A model generated the notes under the pieces. That model searched no databases and was not told the origin of the DNA. It was given only the letters and a program-made list of their open reading frames with translations. Shown here in pieces: positions 1 through 45,826 of a DNA stretch of 45,826 bases. The translations under genes were made by a program, and so were the position numbers. This stretch comes from Candidatus Heimdallarchaeota archaeon. GTDB lineage: Archaea; Asgardarchaeota; Wukongarchaeia; Wukongarchaeales; JBHIFL01. Numbering within the stretch: position 1 is the stretch's first letter; each line of letters begins with the position of its first letter. The DNA lies in the NCBI GenBank assembly GCA_046761065.1, contig JBHIFL010000033.1, forward strand, positions 1-45,826, written 5' to 3'.

Positions 1-50
1 GCGAATTCGCCTCAAGCGCCTTTACCCCTCATACTCCGGGTAACAGAGTA

Positions 51-635
51 CTAGGTATACAACGCATCAATGAAAGTTTTAAGATATTGTTGTAAACTTC
101 GTTCTAATTCAGCTCGTGGAGGAAGCTCATCTTTAGGAATGGTTCGCTCAAAGAGGGCAAGTCGAGTGAAACTCTCAAAAAAGGTTGAAATAGCCGTTGG
201 TACTAGGTCAGGTTTCTCTTTAGGAGGGAGATGGCGCTTTTCCTCTTGTGCCGGTGCCAGTTCAACTATTGTAGTAAGCGGTTTAAGAGCTGAAGGGACG
301 CTTGGGGTGAGAACGCGTTCTTCTTCCTGGGGAAATTCTGCGATTGAAGCAAGCTTTGGTTCTTCATCTGCAAGAAGTGCGCGAATCACGTTCTGTCGCT
401 CATTCGGTTCGACATGCCGAATTCGGTACCTCAACCCCTCCGTTAGGTTCAGGTTTGCCGCTGTTCGGGCAACCAAGAACTTTTTCCTTACGTCAAGCGG
501 TCCTCGAAGGACCCACAGGTCTCTCCGCTGTTCATCCAAAATCAAAACGGCATCCAAGTTCTCTAAACGGGACTCATGGAGTTCAATTTCAATTGTTTCG
601 CCCGCATCAGTCACATGATACGCCTTCATTGCCAT
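51..635 (-). CDS. Single gelsolin-like domain protein with C-terminal extension
   Basis: 194-aa ORF with GGAG just upstream. The N-terminal LENLDAVLILDEQRRDLWVLRG..KKFLVARTA resembles the gelsolin core (L.S.D.FILD..I..W.G plus long helix), followed by a Pro/Glu-rich linker and helical tail. Confidence 0.55.
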   Translation of the reverse strand: MAMKAYHVTDAGETIEIELHESRLENLDAVLILDEQRRDLWVLRGPLDVRKKFLVARTAANLNLTEGLRYRIRHVEPNERQNVIRALLADEEPKLASIAEFPQEEERVLTPSVPSALKPLTTIVELAPAQEEKRHLPPKEKPDLVPTAISTFFESFTRLALFERTIPKDELPPRAELERSLQQYLKTFIDALYT

Positions 636-974
636 AACGACTCCTCCAGATCACCTTCATGGGAATATCGGACCCACTTATAAAAAAACCTTTAGTTAAT
701 CTAATTTCTGTTCTCTTATGTTGAGGTCAACGAGTATCCTTAAAAACCTCAACTCAAAGCGAAGAGCCTAGGACAAGTAAAAAGAGCCTTGAACAAGTTC
801 GTCATAGAAAAGGATCTAGGGTAAGGTCTTCTCCTTTTAACTCTATTCTGGGGCGAATCAAATCCCATATCACGGGTCCTAAAATCACGCCCTAAATAGA
901 TAGATATAATTTTTATGTCAGGTAAAAATTACAATTAGGTCTCGATAATGGAGTGGCTGCAAGTTAAGTGCTAA

Positions 975-1904
975 ATGCAGGACTTTTACCGAGGGCGTGC
1001 TTCTCCCATGATGGAAAAACGCTTCCTTCTCATGTTAAAGGTTCGACTGGATGGTTCCTACACCCCGATCCCTTTTCAAAAAGAGAATTTATCCTCAGAA
1101 AATGCCCTAATTATTATAGATGACTTGGCTGAGATCGTCTGGGTTTGGATCGGCTCGCTGATCTCATTTGTTCAACGCTCTATCGCAAGTCGCGCATCCA
1201 GTTACATTGCTAAATACGGGTACATGATTGACCAATTTAAAGTAGGCGCGGGGTTTACCCGTCGACTCATCGAAGAACAATTTTTTGAGGAAATCGACGC
1301 TCAAGAGGCTTATAACGACTTCTTCCAGCTCTTTGATCTGGAAAAAACAAAGCAAAATGGGTACTACACCGTTGAAGTTGAGGAACCGGTACGCGGCAGT
1401 ATCCTTGACAAAGCAGAATTTCAAGAGGCAAAACAAACAATGCAGTCATGGCTTGAAGAAGCGCTTTTAGTGATCGATGGCCTAGAAGAGCGCGGGGTCG
1501 CAGCAGAAGCGATTCCCGAACATGTAAAATCCATAGTAACGAGCCATCACCGAGATCGAGTCGGACATGTTCCACTCCATGAGATGGTAGGGTTAGAAGT
1601 TGGGGAAGCCGTAGAAGGGCCCTCGATCCCACAACTAACAAATGAACACCGCGAAGTGAGAGATGGGATTGTCTTTTCGGCTCTGCTCCAACTTCATCCT
1701 GATGGATATGTGGGACGAATTGTGGAGGCGGACAACAGCCGATCATTCATGCTCCTAGACGCGGGAGGTGATCTTATTGCTACCGTTCGGGTGCGATTCG
1801 ATGATACCGGTCGGATTCAAATTGACACGTATGATTTTAAAAGTGACGAATTTGAGAGTATCTTTCTTCGTAAGTTCGGTGAATTGACCTCTGTGGTTAT
1901 CTAG
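975..1904 (+). CDS. Gelsolin-like domain protein with additional C-terminal domain
   Basis: IPFQKENLSSENALIIIDDLAEIVWVWIGSLISFVQRSIA matches the gelsolin/villin repeat consensus. The true start may be a downstream ATG (1008-1032). Confidence 0.7.
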   Translation: MQDFYRGRASPMMEKRFLLMLKVRLDGSYTPIPFQKENLSSENALIIIDDLAEIVWVWIGSLISFVQRSIASRASSYIAKYGYMIDQFKVGAGFTRRLIEEQFFEEIDAQEAYNDFFQLFDLEKTKQNGYYTVEVEEPVRGSILDKAEFQEAKQTMQSWLEEALLVIDGLEERGVAAEAIPEHVKSIVTSHHRDRVGHVPLHEMVGLEVGEAVEGPSIPQLTNEHREVRDGIVFSALLQLHPDGYVGRIVEADNSRSFMLLDAGGDLIATVRVRFDDTGRIQIDTYDFKSDEFESIFLRKFGELTSVVI

Positions 1905-2198
1905 TCCAGTCCACAAGTATCAGTTACGTATCGCAGCTTGACTAACTCATATTCCCTTCACCCATGGAGGCGTTTGGGGTTACTTGGAGAGACACCTTAA
2001 CTGTATGCAACCAGACCCATTTTATCAATTGTGGAGATTCAATAGATCGTATAAAAACCGGGAACCCTTCCATGGAGAGGTAAAGGCCGGATTTACAAAG
2101 TAATAGATCCTCTAAACCACCCCACCAGTAATAAAACGATGGTTAATTATGCAACACCACCCATCAAAGATAATAAACCCTAATCCCCTCCTAAATCA

Positions 2199-4286
2199 TT
2201 GAATCACTTACTCTGCGAATCAATTAAGAGAACAAACAAGGAAAAAATAAAATTGAACACAAGAAAGAGGATCCTGCAATCGGATAGTGAACACCATACA
2301 AAGTATGAACGCATAGTGACTCAACATAGGAATGATAACCAAAAAAAAAGACCACTCCCTCCCATTAGAACCGGTCATGATGTCTTAGATCAGTATCTTC
2401 CTACTCCTGAGGAGCTCGCTGAAATAAAACGGGTTCAAAAATTCATCTCCGAGCAGCTACAAGAATTACTGAACCGTTGGGCTATACGGGGGACTTTGGT
2501 TTTTACTGGCTCCACGGCTCTAGGGACTTTCCTCCAGGGCGATACCGATATTGACCTCTTTGTTGTCGTGGATGTCGACACAGTTGAAGAATTTAAACAC
2601 GTGTTTAATCGGTTTGCGAACCTCAAGTGGATCCAAGACCAATATATCAAGCATGGCCACGAGCCGGATCGGGAGGCGATGGTTCACCGACTTGCGATCT
2701 GGAGTGGAACTGTAAAACTAACCCAGACTAAAAGATACCACCTCGATCTAATTGTTCTACCACGTGTGGGGGGACATGAAACCCATTCCCGCTTTGAAAC
2801 CCTAAGACATGTAGAATTCTTCAGCCGGAACTTAACCGCAGCACAGAAACAGGATGTTGTACGACTCAAGGCGCTCTTCAAGCTGGGGGGGATTTATGGG
2901 GCCGACCAATGGGGTATAAAGGGAGTGGATTGTCAAACCCTCATCTATAGACACAAGACCATTGAGGGGGCCTTAAGCTTTCTTTCAACCTTAACCCCTA
3001 GTTCTCAGCTCCTAGATCCCAGTTATGAAGAAGTTCGAATTGAACGTGATCTTTTCGTGACAATTTTCCAATCTCCTCTGGCACAACCTCGGTTAAAACA
3101 GATTCGCGAGATTTCAACCAACTATCTTAAGAAAAGAGAACTCCCTCCCCCCTTCGATAAGGAAGAATGGACCGCCCACCAGGCCAAGACCCGCCACGTC
3201 GTCATTAGCCTCCCGTCGCAAGGTCCTGATCGGGCTGAAACCTTTACAAAAGCCGTGAGTGTGACAACTCATGCGCTAAACCAAGTCAAAGGAATGGTTG
3301 AGGAACTTAGCGACCTCCAGGCAGATATTGATGCTCGCCTATTCGAGCAAACGACCCTCATAAGCTTTAAGCTCCACGAGATCACTCCCGTCATCCAACG
3401 CTCCCTCGACAAGAGAAAGCTTGCCCCACGGCAAAAAGCTCGATCGATTGCAACGTTCAAACGAAATAGCAAACAGCGTGCCCTCCCACCATTAATCACT
3501 GGGATACAGATCGCCGAGGACCCTCAGTCGGTCACGGTCGTTTTTCAGAGGAACCCCGTGTTTGCCCACTTCCTAGCCCGAAGAATTGTCCAGACCATGC
3601 TTGAACGAAAAGGATTCAAACTAGAACGCTGGGTTGAACCCCCCTTGAACTTCCAAACCATCCAAAAGCACTTCTACATCGATCCACAGGTTGATGAAAC
3701 CGCCATCCTAACCGATCTGGAAAGGTATAATGATCTTAATCAAGGTTGGGGCGATAACAAGAAGCGTCTCGCACATACCTTCGAAGTTTACTATACCCTC
3801 GCTGTGTACCTCCGGCTCCCCCACTTGCTTGGGATTCATGAAACAACTGTAAAACAAACTCTTGACTATTTCAGTCAGAAGCTTGACGGGATTCCCAAAT
3901 GCATCCTCACCCAGATCACAGCTCTCTATCACACTTGGGGGGAACACCCTCCTCCAATTGGAGATGAACAGGATATCTCTTCCTCCAGAGCACCCCTCAT
4001 CCCGGGTCGCTTTTTTCACGAAACGCTTGGTTCAAAGCTCGGTCTCACCCCCCGCCAGCTTAATTATGTGACAACACTCCTCATAGCCTTTAGCCATTTG
4101 CCATTTGACCCCGAGCCACACCATTTGACCCGATCCACCCCCCAATTGGGTGCTGACTTTCCCAGCCTTCTACTGCTCGTAATTGCTGATCACGTGGTTT
4201 TGAAACACACCACCGTATTCACCCTTCAACGCTTGGCACAGGTTTTAGACCATTTTTTTGCCTCTTGCGCAGATCCTTACATGTAG
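2199..4286 (+). CDS. Divergent class I (archaeal) CCA-adding-enzyme-like nucleotidyltransferase fused to a degenerate HD-like domain
   Basis: Pol-beta motif VFTGSTALGTFLQGDTDIDLF. DVVRLKALFKLGGIYGA resembles the CCA neck (EVRLLKxFLKxxGIYGA). C-terminal LAHTFEV...TALYHTWG resembles EHTLxV...ALLHDIG. Probable start is the in-frame GTG at 2316. Confidence 0.7.
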   Translation: MNHLLCESIKRTNKEKIKLNTRKRILQSDSEHHTKYERIVTQHRNDNQKKRPLPPIRTGHDVLDQYLPTPEELAEIKRVQKFISEQLQELLNRWAIRGTLVFTGSTALGTFLQGDTDIDLFVVVDVDTVEEFKHVFNRFANLKWIQDQYIKHGHEPDREAMVHRLAIWSGTVKLTQTKRYHLDLIVLPRVGGHETHSRFETLRHVEFFSRNLTAAQKQDVVRLKALFKLGGIYGADQWGIKGVDCQTLIYRHKTIEGALSFLSTLTPSSQLLDPSYEEVRIERDLFVTIFQSPLAQPRLKQIREISTNYLKKRELPPPFDKEEWTAHQAKTRHVVISLPSQGPDRAETFTKAVSVTTHALNQVKGMVEELSDLQADIDARLFEQTTLISFKLHEITPVIQRSLDKRKLAPRQKARSIATFKRNSKQRALPPLITGIQIAEDPQSVTVVFQRNPVFAHFLARRIVQTMLERKGFKLERWVEPPLNFQTIQKHFYIDPQVDETAILTDLERYNDLNQGWGDNKKRLAHTFEVYYTLAVYLRLPHLLGIHETTVKQTLDYFSQKLDGIPKCILTQITALYHTWGEHPPPIGDEQDISSSRAPLIPGRFFHETLGSKLGLTPRQLNYVTTLLIAFSHLPFDPEPHHLTRSTPQLGADFPSLLLLVIADHVVLKHTTVFTLQRLAQVLDHFFASCADPYM

Positions 4287-4622
4287 TCTGATATAAAAAT
4301 TCCACTCGCATCCCCAACGTCGCGAATATCTTATTTTCATAAAACCAAAGGTGAAACAACCCTTCAAACAACACCCCACAACTTTCGTGTACACGTTCAC
4401 GAGCTGCTCAACCTTTGCCAATCCAAACGTTAATATTTGCCCCTTTGGGGACCCCTTGCCTTCCCCATGGCCGGTTCCCTGCCCCTCCCCTGGGGTTCTT
4501 TGCTCCCCCGCTCCCTTGGCACACCAGGATTCTCTTCCCCCTTCCCTTTCTTCGTCTCCACTGATTACTATTAGGAAATAACGAAAGGATCGGACATAGT
4601 GCCTTCCAGCATCTCATGTCCC

Positions 4623-6467
4623 TCATTCCCAGTAAAACTTATGCGAACGCTGGACTTCCTTCACGGCTTCCTCCACATACCATCGTGTCATCTCACTCCC
4701 CTTCCCTTCACTTAAGACCTCCCGCAGCCTGGCGATGACGGGGGAAGGATCTTCCAACCTTCCTCCGATTCTCCCTATGGCTTCTACTGCTATATTACAT
4801 ACCAAAACGGATTCGTCCTGCAGAACCTCCAGCAGTGCCGCCACCGCTCTCGATAATGATTCTAAATCCCATTCGACTGCTCCAAGGATCTCCGCCGCCC
4901 TCGCTCGGTCTTTCTCGGTCCCCCCCTTCAAAATATCCACCAGTGCCTCCATGATAACCGGGATGTCCTCTAACTCCAATTGCCTCCCCATCTCGCCGAG
5001 AATCCCTGTCACAAAGCTCCGTACCTCTTCGCCTCCCGCCTTCCACAGCTTGCGGAGTGTGGGGAGCACCTGCAACGGCTCCTCGAACTGCGATAGCATC
5101 CTCCCACATACCTCCGCCGCCCAGATCTCCCTCTCCGGTAGCCACTCCTCCACCTTTTCGACCCTCAGAGACTCTAACATGCTCCTGAGACCTTCTCCCC
5201 CTTTTGGTCGCTCTCTGAGCTTCTTTGGCACCCAATCCTTCTCCACCTCCTCTTCCCCCTCCAGTTTCTCCCGAAACTCCTGCACCATGGACTCGGCCTG
5301 GACCACGCCACCCAACTTGCAAATGACCACTGCACTCACCCACCCCACCACCCTTCCCTCCTCGCGACCTGTGTACAATAACCTCCTCCCCAGCTGCTCC
5401 ACTATCTCCATCGGATTCGCCAACCGCCCGCATAAGGCCTCCAGTACCTCCGCCGCACCCCACCGCGCCTCTGGGTAGCCATAGTCGTATATCAACGTCC
5501 ACAGTGTCGAGATGGCTGTAGAGGTATCCTCCACCTCCAGCACCTCCTCTTTCCTCTTAATATTCTCTGCAATCGCCCGCAGGAGGTCTCTCGCTACATA
5601 TGTGTAATAATGGTGGAAGATGCTCCCAATTCCCTCGCCATACTGTGCGATCATGAAGACGGGATCCTCGACTCCCTTCGCCATCTCCATGAGCCCCTCG
5701 ATCGCTTTTCTTTTGCACCATGTCTCCGTTGATCCGTCGAGGAATGTTTGGCTGTACCCAAAAATTCCGAGGTACATACCCACCACCTGCGCACGTGCCG
5801 CGGGATCCTTCGCTTTTGGCCCTAGCTTCACAAGACCTGCCAATCCCAACCCTGTCTTTCCTTCCTCTTCTTCTTGATCCCAAATTTTGCAAAACAATGG
5901 GACAAGCTCCGAAGGCTCCTTTATTCTATCCATACTTTTTACGACTATCCTCTCAAGGGCGAATGTTTCTAGCTCTGAATAATCAGGGTGCCTCTCGATT
6001 TCTTCGATCAGTACGGCTATCACCGGCTCGAGATCCTCCACCTCCTCACTCCTCCACGCCATCGCTCGCGCCACCCCTGCACGGACCCTCCCCCTCTCCT
6101 CTCTCAAGGCCGCTTGTAGGACGGGGATTGCCCCGGAGATGTCCTCTAACCCCTTCACCATCTCGATGAAGGCATGAATTTCATCACCTTCCACCTCCTC
6201 GTGCAGCATGGATAGTCGCACTGCCACCTTGCGCGCGGTTTCTGCTCGGGGGTCTCCCAGCTCCTCCCCTGCCTCCGCCATCCCCTCCAGCGCCCTCCAC
6301 ACCGCCCCTCTCACTTGCCAACTCTCGTCCTGTACCGCTCGCTGTAATGCCCTTACCACCTCCTTTCGATCCTCCAGCCGCTTTCCAATCTCGCCTAGAG
6401 CCAAGGCCGCGCCCCTTCGCCTCGTTTTCTCTCCCTTCTTTAACTCCTCAATCAGCTGGGTTATCAC
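4623..6467 (-). CDS. HEAT-repeat (PBS-lyase-like) alpha-solenoid protein
   Basis: Recurring D.S..VR..AA.ALG.IG motifs (RRGAALALGEIG, DESWQVRGAVWRAL, DRARAAEILG, DESVLVCNIAVEAIGRIG). A possible true start at 6599 is interrupted by TAA (see findings). Confidence 0.8.
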   Translation of the reverse strand: MITQLIEELKKGEKTRRRGAALALGEIGKRLEDRKEVVRALQRAVQDESWQVRGAVWRALEGMAEAGEELGDPRAETARKVAVRLSMLHEEVEGDEIHAFIEMVKGLEDISGAIPVLQAALREERGRVRAGVARAMAWRSEEVEDLEPVIAVLIEEIERHPDYSELETFALERIVVKSMDRIKEPSELVPLFCKIWDQEEEEGKTGLGLAGLVKLGPKAKDPAARAQVVGMYLGIFGYSQTFLDGSTETWCKRKAIEGLMEMAKGVEDPVFMIAQYGEGIGSIFHHYYTYVARDLLRAIAENIKRKEEVLEVEDTSTAISTLWTLIYDYGYPEARWGAAEVLEALCGRLANPMEIVEQLGRRLLYTGREEGRVVGWVSAVVICKLGGVVQAESMVQEFREKLEGEEEVEKDWVPKKLRERPKGGEGLRSMLESLRVEKVEEWLPEREIWAAEVCGRMLSQFEEPLQVLPTLRKLWKAGGEEVRSFVTGILGEMGRQLELEDIPVIMEALVDILKGGTEKDRARAAEILGAVEWDLESLSRAVAALLEVLQDESVLVCNIAVEAIGRIGGRLEDPSPVIARLREVLSEGKGSEMTRWYVEEAVKEVQRSHKFYWE

Positions 6468-7676
6468 GTCCTCGACGGTATTGTCCGGGCTTGTTAATTG
6501 GTCTAGAAGTGGTTTTAATGCTTTTCCTAGGTCCCGCCCACCTTCCGCTGCGTACGTTTAGATCCATTCCCGAAGTCTCCTCCGCTCCTCCTCGTTCACC
6601 AGATCACGCTCCTCCTAAGAAGGATGTGGCGCTCCTGAACCCATCACATGAAACCCCCACACCCACCGATACCTCGTTCACAACTCGCACTGTCCCCTAA
6701 AAAAGCTTTCGCTGCTTCCATGGCTCTCATATCTAGCTCCCATAGTCTTAAGGTATCGCCCTCGCTTGATCGCTCCCCCTTCCTTAGGCCGCAACGGACC
6801 CCCCTCGAACTGATGCGGGATGGTGATTTCCCCACTTCACGTCCCCCCTATCCCCTCACAGGTGTGTGGAGTCCCTCTCTCTTCTCGCCTATCCCTCCCT
6901 CCCCTCCCCTTTCCCTCTTTCTGTTGCCACCCTCGGAGGAACCGTCCAATCCTATGCCTGATTGTTGTCTGTCACCGTAACCCTCCTCCACCCCTAAAGC
7001 CTCGCGTATCATATCTTCATAGTACCACTGATACAGCAATCCTTCTATCAACGCCCCGCTACTTTCGCGTACAGATTAGCCACCTGCTCAACTTTCGCAA
7101 GCCCAAAACGCAAATGTTTGTACCTTCGGGGATACCTTGCCTCCCCCGTGGACGATCCCCTGCTTCTCCCCTGGGATTCTTCACTTCCATGCTCTCTTGC
7201 CAAGCCAGGATTCGCTTCCCCCCTTCTTTATTTTTGTCGCCTCCACTGAAACGCCGAAACCTTTATTAATCAATCCGCGGAGGATGGGAACGGAGGAGCG
7301 CCCGAAATAATATGTTCTTGTTTGGCGTTTCCTCCCTCCCTCCCCCTCAGTATCCAGGGGCGGGGGGGGAAGCAAAGCGAAGAGGGATTGGAGAAGGATT
7401 TTAAGCAATTGAGAGAGTAAGAGGGGGCCACATCTGCGGGGAAATATTCAGCAGAAAGGAAAGAGAATGGGAAGACGAGCCTAGCATTCAGTCCATCGTT
7501 TCCAGGGGTATCCCAGTCGAGTAGGACGCTGCATATTCTATTCCTTTACAATTCCCAATCGTTTGAACTTTACGTCCTCAATTCCTCTATGGAAACATCT
7601 GCTAATGTGCATTTATAAACGATTTGGGAAAATACCATTGAGAATGCAGCATTCATATAATGTGGTGTCATTTATT

Positions 7677-7744
7677 TTTATAAGCTTTGAACAGCACACA
7701 CTATTTCATTACTATAGGTATGTAATTCCTTTATAAGCTTTGAA
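7677..7744. repeat. 15-bp direct repeat TTTATAAGCTTTGAA x2 in an AT-rich intergenic region
   Basis: Exact copies at 7677-7691 and 7730-7744. Confidence 0.7.
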
Positions 7745-7886
7745 AACTGCAAACAAAAGAGTTTTATTGTGAAAAGGGGGTAAATTCAAGTTATTGTATC
7801 TACAATTGTTAGCGTTCATATCATCTCTTGCGTCGTCGAAAACGACAATAAAGCAACGTTAGACAGCAAAAACCGGAGGAATTGCG

Positions 7887-8756
7887 TTGGGGAAGGCAAG
7901 AAAGGATCGACTAAAGTTTGTTCGATGGATCATTCGATATGGAGGGAGAATTTACACAATGCTATTCGTTTTGATTCTCCTGGTATTCATCCTGACTTGG
8001 TGCGGCGCGTACCGCCAGTACGTTGGGGGTTGGGAGGTGTTACTCGTTTTGGTTGGGGGGGTCGTCTGTGTGGCACTTGATAGGCGCATCAGGGGGGTTC
8101 CATGGCATTGGCGGGGGCTACCCCTCGGGGACCACAAGGGCGTCATAGGTCTTTTTGACAGGCGTCCAAAAAATCGGTTGCTAATTTTATTCGGGCTCTT
8201 CATCGCCACAGGCGTGGTTGTCCACACAGTAAATATCCAGCCGATGGGGGGATGGATGCGGCAGTGGCTGTTCCCGTGGGGATTGATCCTCCTCGGGGTA
8301 ATTACAGCCGGAGTGTATCTGTGGCAGGGTTCCGACACGCTCTTTTCAAAGCAAACGAATCAATCGGGGGCATCCCCCTTTGGCGGGATCGTCTCAGGGG
8401 TATTTCTGGCACTAGGGCTTTCACTATGTTATCACTACCGATATCTGGATGATCCCTATTCCCTAGGGTGGGTGCTACTGCTCTGGGGTGTGTTGAGTGG
8501 GGTTGTGGCGTCTCAAGGCCCGACAAGGGGCGATGCATCAGACACCGATGCTCCGAGTACGAAGGAATGTACAGCCAAACCCACGACAAAAGGGCAATCT
8601 GATGGGAAAGCCAAGTTGATTGTGAGTCTGGCTGTGGGCTTGGTGGTGAGTGTAGCGAGCCACTCACAAAATGGTGCGCAGCTTACAAAACCAAAGGCGT
8701 TTCCTAACTATTATTCGTGTGGAGGACATCGATCAAGGTTCTCACAAATTTCATAA
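7887..8756 (+). CDS. Multi-pass membrane protein of unknown function, probably 3'-truncated
   Basis: About 7 hydrophobic segments and GGGAGG upstream of the TTG start. The last ~18 codons run antisense into the neighbouring NTase gene. Confidence 0.6.
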   Translation: MGKARKDRLKFVRWIIRYGGRIYTMLFVLILLVFILTWCGAYRQYVGGWEVLLVLVGGVVCVALDRRIRGVPWHWRGLPLGDHKGVIGLFDRRPKNRLLILFGLFIATGVVVHTVNIQPMGGWMRQWLFPWGLILLGVITAGVYLWQGSDTLFSKQTNQSGASPFGGIVSGVFLALGLSLCYHYRYLDDPYSLGWVLLLWGVLSGVVASQGPTRGDASDTDAPSTKECTAKPTTKGQSDGKAKLIVSLAVGLVVSVASHSQNGAQLTKPKAFPNYYSCGGHRSRFSQIS

Positions 8757-9444
8757 TGCCTCTTCTTTCAGAATGGGACAATCTTAAACCTGTGAGGCTG
8801 AACCACAATTTTTCTAACTCACTCTTTCTGATAAGATTTGCATAATTCCTAAGTTGAGAAATTATATGGCTCCTAAGACCCGATGCCTTGCATTGGTCTG
8901 ACAGAGTTTTTTTATCAACTTCGTCTCCTTTATCGATTATTAGAGATGTAATATCGACAATATCCTTTGTTCGCCCTCTTGGAATCAGCTTGAGTAAGAA
9001 CATGGGTTCAATCGCTGCTACTGGTCCGTCTACAGCAAAGGGTTCCGATTCTTCATAATATCCTTTCATAACTAGATTTCTAGCCTTTTCGAAGAATTCA
9101 TCGGTAACAGAAAAGGTAAATCCCGTAGAGATATCAAAGACTTCACCAACACTTATATGAAGGTCGATGTAACCATTGTCAAATTTTTTTCTTCCAGCAA
9201 CACCGAATTCAGTAGTTCGATAATCATATCCTAGGTTACGAAGTAGAGCCTTGAATCTACCTAAAGCTTCCCTTTTGGTCACTAGATCGATGTCCTTAGT
9301 AAACCTGTAACCTCTAGTGTAGGCTCTAACAGCATATCCACCTATCACAACTACCTGTATTCCCCATTTCGTTGCTTCTTTGCACAGCCTGTGAAGGTCT
9401 CGGAGGCTAGCAATCTCCACATCGATATCGCTCAGCATGCTCAC
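8704..9444 (-). CDS. AbiEii/DUF1814-like nucleotidyltransferase, putative type IV TA toxin
   Basis: VVVIGGYAVRAY...RFTKDIDLV (GG..A and T.DID motifs) plus LLKL...R.KD..D. Overlaps the upstream gene by 4 bp. Confidence 0.75.
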   Translation of the reverse strand: MSMLSDIDVEIASLRDLHRLCKEATKWGIQVVVIGGYAVRAYTRGYRFTKDIDLVTKREALGRFKALLRNLGYDYRTTEFGVAGRKKFDNGYIDLHISVGEVFDISTGFTFSVTDEFFEKARNLVMKGYYEESEPFAVDGPVAAIEPMFLLKLIPRGRTKDIVDITSLIIDKGDEVDKKTLSDQCKASGLRSHIISQLRNYANLIRKSELEKLWFSLTGLRLSHSERRGIMKFVRTLIDVLHTNNS

Positions 9445-10394
9445 CTTACGAGGTCCGTTACGATCTTTGAGATGAAGGCTTTAGAGAGAAGTATTCGAAT
9501 GTTCCACTTCTCTGATATAGCGGGGTAGTCTTCCAGGGCTTCTTCACTAAATGGACCTTTCTCAGATTGTTTGGGGAATGTTATTCTGTTCGAAACATCG
9601 GCGTTCTCATAAATCTCATTGATGAGATTGTTGGAAAACACTTCCCGTCCGGATTCAAAGTTTATCGTGTCAAGGCATGAGCCCAATTCTCTTAATAATC
9701 TACTTTGGCTCGCTCGATTGAGGAGATGCTTCCAATCTAAATCTTCCTTCTTAACTAGGAGGATTGCAATAGCGTCCGTTAAGCCGAATCTATCTTGATT
9801 TTCAAGACCTCTAACAACCACGGCTTCTGGTGACAAATATCTGGCCCCCTGAATAACAACACTATGACCCAGCACATCCTCAGTCAAAGTAGAATGGATA
9901 TGGATGTTCTCTTTAGCAGATTTTTCCGATGGTATATCGTCAATTGCAACTGCAGTGCTCCTCTCGACCAACAATGCAATCCATGTGTTAAGGTCTCTTT
10001 TTCTAACATAGATATCCATTTTGCCCGGTGTTGAATAGTGATGATGCTGATAAGCCGCATATGCATCGCCAATGACATAATCGAGGTGGGAAGCCCTAAG
10101 CTTATCCAAAACCTTACTGCTGATAGCTTTGTTCTGGATCCCAAAGGCTGTTATAGCGCTTTCAGGATCGATGAGTTTGAAAAGTCTTCTTCTGGGGTCA
10201 ATAGGGTCTCTTCTCGAAATCAAGAAGCCCCGATTCTTCAGCCGTGTCAATATATCTGATAAGGCCTTCTTGTCCTCTACTTCTAGCATTTCTTTCGCTT
10301 CATTGTAATCGAATATATTAGATCCCTTACGCAAGTAGATAATAGAGTAGCTTTTTGCCAACCAAGCTGGAATCCACCGCATCTCAACCACCAT
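9441..10394 (-). CDS. Winged-helix plus degenerate NTase-fold protein, putative AbiEi-like antitoxin/autorepressor
   Basis: N-terminal wHTH (LSDILTRLKNRGFLISRRDPIDPRRRLFKL), then YVIGDAYAAY..HY..PGKMDIYV. The start is placed at ATG 10394 (or 10382) because the upstream ORF-track extension is operator repeat sequence. Confidence 0.7.
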   Translation of the reverse strand: MVVEMRWIPAWLAKSYSIIYLRKGSNIFDYNEAKEMLEVEDKKALSDILTRLKNRGFLISRRDPIDPRRRLFKLIDPESAITAFGIQNKAISSKVLDKLRASHLDYVIGDAYAAYQHHHYSTPGKMDIYVRKRDLNTWIALLVERSTAVAIDDIPSEKSAKENIHIHSTLTEDVLGHSVVIQGARYLSPEAVVVRGLENQDRFGLTDAIAILLVKKEDLDWKHLLNRASQSRLLRELGSCLDTINFESGREVFSNNLINEIYENADVSNRITFPKQSEKGPFSEEALEDYPAISEKWNIRILLSKAFISKIVTDLVR

Positions 10395-10446
10395 AGTCAG
10401 GCTATTTACCTGACTATTTAAGATAGTCAGGCTATTTACCTGACTA
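10394..10446. promoter_or_regulatory. Two identical 23-bp palindromic operator-like sites TAGTCAGG-CTATTTA-CCTGACTA
   Basis: Copies at 10394-10416 and 10424-10446 (30-bp period). Each has perfect 8-bp inverted arms, and both lie between a TATA-like box and the start codon. Confidence 0.75.
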
Positions 10447-10460
10447 AAACGATACCACAC

Positions 10461-10476
10461 ATAAATATCTTTCCCT
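10461..10476 (-). promoter_or_regulatory. Putative BRE-TATA promoter of the TA operon
   Basis: The minus strand reads AGGGAAAGATATTTAT. A start site ~25 nt downstream would fall inside the distal operator. Confidence 0.5.
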
Positions 10477-10738
10477 TCCTCTAAATTGCCCTCTAAAGAG
10501 TTGTTGGTGAAGAAAATAAGTAATTTACTTTTCAGTAAATAATCTGGCTAGTTTTGCGCGCGCAGAAGGTTAACTTAAATAATTAATGTGAGCTCTGTAA
10601 CACTCTCCAGATGGAAATTAACGATTATTTACAGTTTTTTGGAGGCTAAGTCGCCCTCCTGCTGGAGATTTTTGAGGAAGCCGGGACAGCCATCACCCCG
10701 ACAAATAGGATATGTGAGGATTAATTACTCACATTGCG

Positions 10739-11077
10739 GATGGTCCTCCAGCCTTCTTCTGGAACCAGAAAGATCCCTTCAATGCCCTCCTTGCCATTGG
10801 GGATAAGATGTATGAACTCATTCCCCAGTAAGAGTACATCTGGGAAACTCATCAACTATCACCAGAACTGTTTACCAAAGAACGGTTGGAAGAAAAGATC
10901 ATTAAGAAAATAGAGAAGCTTGCCAAGCACTAGAAAGCCCGGGCTCAACAATAGGAAACTCCCGCTGTCGCCACGTATGTGCAGACGCGTCAGTTTATCC
11001 ACCTAGAAAAAGAACGCCGACGTTTAGTCAAGCAATGCACAAAACTAAAAAACGAGCAGCACGAACTCCTACACTAA
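10739..11077 (+). pseudogene. Degraded gene, possibly an IS110-family transposase remnant
   Basis: One frame with three internal stops reads KDPFNALLAI...RRRLVKQCTKLKNEQHELL, resembling the IS110 helix R..LV..RT.LKN.IH.LL. Confidence 0.35.
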
Positions 11078-11395
11078 TTACGAGACTCAAACATGTCGTT
11101 CTGGAGACATCATAACCCCCTAACCTCATAAATTTTTTCTCAAAAATTGGAAAGAAATTTATGAAAAAACTAACCACCACCAATCTGGCGCCTTTCAGAA
11201 GGCGTTGATCACAGTTTCTTTAGAAAGAAATTGGAAAAAGTAAATGCCTTCATTATTACTGAAGTCCAGCCTCCTAGGAACACACGGGGTATTGCACAGA
11301 GCAGTGCTTCCCACAAACATAGATTGCCTACTTACGCAAGCCCTCTACCCCCGCTCCGGAAGTCCTAGTTGGGGTGTCAGATCGAACTTCTTCCC

Positions 11396-11551
11396 GAGCC
11401 GACAGAGCATCCCAGCACGACCCCAGACACAGCAACGGACACTGCGACGACGGATACCCCCGCCGCTTTCATTCCAGGGTTTACTTTGGTAGAGTTGCTG
11501 CTTGCCCTTGCTTGCCTAGTTGTTCTGGCACGAAGGGTAACCAAGCGGTAG
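11396..11551 (+). pseudogene. Orphan 3' end of a surface-protein paralog (Thr-rich linker plus PGF-CTERM-like anchor)
   Basis: Near-identical in DNA and protein (TDTATTDTPAAFIPGFTLVEL.LALACLVVLARR) to the end of the 11747-15706 gene, with no upstream gene body. Confidence 0.75.
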
Positions 11552-11746
11552 GTCGGTCAATGGGGGTGAACGGGTGCGATGAGACACATTCGGCCATCCA
11601 AACCTCCGATGGCGGCTTGAATTCCGTACGGTTGCAGAAGGTTTTGCCCATCGTGGACATTTGCACTAAAATTAATTTATTGTATAAATCGTAACAACAT
11701 AATTGTTGGTTAATTTTATAAACTAATTTAATAAGGTGGCTTAAAA

Positions 11747-14700
11747 ATGAACAAGAGAAACTACGTCATAAGCGCGCTAATTATCTGGAGCATGCTTTAT
11801 AGCCTGGCGATCGGGCCGGGTGGGGGGCCGGGTGGGGCAATCCAAGCAGAGGGGGACCGAATCGTAGTGTTAGCCGATGATTGGCCAATATGCTCGGATA
11901 CGCCGTTTGAAATCGCGAATGAACCAACCGCTGAAGGGGATACGCAGTGGAATCGAACCTATGACGTCGTGGGGTTTGGTGCGGTCTGGACGGGGATCCA
12001 GACGGTGGATGGCGGCTTTGCGCTCGCCGGACACGCCTTTTCCTCCGGGACGGACTCCATCGACGCATGGTTGATGAAGACCGATGCCAGCGGAACCATG
12101 GAGTGGCAGCAGACCTATGGTGGCGCTAATTGGGATTTAGCCTACGCAATGATCCAGACGGCAGATGGTGGCTTTGCGCTTGCAGGGTGGACCGAGTCCT
12201 CCGGGACGAGCCACTCGGATTTCTGGCTGGTGAAGACTGATGCCCACGGGGAGATGGAGTGGCAGCAGACCTATGGTGGCTCTGAGGGTGATGTGGCTAA
12301 TGCGGTCATCCAAACGGTGGATGGTGGGTTCGCGCTGGCTGGCTACACCCGGTCTTTTGGGGCGGGCGGCAATGACGCGTGGCTGATGAAGACCAATGCC
12401 CATAGGGAGGTGGAGTGGCAGCAGACCTATGGCGGCGGGGCTGACGATGAAGCCTACGCGGTCATTCAGACAACGGATGGTGGATTTGCGCTCTTCTACG
12501 CGGGCGGAGCGGATAGCTGGTTGGTGAAGATCGATGCTCACGGCAACCAAGAATGGCAGCAGACCTATGATGGTTGGGTCCGGGCGGGGATCCAGACAGC
12601 GGATGGAGGGTTTGCGCTCGCTGGAGGAATTTCATCCTCCGGGGCGGGCCACTCGGACTTCTGGCTGGTGAAGACCGATGCCCACGGGGAGGTGGAGTGG
12701 GAGCAGACCTATGGCGGCGGTGAGGGTGATGTGCTACACGCGGTTATCCAGACGGCGGACGGTGGCTTTGCGCTCGCAGGGGACATTTGGTCCGGCGGAA
12801 AGTACAGTAGTCGAGCGGATGCGTGGCTGGTGAAGACCGATGCCCACGGGGAGATGGAGTGGCAGCAGATCTATAGCGGATCAAAGGGGCATTATGCCTC
12901 CGCGGTCATCCAGACAACGGATGGTGGGCTTGCCCTCGCGGGCTATACCTTCGCCACCTCCCAGTCCCCAGGACCTGGGGGCGCCTGGCTGGTGAAAACT
13001 TTTCTTCCGTGGCACCCCCGGGCCCCCATGCCCACCCCACGGGCCGATCTGGCGGTAGCGGTCGTGAATGAGCGGGTCTATGCGATTGGGGGCTTTAACG
13101 GAATCCAGAATCTGGCGACCATGGAGGAGTATGATCCCGCGACTGACACATGGCGTTCTCGAGCCCCTATGCCTACGGCTCGGGGTTGGCTGGCAGCAAC
13201 AGCAGTGAACGGAAAGATTTACGCGCTTGGGGGCTGGGATGGCACCAATTATCTATCAACTGTAGAGGAGTACGATCCCACGACTAACATTTGGCGATCC
13301 AGGGCCCCCATGCCAACTCATCGGTACGGCCTAGCTGTGGTGGCCGTCGGCGGGCGGATCTACGCGATTGGTGGCCAGAACGAAATCGCGGAGGGGTATC
13401 AAAAGACAGTAGAGGAGTACGATCCCGCGACCAACACTTGGCGCCCCCGAGCCGATATGGCGACCTGCCGGTATGGCTTAGCCGCGGGGGTCGTCCAGGG
13501 CCGGATCTATGCGCTTGGCGGCTTTAATGCAGCTAATAGGGCTATGAAGACAGTAGAAGAATATAATCCCATTCTCAACACCTGGCGCGGTGTGGCCGAT
13601 AAGCCGACAGCCCAAATTAGTTTGGCAGCGGGCGCCGTGGGTGGGCGGCTTTACGCGATCGGGGGCTTGGAAACCAATCCGTCCCCCGTGGAGGAATACG
13701 ATCCGCTCACCGACACGTGGGAGAGCCGAATTCCCTTGCCAACTCCACGTGCCGGACTGGCTGCCGCGGTGGTGCGGGGGCGGCTCTATGCGATTGGGGG
13801 ATATGATGGGAATCGGCGGCTTAGTACAGTAGAAGAGTACGATCCGCCTTTTTATGATACCGATGGGGATGGGTTCGCAGATGATGAGGAGTTACGCTAT
13901 GGCCGAGATCCATTAGTCCCTGAACCAGCCACGGAAACGGACACCGATGGGGATGGGCTCCCGGATATCGAAGAAGTTACCAAATATGGAACCAACCCGT
14001 GGGTTCCCGACATCGAAGCCGACACCGATGGGGATGGACTGACCAATGTGGCGGAGGTCGATCGATACAGGACTAACGCCACGGTTGCGGATACAGACCG
14101 GGATGGATTAGGAGATGGAGTGGAGGTACTCACGTACAAGACCAACCCCTTGGTCACGGACACTGATATGGATGACTTGACCGATGGGGAGGAGGTCACG
14201 ACCTACGAAACAAACCCTACGGTGGCCGATACTGATGGGGACGGACTGTTTGACGGCGAAGAGGTGCTCACGTACGAGACTAATCCCTTGGTCGTGGACA
14301 CCGATGAGGATACATATTCAGATGGGGCGGAGGTGGCCGCAGGAACCAATCCTCAGGATCCGGCAGAATACCCCAGCACGACCACGGGTACGGCAACGGA
14401 TACTGCGACGACGGATGCCCACGGAACGGTGGAGTGGCAGCAGACCTATGGCGGCGCTGAGGGTGATGCAGCTTATGCTGTCATCCAGACGACGGATGGT
14501 GGCTTTGCACTCGCTGGGTGGACTGAATCCTACGGGGCTGGTGATGCTGATTTCTATCTGGTGAAGACCGATGCCCACGGCACTATGGAGTGGCAGCAGA
14601 GATATGGCGGCGCTGAGTCTGAGTGGGCCCGCACGGGGATCCAGACGATGGATGGTGGGTTTGCGCTCGCTGGGTTCACCACTTCCTTCGGGGTGGGCTG

Positions 14701-15706
14701 GTATGACTTCTATTTGGTGAAAACCGATGCCCACGGCACTATGGAATGGCAGCAGACCTATGGCGGCGCTGGGGAAGAGTCAGCCCGGGCGGTGATCCAG
14801 ACAGCAGATGGTGGGTTTGTGCTCGCCGGGTTCACCACTTCCATCGGGGCGGGCGGTCGTGACGGTTGGCTGGTGAAGACGGATGCCCACGGAACGGTGG
14901 AGTGGAATCAGACCTATGGCGGCGCTGAGGGTGATGAGGCTTATGCTGTCATCCAAACGGCGGACGGCGGCTTTGCGCTCGCCGGAGTCACTTCGTCCTT
15001 CGGGACGGGTGATCCTGACATCTGGCTGGTGAAGACCAATGCTGGCGGGGAACTCCTTTGGACGCGGACCTATGGCGGCTCGGAGAATGATGTTGCATTC
15101 TCGGCCATCCAAATGGCGGACGGCGGCTTTGCACTCGCCGGCTACACTATGTCCTTCGGGACGGGTGATCCTGACATCTGGCTGGTAAAGACCGATATAT
15201 ATGGTGAGATGGATTGGCAGCGGACCTATGGTGGTGTGGGGTATGATGTGGCCTGGGCAATGATCCAGACGGCGGATAGTGGGTTTGCGCTCGCTGGGAA
15301 GACCGAAGGGAAGACTGCAGTGATATACCTGAGTGGTGATTTCTGGCTGGTGAAGACGGATGCCCACGGAACGGTGGAGTGGCAGCAGACCTATGGCGGC
15401 GCTGAGGGTAATCAGGCATACGCGGTCATCCAAACGGCGGACGACGGCTTTGCGCTCACCGGTGTTACAGAATCCAACGGAGCGGGTGGTCGTGACGCCT
15501 GGCTAGTGAAGACCATCCCGCCGGAAATTACGCCTCCCGAGCTTTCTGCAACCACCAGTACGACCACGGGTACGGTAACGGGTACGACAACGGATACTGC
15601 AACGACGGATACCCCCGCCGCTTTCATTCCAGGGTTTACCTTGGTCGAGTTGGTGCTTGCCCTTGCTTGTCTTGTTGTTCTGGCACGAAGGAAAACAAAA
15701 CAGTAG
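11747..15706 (+). CDS. Secreted mosaic surface protein: beta-propeller, 6 Kelch repeats, DTDGDG Ca-binding (TSP3-like) repeats, second beta-propeller, PGF-CTERM-like anchor
   Basis: Signal peptide; WQQTYGG...IQTADGGFALAG...WLVKTDAHG repeats; Kelch IYAIGG...VEEYDP..W repeats (~13010-13850); DTDGDGL.D..E repeats (~13855-14360); C-terminal PGF, TM helix and basic tail. Visibly more GC-rich than the core genes. Confidence 0.9.
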   Translation: MNKRNYVISALIIWSMLYSLAIGPGGGPGGAIQAEGDRIVVLADDWPICSDTPFEIANEPTAEGDTQWNRTYDVVGFGAVWTGIQTVDGGFALAGHAFSSGTDSIDAWLMKTDASGTMEWQQTYGGANWDLAYAMIQTADGGFALAGWTESSGTSHSDFWLVKTDAHGEMEWQQTYGGSEGDVANAVIQTVDGGFALAGYTRSFGAGGNDAWLMKTNAHREVEWQQTYGGGADDEAYAVIQTTDGGFALFYAGGADSWLVKIDAHGNQEWQQTYDGWVRAGIQTADGGFALAGGISSSGAGHSDFWLVKTDAHGEVEWEQTYGGGEGDVLHAVIQTADGGFALAGDIWSGGKYSSRADAWLVKTDAHGEMEWQQIYSGSKGHYASAVIQTTDGGLALAGYTFATSQSPGPGGAWLVKTFLPWHPRAPMPTPRADLAVAVVNERVYAIGGFNGIQNLATMEEYDPATDTWRSRAPMPTARGWLAATAVNGKIYALGGWDGTNYLSTVEEYDPTTNIWRSRAPMPTHRYGLAVVAVGGRIYAIGGQNEIAEGYQKTVEEYDPATNTWRPRADMATCRYGLAAGVVQGRIYALGGFNAANRAMKTVEEYNPILNTWRGVADKPTAQISLAAGAVGGRLYAIGGLETNPSPVEEYDPLTDTWESRIPLPTPRAGLAAAVVRGRLYAIGGYDGNRRLSTVEEYDPPFYDTDGDGFADDEELRYGRDPLVPEPATETDTDGDGLPDIEEVTKYGTNPWVPDIEADTDGDGLTNVAEVDRYRTNATVADTDRDGLGDGVEVLTYKTNPLVTDTDMDDLTDGEEVTTYETNPTVADTDGDGLFDGEEVLTYETNPLVVDTDEDTYSDGAEVAAGTNPQDPAEYPSTTTGTATDTATTDAHGTVEWQQTYGGAEGDAAYAVIQTTDGGFALAGWTESYGAGDADFYLVKTDAHGTMEWQQRYGGAESEWARTGIQTMDGGFALAGFTTSFGVGWYDFYLVKTDAHGTMEWQQTYGGAGEESARAVIQTADGGFVLAGFTTSIGAGGRDGWLVKTDAHGTVEWNQTYGGAEGDEAYAVIQTADGGFALAGVTSSFGTGDPDIWLVKTNAGGELLWTRTYGGSENDVAFSAIQMADGGFALAGYTMSFGTGDPDIWLVKTDIYGEMDWQRTYGGVGYDVAWAMIQTADSGFALAGKTEGKTAVIYLSGDFWLVKTDAHGTVEWQQTYGGAEGNQAYAVIQTADDGFALTGVTESNGAGGRDAWLVKTIPPEITPPELSATTSTTTGTVTGTTTDTATTDTPAAFIPGFTLVELVLALACLVVLARRKTKQ

Positions 15707-15775
15707 AGTCGATGGGACATAAGGCAATCCCTTCCCACCCACTTTAGAGGAGTTGGGGAAGGTATGAACGCATTC

Positions 15776-16219
15776 TTAGACATGATTGGGGTGTGCAAAT
15801 CGAATACACACACCTTTTGGTTTAACATCTAATAATTGGAGGAGATCGGCAATAAACGGCGCACGAACTGGTTCTTCACCCCAATATCTCTCGATTTGAC
15901 TAACCCACGTTTTGAAGGTGGGGTCCTCAAGGGAGAAGAGGAGAAAAATCCCAAATAACCGTACATGTTGGGATTCATCGTGAAGGAACGGGAAGAGTAC
16001 CGGCGCCATCTGCTCGACCGGTGCCTGTTTCAGCTGCGCCATCACATAAACCGCAATAAGGTCGACTAGCGGGATGGTCTCGGCGCGCTCGAGGTTGTGA
16101 ACGTCGATTTGGTGCTCATGGACAATGGTGGCTAGAACCGTCAAAACTGCCCTAACTCGATCGGATCCACTTGGAGAAACGCCAACTCGCGGCGTAGGGA
16201 GACGAGGAACTGCCCTCAT
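15776..16219 (-). CDS. Hypothetical protein with one HEAT-like motif
   Basis: 147-aa ATG ORF containing LFPFLHDESQHVRLFGIFLL. Confidence 0.45.
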   Translation of the reverse strand: MRAVPRLPTPRVGVSPSGSDRVRAVLTVLATIVHEHQIDVHNLERAETIPLVDLIAVYVMAQLKQAPVEQMAPVLFPFLHDESQHVRLFGIFLLFSLEDPTFKTWVSQIERYWGEEPVRAPFIADLLQLLDVKPKGVCIRFAHPNHV

Positions 16220-16992
16220 TATTACTGAAGAGCGACTTGAATCAACCGGATGAACTCCACATCGCTGACCCCTCCTGGTAAAAAATCAACGTTTATCCAC
16301 AAACCTACTGGGTCTCCACTCAAAATAGCAGGTCTAAAAGCGAGACGATAAATGAAAAAGCTGACACCGCAAAAATGAGCCTGCAAAAACAAAACCATAG
16401 ACGAGGATCAGTATACCTCATGAACCACTCTACTACCCACTTTCCTGTTTTAGACAACAATCTTCCCTTCCCTTACTATTATTGGTTGGGGACACCGGTT
16501 AAGGGAAGATTTGTGCATTGTATTTCTTATATGTTCTCCACCACTTAAACAAGCTGTAGAACGCGAATGCCAAAAATGCCAAAGCAATTAGTGACCCTGT
16601 TTTAGAGGAAGTGAAATGCAGAACCCAAGCTCTAAAAAGATGAACAAGCCAACTGTGAGTTGCCACCTTCTTGTCTCGTGAAAAAACCCCGTATGCTTTT
16701 CTCGGACATGCTTTCTATCAAACCAGGGCAATTGTTCTCCGCAAACCGGACAACGTGGCATGAGGAATCATCATCAAATACATTGGAAATAAAACTATTA
16801 AAATTTTATGCAGGCAACGCCCCATATTTTGAGCTATTCATTCTCTTCCGTCCGATTTGTAAATCTCGAATTAATTGCTCTGATGGCAATTGTAGGGAAG
16901 CTCAACACTTTGCCCATTGCGGTAACGAAACTACTCCAATAACTTTTTAATGGGGCCTGAGGAGGGAACGTGGAGTAAAGGACGGAAAGCTC

Positions 16993-17510
16993 TTGCGATT
17001 TATGGTTGGCTATGACATTAACGAGTTCAAGAGATACTACAGAACGCTTAGAGATTTTCGTGATTACTTCAAAACGCGTGGACAGCTAAATATTAATGTT
17101 GAAGAGCTCGGTGCTGCAGAGGAAGCTCTAATCAGGAGAGACCCTATTCACCTCATTATTTGGAAAAAGAACGATAAGATCATTGGTCATGCAATCTGGC
17201 ATGAAATGAGCACGGATGAACACCAGAAGGGAAACCTTAGAGACGAAGAAGACCGGAAGATACTTAGAAGACTAATTGGAGGGAAAAAACCAACATTGTT
17301 GAGCTTCATGAAGTCTGACTGAAGACGGAGTATAGAGGGAGAAGGTATGGGAAAACATTCTTTAAATTCTTTGAGGAGTTTATCAAAAGCCGAGGGTATG
17401 CCGCAATTGTGTACTATACCGACAATCCTACGACCATAGCTCATGCAGAAAGCGAGGGTACACAGAAGCCATTCTCAAAAAAAGAATTGGCATGTCTTCT
17501 GTTTAAACTG
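16993..17510 (+). pseudogene. GNAT acetyltransferase pseudogene
   Basis: After a frameshift near the A-run at 17284-17289, another frame reads NIVELHEV*LKTEYRGRRYGKTFF..FEEFIKSRGY (GNAT motif A), with TGA at 17316-17318. The end coordinate is approximate. Confidence 0.65.
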
Positions 17511-17780
17511 CGTAGCAAGATGATCCCGTTCACATCTGAGCTCTTTCCCTGGGAATAGCCAATCAACAAGTGAAAATTCCCCTCAAGAACTATCAGGCAG
17601 ATCATGGAGGGGGATGGTCTCAACCGTACTTGAAAAAATCCCTTGGGTGAGGGAGTACTAGGAAACGGTCAAGTTCTACATGTTCATTGAATTTCAAGAT
17701 ATTGACCTGAAAAGGTGGTGTGAGAGGTGCATTGAAAGAATGCTTTAAAATGTCGAAGGGAGAGTTTTTACCGTGATTTT

Positions 17781-18722
17781 ATGGTAACCCTACCAGATAA
17801 ACAATCAGAACGACCTGCAGTGTCTCTAAGACTTAAAAGGGTTGGCATCAGAGGGGTGAAGAAACAAATTAGACGCGTTTCCCACAATAATGATGGGGTT
17901 CTAAATGTAACTATCGACGTATATGTTGATCTAACCCCGGATTTCCGAGGTAGTCACATGTCGCGGAATATGGAGGTCATCGATGAGATCATTGAGAAGG
18001 CGACCCAGTCGGGTTATGTGGATATAGAGCTGCTGGCACTTGATATAGCGAAGAGAATCCTGGATATCCAGGATAAAGCCACACGTGCAGAAGTTAACCT
18101 GCAGGCAGACTATCCGTTGTATCGGAAAACGCCAGTGAGCGGGAGAGAAGTTCAAGCAATTCACAAGATCTTCGCAAGAGCCGAGTTGGAAAATACACCC
18201 GAAACGATTGAGGGGTCAAAAACCATCGGAGTGACCGTGACCGGAGTCACAGCGTGTCCTTGCGGGAAAGAGTTGATCAAAGAGTATACGAGAACTCGCC
18301 TTCAAGAAAAAGAACTGGATAATGGACTAATCGGAGAAATTCTAGAGAGTATCCCGCTCGCAACTCACCTGCAACGTGGAGTCGGCTCCCTTTCAGTAAA
18401 AACACGACTTGATTCGCGGGTCGATGCGGACGACTTAATTGAGATTGTAGAAAATGCTATGTCTGCACCGATCTTTGAGATTTTAAAACGAAACGACGAG
18501 CAATCACTAGTAATACAAGCCGTAACACATCCACGATTCGTCGAAGATAGTGTCAGATCAATGCTCAAACAATTTGCTGAAAAATTCAGAGGTATCCTCC
18601 CAGAGGATACACTGATCACAGCTAAGCAAATCAATCAAGAAAGTGTCCATCAACATGATGCATTCGCGGAGGAAGTCATCTTGTTAAAAGATCTACTCGA
18701 GGGGCTCAAAAAAAATGCATGA
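17781..18722 (+). CDS. mptA: GTP cyclohydrolase MptA/FolE2 family
   Basis: LPD.Q, RG.HMSR, TACPC, H.QRG, LKR.DE, FVED.VR and ES.H.HDA motifs. Confidence 0.9.
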   Translation: MVTLPDKQSERPAVSLRLKRVGIRGVKKQIRRVSHNNDGVLNVTIDVYVDLTPDFRGSHMSRNMEVIDEIIEKATQSGYVDIELLALDIAKRILDIQDKATRAEVNLQADYPLYRKTPVSGREVQAIHKIFARAELENTPETIEGSKTIGVTVTGVTACPCGKELIKEYTRTRLQEKELDNGLIGEILESIPLATHLQRGVGSLSVKTRLDSRVDADDLIEIVENAMSAPIFEILKRNDEQSLVIQAVTHPRFVEDSVRSMLKQFAEKFRGILPEDTLITAKQINQESVHQHDAFAEEVILLKDLLEGLKKNA

Positions 18723-19257
18723 ACAATCAAATTCGCTTAGTGAACAAGATGGGGAATTAAATCCTTCTGGTGTTTCACAAAAAAATGATTCGAGCAAACG
18801 GGGTTATGAAATCAGAATAACGCACTCATCTTTAAAGTTTAGTAGTGCCCATTTCCTCATAGATCACGAAAAATGTGGGTACTTGCATGGGCATAATTAC
18901 TATGTGTCGCTACTCATAACTGGACCAATCCGGGAGAGTGCGATGCTCATCGATTTTATCCAACTAAAGAAGCTGGTTAGGGAGGAATGCGCCCAGTTAG
19001 ATCATAAGATACTGATTCCGCTCTGTTCGCCTTATCTCGAGATTGCAACCACGGAGAAATCTATCAAGATCAAAGCCTCGAATAAATTTTACATGTTCCC
19101 ACGTGAGGATTGTGCCCTCTTAGACCTCGAAGCAGTTACAAGCGAGCTGCTTGCGTTCTATTGTTGGAGGGCGTTAGCCCCCCACCTACCAGGCAAACGT
19201 TTTTCGGTGTTCATTGAAGAAACCCCTGGTGCTGTTGCTAAATATGGGGACATTTAA
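18715..19257 (+). CDS. queD: 6-carboxytetrahydropterin synthase QueD / PTPS family
   Basis: FSSAH, C..LHGHNY, IDF..LK, LDHK, TSE.LA and EETPG motifs. Overlaps mptA by 8 bp. Confidence 0.85.
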   Translation: MHEQSNSLSEQDGELNPSGVSQKNDSSKRGYEIRITHSSLKFSSAHFLIDHEKCGYLHGHNYYVSLLITGPIRESAMLIDFIQLKKLVREECAQLDHKILIPLCSPYLEIATTEKSIKIKASNKFYMFPREDCALLDLEAVTSELLAFYCWRALAPHLPGKRFSVFIEETPGAVAKYGDI

Positions 19258-19398
19258 TATTGTTTTTAGCGAAAGAGAGTAAAATGGGTTTTGTTCCTCA
19301 ATCTACAAGAAGACATTGTAATTTGGTTCATTCAATAGATCAAACCATGCATTCCATAGCAAAAATAGCTACATTAACTGAAAGGAGGAACTTACGAG

Positions 19399-19828
19399 TC
19401 AACTGAAGCAAATAAAGCCGTTTTCTAGCAATTCTTTGAGAGGATCTTTAACCAGGGCAAGGTAGAGGTAGTTGATGACATTGTTACCGAGCAGGTTCTT
19501 CATCACGATGCCACAAGTCCTGAGCCCAAACACAAGAGCCCAGCAAGTTTCAAGCAAATAACCCGCCTTTTTCAAACTGCATATCCAGATCCAGATGCCC
19601 ACATCCCATTGTTTGATCTTATCGCAGAAGATGATAGGGTGGTGACACGCTGGGATGGGTCTACGTGGCACGCATCAAGGCATGTTCATGGATGTCCCAC
19701 CAACCGGAAAAACGGTAAGTATCAATGGCATTATCATTTACTGTTTGGTCGATCAAAAAATTGTAACATATTGAGGAACATTTGATCTTCGCTGGGTGCT
19801 GCAACAACTGGGCACGATTTCAGTGTAG
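19399..19828 (+). pseudogene. SnoaL-like ester cyclase pseudogene
   Basis: STEANKAVF*QFFERIFNQG...AYPD...LIAEDDRVVTRW / RGTHQGMFMDVPPTGKTV...LQQLG, with TAG at 19426, a frameshift near 19660 and TGA at 19772. AGGAGG lies upstream but there is no intact start codon. Confidence 0.85.
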
Positions 19829-20008
19829 GAATAAGAAAAGAGCGGAAAATACGACTCTCGTATAACCTCTATCGATTACTGGAAAGACTGATCCCTCTTA
19901 GGAGGATGACACATAGAAATAGCTAGACATGGATTTTGTAAACTTCGAAACTAAAATGGGTAGATTCTATCATTTTTTATTGCTGTGAGCACAAATCTTT
20001 TTGCAGTT

Positions 20009-20473
20009 TTAGTGCTGTACATGCTCCCATGTAGCATATCTTATAACGAATTCTTTTGCTTTTTTACAAAATTTCGAAAAGTTGTGCTTGAATTCTCTAG
20101 CTGCCGCAGGATTTAAAGGATCATCAGGGTTTGGATTATCCAATAAAAATCGAAGAACCTCTACAATTTCAACAAGAGTGTTTGCTGGAGTCCAATCCTT
20201 CCCAAGCAACCCTACGCAAACTCGGCCATCATCACGAATATTTGGGTGCCAAATCGGAGTTAACATCTGCACCCGTGGAGGAAGAAACGGGTATTCGCGT
20301 GGGATTTTAATCATTATTCTGAATACTCCCTCTTCATAACAACCCTGTGGTCCTAAAATATAGCCCTGCCACATTGTTAGGGTCCCCTCGACTGGCTGAA
20401 ATGTGGGTTCTTCTTTAATTAATTCGTCAGCTTCGATACTCAGCCTATCGTAAAACTCCTCCGTAGTTAGCAT
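20009..20473 (-). CDS. Ubiquitin-conjugating enzyme E2
   Basis: W.G.I.GP...YE.G.F, YPF.PP, WHPNI..GRVC (HPN plus catalytic Cys), W.PA and PNPDDPLN. Confidence 0.93.
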   Translation of the reverse strand: MLTTEEFYDRLSIEADELIKEEPTFQPVEGTLTMWQGYILGPQGCYEEGVFRIMIKIPREYPFLPPRVQMLTPIWHPNIRDDGRVCVGLLGKDWTPANTLVEIVEVLRFLLDNPNPDDPLNPAAAREFKHNFSKFCKKAKEFVIRYATWEHVQH

Positions 20474-21057
20474 TGCAAGCCCTACGTTTATTTTTTAAAT
20501 GCTGTTCTTTTAATTTTTGGCATCCACTCCAATTCTTTCCAAAAACCTAAGAGGGGTGGATTTATTATTGAAACAGTATTTCTATGGGATTTGATAATAT
20601 AGTTTTACCTTTTTTGGAAATCTGTTGTTGATAGAATCCTTAGGAACATCACCCTATTATTACTCATCTCAAATATTAACTGGAGATTCCCCTTGTAACT
20701 GAGTGGAGGAAAGGATGCTTTCTCATCAAATGATTTGTGAAAACTTAAAAATCAATTAAGCTTTTAAAGGAAGCCTAGAGAAAAACCATTTACATTATGT
20801 TTCGAAATTCGGTCGTTTATAATGGTGTCTCGTCTAAGTAGCAGAATTTTCGATATTCCATTTTATTAAGTAAGGAAATAGCACATAATACAGAGTTCGA
20901 ATTGGTAAACATCTCTAATTTTTAAGATTAAAAGGGGATAGATACAAGTTAATGAAGAAAATATGATGCGAAATTCTAAAAAGGATCTGATCCCTTCAAA
21001 TATGCGAGGAACTAAGCAAGTTTATTGGTACAGAGTTCTTTGAAGGTGGGCGATCTT

Positions 21058-21327
21058 ATGTCAGACCGGCCTGAAATATCTTCCTTCATGAAGTGGAAAG
21101 AAATTTGCGAATTTCTAAAGCAAGAAGCTAAAGATACTAAGGAAGTACGGCGTGAGGAGACCAGAGGACTTATTGCAGCAATTTTAGGTCTCTTAGGATC
21201 TACCTCCGATATAGCCACTTGGAAAGCAATGTGTGATCTATTGAGAAAGGAAGGGGGCAAAGAAGCAAGTCAGGAAGAAGAACGGGGACTTATTGCAGCA
21301 ATTCTACTTCTGGCAGCAAAAAAATAG
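21058..21327 (+). CDS. Small helical protein made of two internal ~40-aa repeats
   Basis: WKEICEFLKQE..EETRGLIAAILGL / WKAMCDLLRKE..EEERGLIAAILLL. The ATG at 21058 is preceded by AGGTGGG. Confidence 0.7.
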   Translation: MSDRPEISSFMKWKEICEFLKQEAKDTKEVRREETRGLIAAILGLLGSTSDIATWKAMCDLLRKEGGKEASQEEERGLIAAILLLAAKK

Positions 21328-21613
21328 CTGTGGTCAGATTCTATTCCGTGGGCTGATAAATAAAATCCGTTTAGAACCGTTTGGATCCAAAGGTGTCCGT
21401 TTATTGGCGAATTCCCCTAAAAATGACCAAACTACTATTAAAAAAGATTATCCATGAAAGGGTATTGAGATTCTCGTCTTGATTACATTGTTGAAGAGCG
21501 GAAGGTTATCTGTATTATCCTTGTATTTTAAAGCGAACATGACGGTATGGTTTTAGATCCTCGCATTCCTTTTAACCCTCTAGAGGATTGTCCTATGTCT
21601 TGGGGAAAAGCTA

Positions 21614-22141
21614 TTGATCTATCCAATTGTGAAATGTTCAATCGTGGGTAATGGCAGGGTGGGAAAAACATCGCTTTGTAATCATCTGATGGGAGAACGA
21701 ATTTCCACAACTTATGATATGACTGTGGGTGTTTCCATTCTAACCCACTGGATGCAAATCAATGGGACAGCGCTGAAGTTACTCTTATACGATTTGGCGG
21801 GCCAGCCCCATTTCAAGTGCGTCCGCCCCGCATTTTATGCTGGGACAAAATCAGCTGTGGTTGTATTTAGTTTGACAGATCGCGGATCGTTTTATGATGT
21901 GGAACATTGGTTGCGCGAACTTCAAAAGTGTGTAGGGCAAGTATCTCTCGTCCTTGTAGGCAATAAAAACGATCAACAACTGAAAAGAGAAGTTGATCCT
22001 TCCGAAACATCAACTCTTGCTCGAAAGATAGGAGTTCCCTATTTTGAAACGTCCGCAAAAACCGGATACAATGTGGAAAAGGTTTTTACGAAAGCTGCAT
22101 CTTTAGCTATGGATACGACGCCCCCATTGGCGGTCTTTTAG
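21614..22141 (+). CDS. Ras-superfamily small GTPase, Rab-like
   Basis: G1 GNGRVGKT, switch I YDMTVGV, G3 DLAGQ, G4 NKND, G5 ETSAK. No C-terminal Cys motif. Confidence 0.92.
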   Translation: MIYPIVKCSIVGNGRVGKTSLCNHLMGERISTTYDMTVGVSILTHWMQINGTALKLLLYDLAGQPHFKCVRPAFYAGTKSAVVVFSLTDRGSFYDVEHWLRELQKCVGQVSLVLVGNKNDQQLKREVDPSETSTLARKIGVPYFETSAKTGYNVEKVFTKAASLAMDTTPPLAVF

Positions 22142-22171
22142 GAGAAGAATTAAAAAGTAATAACCTGTTCT

Positions 22172-23284
22172 TTAAGGTTTTCTACGTTTCTTTTTCTTCT
22201 TAGGTCTCTGGAGCGGTTTTCCCCGTGTCAGAACGGCAGCAAGTACAAAAAAGGTAGTAGGTACTACAATAATAGCCATTATCAGGAGTTGGTGGAGCTC
22301 CCTTGTCCCCTTAGGAGGACGAGGTAAAATAGAGGGGGGTGGGTTAACTTCAATGACCAAGGAGTTTATTTCAACGGTTCGAGGTTCAGTTTCAACATGA
22401 ATAGAATATGTTATCGTCCCATTAGGGATAGTAAAGGTTCCATTCATACTGCTATTCACGATGTATTGGAATCGGACGGTCTCATTAATTGCGAAGGGTG
22501 TTGACCATGTATAGTTAATAAACTTCTCTGTAACATTTTCTTTAACGGTTTTCTCTATCACGCCTCCAGAGGCATTAAGGAGCGTTATTCCTTCTTTAGG
22601 AAATTTTTGGACATATGACACATTATATAGGCTGAAATTATGAAAGTTCCTCAGAATGAGCTCTATTGTCGCATTTTCGCCGAGAGTTATTGTACTTGCT
22701 CCTGAGATAATCACCTGGAACGCTTGCAAGTTCCCCGGGGCAAGTTTTCGAACATGGACTTTCACGGGGTTTGGTACAATCGTCTTTGTCAGATGTTCTC
22801 CTATAAGACGATAGGAAATTGTTCCGCTTAATGTAAAGGTTCCTTCATTCGTTCCATTTACAATATACCAGAACTCTAGGGTTTCATTAGTTCCTAGAGT
22901 CAACGGTTTGGAGGTTACAGGATCTTTCCAAGTATAATTGATAGTCTTTGTAGTGAAATTGGCTCCACCAAGTGCATCAACAAACCCAAGATCTTCAGGA
23001 AGCTCTTGATGGAAGTTTATATGCTCTATAGATGTGACATTATGATTTGTGATTGAGAGGGTTACAGTAGCATTTTGCTTTAAAAAGAGGGTTATAGAAT
23101 CATTAGATTTTTGCTTTAGATATTTTGGATCGGGAACTGCTTTTAGAGTTACTTCGACTTCTGCTTGGGGGGGCGCTTCCTCTTCCTGTTCCTGATTACC
23201 AATAAAAATACTCGAAGCGGTGAGAAGGTTTCCTACAAGCAGAAGTATTATGCCCAAACAGAGGAATATAAGTCGTTTTTTCAT
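22172..23284 (-). CDS. Membrane-anchored glycoprotein with two tandem Ig-like (TRAP-beta/BatD/DUF11-like) domains
   Basis: N-terminal signal/TM, two repeats of NAT..L...N....P.....INYTW...NET..F.YIVN....GTFT....I.Y, a C-terminal TM with poly-Lys/Arg tail, and many N-x-S/T sequons. Confidence 0.7.
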   Translation of the reverse strand: MKKRLIFLCLGIILLLVGNLLTASSIFIGNQEQEEEAPPQAEVEVTLKAVPDPKYLKQKSNDSITLFLKQNATVTLSITNHNVTSIEHINFHQELPEDLGFVDALGGANFTTKTINYTWKDPVTSKPLTLGTNETLEFWYIVNGTNEGTFTLSGTISYRLIGEHLTKTIVPNPVKVHVRKLAPGNLQAFQVIISGASTITLGENATIELILRNFHNFSLYNVSYVQKFPKEGITLLNASGGVIEKTVKENVTEKFINYTWSTPFAINETVRFQYIVNSSMNGTFTIPNGTITYSIHVETEPRTVEINSLVIEVNPPPSILPRPPKGTRELHQLLIMAIIVVPTTFFVLAAVLTRGKPLQRPKKKKKRRKP

Positions 23285-23836
23285 GATATGGCCTCAATGT
23301 AACGTAAGTTGTTATTTATCTTTGCTTTGTGAGCTATTTTAAGGATCAGTTTCGGGGTATTATATCTAGATAATTAATTTGTGAAAGGATGTTCGATTAT
23401 ACGAAAGATGAATAGATATCCCGTATAGATACAGTTTCACAAGAGTAGGGGTTCTATTAACACTCTTGCAAGTTGTGCTGAGGTATCTTTTTTTACTTTT
23501 TTCGATTGATTATTTTTTTTATCTAAAAGATGAATGAATCTTATGACTTTTTAAGTGCTCCCAAAGAATATTCGGCTCCTTTTTTGGGTATTTAGTTATT
23601 TAATATGACAAAAATGGGTATACTCTTATTTTCAGGGGTATTTCCTATTCTTGCATTCTAAGGGTAATCTAAAGCATTGGTTACAACGAAATATTCAGAT
23701 TTGCTATAGTGAACTACTTAATGTATTACTCTGGTGCATTTTCTCAATTCTTTTTATTCATGAAAAAATATTTATAACTCCCCCCAAATGGTCGCGCCAA
23801 CAAATATAATGGATTGAAAATTGATGGTGAAACTCT

Positions 23837-25045
23837 ATGAAAAACATTATGGTTTCTCTATCCAAACGGCAACCTATCAACCAAATGCCAACGGAAATGG
23901 TAGAACGAAAAGGAATTGGACATCCAGATACCATATGCGATGCGGCCTCGGAAGAATTAAGTCGAGCTCTCTCCCACTATTATCTAGAACACTACAGTCG
24001 TATTTATCACCATAATGTGGATAAAGCAGTGCTTGTTGGGGGACGTGTCGAAGTAAGATTTGGTGGGGGACGGCTTCTCGAACCAATCTATTTATTGATA
24101 GTTGGGCGTGCTGCAATGGAGATCATGAACGGAAAGAAGATAGAACGAATACCTGTTGGCTCATTAGCATTGGATTCGACTCAAAAATGGATCAAAAACC
24201 ATATGAGATTCCTAGATCCATCCAAACACATAATTATTGATTCAAAAATCCGTCCGGGTAGTATCGATTTGCAGGCAGTCTTTGATGAAGGGAAATCAGC
24301 TCCCTTGGCGAATGATACAAGCTTTGGGACAGCATTTGCCCCGTTCACAGAAACTGAACAACTCGTCTTAGAGACAGAGAGGTTGTTAAATAGTAAACAA
24401 TTCAAACAGAAATTACCTGAAGTCGGGGAAGATATTAAAGTCATGGCTTCACGCCTTGAAAATGAAATCCGATTAACAATCGCAGCAGCTATGATTGCTT
24501 CGCTAATCCCAGATAAAGACCATTATCAGAATGTCCACGAGGAAGTTCGTAATCAGATTGCAGACTTAGTTGTAAAAACGACTCCAAAGAATGTCACGAT
24601 TGATATAAATACCGGTGACAATCCCGAAAAAGACAGTTACTATCTAACATTAACAGGAACTTCAGCCGAACACGGCGATGACGGCCAAGTCGGCCGTGGT
24701 AACCGAACTACCGGCTTAATCACTCCCTATCGCCCCCAAAGTCTAGAAGCTGCATGTGGTAAGAATCCCATAAATCACACGGGGAAGCTCCTGAATATTG
24801 CCGCCCAAGTCATTGCAAAAAGGATCGATGCAGAAATTCACCCAATCGAGGCAAACGTCTACCTACTTTCGCAGATTGGCCAACCCATCACCGAGCCACA
24901 ACTTGCCAATGTGGAATTAATCTTGGAAGACGAAGCAAAGTTCAATGTAGCTAAGAACGATGTCGAAGCCATTATTGAAGAGGAACTCGACAGTTTACCT
25001 TATCTATGGAAGGGTATTCTGAAAGACTCCTACTCCCTTTTCTAA
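23837..25045 (+). CDS. mat: Archaeal-type S-adenosylmethionine synthetase
   Basis: EMVERKGIGHPDTICD, PLANDTSFG, GEDIKVM, YLTLTGTSAE.GD.GQVGRGNR and GKNP.NH.GK. Confidence 0.96.
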   Translation: MKNIMVSLSKRQPINQMPTEMVERKGIGHPDTICDAASEELSRALSHYYLEHYSRIYHHNVDKAVLVGGRVEVRFGGGRLLEPIYLLIVGRAAMEIMNGKKIERIPVGSLALDSTQKWIKNHMRFLDPSKHIIIDSKIRPGSIDLQAVFDEGKSAPLANDTSFGTAFAPFTETEQLVLETERLLNSKQFKQKLPEVGEDIKVMASRLENEIRLTIAAAMIASLIPDKDHYQNVHEEVRNQIADLVVKTTPKNVTIDINTGDNPEKDSYYLTLTGTSAEHGDDGQVGRGNRTTGLITPYRPQSLEAACGKNPINHTGKLLNIAAQVIAKRIDAEIHPIEANVYLLSQIGQPITEPQLANVELILEDEAKFNVAKNDVEAIIEEELDSLPYLWKGILKDSYSLF

Positions 25046-25095
25046 ATTGATGTAAACCGATTTTAATCCTTTCAGTTTGGGAACGATATAACGAC

Positions 25096-25113
25096 TATGG
25101 GGGAACCCCCATA
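25096..25113. repeat. Short perfect palindrome TATGGGGG-AA-CCCCCATA
   Basis: 8-bp arms in the mat-polB intergenic region. A related sequence lies at 29831-29851. Confidence 0.5.
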
Positions 25114-25208
25114 AAACTTCATAACTTCAACCTTTCATCTCACATTAGGCAAAACTTATTTGGTTTGCTCTTTTTCTGAACAGAATGAGAAATCCAGGAA
25201 GTTAAGAA

Positions 25209-27935
25209 ATGGATATTCCGCTTGATGCCTTTTTATTCAAGCCATCGAAACAAGGAAAAAAAGAAAAGAAAACACCTCAAAAAAGCACTTCCAAAGGAAC
25301 TGCAAGTTCCAAAGCAAGACCTAAATTGAAGAAGTCTCCCACATCAATCTCCAAAGAAAAAGAACAATTTCATTTAATTGGGGTTCAATATGACGGAAAA
25401 CTCCAAAAAGCATTAATGCAGTTCTATAACGATAGAACTGCTAGTATTGTCGAGATCTCTGACCCATACAACCATCATTCCTATTGTTTATCAGATCTCC
25501 CACCAGAGAGAATTATGGAGTTTAAGGCAATAAAGACTAACGAGAGAGTTTTAAAACCAATCCAAACCATTGAACGATTTGATCTAATCTCTGAACGCAA
25601 AAGAACATTTTCAAAAATTGAAGCGAGTGATCCTTTGACTATCGGAGGAACGCGGAATAGTGTTCGGGAGATTCTCCCAAGAGCTTGGGAAGCGAAAATT
25701 CGCTATCATCTAAATTACATTTATGATTTTCAACTTATCCCCAGTATGCCATATCGATTAACAAATGGGGAAATTGTGCGTCCTACCCTTGAAACAGATC
25801 GTGAGACGCAGGAAAAGATTAATGCAGTATTACAAGGAGAAATTGAAAAGCAGAAAGAACTTTCAGCAATTTTAAATGAATATTTACCACTTTTTGTTAC
25901 ACCTGTCCCAAATATTAAACGGGCTGCAATAGATGTAGAAATAACAAGTCCTTCAGCGGATACCCTGCCAGATCCTAAGCAAGCGGAGCAATCAATTATA
26001 TCTGTTGCGCTTGTTGGAAGTGACAGCAAGCGATATGTGTTTTTACTCCGAAGAAAAGGAACCTCAGAGGGTACCCGATCCGAGACTCTCCTTAAAGGAG
26101 TGCATTGTGTATTTTTTGAGGAAGAAAAAGAAGATGCCCTTTTAAGGCTCCTTTTTGCAAAGATGCATGAATATCCAATACTCTTGACATTTAATGGGGA
26201 TCGGTTCGATTTCTTGTATCTCTACAATCGAGCAAAGCGATTGGGTTTCCAAGAAAAGGATATTCCTCTCTCCCTCGGTAGGGATCAAGTGTACGTTGAC
26301 AAAGGGATCCATATTGACTTATACCGCTTCTTCTTTAATGCCTCCATTCGAATCTACGCCTTTAGTACGAAATACAAAGATGTTTCCTTAGATGCTGTCT
26401 CGTACGCACTGTTGGGTAAGGGCAAAATCGACTTGGATAGCCTTCCTCATGAACTTAGTCTCTATGACCTCGCCGCATACAACCTCCGTGATGCAGAGCT
26501 TACTTTAAATCTTACAACATTTGATAATAATCTAGCTTGGAATCTGATAATACTCCTCTCTCGAATTGTGAAACTCCCTCTAGAAGATTTGATTCGCACT
26601 GGTGTGTCCAAATGGATTGAAAACCTCTTCTATTTCGAACACCGGAAAAGGAACTATTTGATACCTTTGCCCGAGGAAGTCCGACGTGAAGGGGAAGCGG
26701 TCACAAAAGCCATCATTAAAGGGAAAAAATACAAAGGCGCTCTTGTTGTTCCTCCAAAAGCGGGTATCCACTTTAAGACAGTCGTCCTGGACTTTTCTAG
26801 CCTTTACCCGTCTATTATTAAAGTAACAAATCTCAGTTATGAGACCATCAATTGTTCTCACGTCGAGTGCAAAACCAATATCATTCCCGATACCCCTCAT
26901 TGGGTCTGCACCAAAAAATCAGGCCTAACTTCGCTGTTGGTAGGGTTCCTCCGAGATATTCGAGTCTTATGGTTTAAACAAGAAGCAAAAAACCCAAATC
27001 TTCCTCCTGCCCGCCGTAATCTCTTCCAAGTGGTCGAAAAAGCCTTGAAAGTGCTCCTCAATGCGAGCTATGGCGCATTTGGGGCGGCTCATTTTGCTCT
27101 CTATTGTCCAGCTGTCGCCGAAAGCACAACAGCCGTTGGCCGCGATGCTATCATGCAAACTATCGACAAAGCGCAAGATATTGGTGTGGAAATCCTTTAT
27201 GGAGACACTGATAGCGTGTTCCTTAAAGATCCTAACCCAGAACAAATCGAACAGTTGATTCAGTGGAGTATAGATGAACTCAAAATCCCACTCGACGTTG
27301 ATAAAGTGTATCGATATGTGGCTTTGAGTGATCGTAAGAAGAACTATTTAGGTGTATTCGAAGATGGCAGCGTCGATATTAAAGGTTTGATTGCAAAAAA
27401 ACGGAATACTCCACAGTTCGTTAAGGAAGCCTTTGCGCGAGTGACTCAAATTCTTGGAAATGTCCAAACCGAAGCGGAATTCCGTGACGCGAAAGAACAA
27501 ATCCGGGAAGTAGTTAAAGAGAGTTACCAGAAGCTTGAAAAAAGCGAATTATCTCTTGAGGAGCTTGCATTTCGAGTACAATTGAACAAACCGATTTCCA
27601 GCTATCACAAAACCACTCCCCAACATGTTAAGGCTGCTATCATGCTAGCTGAACGGCGTCTAAAACGCTTGCGATCGCAAGATGCTCCACTACCTGCTGC
27701 AACTGAAAAAGCCTCCCGAGATCTGATCGTTCCCCCTGGTACAATCATCTCCTATGTAAAAACTAGTGGCGGTGAAGGGGTACTCCCCGTGGAAGGGAGT
27801 CGTCGGGATGAGATTTCAATCGATGTCCCTCGTTATAAAGATTACGTGGAAACTACGTTCACCCAGATCCTCGACGCCATGGGAATCCCGTTCTCCGAAA
27901 TGCAACGTATCGTCTCGCTCGATTCATTTTTTTAA
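25209..27935 (+). CDS. polB1: Family B DNA polymerase, PolB1 (Dpo1)-like
   Basis: Exonuclease motifs AIDVE, FNGD.FD and YN..DA; AIIKGKKYKGA; DFSSLYPS; LKV.LNASYG; YGDTDS; KKNY; PQHVKAA. Confidence 0.93.
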   Translation: MDIPLDAFLFKPSKQGKKEKKTPQKSTSKGTASSKARPKLKKSPTSISKEKEQFHLIGVQYDGKLQKALMQFYNDRTASIVEISDPYNHHSYCLSDLPPERIMEFKAIKTNERVLKPIQTIERFDLISERKRTFSKIEASDPLTIGGTRNSVREILPRAWEAKIRYHLNYIYDFQLIPSMPYRLTNGEIVRPTLETDRETQEKINAVLQGEIEKQKELSAILNEYLPLFVTPVPNIKRAAIDVEITSPSADTLPDPKQAEQSIISVALVGSDSKRYVFLLRRKGTSEGTRSETLLKGVHCVFFEEEKEDALLRLLFAKMHEYPILLTFNGDRFDFLYLYNRAKRLGFQEKDIPLSLGRDQVYVDKGIHIDLYRFFFNASIRIYAFSTKYKDVSLDAVSYALLGKGKIDLDSLPHELSLYDLAAYNLRDAELTLNLTTFDNNLAWNLIILLSRIVKLPLEDLIRTGVSKWIENLFYFEHRKRNYLIPLPEEVRREGEAVTKAIIKGKKYKGALVVPPKAGIHFKTVVLDFSSLYPSIIKVTNLSYETINCSHVECKTNIIPDTPHWVCTKKSGLTSLLVGFLRDIRVLWFKQEAKNPNLPPARRNLFQVVEKALKVLLNASYGAFGAAHFALYCPAVAESTTAVGRDAIMQTIDKAQDIGVEILYGDTDSVFLKDPNPEQIEQLIQWSIDELKIPLDVDKVYRYVALSDRKKNYLGVFEDGSVDIKGLIAKKRNTPQFVKEAFARVTQILGNVQTEAEFRDAKEQIREVVKESYQKLEKSELSLEELAFRVQLNKPISSYHKTTPQHVKAAIMLAERRLKRLRSQDAPLPAATEKASRDLIVPPGTIISYVKTSGGEGVLPVEGSRRDEISIDVPRYKDYVETTFTQILDAMGIPFSEMQRIVSLDSFF

Positions 27936-28270
27936 CTAAGTTTTTGGTGCGCGAAGGCCCCGTAAAGTGTATGAGGTTTTCGCAATTTATTTCCAATATT
28001 TTGTTAAAAGTCCTATAATTTCGCTCCTAGTTGACCTAAAAGGAAAGTTATAGTTGTCTCCATCTCCAAGTATGTGTCTTCTCTCATAGATCCTACCACG
28101 AAGCGGATAGCTCCTCTTAGTTCGTAGATCTTCCATCTCGATAGGGTTCGGGAGTCCACCTGGTTCTTCTGCCCGTCTAGAGGATTCACAATCATTGGAA
28201 GTCAGATTATTGGTGGGCGATGGATTTTCTATCTGACATACAAGAATAAATTAACTACAGGTGAAGATAT

Positions 28271-28672
28271 TTAGAAATCGAAGTTTGTCGGAGGGATTTG
28301 TCCAAGTGCAATGAAAACATTCCGACAATCGCGAATATCCTCTAACCAAACGAGTTCGTTGTGACCATGGTATCGTGTATCATCACGTAATGCACCAAAA
28401 GTTACCACAGGGATTCCCACATCTGCGAGATACATGCCATCATCAAAGCCCAAATCTCCCCCTAGATAAAATTCTCGGTTCAATGTTTTTTTCGTTGTCT
28501 GGTGGAAAAACCTGACCCAGCGGTGCTCAGGGTCTGTGATATAACCATGAGCTTTATTGGTAATTGCGACTTCTACCTGTGTTCCCTGTTTTCCTGCAGT
28601 TTTTTCAATGAAATCGACTGCTGCATTTGTTGCTTCGTCGTCCACCTGGTATTTCTTCAGAACCGTATACAT
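28271..28672 (-). pseudogene. C-terminal fragment of an M20/ArgE-DapE family metallopeptidase
   Basis: DG.YL...GIPVVTFG....YHGHNE.V.LEDI matches the M20 C-terminus. The N-terminal metal-binding region is absent. Confidence 0.65.
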
Positions 28673-28762
28673 TTCACGAAAGAAGCAAATTTATGCCCAG
28701 TTTTTTTTGAAACGAAACCCTTTTTTGGCTGAAACTAATGAAAAACTTCAGAACTTTTATTC

Positions 28763-29824
28763 ATGATACATATAAACTTAAGCAGAGTGAACCAATTGGA
28801 AAATGAGGATGTTATTCGCCCGTTGCTGATCAAGGGCTGGGTTCTGACTATCGATCCTTATTCTGCAGGAATGCCTGAATCACCAGATGAGTTTATTGCA
28901 AAATATGGGGGAAGTACAGACGAAATAGCAATCCCTGCAAAGCATTGGCTTGGGACAACCCTTTATCGGAGTAGTGTTGCCCCAAACGACGAAAAATTCG
29001 GGAGTTTCTTCTCCGACTTCGCAAATATTGCTGCAGAAGTCGGTATTAAAGTGTATGCGATCTTTTCTGTCTTTTCAGATAGATATTTTGCACAAGATCC
29101 TCGCTATACGATTGTGAAAAGTGGAGGAGTCGAGGTCAAAGAATTTGTTTGTCCATCCCAAACATCATATTGGAAACATCTAGTATCAACCGCTAGAGAG
29201 GTTGTTCGGCATCCTATTACTGGAATTGTACTTTCAAAACTGATGTATCCCCGACAAGAGTTCTGTTTTTGTAAGAGGTGCCGCCGAGAATTTGCAGAAC
29301 TTGCAGGAATCGAGTTTGACTTTGTTTTGGAATCAATCACTCGAGATCCCGATCTTTATGAGAAATTTTTAACCTGGCGTGAAGAAAAAATCACTCAGGT
29401 GGTTTCAGAAATCGTTTCTGCAGTCAAAGAGGAAAAAAGCGACGTCGAAACCATAATCTCCATTGATTTTGATTCAAAAACCGATTTTCTCGAAGGAACA
29501 AGACCTCATTTTGGGCAAAATATCCCCAAACTTTCTGACCTCACGGGGCACTTGCTTTTCCACTTGATGCCTTTTGATCCCATTTATCCGGAAGAAGGCA
29601 GCGCCACCTACCGTAAAGTGGTGAATCAACTAGCATTTGCTAAAGAAATTAAGCGATCCGGTAGGAAATTAAGCCTCTTCATTTGGGGTGTGAAGCAGAG
29701 CACTGAAGAGGAAATCTTCTCCATTGAACAATTGGCTCGGGAAATTGGCACCGAAAAAATTTTTGCCCAAGCAGATTTTCCTGCGATTTACAGAGAATGG
29801 AGAGAAATTCAGAGTGGAATCTAA
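28763..29824 (+). CDS. Glycoside-hydrolase-like TIM-barrel protein with CFCxxC metal motif
   Basis: VCPS...Y, EVV..P.TGIVLS, CFCKRC..EF, F..WR...IT and GQN motifs typical of GH-like (GHL/GH42-related) barrels. Confidence 0.65.
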   Translation: MIHINLSRVNQLENEDVIRPLLIKGWVLTIDPYSAGMPESPDEFIAKYGGSTDEIAIPAKHWLGTTLYRSSVAPNDEKFGSFFSDFANIAAEVGIKVYAIFSVFSDRYFAQDPRYTIVKSGGVEVKEFVCPSQTSYWKHLVSTAREVVRHPITGIVLSKLMYPRQEFCFCKRCRREFAELAGIEFDFVLESITRDPDLYEKFLTWREEKITQVVSEIVSAVKEEKSDVETIISIDFDSKTDFLEGTRPHFGQNIPKLSDLTGHLLFHLMPFDPIYPEEGSATYRKVVNQLAFAKEIKRSGRKLSLFIWGVKQSTEEEIFSIEQLAREIGTEKIFAQADFPAIYREWREIQSGI

Positions 29825-30005
29825 TGATAAGGGACCCCCCCATAGACCCCCTTTCATTCGTAACCATTATTTAACAACCCTGGTGGATCTTATTAGGTAC
29901 GAAACCATATCATACATTGCGATGGGCTTGTCATAACGTATTTAATAAATTATACGACAGGATATATTAAGCGTAAACTCAAGTGGAAATAGGAGTCCCT
30001 AAGAC

Positions 30006-30800
30006 ATGTTCTCAAATTCTTTCGAAGAAGCATTGAACACCGTGGAGGAGTATTACAGACAACTCATGCAAGGTGATCTCACTCCGGAACAAGAAGCTGA
30101 GATTCGAGTGATGCTTCTAAGTCTTTTTTCGACTCTTAAAGCACATACAAGTCGAATGGAAAATAGCCAATCTTTTATATCCAAATTAGAAGAGGTACGA
30201 GAGAATGTTATTGTATGGAATGCCTTAGGTCCCTGGTTTAGAGAAGTTAAACCCCTTGTTGATGGCGTTTTTAGCCTTATCACTCTGGGTAAAGAACTTC
30301 TTCTTTCGGCTATGCCACTACCGGTTGTAAAGGGAGATGAAATAGACACATTAAGAGATGAACTCCGGGAAGTTAAAGATACAGTGAAAACCCTTATTCA
30401 AGCACTCGAAGCGTCTAAAAGAGCAATCGTTCAACCAATAGAAGGGATACCAGAACACCTTGAATCTTCTCCCCAAACGGTTAATACCCAAGTAGAAGAT
30501 ATCGGAGCCCCCCAATTTGACGAAATCAAAACTGAAAAGCGTAAACCGATGCTGTCCCCCCAAATCGAAACAGGTGATGCAGAAGAACCGACAGAAGATT
30601 CATTTATGGAACTAGTTTCTCTTGAAGCAAGAAAGTATGCAGTTGAAAAAGCGATAACAAACTTAGAGACTGAGTTCTATGAAGACTTACTTCCCAGAGA
30701 CGAATTTGAAAAGTCCTTGGAAAAGCAAAGACGGGATCTCGCTCAAATTGTGAATCGCATCAGCGCTTTGCGGAAAGAACTAGAAGCGTCATCTTTGTGA
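30006..30800 (+). CDS. Helical/coiled-coil protein with C-terminal steadiness-box-like hairpin
   Basis: AGGAG upstream. The C-terminus ELVSLEARKYAVEKAITNLETEFYEDLLPRDEFEK resembles the C-terminus of the Vps23-like protein at 43446. Confidence 0.6.
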   Translation: MFSNSFEEALNTVEEYYRQLMQGDLTPEQEAEIRVMLLSLFSTLKAHTSRMENSQSFISKLEEVRENVIVWNALGPWFREVKPLVDGVFSLITLGKELLLSAMPLPVVKGDEIDTLRDELREVKDTVKTLIQALEASKRAIVQPIEGIPEHLESSPQTVNTQVEDIGAPQFDEIKTEKRKPMLSPQIETGDAEEPTEDSFMELVSLEARKYAVEKAITNLETEFYEDLLPRDEFEKSLEKQRRDLAQIVNRISALRKELEASSL

Positions 30801-30804
30801 CAGT

Positions 30805-31434
30805 CTATCTAAGGATGGACTTCTCGCGTCCTCCTCGATTATTACTACTGATAGCTAATCCGCTGGTAGGGGAGCCACAAACATTACAGAATTTTGCGGT
30901 CCTCAGGAGAATATGTCCACACTTCTCGCATTTTTTTTGGGTTCCTAAAAACCCACTACTAGAATTGTTTTCCTCTGGTTCACCAAAGAGGTCAAAAAAT
31001 TCTCCATTGTCTACTTCTGGGAACGGGACTTGGGGGACAGAGCGTTGACTCGCAGGGGGATTGATATATGTATTTCTTAGATCACGCGAGTTGGTTGCTA
31101 AAAATTGGTTACGACTCCTCCCTTCGGTCATTTCGCTTCGTTCCAATTCTCTATTACTTAAATGCATTGTTTTGTTAATTTGTACTATTTCTTGTTTGAT
31201 TTGGGCGATTTCACGTACTAGATAGGCATACTCTTGCATCTCTGAAATTGGATGATCTCTTGAATTCGAAACGTTTAACGGATAAATACGTTCAATTCCT
31301 ATAGCCAAGGTTCCATCCCTAATTTCGACTGGGACCGATTCTCGGATGACCGCCCCGAGCACGTCTTTAGCAGAAAAGGTCTTATTTTGAATAATTATGG
31401 TTCCAGAAACCTCTTCGAGGTTTATTAATGACAT
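30805..31434 (-). CDS. Hypothetical protein with short coiled coil and C-terminal zinc ribbon
   Basis: CEKCG....TAKFCNVCG near the C-terminus. Confidence 0.7.
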   Translation of the reverse strand: MSLINLEEVSGTIIIQNKTFSAKDVLGAVIRESVPVEIRDGTLAIGIERIYPLNVSNSRDHPISEMQEYAYLVREIAQIKQEIVQINKTMHLSNRELERSEMTEGRSRNQFLATNSRDLRNTYINPPASQRSVPQVPFPEVDNGEFFDLFGEPEENNSSSGFLGTQKKCEKCGHILLRTAKFCNVCGSPTSGLAISSNNRGGREKSILR

Positions 31435-31968
31435 TCCCAGGTGTCCCTCCCATAAAAAAGGATATCCAAAAACTATAAGAATTTATAACATTTGCGTGAT
31501 ATCTGAGTGAACTATTCCCTTCCAAGGGATAGGGCTTCCCTTTATCGCCCCATGTGCCTTCTCTGAACATTTGTTCGTAGCGGGGGATTAGGACTAATTC
31601 AATGTGGTCTTATCTCGCAAGAAATACCCGCTTGATCTGCAGAAGATGCCACGCGTCATTCAAGTCCATATGGTGGTCCAAGTCACAGGCACAACAGAAT
31701 TACCTCTTCGTTCATATGCCCTTGGTCTCACCCGATAGCCCCGGTGGGGGGTGTTGTCCTTGTTCACAAAGAGGATGGGAATACTTTCCTATAGGATTCT
31801 ATGATAAAAAGATTCCAAAACAAGTCAATCCAGATTGTCATATCCCATAGAACATTGTATTCCAATTGGAATTCATCACCACTCCAAGTAGCTGTGTCTT
31901 CTCCCGCAAATATATAAAAGATTTTTACAAAGATCAACTGGATGAAAAACTCTAAATGAGGGATTCAG

Positions 31969-32760
31969 GTGAAACTTGCGATTACAGGAAAGGGGGGGAC
32001 AGGTAAAACTCTCTTGGCAGCTACAATCTCGCGGATTCTTGCAAAGCAAAAGACATATTCAGTATTGGCAGTCGATGCAGATAGTAATCCTAGTCTGGCC
32101 GGTGCTCTAGGCATTCCAGAAGACATAATCAAAACCATTATTCCTCTTTCAGAAAATCAAGACTTGATTGAAGCACGTACCGGCATGGGTGCTGGAGCAT
32201 TTGGTGCGGCATTTCGACTAAATCCTCAAGTCAGGGATCTCATCGAAAAGTTGCATATTCCTGCACCCGATGGGGTACGCCTTTTAGTAATGGGAACTGT
32301 TCAATCAACTGACGGCTGCATGTGTCCGGCTTTCGCTTTAATCCGGGCCCTAATCCGCTATCTTATTTTGAAAAGGGACGAAATGGTAGTGTTAGACCTT
32401 GAAGCCGGGGTTGAGGTGTTTGGTCGCCGGGTCGTTGAAGGGATGGATGCTGTTTTGGCTGTTCTAGAACCCTCAAAGCGCGCTGTAATGACCCTCGAAA
32501 GGGTTGTAAAATTAGCTAACAAAATACAAGTGCGACAGATCCTAGCAGTCGCAAATAAAATTGAATCAGAAGGCCAAGCCCAGTTTTTGAAAACAGCAGC
32601 TGATCAACTAGGCATCCCCTTACTTGGAAAAATCCCTCGACGGGGCGAAGCCGTTGAAGCGGATCTTCACGGGATCCCTCTCATTGATTATTCCCCCGAA
32701 TCGCCTGTAATACAGAGTATCGAATCAATAATTGCTAACTTACTTTCACGATCGAGTTGA
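31969..32760 (+). CDS. cooC: CooC-family nickel-insertion ATPase
   Basis: GKGGTGKT, VDAD.NP.LA.ALG, F.LNP.V.D, GCMCP and D.EAG.E. Confidence 0.9.
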   Translation: MKLAITGKGGTGKTLLAATISRILAKQKTYSVLAVDADSNPSLAGALGIPEDIIKTIIPLSENQDLIEARTGMGAGAFGAAFRLNPQVRDLIEKLHIPAPDGVRLLVMGTVQSTDGCMCPAFALIRALIRYLILKRDEMVVLDLEAGVEVFGRRVVEGMDAVLAVLEPSKRAVMTLERVVKLANKIQVRQILAVANKIESEGQAQFLKTAADQLGIPLLGKIPRRGEAVEADLHGIPLIDYSPESPVIQSIESIIANLLSRSS

Positions 32761-32919
32761 TATCATCATTGTATTAGAAGACCATGAATATTGTTAAACC
32801 CTTCTAACTTGATGTTATTCACTCATCTAACCGCGTCTTTCCATTACCCCGGAATGTGGAGAATTATTTTAATACAATGGCAGGGAATAAGAAAACTTGT
32901 TTTATTTGGAGGAAAAGGA

Positions 32920-34143
32920 ATGGAGCAACCATTATCTGATATCAAAATTATAGATCTATCTCAAACATTGGCGGGCCCCTTTTGTTCGATGTTGTTGGCG
33001 GACATGGGCGCTGAAGTAATTAAAATTGAAGTCCCAAATCACGGCGATGGACTACGAACGTGGGGACCACCTTTCTTGGGGAGAGAGGGAGTTTACTTCC
33101 TAGGATTCAATCGCAATAAGAAGAGCCTAACTTTGAATCTGAAAAATGAAATAGGTAGAGAAATCTTTATCAAGCTGATAAATAAAGCTGACATTCTCCT
33201 AGAGAATTTTAGACCAGGAACCATGGAGAAACTGGGTTTTAGCTATGAGAATATCAAAAACACAAATCCACAGCTTATCTATTGTCGAATCTCAGGATAT
33301 GGGCAATCTGGCCCATATCGCAATCGCGCTGGATATGACCTAATCACCCAGGGAGAGAGTGGACTTATGACCATTACAGGAAGCCCAGATCGTCCCCCGG
33401 GCGCGAAAGTAGGTGTAGCCATTGTGGACTTAGGGACGGGCATGTATGCCGCACAGGGTATCTTATGTGCTTTATTAGCACGCGAAAAAACGGGGGAAGG
33501 CCAAGTGATTGATGTCTCATTATTTGACTCAGCGATTAGTTGGATGTGGCAGCCAATAGGGTCCTATCTAGCTTCAGGTGAACTCCCAAAACGTTTAGGA
33601 ACCGTACATCCTGTGGCTGCTCCTTATCAAGCTTTTAAAACGAGGGATATCTACATTACTATCGGTTGTCAGACACAGAATCACTGGAAAAAACTTTGTG
33701 AATTGTTAGACATTGAAGAACTCAAAGACAACCCTAGATTTGCCACACTTCCAAAAAGGGTTGAAAATAGAGAAGAATTATCATCTATCCTAAGTAAGAT
33801 ATTTGTAACTAAAGAAGGAGAACATTGGTTAAAAATGTTGCAGGATGCCGGCTTACCCTGTGCTCCGGTTAACACGGTAGATCGAATCGTATCTAATCCG
33901 CAAGTTCTGCACCGCCAGATGTTAGTCGAAGTCGATCATCCAACTGCTGGGAAAATAAAAGTTCCTGGAATTCCAATTAAACTTACAAAGACTCCTGGCT
34001 CAATTAGGCGTCCTCCCCCCTTGTTGGGGGAGCATAGTCGCGAGGTACTCGAAGAGTTGGGATTTGATGAAAGCACAATTGAAAAATTCCAAGAAAAGGG
34101 GATCACGACTTTATTCAATGCGTCCTCTATTAAATCCGCGTAG
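32920..34143 (+). CDS. Family III CoA-transferase (CaiB/BaiF)
   Basis: PL..IKIIDL...LAGP....LAD.GAEVIKIE, NRNKKS, ENFRPG..EKLG, ISGYGQ.GP and PP.LGEH. Start trimmed to ATG 32920. Confidence 0.93.
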   Translation: MEQPLSDIKIIDLSQTLAGPFCSMLLADMGAEVIKIEVPNHGDGLRTWGPPFLGREGVYFLGFNRNKKSLTLNLKNEIGREIFIKLINKADILLENFRPGTMEKLGFSYENIKNTNPQLIYCRISGYGQSGPYRNRAGYDLITQGESGLMTITGSPDRPPGAKVGVAIVDLGTGMYAAQGILCALLAREKTGEGQVIDVSLFDSAISWMWQPIGSYLASGELPKRLGTVHPVAAPYQAFKTRDIYITIGCQTQNHWKKLCELLDIEELKDNPRFATLPKRVENREELSSILSKIFVTKEGEHWLKMLQDAGLPCAPVNTVDRIVSNPQVLHRQMLVEVDHPTAGKIKVPGIPIKLTKTPGSIRRPPPLLGEHSREVLEELGFDESTIEKFQEKGITTLFNASSIKSA

Positions 34144-34578
34144 TTGTCTTTGAAGGGTTCTTATTTGGAGTTGACGGTCGGAATTTTCTTTTGCTAGACG
34201 TTTGAAGGTTCTCTTCACATCAGGCACTCCGATTTTCGTTGCGGCATCCTTATAAAATTGATAACTATTCTCCTCAAGTTCCAAAGCCTTTTTTAGCAGC
34301 TGCTGATCCCCTATATCTTGGAGAAGGCCCACCTTAACTTCATAATTGCTTCGCTTGAGGCCAGTTACGTGGACTAAGATGCTTTCTCTGATAAATTCCT
34401 GACGCGTCTTTCCTAACTTTTTCTTACGTTTTTTTACTTCGGTTCCAAGTAATGTTAATAGATTTCTTGCCTCTGGAGATTCTAAAATGCTAGTGACCTC
34501 TTCATAGAATTTTGCGGATTTTTCCTCCAAATAGATTGCAAAAGCGAATACCACTCCAAAGGTTCCAAGTTCCATCAC
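34111..34578 (-). CDS. Ferritin-like/rubrerythrin-domain protein
   Basis: Duplicated A..LEE.S..FY helices. Confidence 0.8.
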   Translation of the reverse strand: MMELGTFGVVFAFAIYLEEKSAKFYEEVTSILESPEARNLLTLLGTEVKKRKKKLGKTRQEFIRESILVHVTGLKRSNYEVKVGLLQDIGDQQLLKKALELEENSYQFYKDAATKIGVPDVKRTFKRLAKENSDRQLQIRTLQRQLRGFNRGRIE

Positions 34579-34699
34579 CCCATCTCCTTCATGTCACGTA
34601 TTATTTTGCTTCTATTTTATGACGGACATTGAGCTACAAATGCTTAATGAATCCGCTTTGTCTTTTTATTCCACTCATCAAACACCCTGTCTTCCATAA

Positions 34700-36169
34700 T
34701 TAAAACCAGCGGATGACAACTACCTTTTTCTCAGTGAAGAACCGGACAGCATCGAGTCCTTGGCCGTGTAAATCCCCAAAGAACGAGTCTTTCCAGCCAG
34801 AAAACGGGAAAAATGCCATGGGCGCTGCAATCCCGACATTGATCCCTACATTCCCACATTGAACACGGTACTGGAATTTTCGCGCTATCTTACCGTTTGA
34901 AGTGAAGATGGAGGAGGCATTGCCATACGGGTTGGCGTCAATAATTTCAAAGGCTTTCTCTAGATTTTTTATATGGATTATATTCATTACAGGTCCGAAG
35001 ATCTCTTCATTGGCGATGCTCATGTTGGGTTTGACTTTATCGAAGATCGTTGGCCCAATGAACCACCCCGAATAGCCCTCTACCTTGATATTTCGCCCAT
35101 CCAGGAGCAGTTTTGCCCCTTCCTGCAGACCTTTTTCAATATACCCGAGAACACGCTCCATGTGGCGTTTTGACACCACCGGGCCCATCTGGACCCCCTC
35201 TTCAAGGCCATAGCCCACCCGGATCTTGGAGGCAGCTTCCACCAGCATAATCCGAAGCGTTTCATAAACCTCCCCCACCGCTAGCACCACCGCCCCGCTT
35301 AGACACCGTTCTCCCGCACAGCCAAAAAACGAAGTCATGAGGGCTGCTACCGTGGGTTTGAGCACGGCATCAGGCATCACAACGATGAAGTTCTTTGCCC
35401 CGGCTTGGCATTGGGCACGTTTCCCATTCTTGGTGGCTTTCGCATAGATGTATTTCGCCACAGGGGTAGAACCCACAAATGAGACAGCTCGGACATCTTG
35501 GCTCTCGAGCAGGTGATCTACTACGCCTTTCGCCCCGTTCACAAGATTGACAACCCCTTCGGGGAACTCTGCTTCGTCTAGTAAGCGAAAGAGTCGGTTT
35601 TGGCTCAAGGGCACTTGTTCAGAGGGTTTTACGATGTATGTATTGCCACAAGCCACCGCGTAAGGGAGGAACCACAACGGGACCATTGATGGAAAGTTGA
35701 ATGGAGGGATCATGCAACAAACCCCTATGGGTTGCCGGATCTCTACCTCATCGATGGAACGCGCGATATCCTCCAGCATCGATCCCTGCATTAAGCTGGG
35801 GATCCCCGTGGCCACTTCAACATTTTCTATTCCCCGCCGGATTTCCCCGCGCGCCTCATCAATAGTTTTGCCTTCCTCGACGACGATCGTCCTCGCGAGC
35901 TCTTCAAAGTGCTCCTCCATGAGCCCCTTCAACGTGAACAGATACCGCACTCGGGTGAGGGGCGGGGTTTCACGCCACTCCCAAAACGCCTCCTTTGCAG
36001 CTCGGATAGCGGTTTCCACCTCTTCTGGTGTTGAGAGGGGCACTTCCGCGATTTTTTCGGCGGTTGCGGGATTAATCACATCAAGGATCTCATTGGACTC
36101 CGACTCGACCCATTGACTATTGACATAGTTCTTTAGTTTCTCGACTTTCATTTTATTTAACCACATCAT
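34700..36169 (-). CDS. mmsA: CoA-acylating (methyl)malonate-semialdehyde dehydrogenase
   Basis: PFNFPSMVPLWF, KPSEQVP, SFVGSTPVA, GAKN, FGCAGERC, EEIFGPV and FPFSGWK.SFFGD. Confidence 0.92.
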   Translation of the reverse strand: MMWLNKMKVEKLKNYVNSQWVESESNEILDVINPATAEKIAEVPLSTPEEVETAIRAAKEAFWEWRETPPLTRVRYLFTLKGLMEEHFEELARTIVVEEGKTIDEARGEIRRGIENVEVATGIPSLMQGSMLEDIARSIDEVEIRQPIGVCCMIPPFNFPSMVPLWFLPYAVACGNTYIVKPSEQVPLSQNRLFRLLDEAEFPEGVVNLVNGAKGVVDHLLESQDVRAVSFVGSTPVAKYIYAKATKNGKRAQCQAGAKNFIVVMPDAVLKPTVAALMTSFFGCAGERCLSGAVVLAVGEVYETLRIMLVEAASKIRVGYGLEEGVQMGPVVSKRHMERVLGYIEKGLQEGAKLLLDGRNIKVEGYSGWFIGPTIFDKVKPNMSIANEEIFGPVMNIIHIKNLEKAFEIIDANPYGNASSIFTSNGKIARKFQYRVQCGNVGINVGIAAPMAFFPFSGWKDSFFGDLHGQGLDAVRFFTEKKVVVIRWF

Positions 36170-36463
36170 CGATTGTTATTACAAACAAGGAATTCAACTA
36201 TCTGCTTCGCACTCTTATATCACAAAATACTTTCTTATGGTGAACTTCGGAAACTCACGATCATAATTGACTGAGGAAAAAGGACCAGAGTTCGAATGCT
36301 CAGCACTAATAATTTGCCCCTTTTGACGAGAGATGAAACCCTTTAAAACCATTTGTGAGGTAGGATTGTGTTTTCAATACAGAATTCTATTATATCCTCG
36401 ACATCTTCATAGGATTACTTTTCCACGCAAAGATAAAGTGAATCATTAGTCAAATGAGATGAA

Positions 36464-36946
36464 ATGACCATGCCGCCGTCTCAAAAAATCCCGGGGGTTA
36501 TTCGCACATATGTGACACAAATAAAACATTTTACCCAAGAAGTTAAACGAATTAAGCTCGTGGAGCGGGTAACCGGGCCCTCCATTTACACTTTTGGGCA
36601 AACTTGGTCTGCACTGTTTAATGCTTATCCTATAACTCATGATCTCCTCCCTAAAGTGTTTAATCGACTAATTCAGATCGCAACACAACTTTCGACAATA
36701 ATTGTTGGGGAAAATGGCGAACTAATTTCTGTAGATGTCGGTAAAGGCGAGATATTCGATATGGGTGAAAAATACTTTGAAATCATAAAAGGCCATCTTT
36801 TCGAATGCTACCAATACGAAAAGGAGTCTTTTGCTTATATCAGAGTTTTCCAAGAGAAAAAAACAGATGATAAAGAGGTATGGGTAAGCTTCGATATGGA
36901 TTTTTTGGAAAAAAGCGCTTGGTTCAAAGAAAAGATTACAATATAA
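36464..36946 (+). CDS. Hypothetical protein
   Basis: 160-aa ATG ORF filling the gap between mmsA and the histone gene; no motif recognised. Confidence 0.6.
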   Translation: MTMPPSQKIPGVIRTYVTQIKHFTQEVKRIKLVERVTGPSIYTFGQTWSALFNAYPITHDLLPKVFNRLIQIATQLSTIIVGENGELISVDVGKGEIFDMGEKYFEIIKGHLFECYQYEKESFAYIRVFQEKKTDDKEVWVSFDMDFLEKSAWFKEKITI

Positions 36947-37048
36947 ATGGGAAATTCATAAAAAAGGGGGGAAGTTGCCGAGGGTTTGAGTGCTTTAACG
37001 CAGGTGAGCCTCTTATTCCTTAGGCTCTTATGACTTTTCAGTGTACGC

Positions 37049-37267
37049 TTACCGCTTCCATTGTTCGTAGGCAAGTTTGACGTCGTCTTCGACAACGGTT
37101 TTTCTCTTGGCGTGCTTTGCAAATTCTACAGAGATTTTACCAATTGAAAGGGCTACATCCTGTAGAATGTCTCGCAAAGCCTCTGCCGCCTCGGCACTAA
37201 CGCGTCCAGCCCCTGCCCTCCGAACTAAACGATCGATTGGGGCAAGAGGTAATTCTGCCTTAGCCAT
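37049..37267 (-). CDS. Archaeal histone (HMf family)
   Basis: ELPLAPIDRLVRRAGAGRVS..A..AL...FAKHAKRKTV..DDV.LA. Confidence 0.95.
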   Translation of the reverse strand: MAKAELPLAPIDRLVRRAGAGRVSAEAAEALRDILQDVALSIGKISVEFAKHAKRKTVVEDDVKLAYEQWKR

Positions 37268-37913
37268 TTTTCATCTACCTTTTTGGTCTTCTTCCTTCGG
37301 GTGTTATAAAATAGCTGATGCCTTATTTAACGATCTCTTAAGCATTTTTTTAGCAATCCCTGCTTTTGCTATTTTAACAAAACCTATTAGGATTTGACCG
37401 GTGAATATTGCAAAGCTTCTTCCTTTTAAGGTTTTCTGTTCATAGCCCAGTGTTCATGGACACTGTTAGATGTACAATGGTTCACACAATGTATAAGTTA
37501 GTTTCGAACTATTGGAACGCTATTCCCCATTGATCATGTTTCATCATTTACTCGGCTATTTGCTCCCGATCTTTTAAAATACAAACCCAATGGGTTTCTC
37601 TCCTAGTTGAACGAAAAGGATAGACGTTCATATCTACAATAAAAGCTATTTATGGATATGTCATCTCCATTGGATGTAGTCGCTGCATCGTTACTTATCT
37701 ACTTGAAAGAATCTCAGTTATAAAAATGCTAAAATCACTTCAAATCTAATTATGAATCTTATCTATGAACTTTGTTTTTACGTATATAATCATAAGAAGC
37801 GGTAAACAAGAATAAGAAAACATTCAAAAATACAGAGGGCGCTAAGTCTTCTTGGGTAAAAAATGAAGCATAATATCCCAACCAAAGCTTAGGTTGGCTC
37901 AGGGGTAACTAGA

Positions 37914-38642
37914 GTGAGTGAAGATTCTATTATCTGTCCTATGTGCTTAGAACGAGTCCCTCCTGAGTACATTGTCTGTCCTTATTGTGGCTATGATATG
38001 ACTAAGATTGTGCATGAAGCAGCCGTAGGGCCTCTCGGTATTAGGGACATTTTCGGGAGGATCCGAAAGGTCATCCAGCAGCCCAGATTAGCTATGAAAG
38101 ATGTTGCAGACCATCCTGATCGAATGGGTGGAATTCTTATCATGTTAGCGCTCTCTATTTTTCTTATTTTATCCCGTGGACCAGCTTACTTACTCCGCCG
38201 AGGTGTGATAGATCCAATAGGAATGATTACAAATCTAGTGCTTCTTTACTTGATTTTGGGTGGAGTCCTTTTTTTCATTGTCCCATTCCTTTTTTGGGTT
38301 CTAGGATCAGCAATTTTTTGGATCATTGCCAAGTTAATAGGAGGTAGGGGGGTTAACTTTGCTCAGACACAAGGAGTGGTGGGGTACGGGCTAATTCCGC
38401 TTGTGCTATGGGCTTTTATCTCTATTCCAATTTTGCTTATTGGGTTACCGGGTGGTGATATTAATGCAATGGCTAACTCCACTGCTGAATATATTCTTAC
38501 CCTCCTCATGGTTCCTGCTCTCGTCTGGAGTCTAATTTTAATTGGTATAGGATTGACCCGAGCACATGCCTTTACACACCACGAAGGCATGATTATTGCG
38601 GCGCTTCCGATCCTAGGATTTTTGTTAATAATAATCCGTTAG
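37914..38642 (+). CDS. Yip1-domain membrane protein with N-terminal zinc ribbon
   Basis: CPMC..CPYCG, then V..QP, AKLIGGRG.NF.....V.GY.L.P and W...L..IGL...H, with about 5 TM helices. Confidence 0.8.
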   Translation: MSEDSIICPMCLERVPPEYIVCPYCGYDMTKIVHEAAVGPLGIRDIFGRIRKVIQQPRLAMKDVADHPDRMGGILIMLALSIFLILSRGPAYLLRRGVIDPIGMITNLVLLYLILGGVLFFIVPFLFWVLGSAIFWIIAKLIGGRGVNFAQTQGVVGYGLIPLVLWAFISIPILLIGLPGGDINAMANSTAEYILTLLMVPALVWSLILIGIGLTRAHAFTHHEGMIIAALPILGFLLIIIR

Positions 38643-38935
38643 GATTGGTTAGGAGGATGATCAAAAAACATAGATATAGGTACATTAATCAGAGTTTAAA
38701 GCTTAAAAACACACCTTTTTCCAGAATCGCTACTTGTAATGATTTACAAGTTGTTGCTACATGAAATTAATATGTAATATGATAAAGATGACATCAAGAG
38801 GCATATAACGATCTACCTAACGGATAAGACGGGGTAGGTCGAACCGAGAAATCTCCTTCTATACAAGCTGTATAAGAGTTTTTAAAAAGATCTTAATGGT
38901 TGCTTAATATTTACTTGAAAGGTCTAAATGACCAA

Positions 38936-39190
38936 TTAAGTAAGATTTCCACCTTCAGTTCGTGTGACCAAAAAGAGTTTATCTCCCTCTTCTACCCCCG
39001 CTTGACTTAACAGGTCGTTATCCGCTAATTGACGTCCACGAAAGATGAAGACGACAGTGGAGGTGGGAATCCTCTTTTGTTCCGCTACAAGTTGTTTAAG
39101 CTCCTGAACGGTCGCTTTTGGAGAGGTTTCGATCTCAAGTGAACCACCTCCGATTGTACTTACAATAGTTAATTTGATCATTTCAGCCAT
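38936..39190 (-). CDS. Eukaryote-like ubiquitin precursor (C-terminal GG plus NLT extension)
   Basis: TVQELK..V...IP....FIFRGRQL.D...L...GV.....L.LV.R.EGG aligns with the ubiquitin core. Confidence 0.92.
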   Translation of the reverse strand: MAEMIKLTIVSTIGGGSLEIETSPKATVQELKQLVAEQKRIPTSTVVFIFRGRQLADNDLLSQAGVEEGDKLFLVTRTEGGNLT

Positions 39191-39459
39191 TAATTTCGCC
39201 TCGAAGTTTATTTTTTAGTCCTAATAAAGATAGGAAAGAGATTCTGCTCCTAGACATTCTCTTTAAGGAATGAGTGAAGGAAAAAGGGTTGAAAATACTT
39301 ACCCTAATCCCTACTCTAGCTGCCTATCCTCAGGAATTCTGCTTCAATGATAATCTAAATAATAATATATCTAACTATCTTTTTATCGATTTCGATTCTT
39401 CGGTGAAAAGGCAATTTGTACAGCATAACGAATGGGCGCGCGATAAACGGAGAATCTTT

Positions 39460-40821
39460 ATGCTTATTAAAAACCAAAAAGAGTTACTATCACATGGCAA
39501 CAGGTGGGGTCGGGAGGTTGCGCTAGATGTAATAGAACATTCTATTCGGGCTGTAGACGCTTATGAACTTACAAAACAAATAGTTCGTATTAAAAATGAT
39601 AAATTAATTGTAGGAGAATTGGCCTATAACCTATTAAAATTAGGAAATATTTTCGTTATTGGGGGTGGGAAGGCAACATTTGCTATAGCTCGAGCTCTAG
39701 ATGAAATCTTAGGATCAAGAATCACAGGAGGGATTATAAATATAAAAAGAGGGGAAAACCGCAGATTGGACCATATCAAAGTCATAGAAGCAGGTCACCC
39801 AATACCAGATGAAGCAGGCTTAGAAGGAACGAAAGAAATGCTAGAGGTCGCCAAAAGGGCAAAAGAGGGAGACCTTGTATTTTGCGTCATAACAGGTGGA
39901 GCTTCAGCTTTAATGCCGTTACCTTTCGGAGAAATAAGTTTAAAAGACAAAAAGGACGTAACAGAACTGCTTCTAAACTGTGGAGCTACAATAGACGAGA
40001 TTAATCCTGTTAGAAAACATATATCGTTAATAAAAGGCGGAAGGCTTGCAACGTACATTCACCCCGCAGAAGTAATTAATTTGATAATAATTGATGAGAT
40101 AGCAGGGCGACCGTGGGGCCCAACGGTTCCGGATGTAAGTACCTTTGAGGATGCTATTAATGTTCTAAGGAAGTACCGTTTATGGGAGAAGGTTCCGAAT
40201 TCTGTAAGGGGACATCTTGAGAGGGGATTGGTGGATTCACGTTTAGAAACACCAAAATGGAATGATTTCAAAGGAATAAATGTTCATAATATAGTGTTAG
40301 CCGATAATGGGATTATGTGTGAAGCTGCGAAAAAAAGAGCTGAAGTTTTAGGGTATAAACCATTCATTTTGTCAACTAGTCTTGAAGGAGAGAGTAGGGT
40401 GGTGGGAATTATTTTGGCAAGCATCGCAAAGGAAATTGAGACGCAAAATAGGCCTTTTCGTCCTCCGTGTATTTTAATATCGGGAGGTGAAACCACCGTT
40501 ACGATCACTGGGCAACATGGGAAGGGTGGACCAAGTCAAGAACTTGTTCTCGGGGCATCTTTAAAGCTTGCTGGAAGTGAGAGAATAGTCATTGCCTCGT
40601 TAGATACAGACGGCACAGATGGTCCTACAGATGTAGCTGGAGGTATAGTAGATGGGTATACGCTTAAAAGGGCGAAAGAATCCGGTATAGATGTCTTCGA
40701 AAATCTAATGGGGCATGACGCCTCCAGAGTACTAATGACGCTTCACGATGCTATTTTTACTGGGTCAACGGGAACGAATGTAATGGATTTGAATATTGTC
40801 GTTATCGCAAGCCAACATTAA
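39460..40821 (+). CDS. Glycerate 2-kinase (MOFRL/TtuD) family protein, divergent
   Basis: GGGKA, AGHP.PD, GGASAL, RKH.S.IKGG.LA, GGETTV, TDG.DG and TG.TGTNV.D. Start trimmed to ATG 39460. Confidence 0.88.
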   Translation: MLIKNQKELLSHGNRWGREVALDVIEHSIRAVDAYELTKQIVRIKNDKLIVGELAYNLLKLGNIFVIGGGKATFAIARALDEILGSRITGGIINIKRGENRRLDHIKVIEAGHPIPDEAGLEGTKEMLEVAKRAKEGDLVFCVITGGASALMPLPFGEISLKDKKDVTELLLNCGATIDEINPVRKHISLIKGGRLATYIHPAEVINLIIIDEIAGRPWGPTVPDVSTFEDAINVLRKYRLWEKVPNSVRGHLERGLVDSRLETPKWNDFKGINVHNIVLADNGIMCEAAKKRAEVLGYKPFILSTSLEGESRVVGIILASIAKEIETQNRPFRPPCILISGGETTVTITGQHGKGGPSQELVLGASLKLAGSERIVIASLDTDGTDGPTDVAGGIVDGYTLKRAKESGIDVFENLMGHDASRVLMTLHDAIFTGSTGTNVMDLNIVVIASQH

Positions 40822-40898
40822 TAACTATCTCCCACTGTTGAGCTGCTAACGTTAATATACGCACGAATGTGAAAAATTATAATACAAGGTGCATTAAA

Positions 40899-42176
40899 TT
40901 GGAGCGATTCGAGATTAAGGAGATTAAAGCAAGAGAGATTCTTGATTGTAGAGGAAATCCAACGGTTGAGGTTGACGTTGTAACAAGGGCTGGAGTCTTA
41001 GGGAGGGCAGATGCCCCAAGTGGCCGGTCTACAGGGAAGTACGAGGCAGTTGACCTGAGGGATGGTGGTGTAAGAGCTCATGGAAAAGGGGTTCTTAAGG
41101 CTGTGAGGAATGTGAACGAGATCATAGCTCCCGCTCTAAAGGGACGAGACGTAACCAAGCAACGAGAACTTGATGCTGTGCTGATTGAGCTTGATGGGAC
41201 TGACTCTAAAGCAAATCTAGGCGCCAACGCTCTTGTAAGTGTCTCCCTTGCCATCGCAAAAGCAGCTGCTCAAGCCTTCCAGCAGCCGTTTTATCGCTAT
41301 GTTGGTGACCACGATGTCTATATTTTACCTGTGCCAATTTTGGATCTGATAGAGGGAGGCTTGCTTGCTGCAACCGAGCTTGATTTTCAAGAACATCAGG
41401 TGATCCCGGTTGCTCCAAACAGATTCTCCGAAGCGATCCGAATAGGATTAGAGGTGTATCATGAGTTAGGCAAAATATTAATGGGCACGTGGGGGAAACA
41501 CTCGTTGAACGTGGGTGTAGAAGGGGGTTATACTCCTCCAGGCATGAAAGATCCTCGAGAAGCGTTTGATGCCGAATTACAAGCGATAGAAGAACTCGGT
41601 TATGATGATAACTTTGTACTCGGTTTGGATGCTGCAGCCACACATTTGTATAATAGAAAAACCGAGAAATACACCATAATGGAGAAAGAACTCACCCGGG
41701 AGGCGCTTATGGACTTTTATGAGGAGCTGGTTACCACCTATCCACTGCAATCCATTGAAGATCCGTTAGAAGAAGAGGATTTTGAGGGTTTTGCTGTATT
41801 AACGCGAACCCTAAATATTCAAATAGTCGGCGACGACATCTTTGTTACAAACCTCAAACGCTTAAGCAAGGGCATTGAGGTAGGAGCGGCAAACGCTCTT
41901 CTCCTAAAAGTTAATCAAGTTGGGACCCTCAGCGAAGCCTTAGATGCCGCTCAACTCGCCTTTCGAAATGGGTACGGTGTACAAGTATCTGAACGGTCGG
42001 GTCAAACTGAAGACACATGGTTAGCGGATTTGGCCGTTGGGTTAAATGCAGGACAAATCAAGACTGGGGTCTCCCGGGCCGAGCGAACTGCCCAATATAA
42101 TCAACTCCTTAGAATCGAAGAGGAACTCGGTCCACAAGCGAAATTTGCCGGTAGACACTACAGGCATCCATTTTGA
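40899..42176 (+). CDS. eno: Enolase-family protein with non-canonical active-site motifs
   Basis: AREILD.RGNPTVEV, PSG.STG..EA, DFQE, SIEDP, VGDD.F, LLKVNQ.GTL, QIKTG and YNQLLRIEEEL. The TTG at 40899 follows AAGGTG. Confidence 0.85.
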   Translation: MERFEIKEIKAREILDCRGNPTVEVDVVTRAGVLGRADAPSGRSTGKYEAVDLRDGGVRAHGKGVLKAVRNVNEIIAPALKGRDVTKQRELDAVLIELDGTDSKANLGANALVSVSLAIAKAAAQAFQQPFYRYVGDHDVYILPVPILDLIEGGLLAATELDFQEHQVIPVAPNRFSEAIRIGLEVYHELGKILMGTWGKHSLNVGVEGGYTPPGMKDPREAFDAELQAIEELGYDDNFVLGLDAAATHLYNRKTEKYTIMEKELTREALMDFYEELVTTYPLQSIEDPLEEEDFEGFAVLTRTLNIQIVGDDIFVTNLKRLSKGIEVGAANALLLKVNQVGTLSEALDAAQLAFRNGYGVQVSERSGQTEDTWLADLAVGLNAGQIKTGVSRAERTAQYNQLLRIEEELGPQAKFAGRHYRHPF

Positions 42177-42239
42177 TTCGCCTGATAATTCATACTCAGA
42201 AAATATAAAGGGGGTGTGTCAAAGATGGAAGAGGTTTAT

Positions 42240-42578
42240 TCAGATCTCTACTGGTTGTCGACAAACGGGACATTTATGTTTCTCTCGAATCCAAGATGCA
42301 ACATGATCAAAGTGAGCGAGTTTCCCACAGTGAGGGCATTTCCAGATAGAATCTTGCATATCTGGTTTAATTAAACTAAAACAGATGATACAACGCTCAT
42401 CAATCCAATTCCACTCATTTTGAATCCGTTCTTCGAATTTAACAAGCTTTTCATCTCGAATTCTTTTTGTCTCTCCTTCTTCTGACCTAAGCCGAAACCA
42501 GACATTTTTCCCAAATTGGTTAGGGGTTTCCGGAATTGTTACGAGGACATTGGGTCGGAACTGAACAGAATCCCCCAA
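42240..42578 (-). CDS. RING-finger E3 ubiquitin ligase-like protein
   Basis: CIIC-x14-CPHC-x4-H-x2-H-x3-W-x6-CPVC at the C-terminus. Confidence 0.85.
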   Translation of the reverse strand: MGDSVQFRPNVLVTIPETPNQFGKNVWFRLRSEEGETKRIRDEKLVKFEERIQNEWNWIDERCIICFSLIKPDMQDSIWKCPHCGKLAHFDHVASWIREKHKCPVCRQPVEI

Positions 42579-42584
42579 TTTGGT

Positions 42585-42962
42585 CTACCCTACTCTTTTT
42601 TCCAATTCACGGAGCTTAATCTCCAAATTGACTGTATGGCTTTCGATTGTTGACTCCAGTGCAGATATATTAGCAGTAATTTTGCGAAAATTCTCTCGGG
42701 AGACGTGTCCAATGCGTGTGATTGTCTCTCGGACTTCTTCCAATTCAGTACGAATCATCTCTAATGAATAGGCTTGATCGGCAAGTAAGCGTCGAAGGGA
42801 TACATTTTCAGCTTTTAGCTCCTGAAGATCCTGAAAAAATCGTTCGGCTACCTGATGCAGCCCTTCAATGCTCGGGACTAGTCCCATCGGGGTTTTGATT
42901 ACATCTAATTCGATCTCAATTTTTTCTTTGTTTGCTGTCATGATATCGCTCCCAGAACTCAT
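42585..42962 (-). CDS. Coiled-coil protein
   Basis: Heptad pattern over the C-terminal ~85 aa. Co-oriented and in frame with the RING ORF. Confidence 0.75.
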   Translation of the reverse strand: MSSGSDIMTANKEKIEIELDVIKTPMGLVPSIEGLHQVAERFFQDLQELKAENVSLRRLLADQAYSLEMIRTELEEVRETITRIGHVSRENFRKITANISALESTIESHTVNLEIKLRELEKRVG

Positions 42963-43445
42963 TTTCTCACATCTATCAATTAGTTAAGGCTGCTTTAATA
43001 TTTTCTGTAAGAAATCTCGCCCTTATCAGTAACTACTGAATGTATCTATTTTCCGAAACATTTTTCTCTTTTTACTTCTAAATTTTAATGAGACATAGTA
43101 GGTTGGCTTCAGACTTCCCCATCATACTGTCGCTCCTACCTTGTGACAGTCTGTAAACAGTGTAAATCCCTCTCAAACGACCCTCTCTAAATATTTAATG
43201 TTCCTATTTCGTGTCTGCTCAAGAAAGAGCATTTTCAAATAGGAGAAATATCTCCTCAATTAGCGAAGAGGATGCAATCGAACTGGGGAGAGGGCTTTTC
43301 AATGATCCAGACTTTCAGAAGCAAGTGAGTCATTACCTCTGGTGGCTGAGCGAGAACGGTTGTAATACCTGGATCCCCCCAATCAATTTTTAGGGGGTAT
43401 TTCGTATAATAAATAGCACTCCTTGAAGCCTTCAACAAGCAAGAA

Positions 43446-44345
43446 GTGGTAATAGTGCGTAGACGAAGTAAACCTGCTGAAATGGACTTCATCCTCGCCC
43501 GAGAAGCACAATTGATGTATCAGAGAGCCCCCAACTTCCGACCAGTGGGAAGAGTTGTTACTCGGTGGCGCGGGGTTGTTCCCATTCGAGGAGGCCAATC
43601 CTCCACGGTGGTTATTGATTTAATTCTCCCTCCGAACTTCCCACGAGATCCTCCTATCTGCAAGATGATAAGTAATGTCACACATCCCGCCGTCGACCCT
43701 CAAGGGAACATCCGGTTAGATATCTTGGCAAAATGGAAGCCAAATTACCATCTTTATCAGGTTGTGAATCAGTTGAGGATCCTTTTGACGCAAAGGCCCC
43801 CTGTGATGTCCGTAACAATGCCCCAAGTTGAAAAAGGCCCCGCATTTGACCAAAAACCCGCTCAAGTTTCAAGTACAATATCAATTCCGCCCCAGTTTGA
43901 GGAACAGATCAAAGATCTTCAGGACCAACTTCAGCTGGTGCGATCCGAACTAAAAATCAAAGATCAAGAAGTCCATGACCTAACGAAGCTTCCCCCACAA
44001 GTTGAGCAGCGAGTGAAAGTGCTTGAGACCGAACTTCAATATGCTCAATCAACCATCCGGGAAAGAGATGAAGAGCTTGCGCGTCTAAAAGCTAAAATTG
44101 CAGTTCATAAGGTTCCTGAGATGAAAAAGGTAGAAACGGAAGCTCTAATCCCAACAGACCCAACGGAAGCCGAAATTTGGCGCTTAGAAAGTGAGAAGAT
44201 TGCAGTCGAAGAACTTTTAACCAGCTTGGAAGACAAGTACCACGATGGTGAGGTATCTCTTGAGGAATATACAAGACTCTTTAAGCGTTACCAGAAAAAC
44301 CTGTACATCTTTCGCAAGAAGTTGAAAGAACTCAAAGCAAATTAG
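43446..44345 (+). CDS. vps23: ESCRT-I Vps23/TSG101-like protein (UEV, coiled coil, steadiness box)
   Basis: E2-like fold LPPNFP..PP...HP.VD.QGNIRLDIL..W with Arg at the catalytic Cys position, a long coiled coil, and IPTDP...IWRLESEKIAVEE.L..L......G.VSLEEY. Confidence 0.88.
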   Translation: MVIVRRRSKPAEMDFILAREAQLMYQRAPNFRPVGRVVTRWRGVVPIRGGQSSTVVIDLILPPNFPRDPPICKMISNVTHPAVDPQGNIRLDILAKWKPNYHLYQVVNQLRILLTQRPPVMSVTMPQVEKGPAFDQKPAQVSSTISIPPQFEEQIKDLQDQLQLVRSELKIKDQEVHDLTKLPPQVEQRVKVLETELQYAQSTIRERDEELARLKAKIAVHKVPEMKKVETEALIPTDPTEAEIWRLESEKIAVEELLTSLEDKYHDGEVSLEEYTRLFKRYQKNLYIFRKKLKELKAN

Positions 44346-44364
44346 CTAGACCGAGGGAGTTACA

Positions 44365-45423
44365 ATGTCGAAACAACGTCGAAAAAAGAAAAAAAAGAAA
44401 CCGCATCCAATTGAGGAAAAACCAGAACCTCTCGCAACGTCAGAGGTGGAGGAGAAAGAAACATTCAGTATGAAAACGGTAGAAGCACTCGAAGAGATTC
44501 TGGATGAACTCGAAGCTAACAGTGATTCGACGATTGAAATCGAACCTCCACACGCAATTCCCCCTCCAGCTGATTTTCAAGAATCCACAACTGAAGATAT
44601 CTCAACGGCTTTAATCAAACCTCCAAAGCCATCAATATCAAGGAAATCTTATAGCTTTCCTGAACCCCCCAAATCTATCAAATCAGTTGATACAGAATCC
44701 AAAAAACGGGAAGTCCTCAGAATACCGACCAAAGTTGCAGAAAAACCTGATCCTGCGCGAGTAGAGACAAAACCTAAACCCAAGCTCAAGCCCAAAGTCA
44801 TAAGCTTGACCGAACTCAGTAAAACGGAACGAGAAAGAATCATAACCTACGAAGGAGATCTCTATGCTTCGATAGCGACTCTTGATTTCCTTACCGTAGA
44901 GTTCACGGAACATGCTACCGTTCCTCCTGACAAGTATAGGAGGTATTTACGTACCCTTCTGAGAAGTGCCGATAAAGCACAACATGCTTTGGAAAAACTC
45001 GGAGTAGAAGTTCCTAACTTCATTGAACGGGAAAATTTGGCACACCATTTCCCAAAAGGAATAGATATCCTGGATAAACACCTAAAAGGTGTTCTAGTGA
45101 TCCCTTCCTACGATCTGACCCAGCTCCCAAGGAAATCTGCAACATTTGTTAGCATTTGCATCGAACTCATAGATCTGCTTAGATTGGGAGAATTAGCCCG
45201 AGTTGAATTGCTTCTTCCCCTCTTAGATGATCTTGCCCGGGTTCTTGAAAGCATCTCTTTTATTAGAGGAGAATATTGGTCAGTTAAGGAAATCCGAGAA
45301 TGGATCAAAACTCTAGAACTTGAGCGTCCTGAAACGATTCTAAGTGAAAGTTTGGCTGGGAAATTGGAGCTACAAGCCGATCGATGGTTGCGAGATTTTA
45401 AAAATCAATTATCGAATATTTAG
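44365..45423 (+). CDS. vps28: ESCRT-I Vps28-like protein with long disordered N-terminal extension
   Basis: ERE......DLYA.I.TL..L......V....Y......LL headpiece hairpin and the four-helix C-terminal domain VS..I.L.D.LRL......L.P.L..L...WI..L......L. Confidence 0.88.
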   Translation: MSKQRRKKKKKKPHPIEEKPEPLATSEVEEKETFSMKTVEALEEILDELEANSDSTIEIEPPHAIPPPADFQESTTEDISTALIKPPKPSISRKSYSFPEPPKSIKSVDTESKKREVLRIPTKVAEKPDPARVETKPKPKLKPKVISLTELSKTERERIITYEGDLYASIATLDFLTVEFTEHATVPPDKYRRYLRTLLRSADKAQHALEKLGVEVPNFIERENLAHHFPKGIDILDKHLKGVLVIPSYDLTQLPRKSATFVSICIELIDLLRLGELARVELLLPLLDDLARVLESISFIRGEYWSVKEIREWIKTLELERPETILSESLAGKLELQADRWLRDFKNQLSNI

Positions 45424-45517
45424 AAGTCAATGTCTAAACAAGCCCTAACGCGGTCCTTAAGGGTTCGCGAAGTGCAGTGCTTCAGCTATCTATCCATTGA
45501 TTTTTTTGGAAAATCTG

Positions 45518-45715
45518 CTAATCTTTGACAAGAAAATAGATAATTAAGCCACAAAGTGGATAAAGTATACCATACAGAACAAAGGGGCTATCAATCGAAA
45601 TTAAAGTCCAGAAAGTCGCTCCTGCTATTGGACCTACCATGTCTCCAAGGTCATCTCCCATCTCTATGATCGATCTTGAGGTTGTTCTTTTATTTGCCGG
45701 TAAGACTTTGCCCAT
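45518..45715 (-). pseudogene. Probable C-terminal fragment of an MFS-type transporter
   Basis: DLG.MVGPIAG......PF......LIIYFLVKD resembles the last two MFS helices; only 65 aa. Confidence 0.4.
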
Positions 45716-45826
45716 TAATAGCTTTTTCCGAAATTCACAATTTGCCCAATCCGGCCAGTTCTGGGCTTTAAAACCGGGCCCCCATTTTTCGTCGGATAAC
45801 TTTTAAATAGTGGCCCCCGGGAAGGG

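Follow-up and report, generated by a model that had tools for sequence, protein, structure and literature searches.

An open reading frame of 695 codons, beginning with TTG, occupies positions 2199 to 4286 of the forward strand of the window, the term used here for the whole stretch of 45,826 nucleotides that was analyzed. This extent is given by the list of open reading frames and its translation, and it is unlikely to be the extent of the protein. The homologs P0003–P0007 start where residues ∼26–40 of the frame align, and these N-termini suggest that the true start is probably the GTG codon at 2316, which would yield a protein of 656 amino acids. The gene caller's version (P0002) begins at TTG 2253 and has 677 amino acids. 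Residue numbers below are those of the 695-codon frame, whose features are as follows.

2199..4286, + strand: maximal open reading frame, TTG start
2316..4286, + strand: probable coding sequence, 656 amino acids plus stop, from GTG 2316
2376..3080, + strand: class I CCA-type head and neck domains (residues 60–294)
2508..2561, + strand: catalytic motif G104-S105 ... D117-I-D119, with two of the three metal carboxylates
2646..2762, + strand: remodeled beta-turn region, then the strand with D183, the third carboxylate (aligned by MAFFT L-INS-i to 12 canonical CCA1 sequences)
2793..2942, + strand: triphosphate-binding elements, with T201/H204 (in FETLRH) and K224 and Y233 (in LK...IYGAD) kept
3009..3080, + strand: remodeled neck end, LLDPSYEEVRIERDLF then TIFQSPL
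3081..3623, + strand: middle region (residues 295–475)
3624..4283, + strand: degenerate HD domain (residues 476–695)
3930..3935, + strand: former HD dyad, now H578-T579 (in ALYHTWG), located by column comparison with 14 intact HD proteins

The motifs quoted in the initial annotation are all present in the translation. These are GSTALGTFLQGDTDIDLF (residues 104–121), FETLRH (199–204), GIKGVDCQTL (239–248), LAHTFEV (524–530), and ALYHTWG (575–581).

The protein belongs to a tiny family of six full-length proteins and three fragments, the members of which are 48–76% identical overall. The genome, which comes from an uncultured Asgard archaeon, is a single MAG of its lineage, 91.5% complete and 8.2% contaminated, and no further genome of the lineage was found among 400 Asgard genomes or in a contig collection covering 185,579 species. 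Two conserved genes lie upstream (51–635 and 975–1904). These adjoin cca in none of 26 other Asgard loci, and therefore synteny says nothing about orthology. The conserved neighbors are housekeeping genes, with no defense operon among them. AbiE and Kelch genes are present downstream in the window and are missing from the orthologous loci L030 and L031.

Class I head and neck domains

Judged from its sequence, the product of 2199–4286 is a class I (archaeal) CCA-type nucleotidyltransferase of a non-canonical kind, and on this point the initial annotation was correct. The Pfam model NTP_transf_2 matches the protein with an E value of 5.7e-7, and the archaeal CCA model TIGR03671 (cca_archaeal) matches with an E value of 1.4e-18. 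The score of the latter match is 66.9 bits against an equivalog cut-off of 281.3 bits, and it is contributed by two stretches only (model positions 4–74 and 134–220). When the family was compared with 23 Asgard CCA1 sequences by hhalign, residues 60–314 aligned with a probability of 98.9%. The AF2 model, which has pLDDT values of ∼80–90 across the head and neck, can be superimposed on the A. fulgidus enzyme AfCCA with a Z score of 21.7 and an rmsd of 2.6 for 228 aligned residues, spanning residues 16–288 of the model and 1–262 of the AfCCA chain. This likeness to class I CCA enzymes far exceeds chance. The class II head and RNA-binding neck models (PF01743 and PF12627) do not match the protein.

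The region combines a pol-beta head, including the GS and DxD elements and the third carboxylate, with a neck of class I fold. The G104-S105 ... D117-I-D119 motif is invariant in seven of seven family members and pairs with GS...E59-x-D61 of AfCCA, and D183 is also invariant in the family. The same is true of T201, H204, K224, and Y233, which align with AfCCA T130/H133, K152, and Y161, where the AfCCA numbering is our own mapping from the alignments.

Other motifs of class I enzymes have been rewritten. The YAEHPY beta-turn of these enzymes contacts the primer and tracks its 3′ end. The initial annotation reported that this turn is absent, and the motif is indeed not there, but its place is not simply empty. 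Instead, the family carries an invariant I-K-H-G-x-x-P segment together with ∼15–17 extra residues. The segment reads IKHG(H/N)(E/A)P in the family and IKHGHEP in this protein. Similarly, DRTPFH has become FETLRH and GFSGY has become GIKGV.

An additional change, which the initial annotation had missed, is located at the end of the neck. The Arg224 loop of AfCCA (DPVDxxRNVA) falls opposite a gap of ∼10 residues in two automatic alignments, one made by hhalign and the other by MAFFT L-INS-i, and the loop has probably been deleted in the family. A manual alternative alignment pairs the invariant R283-D-L-F with R-N-V-A. R283 and R298 are candidates for a residue taking the place of Arg224. Arg224 is part of the template formed by RNA and protein that serves CTP and ATP, and its mutation in AfCCA reduces the addition of C74 and C75 (PMC3925840). 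Since the loop is deleted in both automatic alignments, the nucleotide specificity of the family may differ.

The middle region

Residues 295–475 match the class I body and tail domains in size and position. Within the family, the mean column identity of this region is 71%, and invariant residues of basic or polar character abound (RSLDKRKL, NSKQRAxPPLI). An exhaustive profile search of 1.84 billion representative proteins recovered family members only, and comparison of the region with CCA1 by hhalign gave a probability below 1%. The corresponding part of the AF2 model has pLDDT values below 50. Some structural alignments run on into the body of AfCCA, reaching residue 414 of the model and 335 of the chain, with low confidence. 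The model suggests that an RRM-like body domain is probably present at the position equivalent to that in AfCCA, and the middle region as a whole may represent the body and tail in this low-confidence prediction.

A degenerate HD domain at the C terminus

The C-terminal ∼220 residues have an HD fold in which the H...HD...H...H...D metal ligands have been lost. By hhalign, this domain aligns with intact HDIG proteins with a probability of 98.5% (E 2e-15) and with the HD/body-tail region of class II enzymes with a probability of 86.7% (E 4e-6). The protein has no direct Pfam match to PF01966 at E ≤1, and the link runs via an intermediate profile: An HDIG family bridges the two ends, with an E value of 2e-15 to this protein and 1e-17 to 3wfo. 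A direct HMM of the domain found nothing in the PDB, and the ESM Atlas gave no feature-based match and structure TM scores of ≤0.35.

Prediction of the fold of this domain by AF2 gave an HD-like structure with a pLDDT of 79 and a pTM of 0.80. This prediction should be read with caution, as nine rows of the 30-row input alignment came from class II HD segments. The top 17 Foldseek matches to this model are the structures 3wfo–3wfs. In a wide structure search (VIA), the best PDB match is 3wfo_A (residues 240–447, Z 13.2), and HD-superfamily proteins account for nearly all of the remaining matches listed. These results agree with the initial annotation, which proposed that the extension at the C terminus is an HD domain in degenerate form, of a type that elsewhere is fused to class II CCA enzymes.

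The former dyad reads H-T, H-K, or H-N, its Asp having been lost from eight of eight sequences in the family. Also gone from all eight is the motif IV His; the motif I His is retained in five of seven, and the last Asp in three of eight. E. coli Cca has phosphatase and cyclic-phosphodiesterase activities. Because the metal ligands have been lost, activities of this type are not expected here.

In sequence comparisons, the domain comes closest to archaeal HDIG proteins that stand free and to the body/tail of class II enzymes, which is itself derived from an HD domain. An origin from the class II enzymes of Asgard archaea was considered and rejected, since hhalign comparisons with two Asgard CCA2 groups gave probabilities of ≤3%. 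In class II enzymes, the HD-type body/tail region binds tRNA at the acceptor and T helices (PMC3925840; PMC4810234). In the beta subunit of the heterotetrameric GlyRS of bacteria (GlyRS-beta), a dead HD domain whose dyad is Ser-Lys aids tRNA aminoacylation and acceptor-arm binding (PMC8464048). By analogy, the HD domain of the present protein may bind RNA. Conserved residues on its surface include K567, Q572, and H578.

Loss of the canonical cca gene

The initial annotation described the gene as a paralog, a description that the rest of the genome does not support. A search of the genome with TIGR03671 recovers this gene only, and PF01743 and PF12627 have no match anywhere. Likewise, tblastn searches of the genome with 23 Asgard CCA1, 70 class II, and 10 Asgard CCA2 proteins find this gene only. 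Thus, neither a canonical class I nor a class II cca was found by HMM or tblastn in the 91.5%-complete genome. Because of this level of completeness, a second enzyme could be encoded in the missing part, and the gene is the only cca of its genome within that limit, which is one of the points that the initial annotation had named as counting against its reading. The other 27 matches to PF01909 in the genome are open frames of at most 362 amino acids. The two longest other nucleotidyltransferases, encoded in tandem beside a pterin-binding gene (361 and 352 amino acids), are without CCA-type domains and are not CCA-like.

In 13 Asgard loci, including those of both sister-family genomes, ligT lies directly upstream of cca. 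The single ligT of this genome (C17:6389–6976) is followed by Hsp20 where cca would be expected. The 58-kb contig that carries it contains no Ns and no remnant of cca. The canonical gene has therefore been lost from the ancestral ligT–cca operon, and the unbroken contig establishes that the loss is real. Because CCA1 is present and CCA2 absent in the sister family, an additional gene transfer would have to be assumed for this genome to have a second enzyme.

CCA is not encoded by five of the 12 tRNA genes, among them the Ser gene at C2:35208–35308, and a CCA-adding activity is therefore needed. Compensation by genome-encoded CCA was also considered and rejected: CCA is encoded in seven of 12 tRNA genes here and in a similar proportion (17 of 30) in the sister genomes, which retain canonical CCA1.

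In a tree of the head and neck, the stem branch of the family is ∼3–4 changes per site long, and evolution within the family is slow thereafter. The tree leaves the point of attachment among Asgard CCA1 unfixed and so cannot separate an ortholog from a paralog. All three parts of the protein are under purifying selection, with dN/dS values of 0.12–0.25 for the head and neck, 0.15 for the middle region, and 0.22–0.55 for the HD domain.

Proposed function of the hybrid protein

CCA-adding enzymes are a textbook case of two classes that differ in architecture yet form one and the same product. Class I enzymes use an RNA–protein template and have alpha/beta body and tail domains; class II enzymes use a protein template and have a helical body and tail derived from an HD domain. 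We favor the hypothesis, to which we assign a probability of about 0.55, that the gene described here encodes the only CCA-adding enzyme of its lineage, in which a class I core is joined to a dead HD module of class II type that serves for binding. This hypothesis is favored by the fold and profile matches to class I enzymes, the invariant ligands, the lack of another candidate, the real loss of the canonical gene, the need for CCA addition, the selection acting on the protein, and the homology of its HD domain to the tRNA-binding part of class II enzymes, together with the GlyRS-beta example. If it is true, then this protein would supply the CCA-adding activity of the genome, and parts of the two classes can mix. 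The remodeled, HD-fused copy probably still does the essential job of CCA addition, in a new way.

A plausible route to such an enzyme is that a descendant of the archaeal class I gene departed from the ligT–cca operon, underwent a single burst of divergence, and acquired an HD domain of class II CCA type at its C terminus. In the resulting enzyme, the class I head and neck would add nucleotides to the tRNA 3′ end in a template-independent manner. D117, D119, and D183 would hold two Mg2+ ions, and S105, T201, H204, K224, and Y233 would hold the triphosphate. The middle region and the dead HD domain would hold the acceptor and T-arm of the tRNA, as do the helical body/tail in class II enzymes and the dead HD domain in GlyRS-beta. 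A more ambitious and more tentative proposal, which we put at somewhat below even odds, is that the hybrid constitutes a third way to make tRNA CCA ends in Asgard archaea. Under this proposal, a class I core without the Arg224 loop works with a dead class II-type HD domain, acquired from a free-standing archaeal HDIG gene, that holds the tRNA, and the canonical enzyme has been fully replaced in the lineage.

Several observations stand against the sole-enzyme hypothesis. The family is extremely divergent, its beta-turn has been rewritten, and its Arg224 loop is deleted in the two automatic alignments. In addition, a class I enzyme of Heimdallarchaeum with an Arg-to-Asn change is inactive in vitro (preprint 10.64898/2026.05.29.728689), and the identity of the body and tail comes from a low-confidence model.

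Some of these features could also reflect a change of function. The nucleotidyltransferase might have been neofunctionalized so that it still adds nucleotides to RNA 3′ ends but differs in specificity or acts on a different substrate (for example, adding only A or only C, or tagging or tailing other RNAs), with CCA being added by the product of a gene that is unassembled or unrecognizable. We consider this unlikely, but it is the alternative that survives best. A long stem followed by slow evolution within a family is the usual sign of such a change, and the rewritten turn, the probable deletion of the Arg224 loop, and the gain of a new C-terminal domain are consistent with it. Retention of class I enzymes that are inactive for CCA addition also has a precedent (10.64898/2026.05.29.728689). 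However, this scenario requires a second enzyme for which the HMM and tblastn searches of the 91.5%-complete genome yielded no candidate, and which would have been obtained by an extra gene transfer given that the sister family has only CCA1. Moreover, the canonical cca is gone from a conserved operon on an intact contig, and ∼40% of the tRNA genes still need CCA addition.

The protein could instead be a catalytically silent class I relic that is kept for binding or regulation, as in Heimdallarchaeaceae, where such a relic can persist (preprint 10.64898/2026.05.29.728689). The Arg224 loop is probably missing and the HD domain is certainly dead, as this explanation would have it. Yet the metal carboxylates and triphosphate ligands are invariant among proteins that are 48–76% identical, which is unexpected for an inactive enzyme, and in Heimdallarchaeaceae a class II enzyme took over, whereas none was found here. 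This explanation is accordingly improbable.

A nucleotide second-messenger synthase resembling OAS, cGAS, or CD-NTases, as the initial annotation suggested, is very improbable: The pol-beta fold is common to OAS and CD-NTases (Z 15–17) and the NCBIfam model CBASS_cyclase_b matches weakly (E 0.006), but AfCCA scores 4–6 Z units higher, the CBASS match reaches 16 bits against a cut-off of 200, the C-terminal domain belongs to the class II type that binds tRNA, and the genes conserved alongside are housekeeping genes with no effector or defense gene among them, AbiE and Kelch being absent from L030 and L031.

The hypothesis that the hybrid is the sole CCA-adding enzyme of its lineage bears on the known distribution of these enzymes. 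A survey of Asgard archaea distinguished lineages that keep CCA1, that keep both CCA1 and CCA2, or that have swapped to CCA2 (10.64898/2026.05.29.728689). In that work, CCA1 was identified from tblastn matches to AfCCA at E ≤1e-10, and genomes with no detected enzyme were dropped (10.64898/2026.05.29.728689). The family described here matches AfCCA by phmmer with an E value of only ∼0.1 and would therefore escape that survey; it would add a fourth state to the three already described. If the Arg224 loop is truly gone, then the family also offers a natural experiment in nucleotide selection.

Comparison with known systems

The closest well-studied counterpart of the catalytic part is AfCCA (PDB 1r89, 4x4p; TIGR03671), which shares with it the head and neck fold, the GS and DxD elements, the third carboxylate, and the T/H, K, and Y ligands. 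Unlike AfCCA, the present protein has a rewritten beta-turn, the FETLRH and GIKGV variants, and a probable loss of the Arg224 loop. Its body and tail are not recognizable by sequence, and it bears an extra HD domain of 220 residues. Unlike canonical class I cca genes, this gene lies outside the ligT–cca operon.

Class II enzymes, such as those of the E. coli Cca type (PRK10885) and the CC-adding enzyme of Aquifex aeolicus (3wfo–3wfs), have an HD/body-tail region homologous to the C-terminal domain. In contrast to these enzymes, the catalytic head and neck of the present protein are of class I, and its HD metal ligands have been lost.

The inactive class I enzyme “Heim12” of Heimdallarchaeaceae is another Asgard class I protein with a changed nucleotide-selecting arginine and with insertions and deletions (10.64898/2026.05.29.728689). 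The class I proteins of that group score ∼210–230 bits with TIGR03671 over their full length, whereas the match here is 67 bits. Furthermore, they are without the HD domain that is fused to the present protein, and an active class II enzyme is present alongside them, whereas no class II enzyme was found in this genome.

OAS, cGAS, and CD-NTases share the pol-beta nucleotidyltransferase fold, but their structural matches (Z 15–17) fall 4–6 Z units under that of AfCCA.

The last comparison is with GlyRS-beta, which has body and tail domains like those of class I CCA enzymes together with an HD domain that has lost its dyad (PMC8464048). It is part of an aminoacyl-tRNA synthetase and differs in having neither a nucleotidyltransferase head nor a neck, and it was not among the sequence matches of the exhaustive profile search. 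A dead HD domain that serves as a tRNA-binding part beside domains of class I CCA type nonetheless has a precedent in GlyRS-beta.

The CCA-like gene and its family

The CCA-like gene is a single open frame of 695 codons beginning with TTG (window 2199–4286, forward strand), and every motif quoted in the initial annotation was recovered in its place in this frame. Among ∼15 billion public proteins, the family numbers six full-length homologues and three fragments. The homologues share 48–76% identity with the CCA-like protein, and one is labeled “Candidatus Hodarchaeota archaeon” at NCBI. Their N termini line up with residues ∼26–40 of the open frame, and therefore GTG 2316 is the likely start, yielding a protein of 656 aa. 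No other members were found in 400 Asgard genomes or, besides the present genome, in 185,579 species genomes. The family stem in the tree is long (∼3–4 changes per site) and the inner branches are short (0.05–0.36), which indicates a single burst of change followed by constraint.

A class I CCA-type core

The N-terminal half of the protein is a class I CCA-type core. Pfam NTP_transf_2 matches it (E = 5.7e-7), whereas the second CCA domain, PF09249, reaches 0.16 at best. The archaeal cca model TIGR03671 gives E = 1.4e-18, with 66.9 bits versus a cut-off of 281.3, and phmmer with the Archaeoglobus fulgidus enzyme (AfCCA) gives only E ∼0.1. Residues 60–314 align to 23 Asgard class I proteins at 98.9% probability (hhalign). 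An AF2 model of the 656-aa form is confident over residues 20–285, and among PDB entries it comes closest to AfCCA structures (Z 21.7, rmsd 2.6, 228 residues aligned). Family-invariant residues (G104-S105, D117, D119, D183, T201, H204, K224, and Y233) align with the residues that bind metal and triphosphate in AfCCA. In the CCA-like protein, the canonical DRTPFH reads FETLRH and GFSGY reads GIKGV.

The middle region (295–475) is second only to the head in conservation, with a mean column identity of 71%, a dN/dS of 0.15, and an abundance of invariant Lys, Arg, Gln, and Asn. Neither hhalign against class I enzymes nor a profile search of 1.84 billion representative proteins finds relatives of it outside the family. 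It is as large as the AfCCA body and tail together, and structural alignments of low confidence reach the AfCCA body domain, ending at model residue 414 and chain residue 335. We infer that it may be a body/tail-like RNA-binding region.

A degenerate, class II-type HD domain

Beyond the family, a profile of residues 295–695 finds five free-standing proteins of ∼200–290 aa among the 1.84 billion (E = 1e-7 to 4e-4). All five pass Pfam HD, and at least two lie on archaeal-looking contigs (PolB with intein, NAC, A-type ATPase, TrmB). The altered HD domain proposed in the initial annotation is borne out: hhalign of the C-terminal domain against these HDIG proteins gives 98.5% (E = 2.2e-15, 166 columns), and the intact-HD profile run back on the genome has its best match in the window at 3747–4082 (E = 1e-6).

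The HDIG proteins are in turn closest to the HD regions found in class II CCA/poly(A) enzymes. Within the PDB, the HDIG profile matches only 3wfo–3wfs (E = 1e-17, residues 241–430), and 3WFR is the Aquifex CC-adding enzyme. It also matches dozens of PF01743+PF12627+PF01966 proteins, TIGR02692, and the HD domain of GlnD. Compared directly with 70 class II enzymes, the C-terminal domain scores 86.7% (E = 4e-6) with motifs in register. An AF2 model from an enriched alignment (pLDDT 79, pTM 0.80) has 3wfo–3wfs as all of its top 17 Foldseek matches, the next dropping to probability 0.14. In a VIA-align search of 48,161 chains, the model matches 3wfo_A best (Z 13.2 over 176 aligned residues, chain 240–447), and the matches that come next, of Z ≤ 10.2, are nearly all HD-superfamily proteins; because the folding alignment contained class II segments, this rank of 3wfo above other HD proteins is partly circular, although the sequence evidence is not.

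The dyad Asp (H-T/K/N) and the motif IV His are each absent from all eight family sequences, the motif I His is retained in five of seven, and the last HD-motif Asp in three of eight. The dN/dS of the HD part is 0.22–0.55, which argues that the domain is retained as a non-enzyme. Judged by these sequences, the C-terminal 220 residues form a class II-type HD domain that is dead.

No other cca gene is found in the genome

The initial annotation regarded the gene as a paralog. We see no sign of this, as no other class I or class II cca was found in the 91.5%-complete genome (4.42 Mb, 234 contigs, 8.2% contaminated). TIGR03671 has no second match, PF01743 and PF12627 have none, and tblastn with 23 Asgard class I, 70 class II, and 10 Asgard class II proteins finds nothing outside the CCA-like gene.

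The GTDB class comprises three species, and the two sisters carry canonical class I enzymes (390–401 bits), with no class II enzyme found in either. A LigT/ThpR 2H-phosphoesterase gene lies immediately upstream of cca in both sisters and at 11 other Asgard loci. The genome keeps the block order LonB, methyltransferase, tRNase-Z-like, LigT on contig C17 (5764–11849; compared locus L078, 9711–11620). There, ligT is followed by Hsp20, with no Ns and no cca remnant, and therefore the canonical cca has truly been lost from its ancestral ligT-adjacent position.

CCA addition is still required, as five of the 12 tRNA genes lack CCA directly after them; CCA is encoded by 7/12, a share no different from that of the sister genomes (17/30).

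Several side observations were made. The ligT(thpR)-cca pair is conserved across these 13 Asgard loci, which represent at least seven families, and the pairing is also known from Pyrococcus. The 4.4-Mb genome yields only 12 tRNA genes above the Rfam threshold, most with introns (e.g., C41:5075–5198, C22:42500–42631), versus 22–24 in the sister genomes; thus, many are unassembled or too interrupted for detection. Tandem genes on contig C50 (4048–7778; 361 and 352 aa) adjoin a pterin-binding DUF4346/DUF6513 gene; both have a weak NTP_transf_2 match in their interior, and they were rejected as unrelated to CCA addition. In genome G078 (locus L018), the class I cca looks canonical and lies downstream of ligT, and no class II match is found, whereas 19 of 22 members of its family, f21, carry class II cca, mostly in two copies. 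The G078 gene clusters, with 100% support, with the class I gene of a different family (G109) and may reflect contamination or transfer.

Genomic neighborhood

A divergent gene pair upstream (51–635, reverse; 975–1904, forward) is shared by the window and the orthologous loci L030 and L031 at 60–86% identity, with no Pfam match. Downstream, ∼13 kb (4300–17780) separates the CCA-like gene from folE2/queD and contains:

4623–6467, reverse strand: HEAT-repeat protein
8704–10460, reverse strand: AbiEii-type nucleotidyltransferase and partner gene
11747–15706, forward strand: Kelch/TSP3-repeat protein, 1319 aa, with a weak JAB-like toxin match

This segment has GC up to 0.53–0.60 and is absent from L030, the closest orthologous locus, where folE2 directly follows the CCA-like gene; it is therefore probably an inserted island. 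Against the 75%-identical L030 orthologue, pS is 0.19 in the head and neck (2376–3140), 0.48 in the middle, and 0.37 in the HD part. The low value suggests nucleotide-level constraint or recent exchange of that segment.

Possible functions

We favor, with a probability of roughly 55%, the reading that this protein is the only CCA-adding enzyme of its lineage, in which a dead class II-type HD module would hold tRNA beside a class I catalytic core. The body and tail of class II enzymes bind the acceptor and T helices of tRNA (PMC3925840).

An RNA nucleotidyltransferase with changed specificity is a possible but distinctly less probable alternative. Compared with canonical class I enzymes, YAEHPY is replaced in the family by IKHG(H/N)(E/A)P plus ∼15–17 added residues. 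The DPVDxxRNVA loop holds Arg224, whose pairing partners are N3 of CTP and N1 of ATP (PMC3925840). Alignment by hhalign and by MAFFT L-INS-i alike leaves this loop out of the family, setting TIFQSP against LIVVDP. The sister-lineage alignment places SYEEVRIERDLF against FYEYLKVPLDLF, and this supports loss of the loop. In an alternative manual alignment, R283 pairs with Arg224 and the arginine would be retained.

It is improbable that the protein is a silent relic, which would resemble the inactive Heimdallarchaeum class I enzyme (10.64898/2026.05.29.728689). A signalling synthase is very unlikely, with OAS (Z 16.8) and Cid1 and CD-NTases (∼16) ranking below AfCCA in the structural search, as do NF90/NF45 (18.6) and poly(A) polymerases (17.6).

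The 2026 survey of Asgard CCA enzymes would have overlooked this family: it searched by tblastn with AfCCA at a cut-off of 1e-10 and left out genomes without a detected enzyme (10.64898/2026.05.29.728689). Our literature search found no paper on a class I CCA enzyme fused to an HD domain. A precedent for the proposed HD module is GlyRS-beta, in which a dead HD domain adjoins class I body/tail-like domains (PMC8464048).
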